From NCBI GenBank assembly GCA_052055015.1, contig JBQJIT010000019.1: DNA of 64,000 nucleotides; one strand, 5' to 3'. Below, one piece after another: positions 1 to 64,000 of this stretch. The position numbers were made by a program, and so were the translations under genes. The notes beneath the pieces were generated by a model that saw only the letters and a program-made list of their open reading frames with translations, had not been told where the DNA came from and ran no database searches. The stretch's first letter is position 1; each line of letters starts with the position of its first letter. The stretch is from Malassezia furfur (taxonomy: Eukaryota).

Positions 1-58
1 GGTGGAGGTGGAGGCGGGGCGGCCGGACGGGGCAGGTCGCTCCGTGCACGAGGACGTC

Positions 59-2136
59 ATGACCTCGGAGGCTGTCACACACATTGCGCAAACTTATGGC
101 GTCCGCTCGCACGACGCAAGTCTCGCATCCACACTCAGCGCACTTGGAGATGCCCTCCGGAGCGGTCAACTCCGGAACGCGCTTGGCGAGTCGGATCTGC
201 CTGCGCTTTGCATAAAATCGCTCACGGACCGACAGGCGTCGTCCGCGGCGCTTCGTGTTCTTGCAAACCTATGTATCGACCACGGTATGTCAACGGCTAA
301 TCTAGATGGCAACCGCAAGCGCATTCTCGATGCTGGCGCTGTACCCTCTGTTCTAGCCATTCTTCCCGCCCCAGAAGGCCCCTTCTCTGACAGGGAGCGA
401 CAAGTTGTTCAGGCGGCGCTCGGGATGCTACTCAACCTTCAAATGGACTTTGAACCAGCCAAAGAGGCGATTAAGTCGTCTAATGCCGTTTCGAAACTGA
501 CTGCATTAAGCACTTCGCCTGCGCTCTACCGGATGGGTGGCTGGGTCGAAGGACCCCCGAACGAGCATCCTAGGACATGGGTGGCCAATCAATGCTCGAG
601 TGCGGCCGCTGCAGCATGGGGTCTTTGCCTAGTGGAAGATGTGCTGGGAAAGGATGCGGAGAGCATCGAATGGACGCGCGATGCTGTTCAGGGCCTCTTA
701 ACCCAGGAACAGTCGCTGCGGGCCGCTTCGAGCAAGTCAGTCGCACCAAGCGTCGACGATGTTGCTACACAGCTCGTTGAACACGAGATCTCGATTCTGG
801 ATAGCATTGGGGGGCTGCTGATGCATGCATCCGCGTCGTTTATGTCCGTGCTGGCACGTCCCAACGACGCGCCGTTGCGCGCGCTCGTGGACCTATTGAC
901 AGGGTCTCCCGAGACACCTACCTACTGGGAGCCAGTGTTGGAAGACGAGGAAGAGGCTGAGCGCGCTTTCGGTGCATACTCTCGGCTACGCACGGGAGCG
1001 GCGCATGTGGTCGTCGGTGCGGCTGCGGACGATGCCAATTTGCCATCGCTGTGCCCGCTAGACGGCACCCAACTCATCTCGCACTGGTTTGTCGAGACAC
1101 TCCTCCAATCCGTACGGTCGAAGGATGTGCCACTCGCAACGTGTGCACTATTGGCGCTCGGAAATCTTGCCCGCGATGCTCAACGCAGCGAAGCCATTGC
1201 CGATGCACCCCATCTGCTCGCGCAGACCGCCCAGCACCTCGGCACGAACGACGTAAAAATTGCCCACGCTGCAGTCGGCTTGCTCAAAAACCTGGCCGTA
1301 TCACCGGCGAACAAGGAAAAGGTGTTTGCGGCAGGCATCGTGCCCTTGCTTCCCGCGCTGCTCGTACGTGAGCGGGACATGGTGCAGCCACTGCAGTTCG
1401 GCGTCGTTGGCCTGTTGCGCCAACTGGCCAATGCGACGACTGCACCGCAAATCTCGCTCGGCATCCTAGGTGTATGGCCGCAAGACACACCGGACGTGCT
1501 TGTTGACCTTGTTGCTCTCCACAAACGCAGCGACCACATGTCATTGCGGATGGACATTGCCCGCGTATATGTGGCACTGATTCGCTCCCTGTGGTCGAGT
1601 CGTACCAGCGAACGCAACATACAAGAGCTTGCTTCCAACATGCACACAGACATCAGCGCGGTGCAGCAGGCGCTGGCCGCGGGCCGAACCAAGTTGCAGA
1701 CTCAGCCCATCCTGGAGGGCCTGTCCGATCTGCTCCGCCATAGCCGCGCGTCGGCTGTGGTTCAGAGCGAGGCTCTGCTGGCTCTGTCCTTGACGAGCAG
1801 TTCGTCCAAAGATACCGGTATGTGTGCATTACTCACTCAGCTCAACTTTCTCTCGAGTGCTTGTACACACACCATCCTGCTACACCACAAGATGATCAAG
1901 ACGCACCGTTTGCCTCGGGGCTTGAGTCCCTCCCATTCATTTTATCCCATATGCCCCCACAGGTCGTGGGAAATGCAAGCAGCCTGATCCAGCTGCTAGC
2001 CAACACACCTTCCAGCGACGCACGCACGGCACTTCAGACGCTTGTGCACGAACCATTGACGGCCTGCGAAGAGCGTGTGCCTCCCGAAGTGCGCAACGTT
2101 GTGGCCAGGGCTGCCGCAATCCTCGGTACGCAGTGA
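59..2136 (+). CDS. ARM-repeat protein, probably SmgGDS/Bem4-like GTPase regulator (2 introns: 285-305, 1818-1840)
   Basis: Helical repeats such as LRVLANLCID, LLALGNLARD and AVGLLKNLAV. Removing GTATGT..CAG at 1818-1840 joins ORF 2..1987 to ORF 1822..2136 (DT|AQLSLECL). Confidence 0.65.
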
Positions 2137-2246
2137 CACAGAATAAGGGCCCCTCGACAAATTATCCCGATTCTACCGAAAAACGATTCTACATGAAATA
2201 ACCCAAAGTAAGTAGGGCATCTGCACGAATCGAAGGTGGTCGCAGA

Positions 2247-3088
2247 TTACACCGAGCCCGCAAAGCTGCTGCTGAGCGTAGCAACGGCGCTCGGACGCTG
2301 CGAGAAGCGCTGCAGCCAAGCCGAGAGCCAGGGCAGGTTACCACCCTCAAGAAGGCCGCTTCGCGTAGCCTGAAGGTCACGCAGAATCGGGAAGAGGAAC
2401 ACGTCAGCCCAGCTGATCGTGCCGAAGATGTACTCGGGGTTCACCAGCTTGAGCTGCTCCTGAGTGGAGGCGATGATGCGCTCCAGGAGCACGAGAATCT
2501 GCCCGGCGGCCTCGCGGGCCTCGGAAAGGGCAGCATTGATGTCTTCGCGGCTCGCACCATTGTTGCGCAGCGCAAAGAACGGCTTCACGTAGCGGTTCTC
2601 AACGGTCTTCTTCACCTGAATCACCACAAACGAGGAGATCTGGTCAATTTCCACGCGGAGCAAAGCGTTATCGTTGTAGTTGCGCTCGTGCGTCGCAACC
2701 GGCGTGGGGAAAAGGTGGGGTTGCTTGGGGTCGTCGGAGCTGCCAAAGATCTCGTCGATGTAGCGAGCGATAGCGAGCGGCTCAAACAGCACGACACGGT
2801 CGCGGGCGGCGTAAATCGCGTTGGGGCGCTGCATTAGTACATGGGGTAGGACGTACGTGAACCAGCACGGGGATCGTGCCAAGCGGCGAGTACTCAAACA
2901 GCTCAGACGAGCCGGGCATCGACGGCTGGTGCATGAAGAAGATGTTGAGTTCCTTGAGACCGATGATAATAGACTGCACATCCGTCGACTATCGATCAGT
3001 TCTCCGCACAGGAACGTACCAGACCAGTGCCGAAAAGCTCAACGGTACCAATGTTCTCCGGAGTGTTCACTTTAGCGGGCACAAACAT
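2247..3088 (-). CDS. Glutathione S-transferase family protein (introns 2989-3019, 2829-2856)
   Basis: Spliced product MFVPAKV...GTGL|STDVQSII...SPLGTIPVLVH|RPN...LFEPLAIARYI...ISWADVFLFP. It has the cis-Pro motif and the C-domain N-capping box. Confidence 0.75.
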
Positions 3089-3380
3089 GATGAATGGACG
3101 GTGATATTGAGTAGGCGCGAACCGGCACCGCACTCTATTTAATCCACTTCCATTTCAGGGGCTTCATTATGCATTGGCTTAGCATCGACGCAGAATTGGT
3201 AAACTTTTTGCCGAACTCGCACATCTGCTCCACGTGTGGGGCCACCAAACGCATGCAGGCATCGCACGTGCCATCTCCTAAACGCCCACTGGCTTCTTTT
3301 GTGCAAATCAGCCACTCGGCCGAAAAGTGTGCGTGATCCAAGCTTGGCACGTCGGCGGGGATGGCAGATCCGCAATTACC

Positions 3381-4234
3381 ATGGCGCAAGTAGCAGTGGA
3401 TCCCAATGAGGACACGGAATTGTACGTGCGCCCCGCTCATCGCAGTCACGATGCGCTCCGTGCGCGCGGTATCATCCCCGAGCGCCAGCCGTCGCGCTCG
3501 CCATCCCCTGAGCCGCCGTCCGCCCAAGAACTTAAGGACGCCGCTCGACGTCAGGCCACGGTGGAAGACCTAGATGAGGAGCTCGAAGATGCCGACGAGG
3601 ACGAAGAGCGCATTCTACAGCAGCTGCGCGCACAGCGCATGAAAGAATTATCGGCTTTGCACGCACAGGCACGATTCGGCCGTGTGTACCCTATTGCGCG
3701 TCCCGACTACACGAGAGAGGTTACGGAAGCCAGCAAAGAGGCCGCACCCGGTTCACCAGATTCCGCGGCAGGAACAGGCGTCGTGTGTTTTCTATACAAA
3801 CCTGGGTAAGTTATATACCCTCATTCAGTATGGAGCTGTGTCAACTTTTGGCTGGATACCTTGACCAACTGGCGGCCAAGTACCCCAACACCAAGTTTGT
3901 GAGCATCATTGGTGACCAATGCATTCCCAACTACCCCGACAAAAATTTGCCGACCCTGCTTATTTATCGTGCCGGAGAGCTTCGTCGTCAGATTGTTGGT
4001 CTTCGACCGGAGATTGGGCTTGATGGGATGAACACCAAAATGGAAGGTACGTGAGACTTGTTGACGAGAGATATCGAACTTTTGTTGGCGGCCGTGGGTG
4101 CGATTGAGCCGCGCAAGCCAGGCACCGAGGAGCGGAAGCAACAAGGCAACGATGCAGAGGAAAACGTCCACCACAGTATCCGCAACAGCGCTCGGACACA
4201 AGACGAAGAGGACGACGATCTAGATTGGGATTGA
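3381..4234 (+). CDS. PLP2: Phosducin-like protein Plp2/PDCL3, CCT co-chaperone (introns 3422-3445, 3806-3828, 4047-4070)
   Basis: EDTEFHDALRARGIIP after splicing, CIPNYPDKNLPTLLIY, and an acidic C-terminus DDDLDWD*. Confidence 0.85.
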
Positions 4235-4330
4235 TGTACATACCCCGATTAACATAGGACGCGTGGTCATCCACCACGCAAGCGCACGGACCCTCCCATT
4301 AGGTCAGCACACCAACCCACCACCACCGCG

Positions 4331-5632
4331 ATGGAAGCGGTGCAGCAAGGGATTGATGGCGTTCGCAAACGTCTTCCCAGTGGGGATGTGACAGACACAT
4401 TCCCTGACAAAACAAGTGCACTACATGCTGTAGATACCTTGATCGATGCATTGCAACATCAAAACAGCACGCCGTCCGAGGACCCATCTTTGCCATCGAC
4501 GGCGCACCGCGCACTGCTCGAGAGAGCCAACGCCAATGTTTCCGAGGCGAATCGGCATTGCTACTCCGCACTGAACAAACTGTGGCGTGCCGTGGACAAG
4601 AAATTCCCGACATCACTTGACTCGATGGTCGATCCCAAACTGTTCAACAGCGATAAGTGCACATACGCACTCGATACCGTCGTGCTGGATTATCTCCTGC
4701 GCGCCGGTCACACAGATGTGGCGGCCATGTACTCGCGTGAAACCGGAGTCTATATACCCGAGACGCAGCGCACAGCCATTGGTGAGCTGGGCAGGCTACT
4801 GTCGGCGCTCGAGTCAGGTAATACACGGCCCATTCTAGAGTGGGCATCGGCCCACGGCGAGGCCCTGCGCGAACGGAACAGCTTGCTGGAATACCATTTA
4901 TTGCGGTCCCAATTCCTCAACATTGCCCAAGGATGCGTACGTCTTGAAGACGAAGCAGCGTGCGACTTGGTCCAAATGCCCACGACCAATGTCCATCTGG
5001 CCTTCATGTTTGGGCGGCGGTACTTTGGGCCATACCTCGCGACACAGCTGGAGGAAATTCAGAGCATGTATGCGTTACTGCTATTTTTACCCAAGTTTCG
5101 TGTCTCGCCTCGCGGCGTGCCGATGGAGCGGTCCAAAGACGCCTCCAAGATGCTGACGTACGTGCCGTGGAAGTACCGCACGCTGCTTCTATCCCTCCGA
5201 ACGGACATTGGCGCACTTGCAGCGCAATTCCGCAAGGACTTTTATGCCTTGTCGCATATGTCACAGCTGTGCTCCTTGCAAGCCAGTGTCGATGTGGGAG
5301 TGAATAATGCATTGGGGCGCATCAACAAAGTTCGCAACGTAATGAAGGATCGCCACAACGAATGGAGCCAGGCAGACGAACTTCCGGTACGCTGATGGAC
5401 GCTCACCGTACAGATCGAAATTCCTTTGCCCCCTGAACTAGAGTTGCACAGCACTTTCTTGTGCCCCGTGTCAAAGGAACCGGGTACCGAAGCCAACCCC
5501 CCAATGATGATGCCGTGTGGCCACGCGCTGTGTCTTGACAGTTTGACGCATATTGCACGGGGTTCACGGGTCAAATGTCCGTATTGCCCGGCAGAGTCGA
5601 ACGTGGGCGACGCACTGCGTCTATATCTATAG
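4331..5632 (+). CDS. RMD5: GID/CTLH complex RING subunit Rmd5/Gid2 (intron 5387-5413)
   Basis: LisH/CTLH-like segment, EWSQADELP|IEIPLP, and a RING domain HSTFLCPVSKE..PMMMPCGH..KCPYCP. Confidence 0.85.
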
Positions 5633-5646
5633 CGTATTATTGTACA

Positions 5647-7635
5647 TTAAGAGAAGTTAAGTCGGATGAGGAAAAAGAGCATGTTCATCAGCACATGCAG
5701 ACTTGTCCATACACAAGTGGGGACCAGCTCGGGGTAGAGGCGCATCTCGGCGAGGCCCACCTGTGCCATATTGACGCCATACATCAGCCAACAAATCCCC
5801 GTGGTTGCCCAAATCGAAACAAACTCTGAGGCCCAAATTGCCAGTGAGCCCAACATGGTGAGCCGGTAATTATACGGGTCGTTATCGTCAAATGCAAAGA
5901 AGGGATAGAGTGGTTGGTTGATTCCAAAATGCAGGATCGACAGCCATCCTAGGAAGGCGAGCATCGTCGTGTGTTGTGCAGTGTTGCGCAAGTAAAAGTA
6001 GAGACTGATCTTCTCCGCGTGTTCCTCCCAGGGTACCTGCCGCGAATTGAACCGGTTCAGGAACCGCAACCAAGGTGCCGACATAGTCAGTGGGTACCAC
6101 AGGCAGACCCATGCGGAGCTGAGCAACTGTACCAGCGCAAACTGGTCAAAGCTGCGCAGCCGTGCAAACAAGTTCCGGTAAAAGATGAAGTACACCATAA
6201 AATAAAAGTAGCGGAACACAAACAGCAATGCGCGGCTGCGCACCTTTTCCACAATGATCCATTGTGTCACAAAGCACAAAGTTTGGACAGTGACAAGCCA
6301 AAGCAGCACGTACAACGTACCATCCAGCCCGGTGTGCGGTAGCGTCCGCAAGTACAAGTTTGCGTAGCCCTGACCCAGTAAAAGTGTGCACAGATTGAGT
6401 GCCATGGTACTCATGAACCACAAAAAGCGTCGATACGACGCCGGAATGCGCCAGGAAGCGTCGCTAGTTGCGAATGGGATTTGGATGTCGGTTAACGCTG
6501 CACGGTATCGCTGTCGGCCGCGGCGGCGCAGTCCGACAAGACACACGCATGCCGGCATCGCCATGGTCGCAAATGTGAGCAGCACCCACTCGGTTTTGAG
6601 CTGCCACTGCACCTCGTCCGAGTGCTTCTGCTTGGAAATCCGGAGCGGGTCCAGCAAATGTAACAGGTACCCGCAAAACAGACTGAGCGACCAGAAGAAG
6701 GTATATGACGTCTTGGCACCCAGCGCCGTCGGCCACCAGTTTAGCCGATATAGGGTAAAGAGCTGGGTGATAAAAATAAGCGCCACGGCGACGTAGCAGC
6801 CATAGTACCAAAACAGGAAGAACCAAAAGTTGGCGTCGACCCATTGATATGTACTAGTGTGCCGATGGGGCGCCTGGATGCCGCTCGTCTCATCCTCGGT
6901 ACCGGATTTAGGGAATGGTATCCCGCACCACACTAGGACGAGGAGCACTGGCAGCCAAATCAGGACGAGGTTACGACGCAACCAGCTGCTCAGCAGTTCG
7001 TCAATGGCTGTGCTGCTTGGCCGAAATGCATGCTCCATGATCCTTTGCGGACGCAAAGATGGTGAAGGTGGCACAGGTCGCACCAGGTGCTCGGAGCTTT
7101 CGCCGTAGACCACCTGAGTGCGATAGCCGACCGGTTGCATTTGGTTCATCCGCCCGGCACGGTACTGGCTGGGGTCCTTTGCGACGCGAATGTTGGAGGG
7201 GCTGAATGCAGGTCTTGGTGCATCCATTGCACCATAATCTGTAGCGTAGTGTGTCTTGCGCCGAGGGTGCCGCGATCCAAACCCCCAAAAGATGTTACCT
7301 GCGTTCCAGCGCGTCCACCGCCGGTCTGGGTCGAAGCGCCGTTGTAACCGCTGACGCCAACTGATCGGTGGCTCAGTCTGTGCATCATTTGTGCCACTCG
7401 AGTACCGGGACGAGGAGAGCAGTGACGGTGACGGCAGCCAGGCGACGTTGGGTGCGTCGTCGTCGTCGTCGTCATCGTCCTCATCTTCCTCGACATCGAC
7501 ATCGTCTTCGTCACTGGAGACGCCAAGCATTGGATCCCAAGGCGATGGTAGACTCTGCCGTCGTGGTGTGTGTGGCATGCGCGGCGCTGCGTTGCCGGGC
7601 GCAGCGTTCGACGCATTGGGGCCAGCACTGGCCAT
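5647..7635 (-). CDS. Uncharacterised multi-pass membrane protein with a disordered acidic N-terminus
   Basis: Long intronless ORF with roughly 10 hydrophobic, aromatic-rich segments in the C-terminal two thirds. Confidence 0.7.
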   Translation of the reverse strand: MASAGPNASNAAPGNAAPRMPHTPRRQSLPSPWDPMLGVSSDEDDVDVEEDEDDDDDDDDAPNVAWLPSPSLLSSSRYSSGTNDAQTEPPISWRQRLQRRFDPDRRWTRWNAGNIFWGFGSRHPRRKTHYATDYGAMDAPRPAFSPSNIRVAKDPSQYRAGRMNQMQPVGYRTQVVYGESSEHLVRPVPPSPSLRPQRIMEHAFRPSSTAIDELLSSWLRRNLVLIWLPVLLVLVWCGIPFPKSGTEDETSGIQAPHRHTSTYQWVDANFWFFLFWYYGCYVAVALIFITQLFTLYRLNWWPTALGAKTSYTFFWSLSLFCGYLLHLLDPLRISKQKHSDEVQWQLKTEWVLLTFATMAMPACVCLVGLRRRGRQRYRAALTDIQIPFATSDASWRIPASYRRFLWFMSTMALNLCTLLLGQGYANLYLRTLPHTGLDGTLYVLLWLVTVQTLCFVTQWIIVEKVRSRALLFVFRYFYFMVYFIFYRNLFARLRSFDQFALVQLLSSAWVCLWYPLTMSAPWLRFLNRFNSRQVPWEEHAEKISLYFYLRNTAQHTTMLAFLGWLSILHFGINQPLYPFFAFDDNDPYNYRLTMLGSLAIWASEFVSIWATTGICWLMYGVNMAQVGLAEMRLYPELVPTCVWTSLHVLMNMLFFLIRLNFS

Positions 7636-7740
7636 AATCGACGCGAGGTGGAGGGCACTGCACACGATGCATTGAGTCCCACTATGCACAGGGTGTTGGT
7701 CAGGACTGAAAAGAGAGAAGCATCGCTACATAGCCAAGGG

Positions 7741-9477
7741 TTACGCAGGGATCGACATGCCTTCGTCCATGGTCACGACATGGTCCACGGGCACCTTCTT
7801 TTGTGACATTGACCGAGGCGAGTCGGATCCCTGCTCCATAGTCGGCGTCTCGATCAGCCGCGAGGTGCTGCGCATCGCGGCAGTTGGATCTAGCGGATCG
7901 CTCACGTCAATCACGCTGTGCTGTGCACGGGAGCCGCGCTGTCCGACGATCGCTGCGCGCTGCTCGGCGGGCGGCACCGAGCCCTCTGTGCTGGGGCGGA
8001 AAGACAACTCGACGCTTTCGTCGAGCGGTGCTGTGCGCTGGGCAGGCATGGTGCGGTAGCTCGGCCCGAACGAGAAGTTGGCAATGTCGCGCAGCGCATT
8101 CAAGCCGCCGGTCCGGTTCGATGAGGGCGGCTCGTCGCGCGCCTGTTCGGTAGCCTGGATCGCACGCACGTCCTCGATGGTGGGCAGATCGAAGAGCGGC
8201 TGAGGCGCAGGCATCGCACGGTGCCGCGTCCGGCCGCTGGCATCCCGGCGCTGCTCGCGTGCCGGAGAGCTGGTCGGCGTGACTGATGGCGATGGCTGCT
8301 GCGGCATCTTGTGGGGATTCCCCCCACCGTTGGCGCGCAAGGGGTCCATCGGATCGGACAAGGTATTGGTGTGTGACGTGAGTGGCGAGCTCACAGCACT
8401 TGTGGGGGCTGCAGGCAACTTGGAGCTGCTTGCCGTCTGGCTTCGCCCAGCCGTGAGCCCTGCGGCGTCCCAGCGCTGCACCGAGCGGTCCGCCCAGCAT
8501 TCGAGCACCGGCCAGTTTCGGTACTCGCCGATCAAAAAGAAGCCCGCGTTCGGCTCGCCGGCGCGGTCGCCACCGCCGCCAAGTGCACCCGAGGTGCCTC
8601 CGGTAAAGTACGACTGGTAGCCGATCGTGTCCTCCTCGCCGTCACTGTCCGACGGTGGCTCCAGTTGGAACGTGGTACCAGCCTCCAGCTCGTCAGCAAC
8701 GAGCTGCAAGAATTTGGCCCACCCATCCTGGCCATCACACCCGTAAACGACCACCTTCGTATCAAAGTCGCGCCCAAAAATAATCACCTGGCCGACGCTG
8801 CCGCCCTGCGGATCGGGCATGAGGTCCACGCCAAGATAATTGCCCATGTGGTCGGTGACGAGCGGGATCCAGCCCGGGCACGAGTACTCGCGCCGCACCC
8901 AGTGGTCTGGGCAGCTCATCATGCGTGTACGCAACCGCGGGTTCGCGCCGGTCTGCGCGTCGTTGTCGACCACGCGCCAAAACTGCCACTCGCGCAAAAT
9001 CGACTCGGACGAAAGGAAAGGCAGGCCGAAGAAGAGACCGTCTGTGCACGACGCGCTGGACTCAATCTCCTGTCCATTGCAGCAAAAGAGCCACTCGCGT
9101 ACGGCGAGCGGGAGTGCCTGGCCTAGACCGTGCTGCAACCGGTCCACCTCGTCCTCGGTTGCGCCCCAATTCAACGTATCGCGCAGCTCCTCGTATGAGT
9201 TATCACAGAAGCGCAAAATCTGCTTCCACGCGCGCAGAACCGTGCTACCCTGCCGTACATGTGTGGGCAGGACATGACTGTCCAGCGGACGCGGCGGAAA
9301 CGCGGTCGACGCCAGCGAGGTGGTCGATTGCGCGCCTGGACCGTCCCCACCCGACGGTTGTGTATACATCGACGCAGAGTCGCGCGGGTATCTTGCACTG
9401 TTTGACGAAATACCGGCGCGCAACGAAGACGTGCCGCCGAAAAAGTCGCCGAGCGACGTAAACAACGACCTCGCCAT
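7741..9477 (-). CDS. SMI1: Cell-wall assembly regulator Smi1/Knr4
   Basis: LNWGATE, NGQE, GLFFGLPFLS, WIPLVTDHMGNYLGVDL and GQVIIFGRDFDTK motifs. Confidence 0.9.
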   Translation of the reverse strand: MARSLFTSLGDFFGGTSSLRAGISSNSARYPRDSASMYTQPSGGDGPGAQSTTSLASTAFPPRPLDSHVLPTHVRQGSTVLRAWKQILRFCDNSYEELRDTLNWGATEDEVDRLQHGLGQALPLAVREWLFCCNGQEIESSASCTDGLFFGLPFLSSESILREWQFWRVVDNDAQTGANPRLRTRMMSCPDHWVRREYSCPGWIPLVTDHMGNYLGVDLMPDPQGGSVGQVIIFGRDFDTKVVVYGCDGQDGWAKFLQLVADELEAGTTFQLEPPSDSDGEEDTIGYQSYFTGGTSGALGGGGDRAGEPNAGFFLIGEYRNWPVLECWADRSVQRWDAAGLTAGRSQTASSSKLPAAPTSAVSSPLTSHTNTLSDPMDPLRANGGGNPHKMPQQPSPSVTPTSSPAREQRRDASGRTRHRAMPAPQPLFDLPTIEDVRAIQATEQARDEPPSSNRTGGLNALRDIANFSFGPSYRTMPAQRTAPLDESVELSFRPSTEGSVPPAEQRAAIVGQRGSRAQHSVIDVSDPLDPTAAMRSTSRLIETPTMEQGSDSPRSMSQKKVPVDHVVTMDEGMSIPA

Positions 9478-9565
9478 CGCCTTCGTCACGGTCGCGACGC
9501 ACACTGCCTCGAGGGCCTTTTCCCACGTGATGTACACGTGGGTGTTGCGTCGCGACTCCACCACG

Positions 9566-11827
9566 ATGCACGCGTGCCTCGTCTTGGCATGGCTTGGCGC
9601 TGTGGTTGCCGCGGCGATGGCGGCGACGCTTGGCGGCGAGCCCCCCGTGTGGGGCACATACCGGCCGCAGGTCTATGTGGGCATGCGTCCACGCATACCC
9701 GACGCAGTCCTGTCGGGCCTCGCGTATTTCGGCACGCGCTCGCTCGCCGACATTCAGCACTTGCGGCACTCGACAAAGGACGACCACGGCGTGCGCTACT
9801 ACCGCTATACGCACCACGATGGGCGCACTTTTGGAAGACAGGAGATAGTTGACGACTTTCTCAACTACCACATCGAGACCTCGTTCGTCTTGTCGGGCGC
9901 CCACCCAGACACCCAACAAGCGGGGAGCTGGGCGATCCGCGTGCGCGGCACGGTGCTCAACGACAAACTTCCTGCGCAGCTCTCGCTTATCTACTACCTG
10001 GGACGCGAGTCATTTGATGCCCAGCTCGCCTACGAGCCGGGCAAACACGGTGAGCCGACTGTGGTGGGTTCGCACCCTGCGCTAGGGGCATTTCGGCTGC
10101 GCCTAGGGGAGGACGGCACCGAGACGCACTATGCGGGGCTGAATGTACCGGCAGACAAGGTATGGGACGTGCATGATCCCTTCTTGGAGACCTTCACTGT
10201 CCGCGCCAATGCCTTCCACCAACGCGGCGCACAGCTCGGCCAGCTGCCACCCGCGACACTGCTGCAGCTGAACGACGTGGTGGAGGATCAGGCGACCTTG
10301 TTTGCGCTGCAACGTTCCTTCACTGGGAACTTTACACTGGACATCTTCCTGGACGGCGAGCCGCACGGAAGCCATCTGGACTCGGAGCAGCTCACCGTCG
10401 CTCTGGCGCAGCGCCGCGAGGCGTACGAGGACATGTTCCAGGCCAAATTCCCCCTGCGCGACTATGCTGAAGATGACGTTGAGGTTGCGCGCGAGCTCAC
10501 GGCGCAGATTGTCGGCGGCATCGGGTACTATGCCGGCTCGAGCCTCGTCGACCGGCGCCACGTGTCGCACGCCGGCTTGGTGCTGCATGAGCCCAGCAAG
10601 GCCGAGCCGACGCGCGAACCTGTGCGTGAGTTGCTGACCGCGACACCGAGCCGCTCTTTCTTCCCGCGTGGCTTTTACTGGGACGAGGGTTTCCACGAGG
10701 CGCACATAGCGGCTTGGGACCCTGCGCTGGCGATCGAGCTGTTTGCCTCCTGGACGCGGCTCATCGATGATGATGGATGGGTTGCGCGTGAGCAAATTCT
10801 CGGCAGCGAGGCGCGTAGTCGCGTCCCGGAGGAGTTCCAGGTGCAGTTCCCCCAATTCGCGAATCCGCCTGCGCTGATCATGGGCTTGGACGCCTACCTC
10901 TCTGAACTGCCACAGGAAGATACCGTGGCTGGTGTGGGGGGTCAGGCGCCCTTTGTACTGCCGAATTCGTCGCACGTTGACCTTGCGGCACTGTATGAGC
11001 CATGGCGGCGGCACTACGAATGGTTCCGCCGTACCCAGCGCGGCCAAATCCAACAGTGGGACCGCAGCGCAACGTCCAAACGCGAGGGCTACCGCTGGCG
11101 TGGGCGCTCAGCGACGCACGTACTGACGAGCGGCCTGGATGACTATCCCCGCGCTGCGACGCCGCACGTTGGCGAGCTGCACCTCGATCTGCACGCGTGG
11201 ATGGGCGCATTTGCGCGCGCCATGCACCGCTTTGCGCAACGTCTTGGGCTCGAGGACGATGCACGCGAGTATGCGCGGCACTACCAGGCGATTCAGGCGA
11301 ACCTCTATGACTTGCACTGGAGCGAGGGCGAGGGCATGTTCTGCGACGCGTCCGTCGACGACGACGACGAGTCGTATTTCGAGTGCCACCGTGGCTATGT
11401 GAGCCTCTTCCCGTTGCTCATGGAGCTGCTGGACCCGGATGCACCGGCGCTCGGCAAGACGCTCGAAATGATGCGCGACGAGCAGCAGCTCTGGTCGCCG
11501 CATGGCCTGCGCAGCCTGAGCAAGCAGCATCCCCTGTACGGCACAGACGAGGATTACTGGCGGAGTGCCATCTGGATCCCGATCAACTACCTGGCCCTGC
11601 GTGCGCTGCACCGCTACGCGGCGCTCGATGGCCCATACCAGGCCGATGCACACGCGCTCTATACCGCGCTGCGGCAAAACATTGTACGCACTGTCCTGGA
11701 CGAATACAAGCGGACGGGGTATACCTGGGAGCAATACGACGCAGCGACCGGCGCCGGGCGTCGCAACCGCCCCTTCGCGGGCTGGACTTCGATGGTCGTG
11801 TTGATCATGGCGGAAAAATACCCATAG
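9566..11827 (+). CDS. CWH41: Mannosyl-oligosaccharide glucosidase I (GH63)
   Basis: N-terminal hydrophobic segment, WGTYRP, PSRSFFPRGFYWDEGFH, LTSGLDDYPR and YTWEQY. Confidence 0.92.
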   Translation: MHACLVLAWLGAVVAAAMAATLGGEPPVWGTYRPQVYVGMRPRIPDAVLSGLAYFGTRSLADIQHLRHSTKDDHGVRYYRYTHHDGRTFGRQEIVDDFLNYHIETSFVLSGAHPDTQQAGSWAIRVRGTVLNDKLPAQLSLIYYLGRESFDAQLAYEPGKHGEPTVVGSHPALGAFRLRLGEDGTETHYAGLNVPADKVWDVHDPFLETFTVRANAFHQRGAQLGQLPPATLLQLNDVVEDQATLFALQRSFTGNFTLDIFLDGEPHGSHLDSEQLTVALAQRREAYEDMFQAKFPLRDYAEDDVEVARELTAQIVGGIGYYAGSSLVDRRHVSHAGLVLHEPSKAEPTREPVRELLTATPSRSFFPRGFYWDEGFHEAHIAAWDPALAIELFASWTRLIDDDGWVAREQILGSEARSRVPEEFQVQFPQFANPPALIMGLDAYLSELPQEDTVAGVGGQAPFVLPNSSHVDLAALYEPWRRHYEWFRRTQRGQIQQWDRSATSKREGYRWRGRSATHVLTSGLDDYPRAATPHVGELHLDLHAWMGAFARAMHRFAQRLGLEDDAREYARHYQAIQANLYDLHWSEGEGMFCDASVDDDDESYFECHRGYVSLFPLLMELLDPDAPALGKTLEMMRDEQQLWSPHGLRSLSKQHPLYGTDEDYWRSAIWIPINYLALRALHRYAALDGPYQADAHALYTALRQNIVRTVLDEYKRTGYTWEQYDAATGAGRRNRPFAGWTSMVVLIMAEKYP

Positions 11828-11830
11828 TCT

Positions 11831-12886
11831 TCACGAGAGACGCGCCTCGATCGCTGCAAGACGCGCCTGCAACGACGCCAGGTTGGACTGGGTTACCTGC
11901 ACATTCTGGGCCAAGCTCGCCTCCGCATGTTCAAGCATCTCGCGCAGCTCGGTCATCCTGGTGCGCTGCGTGTGTTGCGCTTGCTCCACGTCGGATACCT
12001 GTGCGGCAATCGATGCGGCGGACGCATGCAGCGGCGCAAGCGCCTGGAGACGCGCCAGCAGCGCCGGCGCCAAGGGCACGAGCGGCTCAATACGCGACTG
12101 CAGCGCCGACAGCGACTCGATCTGTGCCAGTGTCTCACTCGACACCTCGTCGTGATTAGCGATCCGCTTGCGATTCTCAGCAACCCGGTCGAGCTCGGCG
12201 GAGGCCATCTTGGCGCGGTGCACGATGGTGTCCAAGTGCCGCGGCTGCGTGAGAAGCTGAATCTGTGACTCGAGGCGCGCCAATGTCGATACGAGCGGCA
12301 CAACCGACTCAGCATCATCAGGCGTGCCGATGAGCTGCTCAAGTTGGGATAGGCGCAGCGCCAGTGCCGAGAGAGGCGGCGTCGACGTAGTAGGCAACGA
12401 GGTCGTTTCAGGCGCGTCGGAAGAGGCAGTCGAGTCACCATGGCCCAGCGTCTGGATCATGTTCATCATTTCGGTGGTGTTCAAGGGGGGCGTCTCGCCG
12501 GCTGCGCGGATCTGCAGTCGTTGGATCTGCTCCAAGAGCCGCACGGCGCCTTGGTGCTCGGTCCGTGTAGAGTCCGCCGACAAGGTCTCTTCCAGCTCTT
12601 TGGCCTCATCTTGGAGACGCAAGAGGCGCGCGAGCGGCGTTTCTGAGGTTCCTTGCACAGTGGGTGGGGCTGCCTCCCGGAACCGAGAGCGCGCCGCCGG
12701 CGCGTTCAATGATGCATGCTCGAGGCCCTCGGGCGGCGCTTCCACCTCTTCGTCATCCGATCCTTCGGGCGCATCATATTTCACCGGGTCGACTACTGGA
12801 TTAGTCTCATACACATCGGGCGCCGTGTCCTGCAGGGTTAAACATGTGGGACCTACAATGTCTGGCAGTCCACTGTATTTCGACAT
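11831..12886 (-). CDS. Dynactin subunit 2 (dynamitin/p50) (intron 12830-12856)
   Basis: MSKYSGLPDI|DTAPDVYET N-terminus, ETPLARLLRLQDE, coiled coils and PALLARLQALAPLH. Confidence 0.85.
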   Translation of the reverse strand: MSKYSGLPDIVGPTCLTLQDTAPDVYETNPVVDPVKYDAPEGSDDEEVEAPPEGLEHASLNAPAARSRFREAAPPTVQGTSETPLARLLRLQDEAKELEETLSADSTRTEHQGAVRLLEQIQRLQIRAAGETPPLNTTEMMNMIQTLGHGDSTASSDAPETTSLPTTSTPPLSALALRLSQLEQLIGTPDDAESVVPLVSTLARLESQIQLLTQPRHLDTIVHRAKMASAELDRVAENRKRIANHDEVSSETLAQIESLSALQSRIEPLVPLAPALLARLQALAPLHASAASIAAQVSDVEQAQHTQRTRMTELREMLEHAEASLAQNVQVTQSNLASLQARLAAIEARLS

Positions 12887-13126
12887 CCTGGTGGCCGAGC
12901 GCGACGTCGACCTCCACCGGTTGGCGCGCGCGCCAGGGCACCGGCGCATTCTCCACACGCGCAGCGATCTTCCTCTCCGCCGTGAGGATAGGGTATGCGC
13001 TGCTTGACCAGTAGTCCAAACGAGCATAGGAAACAGGAAATTCATTCAATTCGAAAGGGGGGATATTGGTTCCCAACGTTCTACAAAGTGCAACAATATT
13101 CAGAATACACAACCATTCGTGGTGAT

Positions 13127-14818
13127 TCACACGGGGTAGGGGGGGAACATCATGGGCATGGGGGTCTGTACAGGGACATGCGTCCAGGATTCATGCATGT
13201 AGGGGGTAGGGGTGTATCCGACGGCGAACGCGTCCACTTCAGCGGCGTTCCAACCCATCGGCTGCAGTGCAAAGCGCCTCGGCTCGGCCACCGGCGCAGC
13301 GATGACCGGCTTCGACAGGGTGCTTGCGACGCGTTGCATGTGCTTTGCGTTTTCCTTGGCGTCATGCACACGGTATGCCTGCACACGTGCAACACCAGCG
13401 CGGCACATGTCCTCCATGTCCAGGTTGGACTGATGCAAGGCCGACTCTACCGCGTGCCGAGCGAGAAGTTCGAGCGACTTGAACTGGCGCTGGCAGAGCA
13501 GGCAGATGCGGCGCTCCCGGTCGCTAAAGTCGATCGCCCGAAGCGTCGCATGCGACGGCGGCGCAATGACCTGCGGCGTGCTGGAGCGGCGCTCGTCGGG
13601 GAGGAAGTAGGTAGTGCCGTTCGCGACGATCGGCGCAAGTGCATCGCTCGGGAGTGACACAGAGCTGCGGGGCGAGGTGCTCGGCGAGGACGCGGCCGGC
13701 GTCGGAACCGCTGCAGTGGGTTCCCACACCTCGAAGCCGAGCGACTCGTCCTCGTGGCGCCACGTCCGGTTCGATTTGTCGGTGTACGACCACGGCGCGC
13801 AGGTAGGGTCGTAAGGGTCGGCCTCCTCAAACACGATCGCATCCGCATAGCTGGTACGCACTGCCTGCCCACCGATTGCGACACCTTGCGGGAACATGGT
13901 GCGCGAGCGGAGCGCCGCAAGGCAAACACGCGCTGCATCCTTGGAGCGGAACACGGCCATGGCGCGCTGAGTCGAGGCGTTGTTGTCGCGCTCGCGGACG
14001 ATCATGACCTGTTCGAGCTGCGTCAGCGCATCAATGAGAGGCTGCGCGTTGCCCGTAGCATATACAGGAAGTGTCTGGAGAGCGGCGCCAACGTCCGCGG
14101 CGTTTGCGTCTGCACCGAGGCCTGTGAGCAAGAGCATGTCGGTGACCACTGCCGATGCCTCACGGAGGCCGGCGTTTTCGTTGTGCAGGTCCACCTGTGA
14201 ATCTTGCTCGTTGGCAGCTTGCTCTTCGCGCTGGCGGCGTGCGCGACGCTTGAGCTGGTCCTTGCAGCCCGGAGCGTTGTGCTGCTCGTAGTACGACAGA
14301 CCGCCCTGCGGCCGCTCGCTGCTGCTGTAGTCGATTTTGATGCGCTTACGACGCAGCTTGTTATCTCCCGACGCACCCGGCGAGGGTCCCAGCCACGTCT
14401 CGGGGTTGTTGATGAAGGGTGCGTGCATGTTGACAAAACGCTTGGCGTCCTCCAACGTGTCAAACTTGGCGAATCCGAACCCCTTCGACGCGCCCGTGTT
14501 CCTGTCGCGGATCACGGTCACGTCCGAGGGCGGCGCTGCAAGGCGCGCATCAACGGCGTCCGCGAGAGCGGACACAAGCGTGCGCAATTTCTCGGCGTCA
14601 ACGTCGGCGTCGAGACCCAGGAGGATGACGTCGCGCATCGGCTGGGTCGCGCGCGGCGCACGAGCGTTCTTGTCGTTCCAGCGCTGGGAACGGTCCGACT
14701 CGCTACGCTCGCGGGGAGTCGGCGAGCTACCACGCGTGGTAGGCGAGGGCGTCCGGCGCGGCACCTCAATGGGGCTCTTGGCTTGGGTGGTATACGGCAC
14801 AGTAAGCTCGTCGATCAT
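13127..14818 (-). CDS. RRM and C2H2 zinc-finger RNA-binding protein, RBM5/RBM10-like
   Basis: RRM (VIRDRNTGASKGFGFAKF), a second degenerate RRM, and CLLCQRQFKS..H....LH. The start codon is uncertain. Confidence 0.7.
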   Translation of the reverse strand: MIDELTVPYTTQAKSPIEVPRRTPSPTTRGSSPTPRERSESDRSQRWNDKNARAPRATQPMRDVILLGLDADVDAEKLRTLVSALADAVDARLAAPPSDVTVIRDRNTGASKGFGFAKFDTLEDAKRFVNMHAPFINNPETWLGPSPGASGDNKLRRKRIKIDYSSSERPQGGLSYYEQHNAPGCKDQLKRRARRQREEQAANEQDSQVDLHNENAGLREASAVVTDMLLLTGLGADANAADVGAALQTLPVYATGNAQPLIDALTQLEQVMIVRERDNNASTQRAMAVFRSKDAARVCLAALRSRTMFPQGVAIGGQAVRTSYADAIVFEEADPYDPTCAPWSYTDKSNRTWRHEDESLGFEVWEPTAAVPTPAASSPSTSPRSSVSLPSDALAPIVANGTTYFLPDERRSSTPQVIAPPSHATLRAIDFSDRERRICLLCQRQFKSLELLARHAVESALHQSNLDMEDMCRAGVARVQAYRVHDAKENAKHMQRVASTLSKPVIAAPVAEPRRFALQPMGWNAAEVDAFAVGYTPTPYMHESWTHVPVQTPMPMMFPPYPV

Positions 14819-15054
14819 TTTGTGCAAAGGTGTCCGAGGTAAAAACTGCTGGTCCTGCCAGCGTTGCTTGCGGGTTCAGGAGAAAGGGGCGCGCTGAGGT
14901 GACGGGGGCCCATCGCAGCGCAGCCCCCGGTACTTGTAGGCCTCGCTTGGCGGCGCATAGAAGTTGGATCGACGCTCTACAACTAACATTCTCCACAGCG
15001 CCTGTCCCTGTAGCTGACTAAACAGCCCCGGGGGCGTTGGCCAGCCACGCCGCC

Positions 15055-16591
15055 ATGGACGAGTCGCGGCGCGTGCGCGCGGCGGGCGGCGAGGAAGCGG
15101 CGCGTACGGCGCGTGAGGCGGCTGAGCACGGCCCTCCCAGCACACCACATTCTGTGCGTCGCGCCAACACGACCGCCACGGGCTCCGCGACCGACCCTGT
15201 CCGTGGCTTGCGTCAGCTCAGCCTTCCGACCGTCGGCGCAACGCAGGCCGCTGCCGACGCCGCGGCTGCCGTGCGGCGCGCCGAAGCCCAGTCTGCATCA
15301 TTTGCTGAAGGGAGTGAGCCTGCAGATGCACAGCGCGTGCGGTATTTCCGGCGACTGTCCAAACTTCCATCACAGCCACTTGATGCGACACCGACGCCGA
15401 CGGCGATCCTCAAGTTTATGGATGCAGTGCGTGGCGTGCTCTTTGCTCTGTCGCAAATCTATCATGCACTTAAGCAACACATCTCTGTGTCAAACGATGA
15501 GCGCCTCATCGCGCACTTTCAGCGCTTGCTGAGCCTCATGAGCATCTCGATGAATATGCTAATTACGGCACTTGATCGGCTCGATACGGCGACACAGCGC
15601 GGTACACCCGATGCAGGCGTGGTACGAGGTGTACTGGAGGCGTGCAGCGAAAGTGTGCGTACATTTCGACGTACCATTTCGATGGTGCACTCCCAGCTGC
15701 CTCAGCTCGAAGAGAGTGTGGATGTGCGCTTTTCACGGACGCTGCTGCTCATGTTATACGGGAGCATGGCCGAGCTGCGGAATAGCAGCGCAATCATGGC
15801 GCCCAATCGCGTGGAAGTGGCGCAATACGTTGCTGTGAGTGCCGCGCAAGACGACGAACGTGCCGTTCAGCCCCTTCGTTTGCGTCGTACTCCGGACTTT
15901 TCGTTTGACACGGTGGACAGTACGAGCACCGACATGTTGCACGCATCTCCACAGACCTCGACGCCTCTCACTCAGCGGAATCTACGCACAAAAGGCAGCT
16001 TTATCTCAGCGGCCACGCGCTCCCCTGCTGTGTCGCCCCGCGAGGCGCGCAAGCCCCATGCTTCGCCGCTTGCAGGCAGTCTCTCGCCGTCGATCAGTCT
16101 GCCACAGCTGCGCGTGAGGTCTCCGTCGGGCTCGCTGCGTGAAGTGCCTGTGATCGACACACAGCTTCAGACGACGCTACAGCAGGTCACGACGCAGGCC
16201 GCTCAGATCTGGACGCACCTACACACCCACCTACGCTCTGCCCAGCCGCAGACGGACGAAAACGCTAAGCGGATCCGCGATGTGGACGATACGTGTTTGT
16301 CTACGCTGGAGCAGACACAGCGGCTGCAGGCGATGCTTGCGCGACTACCGGAAGACGCGCTCCGTGCACGACCCCCGGCGCCCGAGTGCCAGCAGCTGTG
16401 GGAGGAGGCGAACCACTTTGTGCGCGTACGTTTTTCTACTCACGCAGGCAATTATCCACATCTCCACGTTGATCAAGGCCGTTGCTGTACATTACCCCTT
16501 CCCCCGCGACCTGATGCGTGCCCTCGGTGAGCTCAACCAAGGCTGCTCCACGCTCGCAGCGGAGCTCCACGCGAGTACGCAGCGCATGTAG
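15055..16591 (+). CDS. SOG2: RAM-pathway Sog2-domain protein with no visible LRR region (intron 16426-16447)
   Basis: RGVLFALSQIY and DVRFSRTLLLMLYGSMAELRNS resemble the fungal SOG2 domain; the splice gives FVR|AIIHIS. Confidence 0.7.
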
Positions 16592-16636
16592 ATCACGTGA
16601 CCCAACACGCCGTCGGTTCGCACTTCCATACCCGCG

Positions 16637-19600
16637 ATGGACGATGCGGAGGCCGCCGCGCGGCGCCCCGAGGGCGCGCCCGACGAAGACGTGCCTATGA
16701 GTGAAGAGGAGGGGGAGGACCTTATGAAGGAGTCCGGCAACCTGGTGGGGATGGACAGCAGTGATGAGGAAGAGGAGGAAGAGGATGAAGAGGAGCAGCG
16801 CCGCGTCGCGGAAGGCTTCATCGTCGATGAGGACGAGGACGAAGAGACGCGGCATAAGCGCAAGCGGCGTCATCACCACCACCGTCGCCACGAGGTGGAT
16901 GACGAAGAGCTCGATGAGGACGACTTGGCGCTCCTGCAGGAGAACCAGGGACCCTCGGGCGGCGTCGATGGTCCACATAAGCGTGCGAGGCAGCACGCCG
17001 ACGAGCGCGACCGCGATCTTGCCCATATTTTTGATGACGAAGATGATGGCGAACAGCTTCCGTCAGTTGCGGGTGCAATTCGCGATAGCATGGCGGACGC
17101 GTCGCGTGCCGCTGACTACGACGACGACGAGCTCGACGACTTCATTGAGGACGATGAAGATGAAGAGATGCAGGGTCTAGACGAAGAGGCGCGCGAAGAG
17201 CGCCGTCGTGAGCGGCGTGAGGAGCGTCGGCGTGCGCGGCTGACGGGTCAGCGTGTTGATCCGCAAAAGGTCGGCATCGATCCCGAGGCCTGGGACGAGA
17301 TTCACGACATCTTTGGCAACGGCGAGGACTATGCGTGGGCGCTTGTTGCCGAAGAAGAAGAGGAGGAGGAAAAGAGGGGCAAGATGGAGTACAAAGATGT
17401 GCGTATGACGTGCGCGTGCTGACCACCAGATTTTTGAGCCGGCGCAAATCCAGGAGCGCATGCTCACCGAGGAGGACGATCGAATCAAGCAGATCGACAT
17501 TCCCGAGCGGCTGCAGCTTGCCCTGCCCGGGGTCGAGGGTTTGCATCTACTCGAGCGACCGCTATCTGACGCGGACCTCGACGAGGCGACACAGTGGGCT
17601 GCGCCGCGGATCTCTCCGCGGTGCACCGCTGAGTTCCTCGAGGAGGGTGCGGTGCACGCGCGCCTGCGCACCGAGTGGCAGCAGTGTGTGCGTCAGATGC
17701 TGCGCTACATGCTGAACGACTACCTGGAGGTGTCGTTCTTGACGCAGCATCGCCTCGACGAGCTGGAGCACACGCACTTTGACGAGGTGTTGCGCAAGCA
17801 CGAGACCACGACGCTACTCATGCGCCAAGAGCTGCTGACGCTCAGCTCGCTTGGTGTCAAATATAAGCTACTGCGTGCGCGCAAGGATGCGCTGCAGCAC
17901 ACGTTTGCGCAGCTGCATACGTCGCTTGGCGACGCTTTGCGCAGCGAAGATGTGGCGTACTTTGACGAGCTGCTTGCCCAGGCTGCGAGCTTCGAAGAGG
18001 TGTCGGACATCAATGAGTGGCTCGCGATGCGCTTCGGCGAGCGCTTCCGTGATGCGACGGCGCTTGCCGAAGCACAGCTGCTGGCCGGTCATGTGCTCAA
18101 GCGCCCGACGATCGTAAGCGAGTACGAGCGGTTGAAGGCGACGCCGGTCGCGCAGCTCGCCGCGCGCCTTGGTCTTGATGCGCAGCAGCTCGCGGCGAAC
18201 GTCGTGAGCGGTGTGCGGACGCACATCCCCGACGACCCTGCCGAGGGCCCTGCGGCGGTGGCCGATGCGTACGTTGATGCGTCGCGCGGTGTGACGACGC
18301 CGGAGCAGGCGCTGCAGCTGGCGCGCACGGTGCTGGCGCACGAGCTCGGTAAGGAGCCGCTGCTGCGCCGTGACGTGCGTGCGCAGTTCCGCGCCTCGGC
18401 GCTGCTGGACGTGGAGCCGACGGAGCGCGGCATGACGCGGATCGACGAGGCACATCCATACTACAACTTCAAGTTCCTGCGTGCCAAGCCGGTCGCGGCG
18501 ATCGTGCAGAACGCCTCGCAGTTCCTCCAGATCCTGCACGCCGAGGAGGAACGGCTGGTGCGCATTACACTGCGTCTGCCCACGGACGTCGCGAACCGCT
18601 TCGAGGCGCGGCTCCAGGAGCAGTACGTGAGTGAGGGTGTAAGCGACGTGTCGCAGCGCTGGAATGCGGAGCGTGCGGCGGTGGTCGAGGAGGCATGCGC
18701 CGCGTTCCTTTTGCCGCTCGGGCGTCTGTGGACGCGTGAGTGGCTTATGGAAGAGTGCCGCGATGCGCTGCTCCGCCACTGTGAGCAACAGCTCACGAGC
18801 CGCGTGGAGGGCGGCCCGTACCAGTCCTCGGGGATGGTGTCGCGCAACGGCGATCCGGCCATCGAAGAGATGGAGCACACCCCCCGCGTGCTCGCCGTGT
18901 CGCACGGCGTCGGTGACCCACGCAAGAGCGAGGTGGTCGCCGTGTTCCTCGATGAGCAGGGCCGCTTCTTGGAGCACGCGACATTTGACTCGCTGCGGGC
19001 GCCGACGCCCGCGGTGCTGGCGCAGCGTGCACAGGCGCTCGAGCGCGGCGAAACGCTCCCCGAAGACGCGCGCGAGCGGTTCATCGCGCTGCTCAAGCGC
19101 CGTCGGCCGGATGCGATCGTCGTGAACGGGTTTAGTGCGCGTGCCGCCGACCTCAAGGCGTCCGTCGTCGAGCTGAACCGTGCGGCGCTGAGCGAGCGCG
19201 TGCATGACGAGGGCTTGGAGGGTCTCGCGGTGGAGCACGCGCGTGCAGATGTCATCAGCGTGTTCGACGACGTCGCGCGGCTGTACCAGCACAGCGAGCG
19301 CGCTGCGCAGGAGTTCCCTGAGCTGAGCGTGCTTGCGCGCTACTGCATTGGTCTCGCGCGCTATGCCCAGTCGCCTGTGAACGAGTTTGCGGCGCTTGGT
19401 ACGGATCTGAGCGCGGTGCAGTTCGACCCCGCGCAGCGCTTGCTCCCGAGCGACCGGCTGCGCACGCACCTCGAGCGCGCCATTGTGATGCTGGTGAATG
19501 ACATTGGCGTGGACGTCAACGAGGCGGTGGTCAATCCGTACGCGCAGCACATGCTGCCGTATGTCGCCGGCCTGGGGCCGCGCAAGGCGCACGCGCTTGT

Positions 19601-21371
19601 GCATGCCATCCGCACGAAGCTCGAGGGCAATGTGGTGAGCCGCGCTGGGATGCTGCAGCACGGGATCTTGTCGCTCAACGTGTGGAACAACTACGCGAGC
19701 TTTTTGCGGCTTGAGCCAGATGCCACCGGCGAGGCGCTCGCCGAGGAGCAGTCCGACGTGCTCGACACGACGCGCATCCACCCCGAGGACTACGACTTCC
19801 CCCGGCAGATGGCGCGCGACGCGCTGAACAAGCACGAGGAAGACCTCGAGGGCGAGAACCCGAGTCTGGCGTGCGCCGAAATCATGCAGGACCCGCACCC
19901 CGCTGAGAAGCTCGCGACGCTCGACCTCGACAACTACGCGCAGATGCTCTTTGAGCGGCGCGGGCTGCGCAAGCGCCTGACGCTCTTCTCGTGCCGCCAG
20001 GAGCTCATCCGGCCGTTTGAGGACTGGCGGCCGTCGCAGACGCTGCCGAACGCCGAGGAGCTGTTTACCATGTTCACCGGTGAGACACGCCGCGCGCTCT
20101 CCGAGGGCTATGTGGTGCCAGTCAGCGTGGTACGCGTCGAAGAGGGGCGCGACATGGAGGGCTTTGTGCGCGTGCGCCTCGACTCGGGCATCGAAGGCAC
20201 CATCGCCGGGCGCGACATCATGGCAGGGTACAACTCGCGCGACGTGCGCCTGCGCCCCATGTTCCGCCCCGGTCAGACGCTCAATGCGGTGGTGATTGCG
20301 CTCGACATGCACGCCATGCGCGCCGAGCTCTCGCTGCGCCCCGAGGCGTTTGAGCACGTGAACCCCGCGCAGAACGCGGTGCCGGTCGACACAATGTACT
20401 TCGACCACGACCGCGCAACGCTCGCCGCGGAAGCTGCCGAGGAACGCGTGCGCCGGCGCAACCGCAGCCGTATCGGCAGCCGCGTCATCGACCACCCCAA
20501 CTACCACAACTTCACCGCGTCGCAGGCGCAAAACTACCTCGCGACCCAGCCACGTGGCGCCGTGGTCATCCGCCCCAGCTCGCGCGGCATGGACCACCTC
20601 GCGGCCACGTGGAAGGTGGACGACGGCGTGTACCAGCACATTGATGTGCTCGAGCTCGACAAGGAAAATGACCACGCGCTCGGGCGCATCCTGCGTGTCG
20701 CCGACATGGGCTCGTATTCAGATCTCGACGACCTCATCGTGAACCACATCCGCCCGATGGCCGCGATGGTCGAGATGATGATGAACCACGAAAAGTACAA
20801 GGGCAACACCACCGAAGAGCTGCACGAGTACCTCACGAATACCTCGCTCGCGAACCCGTCGCGCTCCGTGTATGCTTTTGGACTGAACCGCGAGCGTCCG
20901 GGCTACTTTGACCTCGCGTTCAAGGCCAACGCCGATGCCCCTATCCAGACATGGCCCGTCAAGGTGCTCCCAGGTGCCTTCAAGCTGGGGCATGCGACGC
21001 AGCTGGCGGATATGGCCGCACTCACCAACGCGTTCAAGACACAGTATGCCGCACAGGCCAGTGCCGCCCGCGGAGGGCGCACCCCGGCATTGCACGACGC
21101 TGCGACGCCCGCAGGCGCACGCACTCCGGGGCACTACGGTGCACGCACCCCAGGGCACTACGGCGGGCGCACCCCGGCGTATGGCGGTGCGACGCCCGGC
21201 CGCTTTGGCGGTGCGACGCCAGGGCATTATGGCGCGCCGCCTCCGCAGCCACCCATGTACGGCATGCCTCCGCCCAACTACGGCATGCCCCCGCCGGGAT
21301 TCGGCGCGGCCCCCGGCCCGCCTCCGTCGTTCCCGGGCCCGCCGCCCGTGCCCCCGAACCGCCGTTGGTAG
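16637..21371 (+). CDS. SPT6: Transcription elongation factor/histone chaperone Spt6 (intron 17399-17429)
   Basis: Acidic N-terminus (DSSDEEE), DIPERLQ, GLGPRKA, LDTTRIHPEDY, S1 domain and tandem SH2 (VIRPSSRG). Confidence 0.95.
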
Positions 21372-21455
21372 CGTAAGACCATAGCATCCATCGAACCTGT
21401 CCAAAATCCAACCGCGTTGCGGCACTACTAGTACATGGCGAGGCGCCTCGCCTAA

Positions 21456-24003
21456 CTACGTCTCTTCGGAGCGCTGGGCAGACGCAGATCGCTCGGGCGT
21501 CGGCACACGCCCATTGGCCTCGCCCGACGGCGCGCGCGGAGGCACATGCGATGTGCGCGCCGTAATCACATCAAGCAGCGAAATCCCCGTGCTCGATGCC
21601 GTGCCGGGCAGCGGGCGGCTGATACTCGTTTTGCCGCTGCCCCAACGCAAGTTGCGCCGCGCCGGCAGTCGCGTCGGCGCGTCGCCGGTCGACTCGGGTG
21701 CAGGTGATAGCCTGGGCGACGCTGCGTGCTCGTGCTTCACTTGCGACACTGTCTCGGGCGGCGTCGCATTGCCAGGCGCCTCGGTGGGCGTTGCTCCAGG
21801 CCCAGATGCCCGGTCAGGGGGCGTGACAGACGCGGGAGGCGTCGCAGGCCGCACAGCATTTGTCGACGCGCTCGGCGTGCGCCCGTGTGCGCGTTTGGGC
21901 GCTGTGGTGCGCGCAGCCGCTGCCCCCTTGGGAGGGCGCACACGCTCTATTGGCCGCGGCTCCGAAACGGCGCGCTGCGTGCGAGCCTGCTGCCGTGTGC
22001 GTCCCTCGACACCGCCGGACCAAAAGAGCGCAAGATTGGACACGGAGGTGCGCTCGGGTCCCTTGGTCGCGATCTGGGGTGAGGCGGGCGACGGCGACGG
22101 CGCATGCTCAATGGTCGACACACTCCGCTTGTGCGCCGCACTTGCCGAGGCAACAGGCGGTGTGGACGAGCGGGATGACGACGCGGGCACGGGCGTCGGC
22201 GTCTCGCGCTTGATCGGCTCCGATTTCATACGCATGCCGCGCGGCGGTGCCTCATGAGCTTTGGGCTTGGGTACACGCACCACCTGGGTCTGGACGGGTG
22301 CCGCAGGGGCAGTGCGACGGTCCGTCAGCGGCTCGGGATGCGGGTTGACTGGCCGACGCGCGCGCCGCTGTCCACTGGGCGCACCCCAGTAGGCGGCTAG
22401 CACATCCGTGCGGGCGTCATGGCCCAGAATGCGTGGAACCTGAGCAACTTTGCTCTCGTCAAAATCGCCGTCGCTGTCGTCGCTGCGCACTTCGTACTTG
22501 CGCCGCTTATGTCGCACGGCGGTTTTGGCGGACGCCGCATCATCCTCATCCCGTACTGTGCGGGCCTGTGCCTTGTGCGGCGACCGCGACCGTGGCTTCG
22601 GCGGTCTTGGCGGTGCGTCGATGTCCGAGCTGTCTTCTGCATCGGCGTTCAACGTCCGGATCGGGCTGAGCTTGACAGGCGATGTCTCGGCGCTGCTCAC
22701 CGACGAGTCGCTGAGCTGAAGGCGCTGCTTGGGTCCCCGCGGCGGCGGCGGCCGCGACGTCGGCGCACCACGTTTCAGTGGGCGCACGTTGGTATGGGAC
22801 TCGGCGGGGTTCTCGGAGGGACACCGGTTGGGCCAGTCCATCTTGTAGAGCTTGTAGTGCCGCTCGCACCGCGGACATTCGTCCGGCGTCCACCAACGCT
22901 CTGGCGCGCGAAAGGCCCCTTGACACGTGAGGCACGTGCATTCCGGCCCGAGCGCGTCGGGGTCCATGGCATATTGGATAGGACTCGAGGGCGCCGCGGG
23001 CTCGGCCTCGGTGGCTGCATGTTGTGTGGAGCTGCGCAAGGTACGTGCGTCCTTGGGCGGCGTGGTGTGCGCCGCCGTGCCGTTGGCACCGTGGGTGTCG
23101 CACGACACGTCGTTGTCGGGTGGCGCAAAAAAGCCGCGGTGCCGACGTTCGCAGGTGGCACACATGCACTCGCGATTGCCTGGCTCAAAGTAGTTTTCGC
23201 CATAAAACGTGGTGATTTCCTCATCGCGTCGGATGGGGCGGATGCACCGGATCGTCAGCTGGTGGCCCGAGCGCCGGAACTCGGCGTTCGGCTGGCAGTC
23301 ATGGTTGATAAAGCGCGCAGGGCCAAGCAGAAGCTGGCTCTGTTTGCGACTCGACGAGCGGATAATAGAAAAGTCGCGCTGGGGGCGTACTGGGCCGCTG
23401 CGAGGGTCTGCCGTGCGCGCCAGCATCGCTTCTTCGCGCAGCGCCTCGTCGTCAGCGCGCGTCAAGTCTTTCAGGGCCGCGCGGCAGTGCGTAATCACCT
23501 CGTCGGGCTGAAAGGAGCGCAGCGCCAGCACACACAGATCGGTACGGTCCGGCGCACGCGCTAGTGCGCCGTGCTCAACATGCTCGCGTCCGAGCGCCTC
23601 GATGCGCCGCCGCCGCGCCGTAGTGTATCGATGTGTGATGGCATACTCAAATCCGGCGTCGGGCAGGTATGCCTGCAGGTACCGCTGGACGTGCGCCTCG
23701 AAGACGCGCAGTTGCGCAGGCGTCTTGCGCTGGACGTGCTTGCGCACCACGGGGAGCCTGTGTGAGCATGCCGACGTACTGCATAAAAGCGGTGAGTGCG
23801 GCGGAAAGGTCGCGCTCCCATATAATGTGCTGCCGCACCAGTAGTGACACGACTTCACGGTCGAAGCGTGCGGGGCGCTGGTGCGGGTTCATTTTGTGCG
23901 TCGCGATCGCAGGCTCAAACTCGAGCGTGCTGGGTGAGCGCAGGACGACGTACTCGAGCAGCATGCAGGAAAGCAGATCGTCATCTGCCGGGAGCTCGTC
24001 CAT
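21456..24003 (-). CDS. SET9: Histone H4K20 methyltransferase Set9 (introns 23930-23953, 23758-23779)
   Basis: DFSII.SS, LLGPARFINHDC, EEITTFYGENYF and post-SET CMCATCE. Confidence 0.88.
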
Positions 24004-24208
24004 GCTGGACCCGGCAGAACGAACGGGCAAGGCACACACTCTCTACGACGCTGGCGCGAACGGGTGCATCGCGTGCACGACGGCACACTCTAACGTGCCA
24101 CGCGCCGTGCGGACGGACCTCGGCTGCGAGCTTTGTAAGCATGCAGACGCTGCAGGAGCGGCTCGCCATGCAGCGCCGTGCAGTGCGCCGCGGGGATCCA
24201 TTCCAAGA

Positions 24209-25469
24209 CTACTGGTAGAACTCCATACGGCCGTCGTCCGGCTTCTTCGACAGCTGCTTGATGGCCTCGTCAAAGTCGGCCGGAAGCACCACATAGCGGT
24301 TCTTGCGCACGGCCTGCAGACCCGCAGCCTGGCACACCGACGCTATCTCGGCACTCGACAACTTGTCGGGCCGGTTCACGTAGTCTTCCAAATCCACGTC
24401 CGGACTCAGGTTCATTCGGCTGCAGATCGTCTGGAAAATAAGACGCTTCTCCCGGCGACTCGGCAGCGGGAACTCAATCTTGCGGTCCAGACGGCCGGGA
24501 CGCAGAAGCGCAGGGTCCAGCGTGTCGGCACGGTTCGTCGCCATGATCACTTTGACATTGCTGCCCTGGTCGAAACCGTCCATCTGCGTAAGCAGCTCCA
24601 ACAGGATACGCTGCACTTCGCGGTCGGCGCCAGTCTGTGCATCGAAACGCTTCGTCGCAATGGCGTCAATCTCGTCGATGAAGATGATCGACGGCGCATT
24701 TTCGCGCGCGAGGCGGAACACGTCACGCACCATGCGCGGACCCTCACCGAGGTACTTTTGCACAAACTCGGAGCCCACGACACGGATGAATGACGCCGTA
24801 GTGGCGTTCGCCACTGCCTTGACCAGCATCGTCTTACCTGTACCAGGCGGGCCATAGAGCAGCACACCGCGAGGCGGGTCAATACCAATTTGGCGGTACA
24901 AGTCAAACTGCACAAGTGGCAGCTCAACCGCCTCACGGATCTCTTGCTTCTGCACGTCCAAACCACCAATGTCCTGGTAGGTCTCGGTCGGCCTCTCGTT
25001 CTGGCCCATCATCATGATGCTCGAATCGGCTTCGGGCGGCAACACCTCGACCAGTGAGTTCGAGTGGCGGTGCAGTGCCACACTGCTGCCGGGGCGCAGC
25101 AGCTCCCGGTCGATCGTCGAGAGAATGCGGACGACATAGTTGGAGCCGGTCGTGGACCCAACAATGCCGGTCATTTGGTCAATCGGCTCCAAGAACTGGC
25201 CGATGACAAGCGGTACGGACTGGATGCGCTTCACTTCCTCTTGTGCGCGTACCAGCTCACGCTTCAGGTTACGTTGTTCATCCTTCTGTCATGAGCGGGG
25301 GAAAACATACCACATAGTCCTCCATCGTGTTGAGGAACTCGAGCTGCTGCTGCAGCTTCTTGAAATAGAGGAACGCATCACGACCGCTGCGCTCTGTCGT
25401 GGGCGCAGCAGCCGGCGTAGCCGACGTCGACGCGTACGACTCGGTCGGCACGATCCCAATCTCCTCCAT
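24209..25469 (-). CDS. RPT3: 26S proteasome AAA-ATPase Rpt3 (intron 25286-25310)
   Basis: [21 protein letters not shown] and [17 protein letters not shown]. Confidence 0.96.
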
Positions 25470-25640
25470 CGCAAAAGACAAGGGACAAGGACGCGTGGCG
25501 TTCAGTGGAGGTGGATTTCCTCGGGGTGATCGAGCCACCACGACTGCGAAAATTCCCAAGTACCTACCGGCAGTCTAAAGTGGCCGCCGGCAAGCACTTT
25601 CGCCAGTCGACATGGTCTAGAGTTTCTGCAGCATTAAAAG

Positions 25641-25827
25641 GTATGACTATGATCTTGGCTCGATTTCCGCGCCTACGATGAGCGTCGTACTGTCTCGTTT
25701 CGTGTCAGTACAGGTCAGAGACACTTTGAGTCGTACAGCGTCTATACTTTCCTTGCGGTCGTGACAGAGGACCGATGTAGGCTACGGAAAGACGCGAGAA
25801 TCTTGCCTCCTCACTCCCAAAGTGTCT
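25641..25827. ncRNA. Putative structured non-coding RNA or structured UTR element, family unassigned
   Basis: Inverted repeats AGACACTTTG 25719-25728/CAAAGTGTCT 25818-25827 enclosing CTTTCC/GGAAAG and CGGTC/GACCG, plus GTACTG/CAGTAC, in an unusually long ORF-free gap. Confidence 0.35.
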
Positions 25828-26088
25828 TGTGGCATCACGGGTAGCATATAGTATATTTGCTCCGAGGCCAAATTTCTATAGCCCACCTAGACCGTTCGCA
25901 ATGAATACTTGTTTCGCTCGGGACCCTCCTACGGATCATGCATCCCCACTGGTGAGCTCCCTCGTAGACCAAGCAAGATAGGCGCGCGTAAGGCCTCCCA
26001 TCCACACTTCGGATGGCCTCTCCGCATTCGCGATGCTCTCCACGCGGTGCTGAGTCATTCCGGTCTGGGGCTTCCTCATTCTTCGATC

Positions 26089-26991
26089 ATGACAGCCTAC
26101 AATACTATGGCCGTGCTGGCCTGTGGTACTATGGGTACCGCAATTCTTTCTGGTGTGCTCGACTGCCGCCGTAGCCAAGAAGCGGGCAACCAGCCGCCCG
26201 AGCTGTCGTCCTCTATGATCTCGGAAGAAGAAACCGTGCCACTTCCGGAAAATTACATTGCGACCGTGAACCGCGCGGAGTCGAAGCGGCGCCTGGAGCG
26301 TACGTTTGAGGAGGAGGGTCACCAGGTCGAGGTGCTCCAACAGAACAACGTGGATGCCGTGCGCCGCGCAGATGTCGTGCTGATCTGCTCGAAGCCACAG
26401 CTACTTCCCCACGTGCTGCAGGAGGAGGGCATGAACGAGGCGCTGAAGGACAAACTGCTGATCAGCATTGCCGCGGGTGTTACGATCAAGCAGATTGAGA
26501 AGTATGCGCCGACGGCGCGTGTCGTGCGTGCGATGCCCAACACGCCCTCCAAAATCCGCGAGGGTATGACCGTCATTTCGCAGCTGCCGTCGAGCGCGCC
26601 GGAGAGCGACAAGGCGCTGCTTAAGACCATTTTCTCGGCCGTGGGACGCTGCCGCTTCTTGGACGAGAAGCACTTTGATGCGGCGACGGCGCTCGCTGGC
26701 TCGGGCCCCGCCTTTACCACCCTGTTCTTGGAGGCTATGACCGACGGCGGCGTGATGATGGGTCTTCCGCGTCCTGAGGCGCTCGAGTTGGCGGCTCAGA
26801 CCATCCAGGGCGCCGCACGCATGGTGCTACAGACTGGTCGCCATCCCGCAGCGATCAAGGACAGCGTCACGACGCCCGGCGGGTGCACCATTGCCGGCCT
26901 GCTGCAGATGGAAGACGGGCGCCTGCGCTCCACCGTCGCGCGCTCCATCCAGACGGCTGCCGAGCACGCCGCGGGCCTGGGGAAAGATTAG
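26089..26991 (+). CDS. PRO3: Pyrroline-5-carboxylate reductase
   Basis: ACGTMG, RAMPNTP, ALAGSGPA and VTTPGGCTIAGL. Confidence 0.93.
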   Translation: MTAYNTMAVLACGTMGTAILSGVLDCRRSQEAGNQPPELSSSMISEEETVPLPENYIATVNRAESKRRLERTFEEEGHQVEVLQQNNVDAVRRADVVLICSKPQLLPHVLQEEGMNEALKDKLLISIAAGVTIKQIEKYAPTARVVRAMPNTPSKIREGMTVISQLPSSAPESDKALLKTIFSAVGRCRFLDEKHFDAATALAGSGPAFTTLFLEAMTDGGVMMGLPRPEALELAAQTIQGAARMVLQTGRHPAAIKDSVTTPGGCTIAGLLQMEDGRLRSTVARSIQTAAEHAAGLGKD

Positions 26992-27005
26992 AGTACATAG
27001 GGGTA

Positions 27006-28427
27006 TCAACTATAATAGACATCGGAGTGTACCGCAAACCAGCCATCGGACAAGCCGGGGAACACAAGTGGATCGGGAAGCCGGTTCGCTTCCGACCAAT
27101 GTGTGAGCGACATCGCAGCGCGGCGAAGCACCAAAAAGTATAGCCAAATGCCAAGCCAGACACCCAGTAGGACGAGGCCCACTGGGAGAGACCGACGCAG
27201 CAGGGATGCAACGAGCACATGGCGCGACGCAGGGGAGAGCGTGGCAGTGGGAGGGGCCTTCTGTGTGGAGTCCAGCCCTGCACGTTCATTGGTCGTGGCC
27301 AAGACGTCTTGTGCGGTGGCTAAGACCGGCGGACTGGGCATCTCGTCGCTTGTCACCTCCATGGGCTCCTTTTCGCTCCCATCGCGACGCTGCCAGCGCG
27401 TAAGCGGCGGGGCGCTCTGCGACCGAGCGCGCCGGGTCGGCAGTTCCCACGCGAGGCTCCAGGTAGATTCTTCGCGCCGCAGTGCCGCTACCTCATTTTC
27501 GAGCTCAGCATGCATGGCATGAAAGGCAGCGTACTCACTCTGGAGCTGCTCGACGGCTGCGAGCGACTTCTCGAGTGTGTCGATGGTGTCTTCCAGCTTG
27601 GCGATCGCCGTACGCTGAGCAATACACGTGTCCTGGAGCGTTGCAGCGTCGGCTTGCGCAGCATTAACCTGCTCGCGCAGCTGGGTCATCTCCTTGCCCT
27701 GCTCTTCAAGCTGGTGCTCTAGAGCAACGGCAACGTGCTGCTTGACGGAGAGCTCGGCCTGCACTCGCTCGATGCGGCGCTTGTGCGTCTGGCACTGGGC
27801 CTGTACTTCGCTAAGGCACGTCGTGAGCTCTGCGGCACGCGCAGTACTCGCTTGGTCATGTGCATGGGCCTTCTGGAGGTCGCGCTGGAGACTGGCGCAC
27901 TGCCGCTCCAAAGCTTGTTTGGCTGTCGCCTGCTCGTCCTTGGTTGCAACGACCGCGTCGTGCTCCGACTGGAGCCGCTCGAGCACATCGTTTACCTGCG
28001 CAAGTTTGCGTATGAGTACCGAGCGTCGCTCGTCCTCACCACGCATCGACGCAATATCGCGCTCGGAAAATGCAGTACGAGGTAGTCCCTTTGTCTTGGG
28101 GACATCGTGGGAAACGGACTCAAACGTCGTGTCCGGCGACGCGGCATCGACATCAGCGCACAGGCTATTGTCTAGCAAGTCGTCTGTGTCTGACACATCC
28201 GAGTCGGCGGTGTCGTGGAGCGCACGCACCATGGTAATGAATGCGTCGCAATCAATGTCCAAGTGCGCGTTCTCCGAGGCAAACGCCTCGACCTGGCGCA
28301 GCAGCTCGGGCGCCATCATGGGCACACCACACTCCTCTTCGTATGCACGCAGTACCTGCGGCAGTTTGACGCTCTCGAGCGCGGTGCGCCCAAACAGGCG
28401 CCGCACGACCCCCTCGTCAAAGCCCAT
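27006..28427 (-). CDS. Coiled-coil protein with a single C-terminal transmembrane helix (KASH-like topology)
   Basis: Long heptad-rich segment, TM LPVGLVLLGVWLGIWLYFLVL and a ~35-aa C-terminal tail. Confidence 0.6.
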   Translation of the reverse strand: MGFDEGVVRRLFGRTALESVKLPQVLRAYEEECGVPMMAPELLRQVEAFASENAHLDIDCDAFITMVRALHDTADSDVSDTDDLLDNSLCADVDAASPDTTFESVSHDVPKTKGLPRTAFSERDIASMRGEDERRSVLIRKLAQVNDVLERLQSEHDAVVATKDEQATAKQALERQCASLQRDLQKAHAHDQASTARAAELTTCLSEVQAQCQTHKRRIERVQAELSVKQHVAVALEHQLEEQGKEMTQLREQVNAAQADAATLQDTCIAQRTAIAKLEDTIDTLEKSLAAVEQLQSEYAAFHAMHAELENEVAALRREESTWSLAWELPTRRARSQSAPPLTRWQRRDGSEKEPMEVTSDEMPSPPVLATAQDVLATTNERAGLDSTQKAPPTATLSPASRHVLVASLLRRSLPVGLVLLGVWLGIWLYFLVLRRAAMSLTHWSEANRLPDPLVFPGLSDGWFAVHSDVYYS

Positions 28428-28482
28428 GTGTGGGAGAGTGTAGCTTACATAAATCCCGACCAGGTCCCTGCGTTGCACCTGC

Positions 28483-31400
28483 ATGCCGCAACGGATCCTC
28501 TCGGAGCTGCAGGCGCTCGCCGCCGAGACGCGGCGGAAACACCCCGAGGTGCGGCATGCAGCGGAGCAGGTGCTTCAGCAGGTCCAGAGTTCCGACCATG
28601 GTACGGCGCTTGCAACGCTCGGGCACGACGTCGCGGCCGATCAGGCGCTCGTCCGGCCGATCGTGTTGGCGTGCAAGACGCGTGCGCCCAAGGTCGTACT
28701 AATTGCACTGTCGCTGCTACAGCGGAGTGTGGTACTGCACCTGCTGCCGCCCTCAGCGCTGTCTGAGATTGTGGACGCGCTGCATGGCCTGCTCACTAAC
28801 GTCGCGCGCACCGACGTCGACGTCCAGCTCAAGATTCTCCAGACGGTGCCTGCGCTGCTGGCTGATTACCCCAGCATCACGTCGGCGCTGCTCTCCAACA
28901 CGTTGATGCTCTGTTTTACCCTGTACGAGCAGTCGCGCGTCACGGTGGTCAGCTCAACGGCCGCCGCGACACTGCGGCAGAACATCATGACGGTGTTCGA
29001 TAAGGTGCACGACGAGGACCGCACCTTTGACGCGATCAAGGACGGCGGTGAGGATGCTGCGGCAGCGGCTCCGCTGCCGGTGCACACGGCGCACACGCCC
29101 GACGGAAACGTGACGCTCTTCCCCGCCTCGTCCGATGCCTACTTCCTGCTGAACGACCTGTGTGCGCTGGCCAACGGCGAGCCCGCTTCATTTTTGCCGC
29201 TGCACAGCTTGTCGAAACCGTTTGTTCTTGAGTTACTCGAGAGTGTTTTGACCAACCATGCGCGGCTGTTTACCGGGAGCTCGCCCCAGACCGCGCGGCA
29301 CCCCGAACTGTTGTATGTGTTGCGCAGCGCTGCGTGTCCCTTTCTGCTCAAGGCACTGAGCGAGCCACCAGTATTTCCCGTTTTCGTGCGCATCATGCGC
29401 CTCATTCTACTGCTGCTGCGCCAGTTTAGCGAGGAGCTCGTGTTGGAAATCGAGATCCTGCTGCGCATGATCCTCAAGACGCTGCAGGGCACCAAAAGCG
29501 TCCCACTGTGGCATCGCGTGTTGGCCCTCGAGGTACTGCGCAGTTTGTGCGCAGATGGCTACTTTATGCGCCGCGTCTATCGTTGGTACGATGCGGGCGA
29601 CGCTGGCCCCGCCAACGTGCCCGCGACGCCGCTATTCGCTGACGTCGTTGCGGCGCTGCAGGCTTGTCTCGCCGATTTGCAGCCGCACTTGAGTGTCGAT
29701 GCGGCGCTTACCGCCGCGCACCAGCAGATACCCGAGCAGGCGACGCCGCGGCAGTCGCAGGACAAGAGCTACACGCTGTATGGCGCAGCGAGTGCCGCGG
29801 TAGCCGGCGTGCGCAACGCCGCCGAGGGCCTGCTGAGCACGCGCACCGAGGCGCTGACCGCCACGAGTGCGCCGGCGATTCAGCTGCTGGACCAGCTGGA
29901 CAAGACCGAGGCGCCTACGCCCGGCTCGCCGGCGCTGCCGAGCACATACCTGCCGCTGCTAGTGCTGTGGTCGCATGTGTTGCTGGCGCAATCGCTTGCA
30001 CTCTACGTCTTGCGGCGCTACGCTGAGGTGTACGCACATGTCGAGTTCGCGCCGCCCGTGCTTCCTGCGAGCGACGACCTGGCGCACGTCACGGCGATGC
30101 TGCAGACGTATGCGCGCCCAGCGAACGACGCATTGGCGTTCTTCCTCACGGTGCAGGGCACCGACTACATGTTTGATCAGACGCTCCTCGCGCTCGCTAA
30201 CCTAGGGCAAGCGGTCGGCGCCGTGGGCCTTGCGCGCGACCGCGATGCGGTGCTCGCGACACTCAGCGACCTCGGCCTGCCAAGCGCCGCACTGCAGGGC
30301 CGCACGCTCAGCGCACGCAGCTGGGCATGCCAACTCGCACTCGGTAGCACCGCAATTGCGCTCGCGGGCAACCTTGGGGAGCGGTGGCGCACCGTGCTGC
30401 AGACGATCGCGACCGCGCTGTCGTTTGTGCCGAGCGAGCGCACAGATGGCCACGCGCCGACGACCGCCGCTGCACCACGTGTACCGCCCGGCCCTGGGAT
30501 GATTGGCGACGAGGTGGCGGGTAAGGCCGTGCTGCACTACCTCGCGCGCGGCGCGCTGGAGCCGGGGGCGCTGTACGCGGCGCTTGGCCACGTTTTTGGG
30601 CACAGCGTGTGGCTTGCGGACGAGGCACTCGCGCAGTTTGTCACGCTCCTCGCGCAGCTCACGGTTGAGCGTGCGCGCGACCGCCCACCTACAGTGGTAG
30701 GTGTGCTGCTCGGCGAGGTGCAGCGTGTGGCGCTGGCCAACACGCAGCGCATCGCCGCGCAGCTGCCCGAAGGTGCGTGGGCGCCCATTGCCGAGCACCT
30801 GTTTGCGCTCGTCGAGGCGCCCGACATCTCGGCAGCGTGCCGTACGCATGCCGCACGCGTGCTCGACGCGATCGCCTACGGTGTGCTGCGCGCGGTGCCG
30901 AGCACGGCGCACGCCCGGCAGCGCACGCTGCTCGCTGCAATCGACCGCCAGGCTCGCGCGCAGGGGCGCACGGCACCCACCGACGTCGCAGTGCGCAAAG
31001 CAGCGATCGATTTGCTGCTCCGTGTCCTCGAGACGCACGCACACCGGCTGCAGGCCGGGTGGGATATGGTGTTTGGAATGTGCCGTGCGGCGGCCGAGGC
31101 AGCCGCCGCGGTGCGTGCGCACGGCACGTCGCCGCTGCCGTTGCTCAAGGCGGCGTTTGTGTGTGTGCAGCTGATCTGCTCCGAGCACCTAACGGCGCTC
31201 TCGAACGAGGAACTAGAGCTGTGCATCGCATGCCTGCCGAGCTTCTGCACGCAGACCGAGGACACGAACCTCGCATTGACGGCCAACGGCGTTCTTTGGG
31301 ACATCACCGCCGACGTGCACCGCCGGCAGGCCACGAGCTCCGCCGAGAGCATGTCGGCGCTGTGGCTGTTTGTGCTACACCGCATGCGCGACACCGCCGA

Positions 31401-33258
31401 GGTGCCGCACGCAGATGTGCGCAACGGCGCGATCGCCAACCTCTTCCAGGTGCTCGTGCAGTACAGCAGCGCGCTGCATCCCGGCGACTGGCGGCGCATC
31501 TTTTTCGAGATTCTGTACCCGCTGTGCGACGCCGCCTCCAATGCCGCGGGCGGCAGCGACTGGGACGCGAGCCACACGCTCGTCCTGCAGGGCACCGCAC
31601 GCATCCTCGAGGCGACCGTGCCGACGCTCGCGGACGACGCAGCCTTTGCGCAGATCTGGTCCATGTTTATCACCCGCATCGTGCACACGTATGGCACGGC
31701 GTCGGCACCCGTGGCCCAGACAGCGCTCGATGCGCTGCTCAAGGTGCTGCGCTCCTCGGCGAGTGCACCGCCGCTGCGCGCTGCATGGCAAAAGACGTGG
31801 GACGCATGGGTCGCCATCGGCACTACGCCCCGCGACGACCTCACCCTCACCAACCTCGTGACCGTCGTGGCGCTTCTTGAGCCGCTGTATGCCGCCAAAG
31901 GCGCCGACATCACCAGCGACCAGCTCCATGTGCTTCTGCGCGCGCTCGAACGGTGCGTCGAGCAGGGCATTGCGCACGGCGACGCCGGCTCCACCAAGCA
32001 GCTATACGCACTCGTTGGCGGCGTCCACAAGGCGCTCGAGCGTCTGCCGCTGCGCGACGATGGGCCGGCACTGCGCCTGCACAGCCTGGCGGTGTATGTG
32101 CGGTGTGCCCTCGACGCCGCCGCCCAGACACCGCTTGCGCCGCCACTCAAGGCACTGCGCGTGCAGCTTGCCGAGGACCTCTTGCTACACTGGCAGACGA
32201 CCTTCCTCGCCAACCCAAAGGATGCCGCTTTGTACGGACAGCCGGTGCTGACCATGCTCGACGTGCTTCGTGCGCCGCTGCAGAACGGCGATACCCAAGC
32301 GCCGTCGCTCGCGTCGCTTGCGCGCGACACGCTCTACCATATCAGCCACCTCGGTGCACCGGTTGTCTCGCGCCGAGCGCAGGATACGAGCGCCCGCGGC
32401 TTTTACGCGCGCGTTTTTGCATGTATGCACGATGTGCTTGCGGCGCGCCCCTTGCCGGCCGCACGTGCCGACCGCGACGCGATTGAAGTCCAAACGTTCC
32501 CGCTGCTGGTTGCGCTGGAACGCGACGTGCTGCCGACTGCTGGCGCGGACGCTGACGCCTACGACGCCCTGTGTCCGTTTTTGGCCGAACTTGTGGACGC
32601 CACACAGCTGCACACGCGCAACACGCTTGATCCACACCACGGCTCGCTCCTTCCGATCGACGTGAGACAAAAAGAGCGCGTGGCGTACTGGACGTACGAC
32701 CTGCTCTTTGCGCTGTGCCGCGTCGATGCTTCAGCGCCTGTCGGTCGTCGTCTGCTTTGTGTGCTAGTGCTGCCCCTGCTGCTTACGCAGTGCGCGCGTG
32801 TACTTACGGCGTACGCGTCCGATGTGGCGGTGCGTGGAAAGATGCCACTCCCCCGCGTACGCCTCGAAGAAGTCAACTACATCCTGCACCAACTCATCCA
32901 TCTGCGCCTCGCACAGGGGACACTGCACATTGCTCTCCGCACGCACGACCCTGCAACGGCCTTTGCAGCACTGCAGACGTACACGCCACCGACCCAGGCA
33001 CTGCCCATCCAGGAGATGCTGCAGCAATCGCCCGTCGCGCATCTGTTTTCCCTGTACAAAGAACTTGATCGGTGCGCGGCGCTCACGACAACCCAACAAG
33101 GGACGATTGGCACAAGCCTCGCGCCACTCGACCTTGCGCTCTTCCCCAAGGTCGACAAGGCGCTCCTCACGCGTGCAACGCGTGTGCCGACAGCGCGCAC
33201 AATCCCCACATCGCTCGCGCTCCAGACCCAGACGTTGCGTAGCGACTTCCTCCAGTAG
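28483..33258 (+). CDS. MON2: Mon2 (Arf-GEF-like Golgi/endosome protein)
   Basis: ETRRKHPEVR, DVQLKILQ, STAAATLRQ, LELLESVL and a C-terminal GKMPLPR. Confidence 0.92.
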   Translation: MPQRILSELQALAAETRRKHPEVRHAAEQVLQQVQSSDHGTALATLGHDVAADQALVRPIVLACKTRAPKVVLIALSLLQRSVVLHLLPPSALSEIVDALHGLLTNVARTDVDVQLKILQTVPALLADYPSITSALLSNTLMLCFTLYEQSRVTVVSSTAAATLRQNIMTVFDKVHDEDRTFDAIKDGGEDAAAAAPLPVHTAHTPDGNVTLFPASSDAYFLLNDLCALANGEPASFLPLHSLSKPFVLELLESVLTNHARLFTGSSPQTARHPELLYVLRSAACPFLLKALSEPPVFPVFVRIMRLILLLLRQFSEELVLEIEILLRMILKTLQGTKSVPLWHRVLALEVLRSLCADGYFMRRVYRWYDAGDAGPANVPATPLFADVVAALQACLADLQPHLSVDAALTAAHQQIPEQATPRQSQDKSYTLYGAASAAVAGVRNAAEGLLSTRTEALTATSAPAIQLLDQLDKTEAPTPGSPALPSTYLPLLVLWSHVLLAQSLALYVLRRYAEVYAHVEFAPPVLPASDDLAHVTAMLQTYARPANDALAFFLTVQGTDYMFDQTLLALANLGQAVGAVGLARDRDAVLATLSDLGLPSAALQGRTLSARSWACQLALGSTAIALAGNLGERWRTVLQTIATALSFVPSERTDGHAPTTAAAPRVPPGPGMIGDEVAGKAVLHYLARGALEPGALYAALGHVFGHSVWLADEALAQFVTLLAQLTVERARDRPPTVVGVLLGEVQRVALANTQRIAAQLPEGAWAPIAEHLFALVEAPDISAACRTHAARVLDAIAYGVLRAVPSTAHARQRTLLAAIDRQARAQGRTAPTDVAVRKAAIDLLLRVLETHAHRLQAGWDMVFGMCRAAAEAAAAVRAHGTSPLPLLKAAFVCVQLICSEHLTALSNEELELCIACLPSFCTQTEDTNLALTANGVLWDITADVHRRQATSSAESMSALWLFVLHRMRDTAEVPHADVRNGAIANLFQVLVQYSSALHPGDWRRIFFEILYPLCDAASNAAGGSDWDASHTLVLQGTARILEATVPTLADDAAFAQIWSMFITRIVHTYGTASAPVAQTALDALLKVLRSSASAPPLRAAWQKTWDAWVAIGTTPRDDLTLTNLVTVVALLEPLYAAKGADITSDQLHVLLRALERCVEQGIAHGDAGSTKQLYALVGGVHKALERLPLRDDGPALRLHSLAVYVRCALDAAAQTPLAPPLKALRVQLAEDLLLHWQTTFLANPKDAALYGQPVLTMLDVLRAPLQNGDTQAPSLASLARDTLYHISHLGAPVVSRRAQDTSARGFYARVFACMHDVLAARPLPAARADRDAIEVQTFPLLVALERDVLPTAGADADAYDALCPFLAELVDATQLHTRNTLDPHHGSLLPIDVRQKERVAYWTYDLLFALCRVDASAPVGRRLLCVLVLPLLLTQCARVLTAYASDVAVRGKMPLPRVRLEEVNYILHQLIHLRLAQGTLHIALRTHDPATAFAALQTYTPPTQALPIQEMLQQSPVAHLFSLYKELDRCAALTTTQQGTIGTSLAPLDLALFPKVDKALLTRATRVPTARTIPTSLALQTQTLRSDFLQ

Positions 33259-33341
33259 CGCACAGACCATGTGGAGAACAAAGGAACCAGACAAAGGGCC
33301 AACCGCACCTAGCGGTCGCGCGCCGCGGCAAAGGCTTCCGT

Positions 33342-35049
33342 ATGAACGTCGTGGTTTCTATTGCTATTGCGCTGCTCTTTGCGTGTGCTTTATCCGTCTT
33401 CGGTGTCTGTGTGCGCCTTCAGCTTCGGTGGCGCGCATGGTTGCGCAATGTGCCGGGGCCGCAAGCTACGTCGTTCTGCTACGGCAACCTGTACGAGCTC
33501 ATTTGCCGTGATGTGGTCCCTGTGTTCCTTGAGTGGAAGGCTACCTATGGCGATGTCGTACGCATATGGGGCACATTTGGTGTACGTGGCAAGGCATCTG
33601 ACCCAGGAACCGCGGCTGGTACTCACCGACCCCGTTGCCATTGACTACGTTCTCCGCAAGCGCGCGTACGCCTACCCCAAGGTACGGATCGTGCGCCGCA
33701 TGCTAGGCAAGGTCATGGGATACGGGCTGCTTGCCGTCGAGGGCGACGTTCATCGACGGCAAAAACGTGCAATCCAGCCCGGCTTCTCCACGCGCTCGAT
33801 CCGCAAACTCACGCCGCTCTTCCAGCGATATGCGCACGGACTCCGCGTGCAACTTGCGCGCCAGGTTGCCGAAAAAGGCGCGCTCGTCGATCTGTACCGC
33901 TTTGTGGCGTGTGCTGCACTGGATGCGATTGGCTCGGCCGGCTTCAACGTTGAGTTCAATACGCTCGCGCAGACCGAGATACAGACGGACGGGCAGGTGC
34001 ATGTAGGCCACCCTCTCATTGTGGCTTTTGAGCACACACTAGAGATCGCGACGGGTAACACAATGGCACGCAACCTATTTGATGCGGTCACCATGGTCTT
34101 TCCGTGGCTGGAGCGACTTCCCATCGGCGTCGAGTCTGGCCGATTCCGCAAGGCGGCTGATGTCTTGTTTGAAGTCGCCTCGGAGCTCGTCCAGGAAGCC
34201 AAGGACGCCGTGCTGGGCCCTGCTTCCTCGCTGTATCGTACGCGGTCCGACGCCGACCGCCCTGATCTGCTGGCGGCGCTGTTGCGTGCCAACGCCAATA
34301 CAAACCGCCGCGATGGGGAGAAGCACAGTGTGCTGGACAAGACGGAGCTGTCAGACGACGAGTTGGCCGCGCAGCTCTCGACGTTCATCTTTGCCGGGCA
34401 CGAAACTACCGCGACGCAGACAACATGGCTGCTCTGGGCGCTGGCGCAGAATCCAGACGCCCAAGACAGGCTGTGTGCCGAGCTGCGCGCAGCGCGGCGG
34501 GCACATCAGCTCGACGAGCAAAGCGAGTATGGCGCGTGCGATGAGCGGCGTGATTTGACGATGGACGAGCTGGAGGCACTGCCATACCTGGACGCGTGCG
34601 TGCGCGAGTCACTGCGTCTGCATGGCGCTATTCACACGACATCACGCATGGCGACCGAGCGCGACGTGGTGCCATGTGCTGATGGGCGCCGCATTTTGGT
34701 CGACAAGGACACGGTAATCATGATCCCCCTGGCCGCGATCTCGCAGGACCCTGAGCTGTGGGGGGCCGATGCGCATTGCTTCCGTCCCGAGCGGTGGTTC
34801 GAAGAGATGCCCGGGAAGGAGGTGTACAGTGCGTACGGCGGCATCTCGTTCCTGCTCGGTGCGCACGGGTGCATTGGGCGGCAGTTTGCCGTGGCCGAGA
34901 TGAAGTCGTTTGTGAGTGTACTTGTGAACGCATTGCGCTTTGTGTCGGATGGGCGGCGCACAATTGTCAAGCGATGGATCGTGTCGCGCCCCTACGACCT
35001 GCGCACGCACCAGGACGCCTGCATGCTGAGGGTGTGCCGTGCGCCATAG
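33342..35049 (+). CDS. Cytochrome P450 (intron 33582-33606)
   Basis: N-terminal TM followed by VPGP, I-helix AGHETT, ExxR (ESLR), PERW and heme motif FLLGAHGCIG. Confidence 0.93.
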
Positions 35050-35089
35050 TGTGGAGGTAGGACCGGTGTGGACGGTTGTCTTTTCCGTC

Positions 35090-35537
35090 ATGACGCTCTC
35101 GACCGTTTTCCGCGGAGTGGCACGTGTGCCGCGCGTGTGTCGCACGATGCCGACGCTGCCTATGCAGCAGGTGCGCACCAACACGCAGCATGCGCCGAGT
35201 GGCCCGAACCCGCTGGATGCGCCGACGCTCGAAGCGGTCAAGCAGCAGTGGAAAAAGGCGCGCTTCGCCAAAGACGCCGACACGGCTGCGGTGCTCGGTG
35301 TACGTCTCGCTACTTACCCAGGGTATCCTCACGGACCTGCAATACGCGCAGAAGACCAAGGCGCAGGCGAACCAGAAGCCGCCCTCAGTGATCAAAATGA
35401 TCCAAAAGGGGATCAAGAAGCGCACAGACGCCGCGCGCCAGTTCCGCGCGGCTAAGCCGGAGCCGCGCGAGGACCTGGCCGCAAAGGAAGAGCGCCAAAT
35501 TGAGCTGCTCCGCTCGTTCCTGCCAAAAGAGGAGTAA
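35090..35537 (+). CDS. AIM41: Mitochondrial YqeY-like protein, Aim41 family (intron 35300-35321)
   Basis: Arg-rich presequence, WKKARFAKD and IKKRTDAARQF..REDLAAKEERQIELLRSFLP. Confidence 0.75.
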
Positions 35538-35546
35538 TATCGTACA

Positions 35547-38267
35547 CTATGTAGTCTGCTTCGACTCGCATGCCTCGCTGGCGTCCGCCCAGCCCTGGGG
35601 CGCAAAGCTCCACACCCGCACGTCGCCGTCGTCGCTGCCACTCACCACCTTGTCGTCGTCGAGCGCGATGCAGGTGACTGCAGCGCGGTGACCCACGAGG
35701 GTGTTTTGGCACTGCGCCGTGTCGCGATCCCACACCTTGACGGTACGGTCGTGCGACGCCGAGACGATACGCAGGGTGTCGACGTCGACACCCCACACTC
35801 CCTCGACGTGCCCAAACAGTGTGCGGAAGCACTGCCCGGTACGCACGTCCCACAGCTTCAGTGTGTTGTCGAGCGAGCCGGAGACGAGCACCGGGCGCTT
35901 GCACTTGCCGCGCTTGGGCGCGGCGGTGCGCGCCGCATCGTGGGGCTGGAAGAGGCCGTCCTCGATATCGTCGAGCGTCGCCGACGCCGGCAGCTGCGGC
36001 ACGAGGCCTGCCGCGCTGAGCCGGCGTTGCGTCAGCGCTACCATCGGGGGCACGGTGCGTGCATCGTCGTCCGTGTCGCGTGCACTGTCGGCGGGGCGGT
36101 AGTAGAAGCGCTCAGGCAGCGACGGTGCCGACGCGTTCGACACGTCGGCGTCCTGCGCGTTGCTCGGCGTGTAGCTACAGCTCGCCGCAGAGCGGGCGGG
36201 CGGCGCGACAGGTGTCGTGTTCTCTGTCTTGCTCGCTGCCGTGGTGCGCGAGCCATCGGTGGCCGCCTCGCTGACGTCGGGACGCGCGACGTCGCTTGGC
36301 AGTGCCGCCGTGCCACGACTCAGCTTCTCGACCGAGGCGGGGTCCATCATGATGAGCTTGAGCGATTGCACCTGGCCGACATGCCCGCGGTACACGAGGA
36401 TACACTCACGCGTCTGCAAATCCCACAACCGGATCGTGCCGTCGTCCGACGCGCTAAACAAAAACATAGGCGGCGCACACCCTTTGCACGAGGTAGGCGC
36501 CGACCAGAGCTGTACGGCATTGACCCAGTCGCGGTGGCCCTGTAGCGAATAGCATTCGCCCGTGTGGAAGTTCCAGATGCGGATGTTGCTATCGGCGCTG
36601 CCGCTGGCCAGCACCGACTCATTAAAGTTGAGGCTCACAATGCCCTCGGTGTGTCCCTCGAGTGTGCGCAGCAGCTCGCCGGTGCGCCAGTTCCAAATCT
36701 TCAGACTGCGGTCCATTGAGCCGGTGATCAGCTTCACGTCGTCAAACTGCAGGCAACGCACACCGCGTGCATGGCCCGTGAGGGTGCGCAGCACCTCGCC
36801 GGTGCGCATGTTCCATACCTTGATCGTTCGGTCGTAGCTGCCGGTGATCAGCACGGGGTACGGCAGGCCGCTCACCGTCTCGCGGAAACTGAGCGACATG
36901 ATGCCGTCCGTGTGGCCCCGCAAGAGACGCACCGAGTGCCGTCCGCGCCGCCAGTTGCGCTCAATTGCTAAACGCTCGCAGTACACGGCCTTCCACGGGC
37001 GCGTCTTGTGCCTGTCGCGCGCCTCTGCCTCGCTCTGTTCCGAGCTCGAGTCACGATCGATACGCCGCCGCTTGCTCGGGCCGCATTCGTCGCCGCTGTG
37101 CGACGACGCATGCGACCCACTCGGCGATGAGGATGCGCGCGTACGTCGTTCAATCGCCGCCGCGTTCGCCGCAGCGGTCACGGTGCGTCGCAGGCTGCCG
37201 TCGCCGGACGCGTGCGCCGCCGCACGGTACTCGTCATCATGCGCCAGGCCCATCAGCTCCGACTGGCTCAGCGCATCGGGGTTCTTCAGCCGGCGACGCT
37301 CGGTGAGCAGCGGTAGACCCCAGCCGCACTTTTCGCACTTGCGCTCAATGTGCTGCTCGCACATGTTGCGCCAGAGCAAATCGTTGTCGGCGAGCGTGCG
37401 CCACAGACGACTCACCTGCGCAGCACGCCCCAGGCTGATGGCGTCCAGGTAGCCCAGTACACGCAGCGATACCTCACGGGGGAACAGAGTAAATGGGTCG
37501 ATGCGGATCGCCATCGTCAGCTCGGACGAGAGCAGCGACAGCTGGCTGAAGCAGCACATGGTCAAAATGCCTCGCAAAATGAGCGCACGCTGCGAGTGCG
37601 ACGATGAAGAGAAGAGCGACCAGACCGTGTTGACCGCGGTCTGCTCGGCCAGCGAGAGGGTATCAATCGACTGCGGTTAGTATGTGCCGACACATCTATA
37701 ACTAGGGCCCGGCTTCGGACAGGCCCTAGCCTCAAACCGTGCGGTCTAAATCTGCTCTCGCACGGGGTAGTTCCGCCGCAGGCATGCTGCGGCGGCCGAC
37801 GCTAGCCAAGCGCGTGGGATGCGGCGCCCGGCTACGGCAGCCCCTGCGGACCGCACGGTCGAGGAATAAGACGTACGTACCTTTTGCAGTCTTGCCGTGG
37901 CATCTTCGTCGGCCATGCGCTGGTGGCGCACACACAACTTCTCGGAGCGCGAAAGCAACGGCGAAATCACGCTGCTGCACTCTTGCTTCTCGCGCGACGA
38001 CGATGCAACATTCTCGCCGTCGCCGTGAACCGCCTCGTTGTGTACAAAGCCATGGGCTTTGAGTGCCGCCTCCTTCTTCTCTTCGTTGGTCGGCGCCACA
38101 CTCGGCACGGCAACCGTGCTGCGAGAAATTCCTGCAGCATGCGACGCCGTCAATGAGGCGGACGCGTCGTCTGGCGCCGCCTCTGCCGACGCCTGCTTGT
38201 GCGCCTCGACTAGTGCACGGCTGACAGTGTCTTGCGAAGAACTTGGATCGATATGGTCTGATACCAT
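35547..38267 (-). CDS. MET30: SCF F-box/WD40 sulfur regulator Met30/SconB (intron 37671-37880)
   Basis: LCVRHQRMADE..RLQK|SIDTL, LRGILTMCCFSQLS, F-box, MCEQHIERKCEKCGWGLP and WD40 repeats. Confidence 0.92.
37671..37880 (-). other. 210-nt MET30 intron with a multi-helix fold
   Basis: GTACGT donor and CTAACCGCAG acceptor restore the frame; five inverted repeats lie inside (see findings). Confidence 0.8.
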
Positions 38268-38614
38268 CACCACACGTCCGGTTGGTGTGTGTGTGTTGAA
38301 TCGGCAAACAGTAGGGAAAATTTACAAGTAGTGGGACGCCTCCTGGAACATCCCACACGTTCCTACCCACGAGCCGGTGGCGAAGAGCACACCGGTGAAT
38401 CGCGAGATAGCACGCTCTGCGCACGCAACGCCACGCGAACTGCGCTCGTCTCGTCAATTCTGACTAAGCAAGGCGTGACCAACCCACACCACATCAGACT
38501 TAGCATCAGAGCTGCTTTTTCACGCTACAAGGGGGTAACGTCGTGCACGCGCAACGCGCGCGCAGGTGCCATGCGGCGGAAATACTACAGTACGAGAAAG
38601 AGCATAGACGAAGC

Positions 38615-39432
38615 TTAGGCAGTAGCCTCCTTCGCGCTCTTGCCCGACTTGCGCTCGAGCAGCGCAGTGCTATCGGTTAGAACACCACGACATCGGGCAA
38701 TACATACCGGTCCTTGTCCATCTTGATCTTGGTGATCACCACGTTCGACGGGTGGATGGGGATCGCGACAGTCGCGCCGTTCACCTTCTCGCGCTGGAGG
38801 CGCTCGAGGTGCACAACCCACTTCTTGCGGTAGACCTGCACGACACGGCCCTCCGAGCCGACCGACGAACCACGCACAACAACGACCTCGTCATCCTTGC
38901 GGATGGGAAGCGAGCGGATCTGTAGGGTTAGTAACTGCATCGCATGGAAACGATCGAAACGGTAAGGGCAAGAGAGAAGCGAAACTCGGAGGACATGGTC
39001 GACAATCGTGGGTAATATAATTCGCAGCAGGTAGATGACGGGAAATGGTCATAAGAACATGGATGTCCTTGACTCGATCCGACACATCATGCAAGACGAA
39101 TGACAGATCCACACGACGATGAAAAAATTGACCATAGTTCGCAAGCAGATCATGTCCGTCGTGTCCCAACAAGCTCGTTTAAATTGGTTGCATGCAAGCA
39201 ATAAAGCAAAAGAAGCGCTCACAGGAGCATCCCTTTTCCACGCTCGCACATGCGACCAAGGTCCTCCAAGAACCGCCTTCGCACGCCCCTCCCTGTTTCG
39301 ATCGTTAGCAATACGTACACCGTGCTCCTTACGCAGCTCCTTGTTCAGAGGAGCCGACATGATCTTCCTCCTGATGTGACCCGGGGCATCGAAGTGGGCC
39401 TTGCGGTTGACACGACGCGAGGAGCTGACCAT
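38615..39432 (-). CDS. RPL26: 60S ribosomal protein L26/uL24 (introns 38920-39318, 38670-38707)
   Basis: [51 protein letters not shown] small upstream exon cannot be excluded. Confidence 0.93.
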
Positions 39433-39657
39433 GATGATATGTGCCTTGAGACGTTGGTCGTGAAGCACGGCTCGAAGAGCCACTGGCGCGAGGACCGTCC
39501 GTACTAGCATATCACGTGATACCCCTTAGCAACTGTATGTTCGAGGGGTGTATTAGGTCATGCTGATAAAATATTACGCAAATTGCCATCGGCGATGGAC
39601 GTGCACTACGTGGGGGTGGGCCTACCAGAGCACGCAGTGGTGGTGGGACGAATGGGT

Positions 39658-40514
39658 TTAGATCTGTAGACCGCGAGCGGATGTGGTTAGCATGCGTCCA
39701 TAAACATGCCCGAAGCATGTATCCAATACGTACGTAGCTAGAGAGCCACCGGAAGCCTTCGCCGTAACCCTGGCGCATTACGACAGAGCACATAAACACC
39801 TCAATGGGGCGGATGTCCTTGAGGGGCACGTTGCCCTGGATGTTAGCCATCCTATCAGTACACACGTACCTTGCCGGTGGTCTGGTACAGACCCAGCGCC
39901 TGCCTAAGCTCCTCCTCCGAGACAGCGCCCGGTGCGTCGATCTTGTTGCCGAGAATCAAGAACGGCACCTTGTTGAGCTCCTCGATAGCCAGCAGCTGGT
40001 CCAGCTCGGCACGAGCCTCGGGGAAACGCTCCTGGTCTTGAGTGTCAACCAGGAAGACGATGCCGTCGACCTCGGGGAAGTAGTCCTTCCACAGACGGCG
40101 CGCTGCATAAGTGTCAGCACGTACCCTGCTGATGGCCGCCCAAATCGTAAGTGGTAAACTTGACGAGGCCAATGGCGAGCTCCTCAGAAGCTGCAAGGTG
40201 AGTTGGGTAGACATACTAGGGTGGAGCGTAGGCTGCAGCGTAGCCAGGCGGTCGTTCTTGAGCATGTGCAGGAGCGTCTGAGGGTCAGTCCCGTGGTGCT
40301 GTACATACCGTCTTGCCGGCATTGTCAAGACCCAGGAACAGGATCTTGGCGTTTTTGTGCGTCAGACCTGGCGATTAGCAAGATGTTCTAGGGACGTGCC
40401 CGCTCAGGCACGCCCACACATACCCAGCTGCGCAAGGATATCCTAGAAGCATTAGTACATGTTCTTTTCTATTGCGCATTGTTGACGTACCCAGAACCAG
40501 TTGATAATGAACAT
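39658..40514 (-). CDS. SAR1: COPII GTPase Sar1 (7 introns; the last exon encodes only Ile and stop)
   Basis: [26 protein letters not shown] and [13 protein letters not shown]. Confidence 0.95.
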
Positions 40515-40740
40515 CGTGAATAGACGCTAGTGACCAACAAAAGCAATAGCGGTGGACGCGTGAATCGTCTCCAGATGGTGCGGCACTGGGGGCCGGCCGC
40601 TTCTCGGCCGACAGTGGGGGTGCCCCGTGCACTAGCGAGACCGTGCCCGCACGCTACAATTATTCTAGAAGTACGAAGGCCACGGTGAACGTGCGCCGCT
40701 AAGACAATGCTGGAACAATCGCATGTCTGCCTCAATACAA

Positions 40741-42020
40741 TTATTCAAGAGTAACCCGTAAGGACTCCGGTGCCGCAGGCTCAAAGTTGTTCACATCAAT
40801 ACCGCGTTCAAGCAGAGCGGACTCTGCCCGCTTCGGCACGAGGTGCTTAATGAGATCCGGCCGAATGGAGAGCTCTTCCCGCGTGAAGTTGAAGAGGTCG
40901 GGCATGGGCCTGCCGTTCGAGAGAATGACATCCTCCTCGCGCAATTCGTCAAAGAACGGATGGCAGAGCGCCTCCACGGCCGTTAGCCGGGCATGCGGGG
41001 TGTATTGAAGCAGATTCGTGATCAGATCAATCGCATCCGCAGGAGTGCGCGGACGGAAGATCTTGGAGAACGGATGCGGGCGAATTTGCGGGAACTTGTG
41101 CTCCATATAGTTGGGATTCATCGTCTTGATTTGCTCGCGAGAGGGCGTGCCGAGGACCTTGATGATTTCCACCAACTGGTCAATTCCGCTCTCGCCGGGG
41201 AACAAGGGTAGGCCTTGCATGAGCTCAGCCATCACACAGCCAGTAGACCAGATATCTTACGGTTAGTCGCTGTTGCACGTACCAATATTCGTCGTGTAGT
41301 TCGTGGCGCCGAAAATCAGCTCCGGAGCGCGGTAATAGCGCGAGCAAATGTAGCTTACGTTGGGCTCGCCAGGCACAAGAATCTTCGCCGAGCCGAAGTC
41401 GCACAGCTTCAGCACGCCAGTGCGCGGGTCAAGAAGAAGGTTTTGCGGCTTAATGTCGCGGTGACAGATACCGAGCGAATGGATATATGCCAGACTGCGA
41501 AGGATCTGGTACATGTACAGTTTGACCAAGAGCATGGGCATGGTCTGTTTCACCTTCGTATAGTGACGAGTCGCACGGTATACCGTTTCCGGGACGTATT
41601 CCAGAACAAGGTTCAAAAACACCTCATCCTTCTTGTCCCCGTTGGTGTAGAAAAAGGCGCGGCGCAAGTCCACGACGTTGGGGTGTTTAATGACACGCAT
41701 TATCTGCAATTCACGGTTCTTGAAGCGTTTATCTTGAAGCACCTTCTTGATTGCGATGCTGTCACGACCTTCTGCGTCTTCGTCGTGGCGCGCATCCTGC
41801 GCGGCGTCGTTGCCCGTATGCACTAGACGCGCTTGAAATACCACACCGAAACTTCCATTCCCGATGATGCGGCAATTGGTATAAGCAATCTCACGTTGTT
41901 CTCCAGTCTTTCCATCAGACGCGAGGACTTTGACCACCTTGTTGGGATCCTCCAGACCTGCCGGATGTTAGTATGGAGCGCAAACGCAGCAAACGTACCT
42001 TGGAGTTTGGCACCACTCAT
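40741..42020 (-). CDS. GSK3: Glycogen synthase kinase-3 family kinase (2 introns, including 41256-41282)
   Basis: [33 protein letters not shown] and [14 protein letters not shown]. Confidence 0.95.
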
Positions 42021-42303
42021 GATGGAGGCGTAGCTCTTCGTGGGTTTCTCCTGATTCAATTCACACAATAAAGTCTCCTTCTAGACACGGGACGCGGATC
42101 AACAAACACGTCGGATCTCACTGTGGGCGCTTCGGGTCCCACAAGTTCAGTTGTGACCTCCCGTGCGTAGCCCAACGTATTAGCGGGGAAGATTCGGCCG
42201 ACGCGTCAGCCGATCGGAGATACGTGGGTATTGCGCACGCGAATGTGGGGATGCGTGTGATATAGCCCCTCGTAGGGCGCCAAGGCCTCACCAGACGCGC
42301 CCT

Positions 42304-43398
42304 ATGCATCAGGCACGTTCATATGGGCAGGGAAAGGCGTTTCTGCGCAGTGCCGTCGCGCCGGGCGAGGTGGGCGCGCCAATCTTTTCTCATTTAGAGG
42401 GGAAGTTTCCCTTGCGTCTCCTAACTCCGCGTGCCTCGAGCCAAAATGCAACTTACAATGCCGCCGCGTATGGTACCGCGCCAGTGAAAGGCGTCGGCGT
42501 ACTTTTTGTCGTGAATTACGGTGGGGGGTTGGTCAGTGGTGACCACATCGACCTCGACTATGACGTGGGGTCTTACACGCGGCTCCTGAGCCTCACTCAG
42601 GGTAGCACAAAGGTATATTGCGAGCGGCGTACGGGTGATTCACCGGCCGTCCGCGATCAAGCGCAGCCCACGCGGGCTGTGTCTGAACAATACTTTCGTT
42701 ACATTGTCCGCCCGGATGCTACATTAATTCTTCTGCCCGCGCCTGTGACCTGTTTTGCTCGGTCGCGTTATGTCCAGACGCAGCTCATTGACTTGCGCGA
42801 CGCTCATACCTCGTCCCTCGTATTGCTCGATTGGTTCACTTCGGGCCGTCTATTTGTGGATGGTCCAAAAGAGAGCACAGACAAGGACCGTATACCCGAG
42901 TTTTGGCATTTTTATCAGTACCGCAGTCGCAACGAGGTGCGGGTAAATGGGCAGGTCATTGCTCGAGATTGCCTTGACCTGTCTCAGGATTTGCCCGAGA
43001 ACCTGAAACGCGATGAACCTACCGACTTGTCTCGCCGCTGTGCTCCCTATACATGTTATGCTACGGTCATTCTTTACGGACCTGAAACCAACGCCATCTG
43101 TGACACCCTTCAAAAGGAATTTGACGCAATTCAGCAGGCACAACCTTTGCTGCGCTCGGGTACCACAACGGGCCCTACGCGTGTGGAATTGCCTCCTCTA
43201 CTGTGGAGCACCAGCTCGCTTGCCTCGAGCGCGCCGGTTCCTGGCAGCGATCCCAAGGGAGCTAGGAACATCCAGTCGGGTCTTGTCGTCCGCCTCGCGG
43301 GCACCGACACGGATGAAGTGCGCCGCTGGCTCTATCATCATTTGCAGCCTGTGTGCCATCTGGTAGGCAGTGACATGTATCGGATGGCATTGGGATAA
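42304..43398 (+). CDS. ureD: Urease accessory protein UreD
   Basis: YGGGLVSGD, TQGSTKVY, LLPAPVTCF and LLDWFTSGR. Confidence 0.88.
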   Translation: MHQARSYGQGKAFLRSAVAPGEVGAPIFSHLEGKFPLRLLTPRASSQNATYNAAAYGTAPVKGVGVLFVVNYGGGLVSGDHIDLDYDVGSYTRLLSLTQGSTKVYCERRTGDSPAVRDQAQPTRAVSEQYFRYIVRPDATLILLPAPVTCFARSRYVQTQLIDLRDAHTSSLVLLDWFTSGRLFVDGPKESTDKDRIPEFWHFYQYRSRNEVRVNGQVIARDCLDLSQDLPENLKRDEPTDLSRRCAPYTCYATVILYGPETNAICDTLQKEFDAIQQAQPLLRSGTTTGPTRVELPPLLWSTSSLASSAPVPGSDPKGARNIQSGLVVRLAGTDTDEVRRWLYHHLQPVCHLVGSDMYRMALG

Positions 43399-43418
43399 GG
43401 AATAGCATACAAAAAAAA

Positions 43419-44051
43419 TTACGACGGCGCGCCCTGGTCAGGCAAGCGCTCAATACGACATTGGCGGCGTGCAATATACATCAGTGGAATACCAGGTACT
43501 TGACGGACGCGGCGACGCAGTTCACGATCACATGTAGCCACAATGTAGCATTTGTGACTTTTTATCCGCTCAATAATGCAGTCGTCCGCATAGGTACCCT
43601 TATGCGTGCACTCCAAGCGCTCAAACCGGGGGTCCCGGGCAACACGGAGAGCAATGCGGTATTTGGGACCGAGCTTCTCTAATTCCGAGATCACACAGCT
43701 GGTAATGCAAGGAATGGCTGCGTCAGCAAAATATACATACTTTTGGCATATAGACAGTCCATCATGCCCTGAATGAGCTCAATCTTGTTTTGCAGCGCAA
43801 AGTTGATAAAGTTCGTATCCACAAGCACACGGTACGGCGGACCCAGGGCCGCGTTATGTTGGAAGAACATGGAGGATGCAGCAAGTTCAACATGCTTCTT
43901 CTTGTCGTCCTCCTTTTTTGCCTGGGCAACGGCTTTCTCCTTGTTCTCTTTCCTGTCATTAGCCAGCGATGGAGACGTACAGACGCTGATCGTTGGGGTT
44001 CAACAGGCGCTTCACTGCGCCAAACTTGCGCACTTGCTTCTGCTTGCCCAT
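43419..44051 (-). CDS. FCF1: PIN-domain rRNA processing nuclease Fcf1/Utp24 (2 introns)
   Basis: MGKQKQVRKFGAVKR, CTHKGTYADDC and YIVATCDRELRRR. Confidence 0.93.
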
Positions 44052-44455
44052 GGCGCTGGGTCTACTCCACTTGCCACCGTCGCTTGGAGAAAAAGTTGGC
44101 AGCCACGTGATGCGTGCGGAAGCCCTTGGGCCGCGCGTAGGGTGCGCTAGGCACGGTGGCTGGGGCCAAATTTCGCGGCTGCGCCAAAGTGTGGGGGTAC
44201 CGTCGCTCAGCACAACTTCGCACGGGCAAGGACTTTATGCTCCGATCAAAGCAGTAGAGAGCCGCAGATAGTACATGAATGCATGTGGGAGATACTACAA
44301 GACAAGCCCACTCCGGCCGATTACGTAGACACCATAGAACGAGGCGTGAACATGGGAAAGGTATGGACCATAACCGGACCGAGTGCGCAGCTGCCAGTGT
44401 GTAGGGCAGCAACTAGTGCACCCAGGATCAGTACGCGTCTTAAACGTGGACAAGT

Positions 44456-44941
44456 TTAGAAACCGTGCACCTTAACGTCCTGCTTGGGGATGCCCTCTTC
44501 GATCCTGCGGGTCAGTTTGTGGGTGGCAACGTACAGGAACATAGAAATTTTCTGGCGCTGGTCGCCCTGAAGCTGAATGACCTGACCGAGCTCCTCGTCG
44601 TCCACGATGGTGCCGTTGCAAGCAAACTCCTTCTTGAACGCCTTGAGCAGCTTCTTGGCGTCGTACTCTGCGGTCAGCATGCGAATTATGCCACCCCACG
44701 TACCCTTCGGAAGACCTTGCAGGGTCGTAAGCGTCTTACGGCCGTTGCGCTGCTGGATACGGATGTGAACGTAGTTGTTCACCTGGGAGGCCTTCTTCTT
44801 GTCCTCCACGGGGTCCTCAGCAATAGGTTGGTCTTCGCCAACGTCCGCGAAGGGGTCTGTGGGTGTGTGTTAGCTCTGTTCATGACAACCAACAATGTGG
44901 CGTAGACACCTACCGTAGCTTGCCAGATTCTGAATGCTCAT
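44456..44941 (-). CDS. SUI1: Translation initiation factor eIF1 (introns 44857-44913, 44668-44703, 44505-44534)
   Basis: MSIQNLASY|DPFAD, HIRIQQRNGRKTLTT, KKEFACNG and KVHGF*. Confidence 0.96.
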
Positions 44942-45050
44942 AAGCTGTTCCACGAGACGATTAAAGCTTGCTGTTTGGCGGGATGCGAAGCCGTTCAAAA
45001 AGTGCGGCGATGCGTTTCCCTTCACGTGATCAACTAGCTGGCTCCTCCTG

Positions 45051-45658
45051 ATGGCTGGACCAGATGCCCACAAGCGGAGCGTGGTCAAGCACCGTACGCG
45101 CACTACGCAGAAGCCGCGCTCTCATGGCGGCTTTGCGGTAGGCGCAACCAACGTGCCGACTGGTGCATATATTGGGCGAGGTATGTTCCCGCGACTCACG
45201 CAGCCAAGAAACTCAAGGCCGACCTTATCCACAAGGCCAAGGTCAAGAAAGCCTACTACAAGCTGCTAGAGAAAGAAGGGGCACCTGAACCCTCGCACGC
45301 TGAAGAGGAGGAACAAAGGGAGGAGAAGGAGGAGCAGGAACTGGGACGTTTCGCACCCGAGGTCCCCGAACATGACCTGCTCGAGCGCGTCTCGAAAAAG
45401 GACGAGCGGCCCCGCGCGGCGCCCAAGCCCAAGGCACCGACGAAAAAGAAGCTACCTTACTTTTACACCCCTCCGAAGCAGGAGAAGGCCAAGCAAGAGG
45501 TTCCGAAGCGAACACGCGAAGAGGCGCTGGCCGAGCGCGATGAGCGGCGCAAACTGTGGAACAAGAAATCCCCGAGCCAACAAGGTCGCGCGCGTGGTCA
45601 ACCCGACCTGGGTGCGCGCATGCAGGTCATGCTTGACAAGATCCAGCGCAGCTCCTAG
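45051..45658 (+). CDS. Fyv7-like rRNA processing protein (one short intron near 45181-45203)
   Basis: GAYIGR|AKKLKADLIHKAKVKKAYYK and a C-terminal GQPDLGARMQVMLDKI. Confidence 0.65.
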
Positions 45659-45688
45659 ATACCCATGTATGTTCATAGTTGCTTCATT

Positions 45689-47272
45689 CTACGTCGCATG
45701 TACATCGTAGCGTGCCACGCGGCCGTGCCGCGCGAGGTGGGCGTGGAGGTCGTTGAGGCGCGTCGCCTCGGCCTCGAGGGAGTCGATCGATTCGTGAAGG
45801 TGTTCGGCAAGGATCCGGCGTTTCATGCGGTCCATGGTGGGGTCCATGCGTTTGAGCTCGTCTGCGAGCTCCGAGTAGAGCCGCTTTTGGTGCAGGAACT
45901 CGCGGCGGTGCTGCTCGAATACCTGCTCCAGCACGCGCAGCTCGGCGTCCGAAAGGAAAGGCGCCGGCGACTCTTGCAGGCGACGGAGAAGGACCTCGCT
46001 CGTGATGTCCGCGGCCTCGCGCGAACGCAAGCCGGCACGGATCCGGTCCTTGCGCGAGCGCCTCAGGTGTGCGTCTGGGCTGGTGGGCAGTCCCATGGCC
46101 TCGGCCACGGCACGGCAGACTTGTTCGTAGCGCTCCTGGGTCGAGTGGATGTTGTTCCGCGCAGAGTCTGGAGCGTGCGGTAGGTCTGGGGTGCGCCAGG
46201 AGGCGTCGTCGGCGTGCGTGGGCACGGCGCGGCTCGGTTCGAAACGAGTCGGGCCCGCTTGCCACGGGGAGTGGCTCGGTTTTTCGTACGGCGGCGTGAG
46301 TGGCGCGCCCCGGCGGGAGGCAGACGCAGGACCCTGGAGCTGTTCGAGAGTGTGTGAGATGCGCGCAAGCTCCTCGTAGAGCCGTGCGATGGTCGTCGCC
46401 ATCTCGGGGCCTGTCTCGGCTGCAGGCGATGGACGAGGACTGCGAACGGGTGGGTCAGACCGTGGTGCGCCCTGCAGCGCAGATGCGAGCTGGCGCGCGA
46501 GGCGATCCATCGGCTCAGGCACGCACTGGGCCTCGTGCGCGCGGAAGGATGTAGTGAGGTGCGCAAGCTCCTGCTTGTGTGCGTCAACCTCAGCTTCCAG
46601 CGCCGAGGTGCGCTGCATCAGCGCCTCGAGCCCCGTCTTGGCCAAAGGTGTCCCCGAGCGGATCTCACTTACTTCGCGCTCCATGTTGCGGATGCACGAG
46701 ACGAGCGCCTCGAGCTGGTGCTCGGCCCACCGTACGTGTTCGGGGAGGTGCGCCGGGGTTTCCTCGTTCACCTTGGTCTCGGCGCTGGAGTGCCGGCTGC
46801 CCTGGGGGCTGGGCCCGCGTGTATGGGTGCGCGGCGGAGCTGGCGGCTTGGCGGGAACGTCGTCATCCGAGGCGTCCTCGACGCGTGCGATGCGCGAAAT
46901 GTCGAGGTGCTCCTTCGCCTCGCGGCTCAGGCGCGGACGGACGTGATGGTTCAGGCGGCGCCCCTTGTCGCGCGGCGTCGCGAGGAACACAGTGTGGTTC
47001 CCGGTAGACTGTGAGAGCAGGTGTGGAATCTGATCTTCGTCGGACGTCTCAGAGGCCTCCGAGTCGCTGGTACGGCGCGCGCGCGCGAGGCGACGGGCGT
47101 ACGCCTTGCGCGTCGTGCTGTGACGCAGGCTGTTTTCGTCGATGAACGAGCTGGTGCGCACACGTTCCGGTGCATCAAATTGCATGTCGAGCTCGCGTTC
47201 GACGTCACGCCTGTGCTGCTCCTCGGCGGACGCCGGGATGGAGAACGAGGCGCCGAGACGCGCCCACGACAT
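45689..47272 (-). CDS. Coiled-coil protein with a Cep57/Ppc89-like C-terminal microtubule-binding domain
   Basis: C-terminal EFLHQKRLYSELADELKRMD..KRRILAEHL..IDSLE pattern. Confidence 0.55.
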   Translation of the reverse strand: MSWARLGASFSIPASAEEQHRRDVERELDMQFDAPERVRTSSFIDENSLRHSTTRKAYARRLARARRTSDSEASETSDEDQIPHLLSQSTGNHTVFLATPRDKGRRLNHHVRPRLSREAKEHLDISRIARVEDASDDDVPAKPPAPPRTHTRGPSPQGSRHSSAETKVNEETPAHLPEHVRWAEHQLEALVSCIRNMEREVSEIRSGTPLAKTGLEALMQRTSALEAEVDAHKQELAHLTTSFRAHEAQCVPEPMDRLARQLASALQGAPRSDPPVRSPRPSPAAETGPEMATTIARLYEELARISHTLEQLQGPASASRRGAPLTPPYEKPSHSPWQAGPTRFEPSRAVPTHADDASWRTPDLPHAPDSARNNIHSTQERYEQVCRAVAEAMGLPTSPDAHLRRSRKDRIRAGLRSREAADITSEVLLRRLQESPAPFLSDAELRVLEQVFEQHRREFLHQKRLYSELADELKRMDPTMDRMKRRILAEHLHESIDSLEAEATRLNDLHAHLARHGRVARYDVHAT

Positions 47273-47350
47273 GGCGGCTCGTGTTTCTCTCCGGCGCGTC
47301 GGCCGCGTTGGGCACGTGACATACGCACGGACGGGTTGGCCTCTTGCATC

Positions 47351-48928
47351 ATGAAACCAAGCGTGGGGTTCGTGCACCCCGACCTGGGGATCGGCGGCGC
47401 AGAGCGGTTTGTCGTGGATGCCGCCGTGCGTTTGAAGGAACTTGGACATGAAGTGCGCATCTTCACCTCGCATTACGACGCGTCCCACGCATTCGAGCCC
47501 ACGTTCGACGGCACGCTCTCGGTCGTGCACGCGGAAACGCGCGTGCCCCGCTCCATCTTTGCGCGGCTGCACCTGCCGATGGCAATTCTGCAGCAGCTTT
47601 CGCTGGTTTGGCAGCTTTGCTGGGCCACGCACGGTGCGCAGCTCGCGCAGCGTGCGCCCCTGCTCTACGCGATGCTGACGAGTCTGCCGCCCTCGGCACT
47701 GCCCGACGTGTTCGTGGTCGACCAGCTGCCCGTGGCGATCCCGCTGCTCAAGCTGCTGTGTGCGCGGCGCGTCCTGTACTACTGCCACTTTCCAGACAAG
47801 GAAATTAGTGCGTCACTCGCGGCACAACGCAAGGCGACGGGCTGGCTGCGCTCGCTGTACCGCCTGCCGCTCAACGCACTCGAGGAGGTCACGACGGCAT
47901 TTGCCGATCGTACCGTGGCCAATTCACGTTTCACCGCATTGCATTTCCGACGCGCATTCCCTCGCATCCAGTACACACCCCATGTGATTTATCCGGGTGT
48001 GGACGAACAGGCCTACCAGTCCGCGCAAGTGTCGCGTGCGTTACTGGCATACGAGGCGAAGCACACGAGCAGCATCGACAAGCAAATGTTTGACGCGGTG
48101 AGCGCCGTGCTCTCGGTCAATGACCGCCCGACGTTTGTCTCGGTGAACCGCTTTGAGGCGAAAAAGAACATTGCGCTCGCGCTCGAGACGGTCGCGCGGC
48201 TGCGCTCCGTGTCGCAGAGCAATCTGCCGCGCCTGCTCGTTGCGGGTGGCTACGACCAGCGTGTGCACGACAATGTCGAGACGCTCGCTGCGCTACGCGC
48301 ACAGGCGACGCGCCTCGGTATGCCACACGTCACGCTGTGGTGTGCACCGCCCGCCTATGAGCCCCCGCAGTCGCCGCCGCCGCTCGAAGCGGTGCAGAAG
48401 GCGGCAGTGGTCTTCTTCCCGTCGCTGCCTAGCCCGTTGCTGCACACACTATTGCTGAACAAGTCGGTGTGCGCGTTGCTGTACACACCGAAAAACGAAC
48501 ATTTTGGGATCGTGCCGCTCGAGGCGATGGCCTGCGGCGTGCCGGTGATTGCGACCAACACGGGCGGGCCCCTCGAGACCGTGGTGGACGCCGACGTGGA
48601 TGCTCGTGGCCTACCACAGGCTTCCGACGCCACGGGGCTGCTGCGCGCGCCCGAGCCGCGTGCATGGGCACACGCTTGCGCGCTTGTGCTCGACTGGGAC
48701 GACGCGACGCTCGAGCGCATCGCAACCAACGCCAAGCGGCGTGTCGCGCTACTCTTTTCGGTGCGCACGATGGGCGAGCGCCTCGACACGGACACGACGC
48801 GCCTCGCGGCCTTACCGCCGGTGACGCTCGTCGAGCGCGCCGAGGCTCTGGCGCTGATCGCAGCGCTGCTGGTGCTCGTGGGCACGGCACTGGCGTATGC
48901 CATAGGCTTTGTGGTACATCGGCTGTAA
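47351..48928 (+). CDS. ALG2: Alpha-1,3/1,6-mannosyltransferase Alg2
   Basis: HPDLGIGGAER, YYCHFPD, NRFEAKKNI and EHFGIVPLEAM. Confidence 0.95.
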   Translation: MKPSVGFVHPDLGIGGAERFVVDAAVRLKELGHEVRIFTSHYDASHAFEPTFDGTLSVVHAETRVPRSIFARLHLPMAILQQLSLVWQLCWATHGAQLAQRAPLLYAMLTSLPPSALPDVFVVDQLPVAIPLLKLLCARRVLYYCHFPDKEISASLAAQRKATGWLRSLYRLPLNALEEVTTAFADRTVANSRFTALHFRRAFPRIQYTPHVIYPGVDEQAYQSAQVSRALLAYEAKHTSSIDKQMFDAVSAVLSVNDRPTFVSVNRFEAKKNIALALETVARLRSVSQSNLPRLLVAGGYDQRVHDNVETLAALRAQATRLGMPHVTLWCAPPAYEPPQSPPPLEAVQKAAVVFFPSLPSPLLHTLLLNKSVCALLYTPKNEHFGIVPLEAMACGVPVIATNTGGPLETVVDADVDARGLPQASDATGLLRAPEPRAWAHACALVLDWDDATLERIATNAKRRVALLFSVRTMGERLDTDTTRLAALPPVTLVERAEALALIAALLVLVGTALAYAIGFVVHRL

Positions 48929-48930
48929 GT

Positions 48931-50526
48931 CTACATCTCGGTCCACCCGTCGCCCGTCTGGCGCTCACCCGTAATGAGCGTCAGGACAAACACGAGGAGG
49001 TTGGCGGTGAAGCCCATGCCAAAGCCGCGGAACAGGTTACGCAGGCCGCCCACGGAGCTGTACCCGCGCGCCACGAGCGACTGCACACTCAGCCCGCTCT
49101 GCGCGGGACGCAGCTGCGGGTCAATCGAGGTCTCCTCGGAGACAATCCGGTACATGCACTCCAGTACACCCGTGTACGGCGCCGGGCGCGTCTCGACGCA
49201 CGTCCGCAGCCCCACGCGCGCCGTGTTAGCGCTGCGCACACGCCCGAAGCCGGCGGAACGCGCGCTGTGCAGTGGCGGGTGGTACTGCAGCTGAAGGCGG
49301 CGGCGCACCGTCTCAATCGGCAGCGTGATGCACAGCGACAGCGTCGAGAGCAGCAGCTCACCGAGTGCATACGACACTGGCACCGCACTCGGGTCGAGGT
49401 GGAAAGTGTTCTCGAGCAGCAGCGGCGCACCCAAGGTCATCACCGAACGGAACAGGTAGTCGAGCACCGTGGGCACGAACAGCAGCGGTGTGAAGTAGGT
49501 CGTGCGCCAGCCGCCCTCCTCGCGGAAGATGGTGCGCAGCGCATCGAGCGGGCCGGCGTACTTGCGGTGCGACGGCAACGTCGACTGCGCCACCAGACGC
49601 GTGCGCACCAGATCCAGCGGCGACACCACCGCGCCCGTCACCACGTGCGACAGCGTGAGCAGACCGAGCGTCGTGAGCGGCTGCGGCGAAAAGGCAATCG
49701 GCATGGCGTTCAGTGCACCCGGCGCAAACAGCGACAGGAAGCCCGTGACAATCGACTGGATTGCATTCGTCGACACGTCCAGCACAAACGTGGTCAGCGT
49801 GCCCTTCCACAGACCCATCCACCCCTCCTTGCTGCGTGCCACCGCCTTGATCATCTCCCATACGCCGCCCCGCGCGACGATCGGCATGACAAACTCGGGC
49901 CGCGCATCCTCGTCGTAGAGGCTATGGCGTACCACGTACCCACTCCCGTCCGTTCCGTGCGGCCGGCTGGCACTCTCGCGGCGCTCCAGCGGCGGCGCCG
50001 ACACGTTGCGGAAGTAGCGCTCGGGGTCCGCATCGTCTTCTTCCTCCTCGGCCTCGCTCTTCTCCTGCCACGCGGAACGCCCGGACCACGGATCCTCCGT
50101 GTCGATGTCGTCCGAAGCCATGGGTGTTGCCTTGCTCTTCTGCGGCGCATTCATCCGGTCCCACGCTTGCTCGTTTGGCACCCACTGCACTTGCAGCAGC
50201 AGCTTACCGACCTCGAACGGCATTGCCAGGAAATTGCTCGTAAACTGCAGTGCAGCACTCATTGCGATGCCTTTAACCACCGCCCCAGGCGACAGGCGCT
50301 CGGCACCGCCCAGCTCCGCGAGGTCCGCCTCGGATGTCATGTACCGGTTCGTCGCCCCGGACGGCAGCGCAATCATCGGCGTGCTGTTGGCGCCACGCAC
50401 GGGCGCCGACGCAGCCTCACCACCCGGAGGGTGCACAGAATTCAGCATAGGAGCAGTCGCAACGAACGACATTTCGTCGCGCGGCTTGTAATACGGCCGC
50501 AGCCGGTGCGCATCCGCGGAGTCCAT
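48931..50526 (-). CDS. UGO1: Mitochondrial fusion protein Ugo1 (carrier-like fold)
   Basis: HRLRPYY, PFEVGKLLLQVQ, EGWMGLWKG, PLDLVRTRL and PIETVRRRLQ. Confidence 0.85.
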   Translation of the reverse strand: MDSADAHRLRPYYKPRDEMSFVATAPMLNSVHPPGGEAASAPVRGANSTPMIALPSGATNRYMTSEADLAELGGAERLSPGAVVKGIAMSAALQFTSNFLAMPFEVGKLLLQVQWVPNEQAWDRMNAPQKSKATPMASDDIDTEDPWSGRSAWQEKSEAEEEEDDADPERYFRNVSAPPLERRESASRPHGTDGSGYVVRHSLYDEDARPEFVMPIVARGGVWEMIKAVARSKEGWMGLWKGTLTTFVLDVSTNAIQSIVTGFLSLFAPGALNAMPIAFSPQPLTTLGLLTLSHVVTGAVVSPLDLVRTRLVAQSTLPSHRKYAGPLDALRTIFREEGGWRTTYFTPLLFVPTVLDYLFRSVMTLGAPLLLENTFHLDPSAVPVSYALGELLLSTLSLCITLPIETVRRRLQLQYHPPLHSARSAGFGRVRSANTARVGLRTCVETRPAPYTGVLECMYRIVSEETSIDPQLRPAQSGLSVQSLVARGYSSVGGLRNLFRGFGMGFTANLLVFVLTLITGERQTGDGWTEM

Positions 50527-50714
50527 CGCCTTGGGAGACAAGCCACGCGACGTATTCGTCTATGGACCTAATAGGGTATATGGGTGTTGGCGGCACAAGT
50601 CGTCGTCGCAACCTCTGCACCTCCGTGCGTACGGCGGCGCGCAGCCGAACGTGCGGCGAAAGCCCTTGCGGTGGTATGCTAGATGCGATGCACCAAGGAG
50701 TTGCAGCGCAGGGA

Positions 50715-50912
50715 TCACCGCCGGCCGAACACATCGCCCTCCGAGTGGTCAGCTCGCGTCACGGTTGGCGCGCTTGGCGTGTGTGCGCTTGGTGCGCGTG
50801 CATCATGGTTGGATTTTTTGACGCTTTTCGCCTTGTTCTCTTCCATATTCCGGCGCATGTCTTCCACGTCTTGCTTCGTGAGCCCCAGCGCGGTGGGCGG
50901 ACGGCGGATCAT
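50715..50912 (-). CDS. CDC26: APC/C subunit Cdc26 (65 aa)
   Basis: N-terminus MIRRPPTALGLTKQDVEDM fits the Cdc26/Hcn1 M-x-R-R-x-P-T motif. Confidence 0.7.
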   Translation of the reverse strand: MIRRPPTALGLTKQDVEDMRRNMEENKAKSVKKSNHDARAPSAHTPSAPTVTRADHSEGDVFGRR

Positions 50913-50974
50913 GGTCGGCGGCCCCAACGCGTACGTCACGTGGAGGTGAAATTTTGTGCTCATTCTCAACCAGC

Positions 50975-53647
50975 ATGGCCCGAGGCAGAGGCAAGCATCG
51001 TGGACGTGGCCGTGGCGGTCGCCAGGGTGGCGGTCGCAGCGAGGGAGAGCGCCACGGCGCGTACTCGATTATCGACCAAAAGAACCCCAAGTTTGAGGCG
51101 TACTACCTGGGCCAGGAGATTCTGCCACGCGAGGAATGGGACGCCTTCCTGGAGGCGATGCGCACGGCGCTTCCCACTACCTTCCGCATCACCTCGGGCA
51201 AGCCAACTTCGCGCCAGCTTCTGGATGCGATGCACGACATCTACCTGCCATTCTTGAGCAACGTCGAGTTTGAGGGCGAAAAAGTCGCCCCGCCGCGCCA
51301 GCTCGAATGGTACCCCGAGGGCCTTGGTTGGCACCTAGACGTGCGCAAGAACGTGCTGCGCAAGTCGCCCGAGTTCAAGCGGTTCCAGCAGTTCCTTGTG
51401 CACGAGACGGACGTCGGCTCCATCTCACGTCAAGAGGCCGTGTCGATGCTGCCGCCGCTCTTCTTGGACGTGCGCCCGGAGCACTTGGTGCTCGACATGT
51501 GCGCCGCTCCGGGCTCCAAGACGGCGCAGCTGATCGAGGCGATCCACTCCCCGGTGACATCAAAGCCTGATGCATTTGACCCGCTGCCGCTCGGCGTGGT
51601 GGTCGCCAACGACTCGGACACGAAGCGGGCCCATATGCTCGTGCACCAAGCACAGCGCCTCCCGTCGCCCAATCTATGTGTGACCAACGTGGACGCAAGC
51701 AGCTACCCCAACGTGAACGTCGCGTGGAAGGGCCCTAACGCGTCCGACAAGGTGGTCCAACGCGAGCTCAAGTACGACCGGATTCTTGCTGATGTGCCGT
51801 GCTCGGGCGATGGTACGCTCCGCAAGAACATTGCTATCTGGAAGGACTGGACTACCGGAAATGGTGTGGGTCTTCATGCGTTGCAGACGCGCATCCTGAT
51901 CCGCGGCCTACAGCTCCTGCGTCCCGGCGGCCGCTTGGTGTACTCGACCTGCTCACTTAACCCGGTCGAGAATGAGGCGGTGGTGGGCGCCGCGCTGCGT
52001 CATTTCAAGGGTGACGTCGAGCTCGTCGACTGCTCCGATCTTCTCCCTGCGCTCAAGCGCCGGCCCGGTATGACCTCGTGGAAGGTCGCCCCCGGCCGTG
52101 GTGCGCATCTCTTCCCCAAGCAGGAGGGCGAGGCTGCGCCCACCGAAAAGCCCACTGAAGAGAGTGTACAGGATGAGGCGGCCGAGGTGGCGCCCGCAGA
52201 CGCCCAGGCTGATGCCGCTGCGCCCCCGAAGCTGCCGCGCATTCCGTGGGTCGAGTCGTGGGACGTGCTGCAGACGCTCGATGCCGACCTGGCTGCCCGC
52301 CTGCCGCGCAGCCTCTGGCCGCAAGGTGACGAGGCAGCGCTGCAGCTGGAGCGCTGCGTGCGTGTCTACCCTCACATGCAAAATACGGGCGGGTTCTTTG
52401 TGGCATGCCTCGTAAAGAAGGAGACCACCCCTGAGGACTCGGAGTCGCTTGCGGAGGGCATGGTGCGTGCCATGCAGGCGCTGGACCAGGAGCGCAGCAA
52501 GGAGACCGTCGTGGCCGAGGCCACGGCGGAATCCGGTGCGAAACGCGGTATCGAGGAGCCGAGTACGGGTACGGACGAAGAGCCGGCCGCAAAGCGGGCG
52601 CGCTCGGACGGCTCGGAGGCGACAAGCGGCCCTGCTGAGGCGGACAAAACATCCGACGAGACGCCTGCCGCCATCGATGCTGCGCTGCCTGCTGCGGATA
52701 AGCACGAAGAAGATCGCAAGACGGCACAGAAGAAGCGCACGCAGCCAGAAGGAGTGGCGATTGGGCCTGGCGGAATGCCGTACCGCGAAGATCCGTTCGC
52801 CTACGTCAATCCCCAGAACGCTGAAGTGCAGTCGTGCGTGGAGTGGTTTGGCCTGCACGACTTCCCGGTGGGCAACTTGCTCGTGCGCAACGCGGAGCAG
52901 GTGCCGCTGCGCAGCATCTACCTCACATCGAGCTCGGTGCGTGCCATTGTGGCCGGCGGCGGAGTGGGCGTGGGTGTGCACCCGACAATGAACCCGATTC
53001 GCCTGCGTCTGCTCAACTGTGGTGTCAAGGTCTTCGGACGCCAGGAGTCAGTGAGCAAGGCGAACCAGGCTGCGTTGCAGGCGGGCAACGCCGACGCGGA
53101 TGCGCGCCGCGAGAGTTTGTCGACGTCGCTGACGTGCCGCTGGCGTGTTGTGTCCGACTCGCTGCATTCCATGCGCCCGTTTCTGAGCGACAAGGTGGTG
53201 ATCCGTGCGTCACTGTCGGATCTGGCGTTCTTTATCAAGAACTATTACCCTGTGCTCGATAGCGTTCCGGGCGAAGTCGGTGCGCGTGTGCGCGAGTCAG
53301 CGATGGGAAGCTACGTGCTGGACATTGAGCCCAGCGAATACGAAAACCACAAGCTGACGGTGCCGCTGAGCTACCCAATCTGGCGCTCGATCGCCTCGGT
53401 GAACCTTATGCTGGACAAACAAGAGAAGAGCGCCCTCTCGTTCCGCTTGTTTGATACGGACCTGTCGGACCCGGAAGGACAGCGACAATTCTCGGCGAAC
53501 CCGCGGAACCGCAACAACAAGAAGAACGCGGCCGAGCAGGTGGCAGGGGACAGTGCTGTGCTTAATAACGAAGGCACAGACACCACCACCGAGCCCACCG
53601 AGCCGATGGAGGCCTCCGAGCCTGCAGAACCGGCCGCAGAGTCATAA
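50975..53647 (+). CDS. NCL1: tRNA (cytosine-5) methyltransferase Ncl1/Trm4/NSUN2
   Basis: RQEAVSMLPP, DMCAAPGSKT, DVPCSGDG and YSTCSLNP. Confidence 0.95.
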   Translation: MARGRGKHRGRGRGGRQGGGRSEGERHGAYSIIDQKNPKFEAYYLGQEILPREEWDAFLEAMRTALPTTFRITSGKPTSRQLLDAMHDIYLPFLSNVEFEGEKVAPPRQLEWYPEGLGWHLDVRKNVLRKSPEFKRFQQFLVHETDVGSISRQEAVSMLPPLFLDVRPEHLVLDMCAAPGSKTAQLIEAIHSPVTSKPDAFDPLPLGVVVANDSDTKRAHMLVHQAQRLPSPNLCVTNVDASSYPNVNVAWKGPNASDKVVQRELKYDRILADVPCSGDGTLRKNIAIWKDWTTGNGVGLHALQTRILIRGLQLLRPGGRLVYSTCSLNPVENEAVVGAALRHFKGDVELVDCSDLLPALKRRPGMTSWKVAPGRGAHLFPKQEGEAAPTEKPTEESVQDEAAEVAPADAQADAAAPPKLPRIPWVESWDVLQTLDADLAARLPRSLWPQGDEAALQLERCVRVYPHMQNTGGFFVACLVKKETTPEDSESLAEGMVRAMQALDQERSKETVVAEATAESGAKRGIEEPSTGTDEEPAAKRARSDGSEATSGPAEADKTSDETPAAIDAALPAADKHEEDRKTAQKKRTQPEGVAIGPGGMPYREDPFAYVNPQNAEVQSCVEWFGLHDFPVGNLLVRNAEQVPLRSIYLTSSSVRAIVAGGGVGVGVHPTMNPIRLRLLNCGVKVFGRQESVSKANQAALQAGNADADARRESLSTSLTCRWRVVSDSLHSMRPFLSDKVVIRASLSDLAFFIKNYYPVLDSVPGEVGARVRESAMGSYVLDIEPSEYENHKLTVPLSYPIWRSIASVNLMLDKQEKSALSFRLFDTDLSDPEGQRQFSANPRNRNNKKNAAEQVAGDSAVLNNEGTDTTTEPTEPMEASEPAEPAAES

Positions 53648-53764
53648 CTTTGATGATAGTCGTACTATGCTTATTCTAACCCATGGTATGCGGGACATTG
53701 ATCCATTCGGACATGCCAATGGCACGACCCCAAAAAAAAAACCGAGAAAGCGAAAACAAAAATA

Positions 53765-53846
53765 TGCGCCAAGGGGGAATCGAACCCCCGGCACAGCTAC
53801 ATCTTTGCGATGGCAAAGCTGTATTTTACCACTAAACCATTGGCGC
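53765..53846 (-). tRNA. tRNA-Gly(GCC) with an ~11-nt intron
   Basis: GCGCCAA/TTGGCGC acceptor stem, TGGTTTAGTGGTAAAA D-arm, CAGCT-TTGCCA..T-AGCTG anticodon arm, GGGGGTTCGATTCCCCC T-arm and a downstream T-run. 82 nt minus 11 gives 71 nt. Confidence 0.93.
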
Positions 53847-54072
53847 TTGTTGTTGAAGGCAAAGCATCTTTGTTCCTCTATAACCGGCCAAGACGGCCAC
53901 GATGCACAAAAAAAAATTAGAATCGTACAGACATGACTATCGATCGGCGTCACGTTCTTTTTGTGAGCCAGTCCCATGCACGGCCAAACATGCGTGCAAT
54001 GTTGCCTAATGACGAGCTCGGTGTCAACCAGGTCCAACAACTTGTGACCACCCGTATCCCGGGCGGTCCAAA

Positions 54073-55723
54073 TCAGGACGCACCAGTTTTGTCTTCCTTG
54101 TCCTTGGCGTCGGACTTATCCTTCGACTTGTCCTCGGGCGCCGCGTCGGCGCTCGGCTTGTTACCCTGCGCGTCAGGCTGTGCCTTGGTTTTGGACGCCG
54201 CATCGCCCGCCGGCTCATCCTGCGGCCCCAGTTCGCCGCCCCAAATCGGGCGTGCGGGAGCCTTTTTGGTGTCGGCAGGCTTTTCGGCGTCCTTGGTCTT
54301 GGTCGTCTTTTTGTCCTGCATCTTGGCACGCGACTGCCGGAGGGCCTCGGTCACGGGCCGCGCACCTTCCACGTCGTCCACAAACTCTTGCAGCAGCTCT
54401 TTCTGTCGCTTCGTAAGAGATCTAGGGTTAGCCGTGCGGAAGAGGGGGTACATACCTTGGGATCGTAATGTCAAATTGCACCATCAAATCGCCGTGCGAC
54501 TCGTAGCTCTTGCGGTTCGTCAGGCGCGGTACGCCGCGGCCGCGCAGCACCATCTCCTCGCCCGGCTGCGTGCCCGACGGCACACGGACCTCGACGTCGC
54601 CGTCCAGCGTAGGCACACGCACTTTGCCACCGAGCACTGCCGTGTAGAAGGGAATGTGTGCAGGGTAGAACAGGTTCGTACCTTGGCGGCGCCAGATGCG
54701 GCTGGGCGCGACGTTGATACGCACCACAAGCGAACCTGCCTGCCCGTCACCCATGAGCGGCGCATCTCCTGCTCCGTCCATCCGAATGCGGTAGCCATCG
54801 TCCACGCCCGCAGGGATGTTCACCGAAACCGTCCGCTTGATGCGGACGCGGCCGGCGCCCGAGCAGGTGTTGCACTCGTCACCGGGTGCAACCGTTGAGC
54901 CCGTGCCGTTGCAAGCAGGGCAGCTGCTTGCCATCTGGAAGCCGCCCTGGATCACAAACGTCCGTGTGCCGGTCCCGTTGCAGACCTCACACGTCTTGCG
55001 CTTCGCCTCAGGCTTGAGGCCCGACCCGGAGCAGGGCGTGCACCGCTCAATGGGCGAGATGGTCACGGTACGGGTCGTACCCTTGCAAGCCTCATCAAAG
55101 GTGATGTTGATCGACGTGTCAATGTCTTCGCCACGCGTGTCCGCGGCAAAGCCGCCGCGCGCCGAACGGCCACCACCGAACGCGCCGCCGCCAAAAGCAC
55201 CTCCAAAGAGCGACTCGAAGATGGACTCGGCACTACCCGCTGCATGGAAGCCGCCGAAGCCCGCGCCACCGAAGGGCGAACCGCCGCCGCCGAACGGATT
55301 GAAGCCGGCGGAGCCATCGGTAGTGCCAAACTTGTCGAACGAAGAGCGCTTCTCTGGGTCACTCAACAGGTCGTACGCGGCCTGAATCTCCACAAAGCGC
55401 TCCTTGGCGCCGGGCTCCTTGTTCGCATCGGGGTGGTATTTTTTGGCGAGTTGGTAGTATGCGTTCTTAATATCCTTAGCAGACGCGTCTTTGCTAACGC
55501 CCAGGGTCCCGTAAGGATCTTTGGGCACGCTCTCCCGGCGATTGCTCGTGCTGAACGAGCGCACGCCGGCAATTAGCGCACCCTCGCGGCGCAGTGCATG
55601 GGTATGTTGGCGGCTCGCCTTGCGCGTGTGTGGCGTACAGGAAGTGAGCGTGCAGAATTGCGCGGAACGAGTCGGATGGCGTGCAGACGACCGGGAAAAG
55701 GCCCGGAGTCCTCCCATCGCCAT
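54073..55723 (-). CDS. MDJ1: Mitochondrial class A J-protein Mdj1 (one intron near 54422-54455)
   Basis: Presequence, J-domain with HPD, G/F region and four CxxCxGxG repeats. Confidence 0.9.
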
Positions 55724-55916
55724 CTCGACACCTCCTTTCCTAGGTTGTCCAACAACGGATCCAGTCATGAGAAGGAGAGACGCGCGTGCGGCCGTGCTGC
55801 GTCGTTTATGTTCCGACCGAAATTCGGGTCGAGCTCGGCTTCCTACACTCCAGAAAATTCTTTCTATTGGCAAGCCACCCCCTCTTCCACGTGGGCGTGT
55901 GGAGGTTCGCTCGGCC

Positions 55917-56581
55917 TTACAATTGGGCCGGGGGAACCAGCTTGAGCGCGGCCAGGAAGGCCTGCGAGTACCTGGATGTCAGTCGCGTCAAGGCGGTCCA
56001 CATACTGCAAGCATTGATCGTATACGGTCTGAAACGCATGATCGCCGAGCTTGAGTTAGTAAAGGCACATCGTACATACATAGTAAGGATCGTAAATCGT
56101 CTTCTTATCGTCGCTGAGTGAGTGTAGACCACGCACAATTCGGAAAAGAGCATGACCCTGATGTCAGCAAGAGCCACATACTGTGCTTTGGTCCCCTTCG
56201 GTTGGATACGCTTGAGGTTCTTGATGTTGTTCGAGCTGCCATTAGCCCATGCGTGCAGACGTACTCCATGCCAAAGATGTAGTCAAACTTGTCGAAATCG
56301 CCCCGGTCAATGCTCCGTGCGAATGAGTTGATCGGCACGTTGTTCTTCCGGCAGATTTGTGTGGTGCTGCGTGAGCATGATGGCGCCTGGGTGCGTACAT
56401 ACCGCAGATCGGGCTCCTCGCCGACGTGGTAATCGGCGGTACCGCACGAATCAATCACACCAAACTTATCCTGGACATTGTTCCGACGGACCGATTCGGC
56501 AAACACGGCCTCTGCCATAGGACTACGGCAGATGTTGCCCAGGCAGCAGAACAACACGTTGATCTTGTCTGCTCCACCCAT
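55917..56581 (-). CDS. LTP1: Low-molecular-weight protein tyrosine phosphatase (about 6 short introns)
   Basis: CLGNICRSP P-loop, DYIFGMD and IYDPYY. Confidence 0.9.
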
Positions 56582-56657
56582 CGTAGCAAATAACCGGGCG
56601 CACAAATCCCCGCTGATGTAAAAAGGTCCAATTTTTTGGCCAGTGGGTCTACCTCAT

Positions 56658-58795
56658 CTACGGCGCCACGGCGCCAAGCGCTGCCAGTGCGTGGAGGAAA
56701 CCGGCCGGGTTGAGAATCTCGGTGCTCCCGTAGGTGATCTGCTTCAGGCTGCTTGTCCCCGGGGCCACTCCACCGGTGGCCGCCACCGAGCGAGCCACAT
56801 ACTCCTGCAGATTGGCGTATTCGACATAGCCGCCGCCGCCCACCACAAACACAATGGCATGCGCAAACGGCTGTCGTGCTTTGGCCCCGCCAGCCGCCAT
56901 GGCAGTCCCGCGACCACGCGGCTGCCGAGGGTCAATGTAGAGGTACTCGTCCGTCTCCTGGAGCGCCTGGGCATTGCTCGCCGCCGGGTCCATGATAGAA
57001 GCAACCAGGCGGGTCACTGTAAAGTCCTTCTGAGCGGGTAGGAAGTTCTTCACACCGGCCACCAGATTCTCTAAGCGCGAGTCCTTTAGCCGGTCGGTAA
57101 GGCGGCTACCAAACGAGCTAAAGCCGCGCAACAACTCGCCGCCGCTGCTCTGCGCCGGCTGCGGCGCCGATGCCGCCAGGGAGAGCTGCGTGAGCTGCCG
57201 AATCTTTTTAACATATTCCAGCGCAGCAAGTTCCACGCCCTGTTCTTTGAGCACTGCCTCGAATTCCTCCATGTCCTTCTCGTTCAGTGCATGGTTGGGG
57301 AGCGACAGGTAGTAGATCAAAAAAAGGCGCAGTTTGTCTTCCGCACCCTTCATCTCGGGGTTGCGCAGCGCTTCCAAGATTGCCGTCTTCGACTGGCGCG
57401 TGATGGATTCCTCCAGCTGATACAGCTCGTCCAGTCCTCGCGTCTTGATCCCCTGCAATAACGCCGTTGCAATGTTCATATGGGCGTCGATCGTCTGTTT
57501 CCGCGCCGTGAGTTTCGGCAGGGCGGTGACGGCGGCTTTGAGATGCGACGCGTTCGACGACGCATCCAGCTGGCCAACTTCGTCCATGCTGCTGATTCCA
57601 GTCGAGCGCATAATCTCGTTCGCCTCGGTACGGTAGTTGTTCAGCTCGGCATCAATGTCCTCGGCGACCTGGGGGAAGGGTAGCTCGGCGTTCTTTGCCC
57701 AGAAGTAGTCCCGCGCATCCAGGTCGTAGGACCGCTTGGCCGCCGCTGGCTTCTCCGGGTCCTGCACCGTCACACGGTTCAGCTTGGTGTCTAGCACATC
57801 CTGCACCAATGCCTGGTAGGTCCATGAGTGAGCAATCATCGGGACCAGATCGACATTACGGTCCAGCAGCACCAGAACGGGCCGGTTGTTCATCCATGCA
57901 GCCGTTCCCACATTGCTCGACGCAAACAGCCCCGTCGCACCGCGCGAACCGGCGGTCTGCTCGCGCAGCTTCGCCTCCAGTTTCCGCGCGACCAGCTCGG
58001 CAGCACTGCCCCGCGGCGCACGAATGATGGGGACGGTCCCCATCGTGGCCAGCATGGAAAGAAGACCGCCGGCAATCCGGTCCGTCTCTGCCTCGACTTG
58101 CTCCTGGCCCAACCCGGGGTGGTGGAGACGCTCGTAGGTCGTAGGAACGCGCTGCGGCGCTGATCCACGCTGCGCAGGCGCCGCGGACCGCGGGAGCAGC
58201 TGGAACAGGTTAGGCTGCAGCACGATGAAGTTGAGGTATTGATCGTAGACCTGACGCACTTGGACACCATTTCCCGTGCGAGCGACCTGCTGTGCCAGCT
58301 CATCTAAAAGCGGACGCGGCACGGCCGAGGTAAAGTTGATGTAGATAGACTCATACAGACGCGCACCAACATCCTTAGCGATCCGCGCAATGTTTTCGCT
58401 GGTCGGAGAAACAAAATACACGGCAGGCACGTCGGGGAGCGGCGGCCGCTCAGAATGCAACTGCCTGCCGGTGAGTTTCCGTGTACGTACAAATGGAGCG
58501 TCACGCCATTCTCACGCAGGTCCTGTACCCGCAAGCTGGTGGACAGGATATCGGTGCTCGTTGGGTCCATGACGAGCACCTTCCACACGGGCGGTGCTTT
58601 GGGCACACTGGCCTTCGCTTCGTCGTCGCCGCCCGTTTTGTTCGCACCTAGGTGCGTAAAGTCGGGATCATTGAAGTTGAGCAGTGACACAAGTGAACGC
58701 ATCTGTGCTCCGCGCAGCTGTCCCAATGCATCTTTGGAATAGGTACCGGCACCTGCCGATCCATTCCCTGCGCTGGCCCCGCCTCCAGATGCCAT
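56658..58795 (-). CDS. SLY1: Sec1/Munc18 protein Sly1 (intron 58465-58490)
   Basis: [47 protein letters not shown] and YGSTE. Confidence 0.93.
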
Positions 58796-58946
58796 AATGC
58801 GCGTTGGGCTGATGGGAAGTACACGCGACGGGTCATGCCACGTGCGCCGAATAAATTTGGTCAGCAACCGGCTACCGGCTGATGCGGGGTGCATACGTCG
58901 CCTTAAAAAATCTTGGCTCGCGTGCGCCGTGCCTTTATCTGAAGCC

Positions 58947-60108
58947 ATGTCCTCGACGCAGTCCCTCACGCCTCAGCAATGGGACGAACGGCTCCGTGAA
59001 TTGACACAGGTAGAGGAGATTGGGCCTCTCCTTTTCGAAAGCTGCTCCGACGTACGTTTTCTATCTAACGCAGACGTCGTATAAACCCGCTGCAGGGCGC
59101 GCTGTCTTTGGCGGCCTCCTCATCGCGCAAGCAATGGATGCGGCCAATCGAACCGTTCCTAAAGGGTACCACCAGCATGTACGTCGTCTCACTTACGTTT
59201 GAGGAAATGCATGTGCGTAGCGCCGCGCTAATTTAGGGAAAGTTCTTGAATCCAGGTCAAACCCGCAAATTCCACTTCGAGGTAACGCGACTGCGTGATG
59301 GTCGCTCCTATGCAACCCGACGCGTCGACGCTATCCAAGATGGCATTCTCGTTTTTACCGCGTCCATGTCGTTCCAGCGACCGGAGCAAGACCAGCCCGA
59401 GTATTTCGCTCCGCCGCCTGTTGTGAACGCCGCGAGCAAATTCGAACTGCTGCGCGAAGTCCCCGATGGACACAGCAACGTTGCGACACATGTACTCCCT
59501 CCGGAAATGTGCTTGTCTGGTGAGAACCTGTTCGACTATGCCATGGAAAATATGTCCAAGGACAGCAGATGGTATGCTTTCTTGGAAGCGACCAAGCGAC
59601 ACCAGGAATGGCTGCCGGTGGAGTATCGGTACGTGGCCGTCTTACCCAGCGTTGCTGTGCCCACCATGTTCAACAAAATGGGAATGTACCAATTTGGTAC
59701 CAAGGTTGCATTCTGGTTGCGGTCAAAGGGACCGTGCGTTGGCAACGAGAATTATCAACGCACCGTACTTGGATTCCATGTTGAGTACGTTTAGGTTCTT
59801 ATTCAGCCAATTCCTGCTGGGAGCAATGCAGGCAAACATCAACAAAGGCCCTCCTTCCATGATGGCAAGCCTGGACCATACCATGTGGTTTTCCAACGCG
59901 TTCCACATGAGCGACTGGCTTCTAATGGTCGTGTGTATTCACTTTTGCTTACCCAGATTGAAAATCAATCCACCAGCAATGGCCGTGCACTCATATTGGC
60001 CCGTATTTACAACAGTAATGGTGTCTTGGTTGCAACTACGGTATGCTATGGCATCGCTTATGACAGATCCAAGAGGGCGTCCTCCGTTACAAGGCATCCA
60101 GGCTATAG
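58947..60108 (+). CDS. TES1: Peroxisomal acyl-CoA thioesterase II (Tes1/ACOT8), 7 introns, C-terminal SRL
   Basis: VFGGLLIAQA, RDGRSYATRRV, MASLDHTMWF and a last exon IQEGVLRYKASRL*. Confidence 0.88.
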
Positions 60109-60142
60109 AACACCACAGACATTAACACCTCCACATCTGTAT

Positions 60143-61604
60143 ATGGTTCCCAACGCGCGGAGCGTTGCTGTGTTGGAGAGCGTTCCGAGTTATGACGATT
60201 TTTTGGTACGCGCGAGGGGCTGATACAGAATACATACTTGCTCCCAAACATCCCTGTGATTATCCCATTTGACCTCGTCCAAGATTGGCCCGCTTATACC
60301 GACCTCGTTGATGGAGGCAAGGTGCATTGGACAGCACTCGCGTCTCGCTATGGTGATCACGAGGTGCCCGTCATCACCAAGAGCGACGAGGGATGTCACC
60401 CTAAGACACAGAAACTAGCTGAAGCGATTAAGCAGATCGAAAGAGCATCAAATGTGCCAATATACATCAAAGATTGGCACCTGGTTCGCACAGCGCGAAC
60501 CGATGCCTTGTCGCGTACTTCTGACGATCCCTCGAGCCGCACCTTGCCCTATCGTACACCCTTTCTGTTTGCTGATGACTGGATGAACAATGTTACACTT
60601 CCCGCGAAGAGCGATGCCGCCCCCTTTCTACCCGACGCGTGGCTCCTCTCAGAGCGTGGGGTACCCCTTGAGTCAGATGATTTCCGGTTCTGCTATGCTG
60701 GCACAAAGGGTTCTTCTACACCTCTTCACCGAGATGGTAGGTACAGAGTACCACTGACACAGTCTGTTCGTACTAAACCTAATGCAGACGCGTCCTATTC
60801 CTGGAGCACCAATATTGCTGGACGGAAACGTTGGCGTCTTTTCGCGCCGGAGGATGCCCATTTGTTACGACGTACGTCGGATGCTCACAACAGGATTCCC
60901 TGATCGGCGTACCTCCGAACTTGCCCCCTCATTTGCAGTCATGGAGGCGTGGCGTGCCGACGGAAAGCTCGGACCGTACAGCGACGGCCTCGAAGGATGG
61001 ACAGGGTGGGAGGAAGTTCGCTCGCGTGTATATACAGTGGAACAAGAGGTACGCGTGCTTTTAACACAGCCGGGGCAAACTATATTTGTTCCATCAAATT
61101 GGTACCATGAAGTTGAGAACCTTACGGATTGCTTGAGCGTGCGTTGCAAAACATCACACAGCTTAATCACAATTGGTGCAACTCGGTGAACCTCATCAGC
61201 ATGTATGAAGCCATGGAACACGAGGTATGTTGTGGACACGCCGCTGAGTCAGACCGACGATGTCACGGAGGCGTTGAGCGATGTCCGCGAGATGCTTCAG
61301 CAGAACAACCCATCGGACTGGCAAACTGAGTTTGCAGGTCTTGTCCAAGACATTGTGCGCCAAGATGCAGGCTGGGCCTGGGAAGGATTCTGGCACATGA
61401 TCTTGCATAACATTACCCAGGTACCGTGTCAGGTACGTCGCGTCACTAATAAAGTCTATCTACCGCCCTTCCGAAGATTTTGTCTACGCTCGTATTCGTA
61501 CGCTGATCAGCCGCTTCTCTCACCGAGAGGAAGCCGCCTGGCTTCCAGCCTCGGTTACAACAGAGCTTCGCCAGCTTTCGGCTGCGGTGGGACGGAACAA
61601 TTAG
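60143..61604 (+). CDS. JmjC 2-oxoglutarate/Fe(II) oxygenase, JMJD4-like (about 8 introns)
   Basis: YIKDWHL, FADDWMN, DDFRFCYAG, HRD..SYSWSTNIAGRKRW, PGQTIFVPSNWYHEV and NHNWCN. Confidence 0.85.
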
Positions 61605-61671
61605 TCAGCATGTAGAAGAAGACGTCCCTCGCGGTAGGATGCAACGTTGCTCTTTTCTGCCTTCTTGCTCG

Positions 61672-63766
61672 ATGAACCACTCGGACGCGTTCGCACACAG
61701 CTCAAAGTACCGCTCTGGAAGTGCATGGGATATGCACCAAAACAACATTCGACCCTATTGGGAAACGAACTCTCCAGCTGCCGAAAAGTATGCATCTCCG
61801 TCGATCCCGGCTGCTGCGCAGCTCCCCACGATGCTCCAATCGATGTATGTGGGCGAGCAACCGGCACCAACCCCGAATTGGTCGCCTGATCAGCAGCAAT
61901 GGCTCTACCTTGATCCGAATGGGAATGTACAAGGCCCCTTTGCAGCCACGTCGATGCAGTCCTGGTACGAGCAGCAGTATCTTTACATGGACTTATTGGT
62001 GCGTAAAGCCGAAGAGACCACCTTCCGCCCGCTCTACAGCGTCGTGCAGGAAACGGCCAACTCGGTCACTCCATTCTTGGTCCCACCTATAGCGACCAAG
62101 AGTGCACCACACACGCCCAAACAGCCGGCTCGCACGACATCGGCGGGGGTTGCTACCCCCTCGGCGTTTGCGGCGGCCCCAGCGGCGGCTCCTTCTCCGG
62201 CGCGCGTACCGCAGGCCGAGGCGCTTGAGTCCGCACGCTCCCAGGTCGTTCCAGAACCGGAGCCCGCGTCGAATGCGGACACCCAGCCGCCGTCTAATCT
62301 CACGCCCGAAGATCTGAACACAGCCCTCCGTGTGATGAAACAGCTAGAGTCGATGCTCGTTAAAAATGGCGCATCGGAGGTTCAAATTACCGAGATGCTT
62401 CAGCGCGCAATCTCTACAGCGATGCCGCATGCCAATGCGGCTGGCATTGACCAGATGCAGGCTGCCGTGCGGGACCAGCGCGGGGAAGCTGCTGCTGAAC
62501 GAGCCACGTCTGCACCGCAACAGGCTGCGCGGGAAGAGCCTGCGCCGGAAGCGCCGGCAGAGAACGTGTCGAGCAAGTCCACGGCGCCTTCTTTGCCAGA
62601 CGATACCCAACCCTCGTCACAGGACACCCCGAAAGAGAAGCCCAAATCACGTCGCGCAGCGAAGCGCGAGGCACAGGCCGCTCGTGAAGCGCAGGCTGCT
62701 GAGGCTGCGACTGCGTCGGAGCCAGGTACCACCGCCCCGGAGATGGTGGCTCAGGCGTCGGACGCGCCGGCCGAACCTGTGTCCTCGGGGTCCTCGTCTG
62801 CGCTCCCTCCGAAGCCCAAGGTGGCTCCGTGGGCGTCGCCCGCGCAGAAAGGGCCCGCGCAGACTTCGCCTGCACCCAAATTGCGTGAGATTCTCGAACG
62901 CGAGGAGCGCGAGCGTGCTGCGCGCCTCGCCCAAGAAAAGGCACTGGCTACTGCGCGTCTGGCACACGAGGGGGCAGCGCCTGCGCCTGTTCAGACGACA
63001 CCGACTCGCTCGTCGTCTGGTGCTGCCTGGAGTATACCTACCAAGACACCGGCCGCGAAGTCGCTTTCTCAGATTCAGCAGGAGGAGAGTCTCGCAGCGG
63101 AGCGTGCCAAGGCGGCGCTGCCGCCGCGTCCTGCGGCATACAGCAGCTCTGCTACGCGTGGTGCGACTACAGCTGAACCGCCCCGCCACAATGAGCCATG
63201 GACCAAGGTAGGTGCCCAGGGCAAACCCGTGCCTGCCGCTGCGCCGAAGCCTGCAGCGCCCCCGAAGCCTGCGGCTGCGCCGAAGCCTACCGCTTCGAAG
63301 CCTGTCACGGCGTCAGTGTCCGCACTGGCCGTCGACCCGACGCCCGCGTGGACCGACAGCGAGAGTGGGTGGGTCACGAAAAAGTCCAAGGGTCAAGTGC
63401 GCCGCGACGCGCTAAGCCAAATGAACGACGGGATTCCCCGCCCGACGGGCGCTCCTGCTGGGCTTTCCGCACCACAACCGCAACGAACGGCCCCCTCTAC
63501 GACGCCGCTGCCGCCCAGCCCCGAATTCTTGCGGTACTGTCGTGAGCAGCTGCGCGATCTCCAAGCGAATGGTATGTTCTGTTTCTAACGCAGTCGACGA
63601 GTTCTTGGACATGCTCCTGTCCTTCCCCCTGAACCCGTCGCCCGACGTGGTCGAGATCATTGCCGAGGCAGTGTACGCGAACAGCAAGACGCTTGATGGC
63701 CGTCGCTTTGCGGCCGATTTTGTCAATCGGCGCAAGAAGGACGCGTTCCGTGCAGTAGCTTTGTAA
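61672..63766 (+). CDS. GYF-domain protein, Smy2/Syh1/GIGYF-like (intron 63572-63593)
   Basis: WLYLDPNGNVQGPF..MQSWY GYF domain and a C-terminal EFLDMLLSFP..IIAEAVY..DGRRFAADF. Confidence 0.85.
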
Positions 63767-63790
63767 TGAATTAGCAACAGAGGGCAAGTT

Positions 63791-64000
63791 CTATGAGGGC
63801 TGGTGCGCACCAGAGGGGGTATGCCCGTCCGCCGAGGGGGGCACAGCCGGCGTCGGTGCCGCCGCCGCGGCGCTCGGTTCGGCGCCCTTCTGTTGCGGAG
63901 GCGCCAACGGAGCCTGCACGGGCGCGGGCGGCCCCGGTGCGGGTGCAGGTGCGGGTGCGGCAGAGGCTGGTGCATTGGCCGACTGCGCAGGCGGCGCCGC
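63791..64000 (-). CDS. Pro/Ala-rich C-terminus of a gene continuing beyond the window
   Basis: Open frame of 70 codons from the window edge to TAG at 63791, convergent with the GYF gene. Confidence 0.5.
   Translation of the reverse strand, partial: AAPPAQSANAPASAAPAPAPAPGPPAPVQAPLAPPQQKGAEPSAAAAAPTPAVPPSADGHTPSGAHQPS

Follow-up and report, generated by a model that had tools for sequence, protein, structure and literature searches.

How does a spliceosome tuned to donor-to-branch spacings of about 17–30 nt, as in the genomes of organisms with ultra-short introns, manage the rare long intron? The RPL26 (uL24) gene of Malassezia furfur, a three-exon gene on the minus strand of the 64,000-nucleotide (64-kb) stretch of DNA analysed here, which we call the window, poses this question with its first intron (Table 1), and the answer suggested by the locus is that the long intron folds into a mini-intron. 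Short introns are the published norm in the genus: Table 2 of PMC5389616 gives a mean intron size of 30 bp for M. sympodialis, and PMC7426719 speaks of ‘very short introns’ in Malassezia. The tiny introns of the window agree with these sizes. Our literature searches found no paper joining Malassezia, the spliceosome and the branch point, and among the matches listed the titles and abstract openings held nothing on nuclear intron structure in Malassezia.

Table 1. Coordinates of the RPL26 features in the window (all on the minus strand; the arms and the central segment are those of the predicted fold).
Feature	Position	Strand	Details
Exon 1, coding	39319..39432	(-)	ATG at 39432-39430; 38 aa, C-terminal end KEHG; Pfam Ribosomal_L26
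Intron 1	38920..39318	(-)	399 nt, phase 0, GTACGT...TACTAACCCTACAG
26-nt mini-intron-like module	39293..39318	(-)	donor GTACGT 39318-39313, CTAAC 39308-39304, CAG 39295-39293
Extended rod, 5' arm	39244..39318	(-)	intron nt 1-75; MFE structure
Core stem, 5' arm	39295..39306	(-)	intron nt 13-24; pair probabilities 0.87-1.0
Central 238 nt pinched off by rod	39006..39243	(-)	fold z -1.25
Extended rod, 3' arm	38937..39005	(-)	intron nt 314-382; ends 3 nt before UACUAAC
Core stem, 3' arm	38949..38960	(-)	intron nt 359-370
Distal branch TACTAAC	38927..38933	(-)	branch A = intron nt 391, 8 nt before 3' end
True 3' splice site CAG	38920..38922	(-)	from sequence, homologue contiguity and Pfam continuity
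Exon 2	38708..38919	(-)	212 nt; includes KOW motif; Ribosomal_L26 from profile position 37
Intron 2	38670..38707	(-)	38 nt; usual local layout, branch A +31, 7 nt to 3' end
Exon 3, coding	38615..38669	(-)	stop TAA 38617-38615

The local rules of intron layout come from a strict census of the window, which counted an intron only if it had a consensus donor, a branch of the form CTRAY and a YAG acceptor, if each flank carried an open frame of at least 40 codons, and if its retention would bring a stop within 30 codons. This census took the place of one of ORF continuity lacking the branch criterion, which gave many false positives in GC-rich DNA. The strict census yields 18 introns of 22–61 nt, two of them with a common acceptor. 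The branch A lies at +17 to +56 in all 18, and the 3' end follows the branch by 4–7 nt in 16 of them. The usual intron here has 22–35 nt and a branch A about 17–31 nt from the donor. That introns at the lower end of this range are real is seen in the neighbouring SAR1 gene, where the Pfam Arf profile continues unbroken across introns of 22 and 26 nt and so verifies them. Other long introns were sought in the window as donors lying 70–900 nt from a branch and acceptor, and the five candidates were judged implausible; the scan is non-exhaustive, its filter having missed the true RPL26 intron owing to a 95-codon open frame that lies inside it.

At the level of sequence, the productive junction of intron 1 is confirmed as 39319|38919. 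The Ribosomal_L26 profile runs across it unbroken, exon 1 matching to position 36 (E 9.8e-15, profile positions 1–36) and exon 2 resuming at position 37, and exon 2 also carries a Pfam KOW domain match (E 2.4e-6). Both exons are contiguous in intronless homologues from metagenomes, and the homologous introns that were extracted at the predicted boundaries have the printed ends GT...AG. The intron ends in TACTAACCCTACAG at 38920 and has a GC content of 0.49 versus 0.61 for the whole window. For comparison we used 80 RPL26 loci from metagenome contigs (best 74% amino-acid identity, conserved exon 2), none of which is near enough for alignment of the intron. The position of intron 1 is occupied by introns of 48–59 nt in fungal-like loci and of 136–573 nt elsewhere, and is empty in many, a distribution by which the position is ancient.

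Intron 1 contains just two CTRAY motifs, the distal branch sequence and a proximal CTAAC that belongs to a striking arrangement at the very start of the intron. Directly after exon 1 stands GTACGTATTGCTAACGATCGAAACAG (39318-39293), a complete module of donor, CTAAC and CAG in 26 nt, as the earlier note on this DNA had described it. That note had also claimed that splicing to the proximal CAG would continue the protein as GGACEGG... and run into an early TAA, and translation bears this out, with 37 residues and then TAA. Its further description of the module as of locally typical size holds for the length, introns of 22 and 26 nt being real here, and fails for the layout: the branch A of the module lies at intron +14, 3 nt nearer the donor than in any census intron (+17 to +56 in 18 of 18), and 12 nt separate it from the module's 3' end, where 16 of the 18 census introns have 4–7 nt. 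Chance would place such a module right behind a donor in about 1.3% of cases with CTRAY and in 0.12% with the exact CTAAC; these estimates are per donor, under the composition of the intron, and post hoc. The CTAAC...CAG module may thus, by its low chance, have a reason for its presence beyond the reading as a zipper that we develop below, and we refer to it as the decoy.

The second element of the intron is structural. AACGATCGAAAC (39306-39295) and GTTTCGATCGTT (38960-38949) form a perfect 12-bp inverted repeat, which the earlier note had pointed out correctly and which has a duplex energy of -15.6 kcal/mol. In the predicted fold, this repeat serves as the perfectly paired core of a rod that extends much further, to about 58 bp. 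The two arms of the minimum free energy (MFE) structure are joined by 58 pairs, 9 of them G.U, the longest perfect run being 12 bp; aligned as DNA, the arms (75 and 69 nt) have 51 matches, 16 mismatches and 10 gaps. A perfect stem of at least 12 bp arises anywhere in the intron in 1 of 500 dinucleotide shuffles, and end to end in none of 500. Across the 64 kb of the window, 14 inverted-repeat pairs with seeds of at least 11 nt lie within 900 nt of each other, and by arithmetic about three perfect 12-mer inverted repeats within 900 nt are expected. Since 12-bp repeats are not rare window-wide, the weight of the observation comes from the position of the repeat and from the extended rod.

The MFE of the whole intron is -145.7 kcal/mol (z -5.04), equalled by none of 100 shuffles, and the duplex of the two arms has -77.3 kcal/mol versus -40.9 +/- 4.8 for shuffled arms (z -7.5), a value that none of 500 shuffles reaches. 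Among 1590 genomic arm pairs of the same spacing a single one is as low, and that pair has a GC content of 0.74 versus 0.55 for the rod; after regression on GC, the rod has a z of -6.5 versus a background extreme of -4.0. The central 238 nt fold with no significant structure (z -1.25, 24 of 200 shuffles as low), which places the surplus structure in the rod rather than the interior. Nor is the rod a shared feature of the ancient intron position, since 12 long introns at the same position (at least 120 nt, from distant eukaryote loci) have no unusual structure (z -2.05 to +0.48). A search of Rfam gave no match in the intron at E up to 1, the rRNA models included. With Rfam empty at this threshold and C/D boxes (RUGAUGA, CUGA) likewise lacking, a role as host of an intronic snoRNA was rejected.

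Is the rod a property of the RNA, or the trace of a palindrome in the DNA? At the non-complementary positions of the arm alignment, which was made at the DNA level with wobble ignored, there are 8 G.U pairs, no A.C and 8 transversion-type mismatches. Neutral decay of a DNA palindrome is expected to give G.U and A.C equally, and the 8:0 split has a one-sided binomial probability of 0.004 against such equal decay. The strands also differ in their folding, the sense intron reaching -145.7 kcal/mol (z -5.04) and the antisense -116.6 kcal/mol (z -2.27). The excess of G.U and the asymmetry between sense and antisense indicate constraint on the RNA, rather than a DNA palindrome, and so point to a rod under RNA-level constraint.

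The predicted ensemble assigns opposite fates to the two sets of splice signals. The branch A of the decoy, A14, is unpaired with p = 0.01, and of the proximal CAG the residues C24 and G26 are paired while A25 is bulged, whereas the distal UACUAAC and CAG are open (unpaired 0.67–0.99). The earlier note had proposed that the stem covers the proximal branch and the run-up to its acceptor and that it brings the donor beside the true branch, and the folds predict both, the second because the rod stops just short of UACUAAC. The donor itself is paired in the MFE structure and the ensemble, with an unpaired probability of 0–0.2, and in the model such pairing at the base of the rod could mean inhibition rather than help. 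Forcing the donor open, as if bound by U1, costs only 6 kcal/mol and leaves the core stem in place. The core starts at nt 13, with G1 lying 12 nt upstream; from its far end it is 20 nt to A391 and 15 nt to UACUAAC, so that with the core and the inner rod only, about 12 nt (1–12) plus 20 nt (371–390) of single strand connect the donor to the branch A. This zipped linker of about 32 nt is inside the local natural range, and the unzipped one of 390 nt is far outside it.

Based on the geometry, the statistics of the rod and the signs of RNA-level constraint, we put forward a hypothetical mechanism toward which we lean, in which the rod is a zipper-type structural splicing enhancer that makes the long intron mini-intron-like and silences the decoy. 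Specifically, nt 1–75 would pair with nt 314–382 and pinch off the central 238 nt, and the rod would thereby bring the 5' splice site right up to the true UACUAAC, 8 nt from the CAG acceptor. Once zipped, about 12 plus 20 nt of single strand would part the donor from the branch A, which would give a 399-nt intron the geometry of a local mini-intron. The same helix would bury the sole other consensus branch (CTAAC, A at +14) along with the nearest CAG downstream of it, so that a decoy that might trap branch-recognition factors or yield a frame-shifted substrate of nonsense-mediated decay (NMD) would be silenced once the intron is complete. We infer that the rod probably forms in vivo and promotes splicing, the decoy being either weak or not used. 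Counting against this proposal are the absence of such a rod from same-position introns elsewhere, the pairing of the donor in the MFE structure, the low chance of the decoy module, and a rod length several times what bringing the sites together would take.

Zipper stems of this kind are described in S. cerevisiae for RPS17B, RPL7A, RPS11A and others (Rangan et al., PMC12350175). In that account a high-confidence zipper stem has a minimum of 6 bp, modelling of the A complex calls for a donor-branch linker of at least 42 nt, and the functional criterion is promotion of splicing, supported by mutation and rescue in RPS17B and RPL7B (PMC12350175). The likeness to the RPL26 intron is close: in both, a helix within a long ribosomal protein gene intron joins the segment after the 5' splice site with the segment before the branch, shortening the effective donor-branch distance and leaving the branch and the 3' splice site open, in our case by prediction. 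When the yeast definition is applied point by point, the predicted pairing joins the post-donor region with the region before the branch sequence, which starts at nt 386, and the core provides 12 perfect bp with high confidence, a confidence that is computational instead of coming from DMS bootstrapping. The weaker outer pairs of nt 1–10 with nt 373–382, if formed, breach both placement limits of the definition, and the core taken alone starts at nt 13. The linkers of about 12 + 20 = 32 nt fall short of the 42-nt floor. As introns of 22 nt are spliced here, the yeast floor cannot hold in this host; because of that shortfall we nevertheless call the rod a variant, rather than a member, of the zipper stem as defined in yeast, one that in its modelled form would answer to the functional definition. 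It differs from the yeast stems in its size (about 58 bp and -77 kcal/mol, versus a 6-bp minimum), in the shorter linkers, in a host genome whose normal introns have 22–35 nt, and in the reach of its base, which also takes in the donor and hides a decoy branch.

For the covering of misleading sites there is a parallel in RPS23B and RPL34A, where stems are reported to occlude cryptic 3' splice sites (PMC12350175). As in these genes, the RPL26 stem covers a consensus CAG that leads to a wrong product. The occluded sites of RPS23B and RPL34A are found downstream of the true branch, ahead of the true acceptor, whereas in RPL26 both a branch and an acceptor are occluded at the 5' end of the intron, as parts of a complete nested intron with the authentic donor, and it is the zipper itself that covers them.

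The first of the alternatives concerns where the rod came from, and we regard it as unlikely, though it is compatible with a zipper function today. It holds that a foldback or MITE-like element, about 358 nt in size and bounded by long terminal inverted repeats, was inserted into an ordinary intron of about 41 nt, that the rod represents the element termini, that the decoy CTAAC and CAG are an accident of the joint between old intron and element, and that nothing was selected, the insertion having been tolerated since it zips itself out. Such an element would explain arms of about 70 nt around a perfect 12-bp core and an unstructured centre, an intron that is AT-richer than the window, the lack of a rod in same-position introns elsewhere and the overlap of the decoy branch with the end of the stem. 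Arithmetic is also in its favour, in that removal of nt 13–370 leaves 41 nt of typical layout, with the branch A at +33 and 8 nt to the 3' end. On the other hand, neither the termini nor any part of the intron recurs within the 64-kb window, and there is no target-site duplication, the flanks of the arms (...TTGCT and TCCAT...) not being a direct repeat. The pairing runs beyond the 12-bp core into the donor, and the G.U to A.C ratio of 8:0 and the strand asymmetry indicate selection at the RNA level, possibly after insertion.

A second alternative gives the decoy a function, and we consider it rather improbable. Here the rod is a regulated switch: when it is opened or kept from forming, for instance through a surplus of Rpl26 or the action of a helicase, splicing removes the 26-nt mini-intron, translation stops after 37 codons and the transcript goes to NMD, and when it is formed, productive splicing wins, the net effect being autoregulation of RPL26. 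Consensus donor, exact CTAAC and CAG are all in place at the low chance given above, the predicted stem covers the proximal branch A and acceptor, the poison frame is confirmed, and introns of 22–26 nt are spliced in this host. The unusual position of the decoy branch at +14 has a counterpart in SAR1, where the sole consensus branch motif of the verified 22-nt intron is a CTGAC at +8 to +12 with its A at +11, nearer the donor still; if that motif is used, very short donor-branch distances are possible for the decoy too. The other candidate branch of that intron, CTTAT, departs from the consensus and stands where branches usually lie, and in the census none of the 18 introns has its branch A at +16 or below, which with the atypical 12 nt to the acceptor speaks against use of the decoy.

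The order of transcription, too, weighs against the switch. Transcription completes the mini-intron 333 nt before it reaches the end of the 3' masking arm's absence at nt 359, and nascent prefixes of 30–358 nt are predicted to leave both the decoy branch A and its CAG open for the most part (0.27–0.92). Since the masking arm is absent for these roughly 333 nt, the stem cannot meanwhile shield a mini-intron that is competent for splicing; constitutive use of such a mini-intron would follow, which would be costly for a gene of high expression. Energetics are no kinder to the proposal, as opening nt 9–26 costs 21 kcal/mol with the remaining rod persisting, and no competing fold appears. The absence of an Rfam match, rRNA models included, also suggests no rRNA-mimic binding site. 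As a thermodynamic switch the rod was examined in forced-open folds, which contained no competing alternative fold, and this version was rejected. There is also a kinetic or protein-operated version, in which a 3' arm that is absent or blocked, for instance by free Rpl26 or a helicase, would let the mini-intron be removed and the RNA enter NMD, while formation of the rod would rescue the transcript for productive splicing; we find it slightly more doubtful again.

Unproductive splicing coupled to NMD occurs in ribosomal protein genes, as in rpl-12 and others of C. elegans and RPL3 and RPL12 of human, and the predicted proximal product of RPL26 is likewise a ribosomal protein transcript with a premature stop; those cases have experimentally observed alternative junctions and conserved alternative sites, whereas the RPL26 junction is a predicted one. 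Regulation through intron structure is described for RPL7B, RPL18B, RPL28 and RPS22B, and in S. cerevisiae overexpression is reported to lower GFP fusions of both RPL26A and RPL26B, each by over half a log (bioRxiv 10.1101/2020.05.11.089300), for which the authors of that study suggest protein degradation. By analogy, RPL7B is the nearest precedent for a switch. Like RPL26, its intron 1 belongs to a ribosomal protein gene and has a zipper stem, which is reported as a required splicing enhancer (bioRxiv 10.1101/2025.03.14.643126), and there regulation works by preventing the stem. What switches RPL7B is a conserved alternative fold, incompatible with the stem, to which Rpl7 binds, and the outcome is unspliced RNA. 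In RPL26 an alternative structure was not found in the forced-open folds, and use of a nested mini-intron as the outcome is without precedent in the RPL7B system. Taken together, the structural half of the earlier note, in which the proximal sites are hidden and the donor and the true branch are apposed, is supported by the predicted folds and their statistics; the balance of evidence is against its regulatory half, the poison-splicing switch or recursion, and autoregulation of RPL26 via the intron is not established.

The surplus length of the rod leads to a further alternative, in which the rod is a target of a protein or a nuclease independently of the mini-intron. Either free Rpl26 would bind it and block splicing, as in RPL30 or RPL7B, or the rod would serve as a double-stranded substrate of RNase III for clearing unspliced pre-mRNA or the excised lariat. 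RNase III cleaves introns of ribosomal protein genes in yeast. The predicted sequestration of the donor at the base of the rod, and the fact that about 58 bp far exceed the helix needed for apposition, are as this alternative would have it, and intron structures needed for autoregulation of RPL18B and RPS22B are reported in PMC13232506. We hold it to be a distant prospect nonetheless, given a longest perfect run of only 12 bp, no specific motif and no Rfam match. Recursive removal in two steps, the mini-intron first and the remainder of the intron second, has the presence of the proximal module as its only point in favour and is scarcely credible, because the first-step junction ...GGT|GGAGGG regenerates no consensus donor, use of the GT inside exon 1 as donor would lose 2 coding bases, and the sole other donor-like site, GUGAGC at nt 97, would leave a 70-nt insert with a frameshift.

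The essence of our proposed mechanism, the zipper that turns a long intron into a local mini-intron, reaches beyond RPL26 if it applies elsewhere. Were it true of other long introns in ultra-short-intron genomes, zipper stems would be obligatory there, beyond a mere aid to splicing, and if it is general, the linker lengths would read out the geometric limits of the compact spliceosome. The nested decoy also makes a clean natural experiment on how short a donor-branch distance can be. The switch, if true, would mean autoregulation by a complete intron nested in the 5' end of a longer one, within the miniaturised splicing of a fungus.

The first intron of RPL26 (399 nt) occupies an ancient position, at which intron length differs widely between loci. 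In eight RPL26 loci of distant eukaryotes, recovered from metagenome contigs (L004, L009, L014, L016, L020, L021, L058, and L059), an intron interrupts the gene at precisely this codon position and is 478-573 nt long, and in the fungal-like RPL26 loci the intron found there measures 48-59 nt. If intron 1 were fully retained, the reading frame of exon 1 would stay open for about 89 more codons into the intron, so that translation would not end early but would yield an aberrant product of considerable length.

Raw duplex energies in this Malassezia furfur window must be corrected for GC content before the predicted ~58-bp rod of intron 1 (arm duplex -77.3 kcal/mol) is compared with other sequence. 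Three coding stretches with a GC content of 0.71-0.74 give arm-duplex energies of -76 to -82 kcal/mol, and these low values are due to composition alone.

Features located in the window
Feature	Coordinates	Strand	Remark
GC-rich coding stretch	22721-23102	+	arm duplex as low as RPL26 rod
GC-rich coding stretch	18961-19342	+	arm duplex as low as RPL26 rod
GC-rich coding stretch	46161-46542	+	arm duplex as low as RPL26 rod
Stop-to-stop frame	39052-39525	minus	158 codons; exon 1 frame plus part of intron 1
SAR1-type small GTPase gene	40514-39800	minus	immediately upstream of RPL26
22-nt SAR1 intron	40124-40103	minus	verified by Arf profile continuity
26-nt SAR1 intron	40216-40191	minus	verified by Arf profile continuity
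Single tRNA gene	53765-53846	minus	Rfam 57.5 bits

The tRNA gene, to which ARAGORN assigned a length of 82 nt, an undetermined identity, and an “anticodon” of two bases, probably contains an intron.

Across the whole window the branch-to-acceptor distance is nearly constant, at 4-7 nt in 16 of the 18 ORF-supported census introns, and the shortest introns are 22 nt; these miniaturised introns resemble the layout published for Malassezia. Within the SAR1-type gene the tiny introns number six or more, with lengths of 48, 56, 31, 26, 22, and 34 nt. In its 22-nt intron the only consensus branch motif is CTGAC at +8 to +12, the usual branch position being held by the non-consensus CTTAT, and the 26-nt intron has no consensus branch anywhere along its length. 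These two introns would lend themselves well to establishing how short the donor-branch distance can be.
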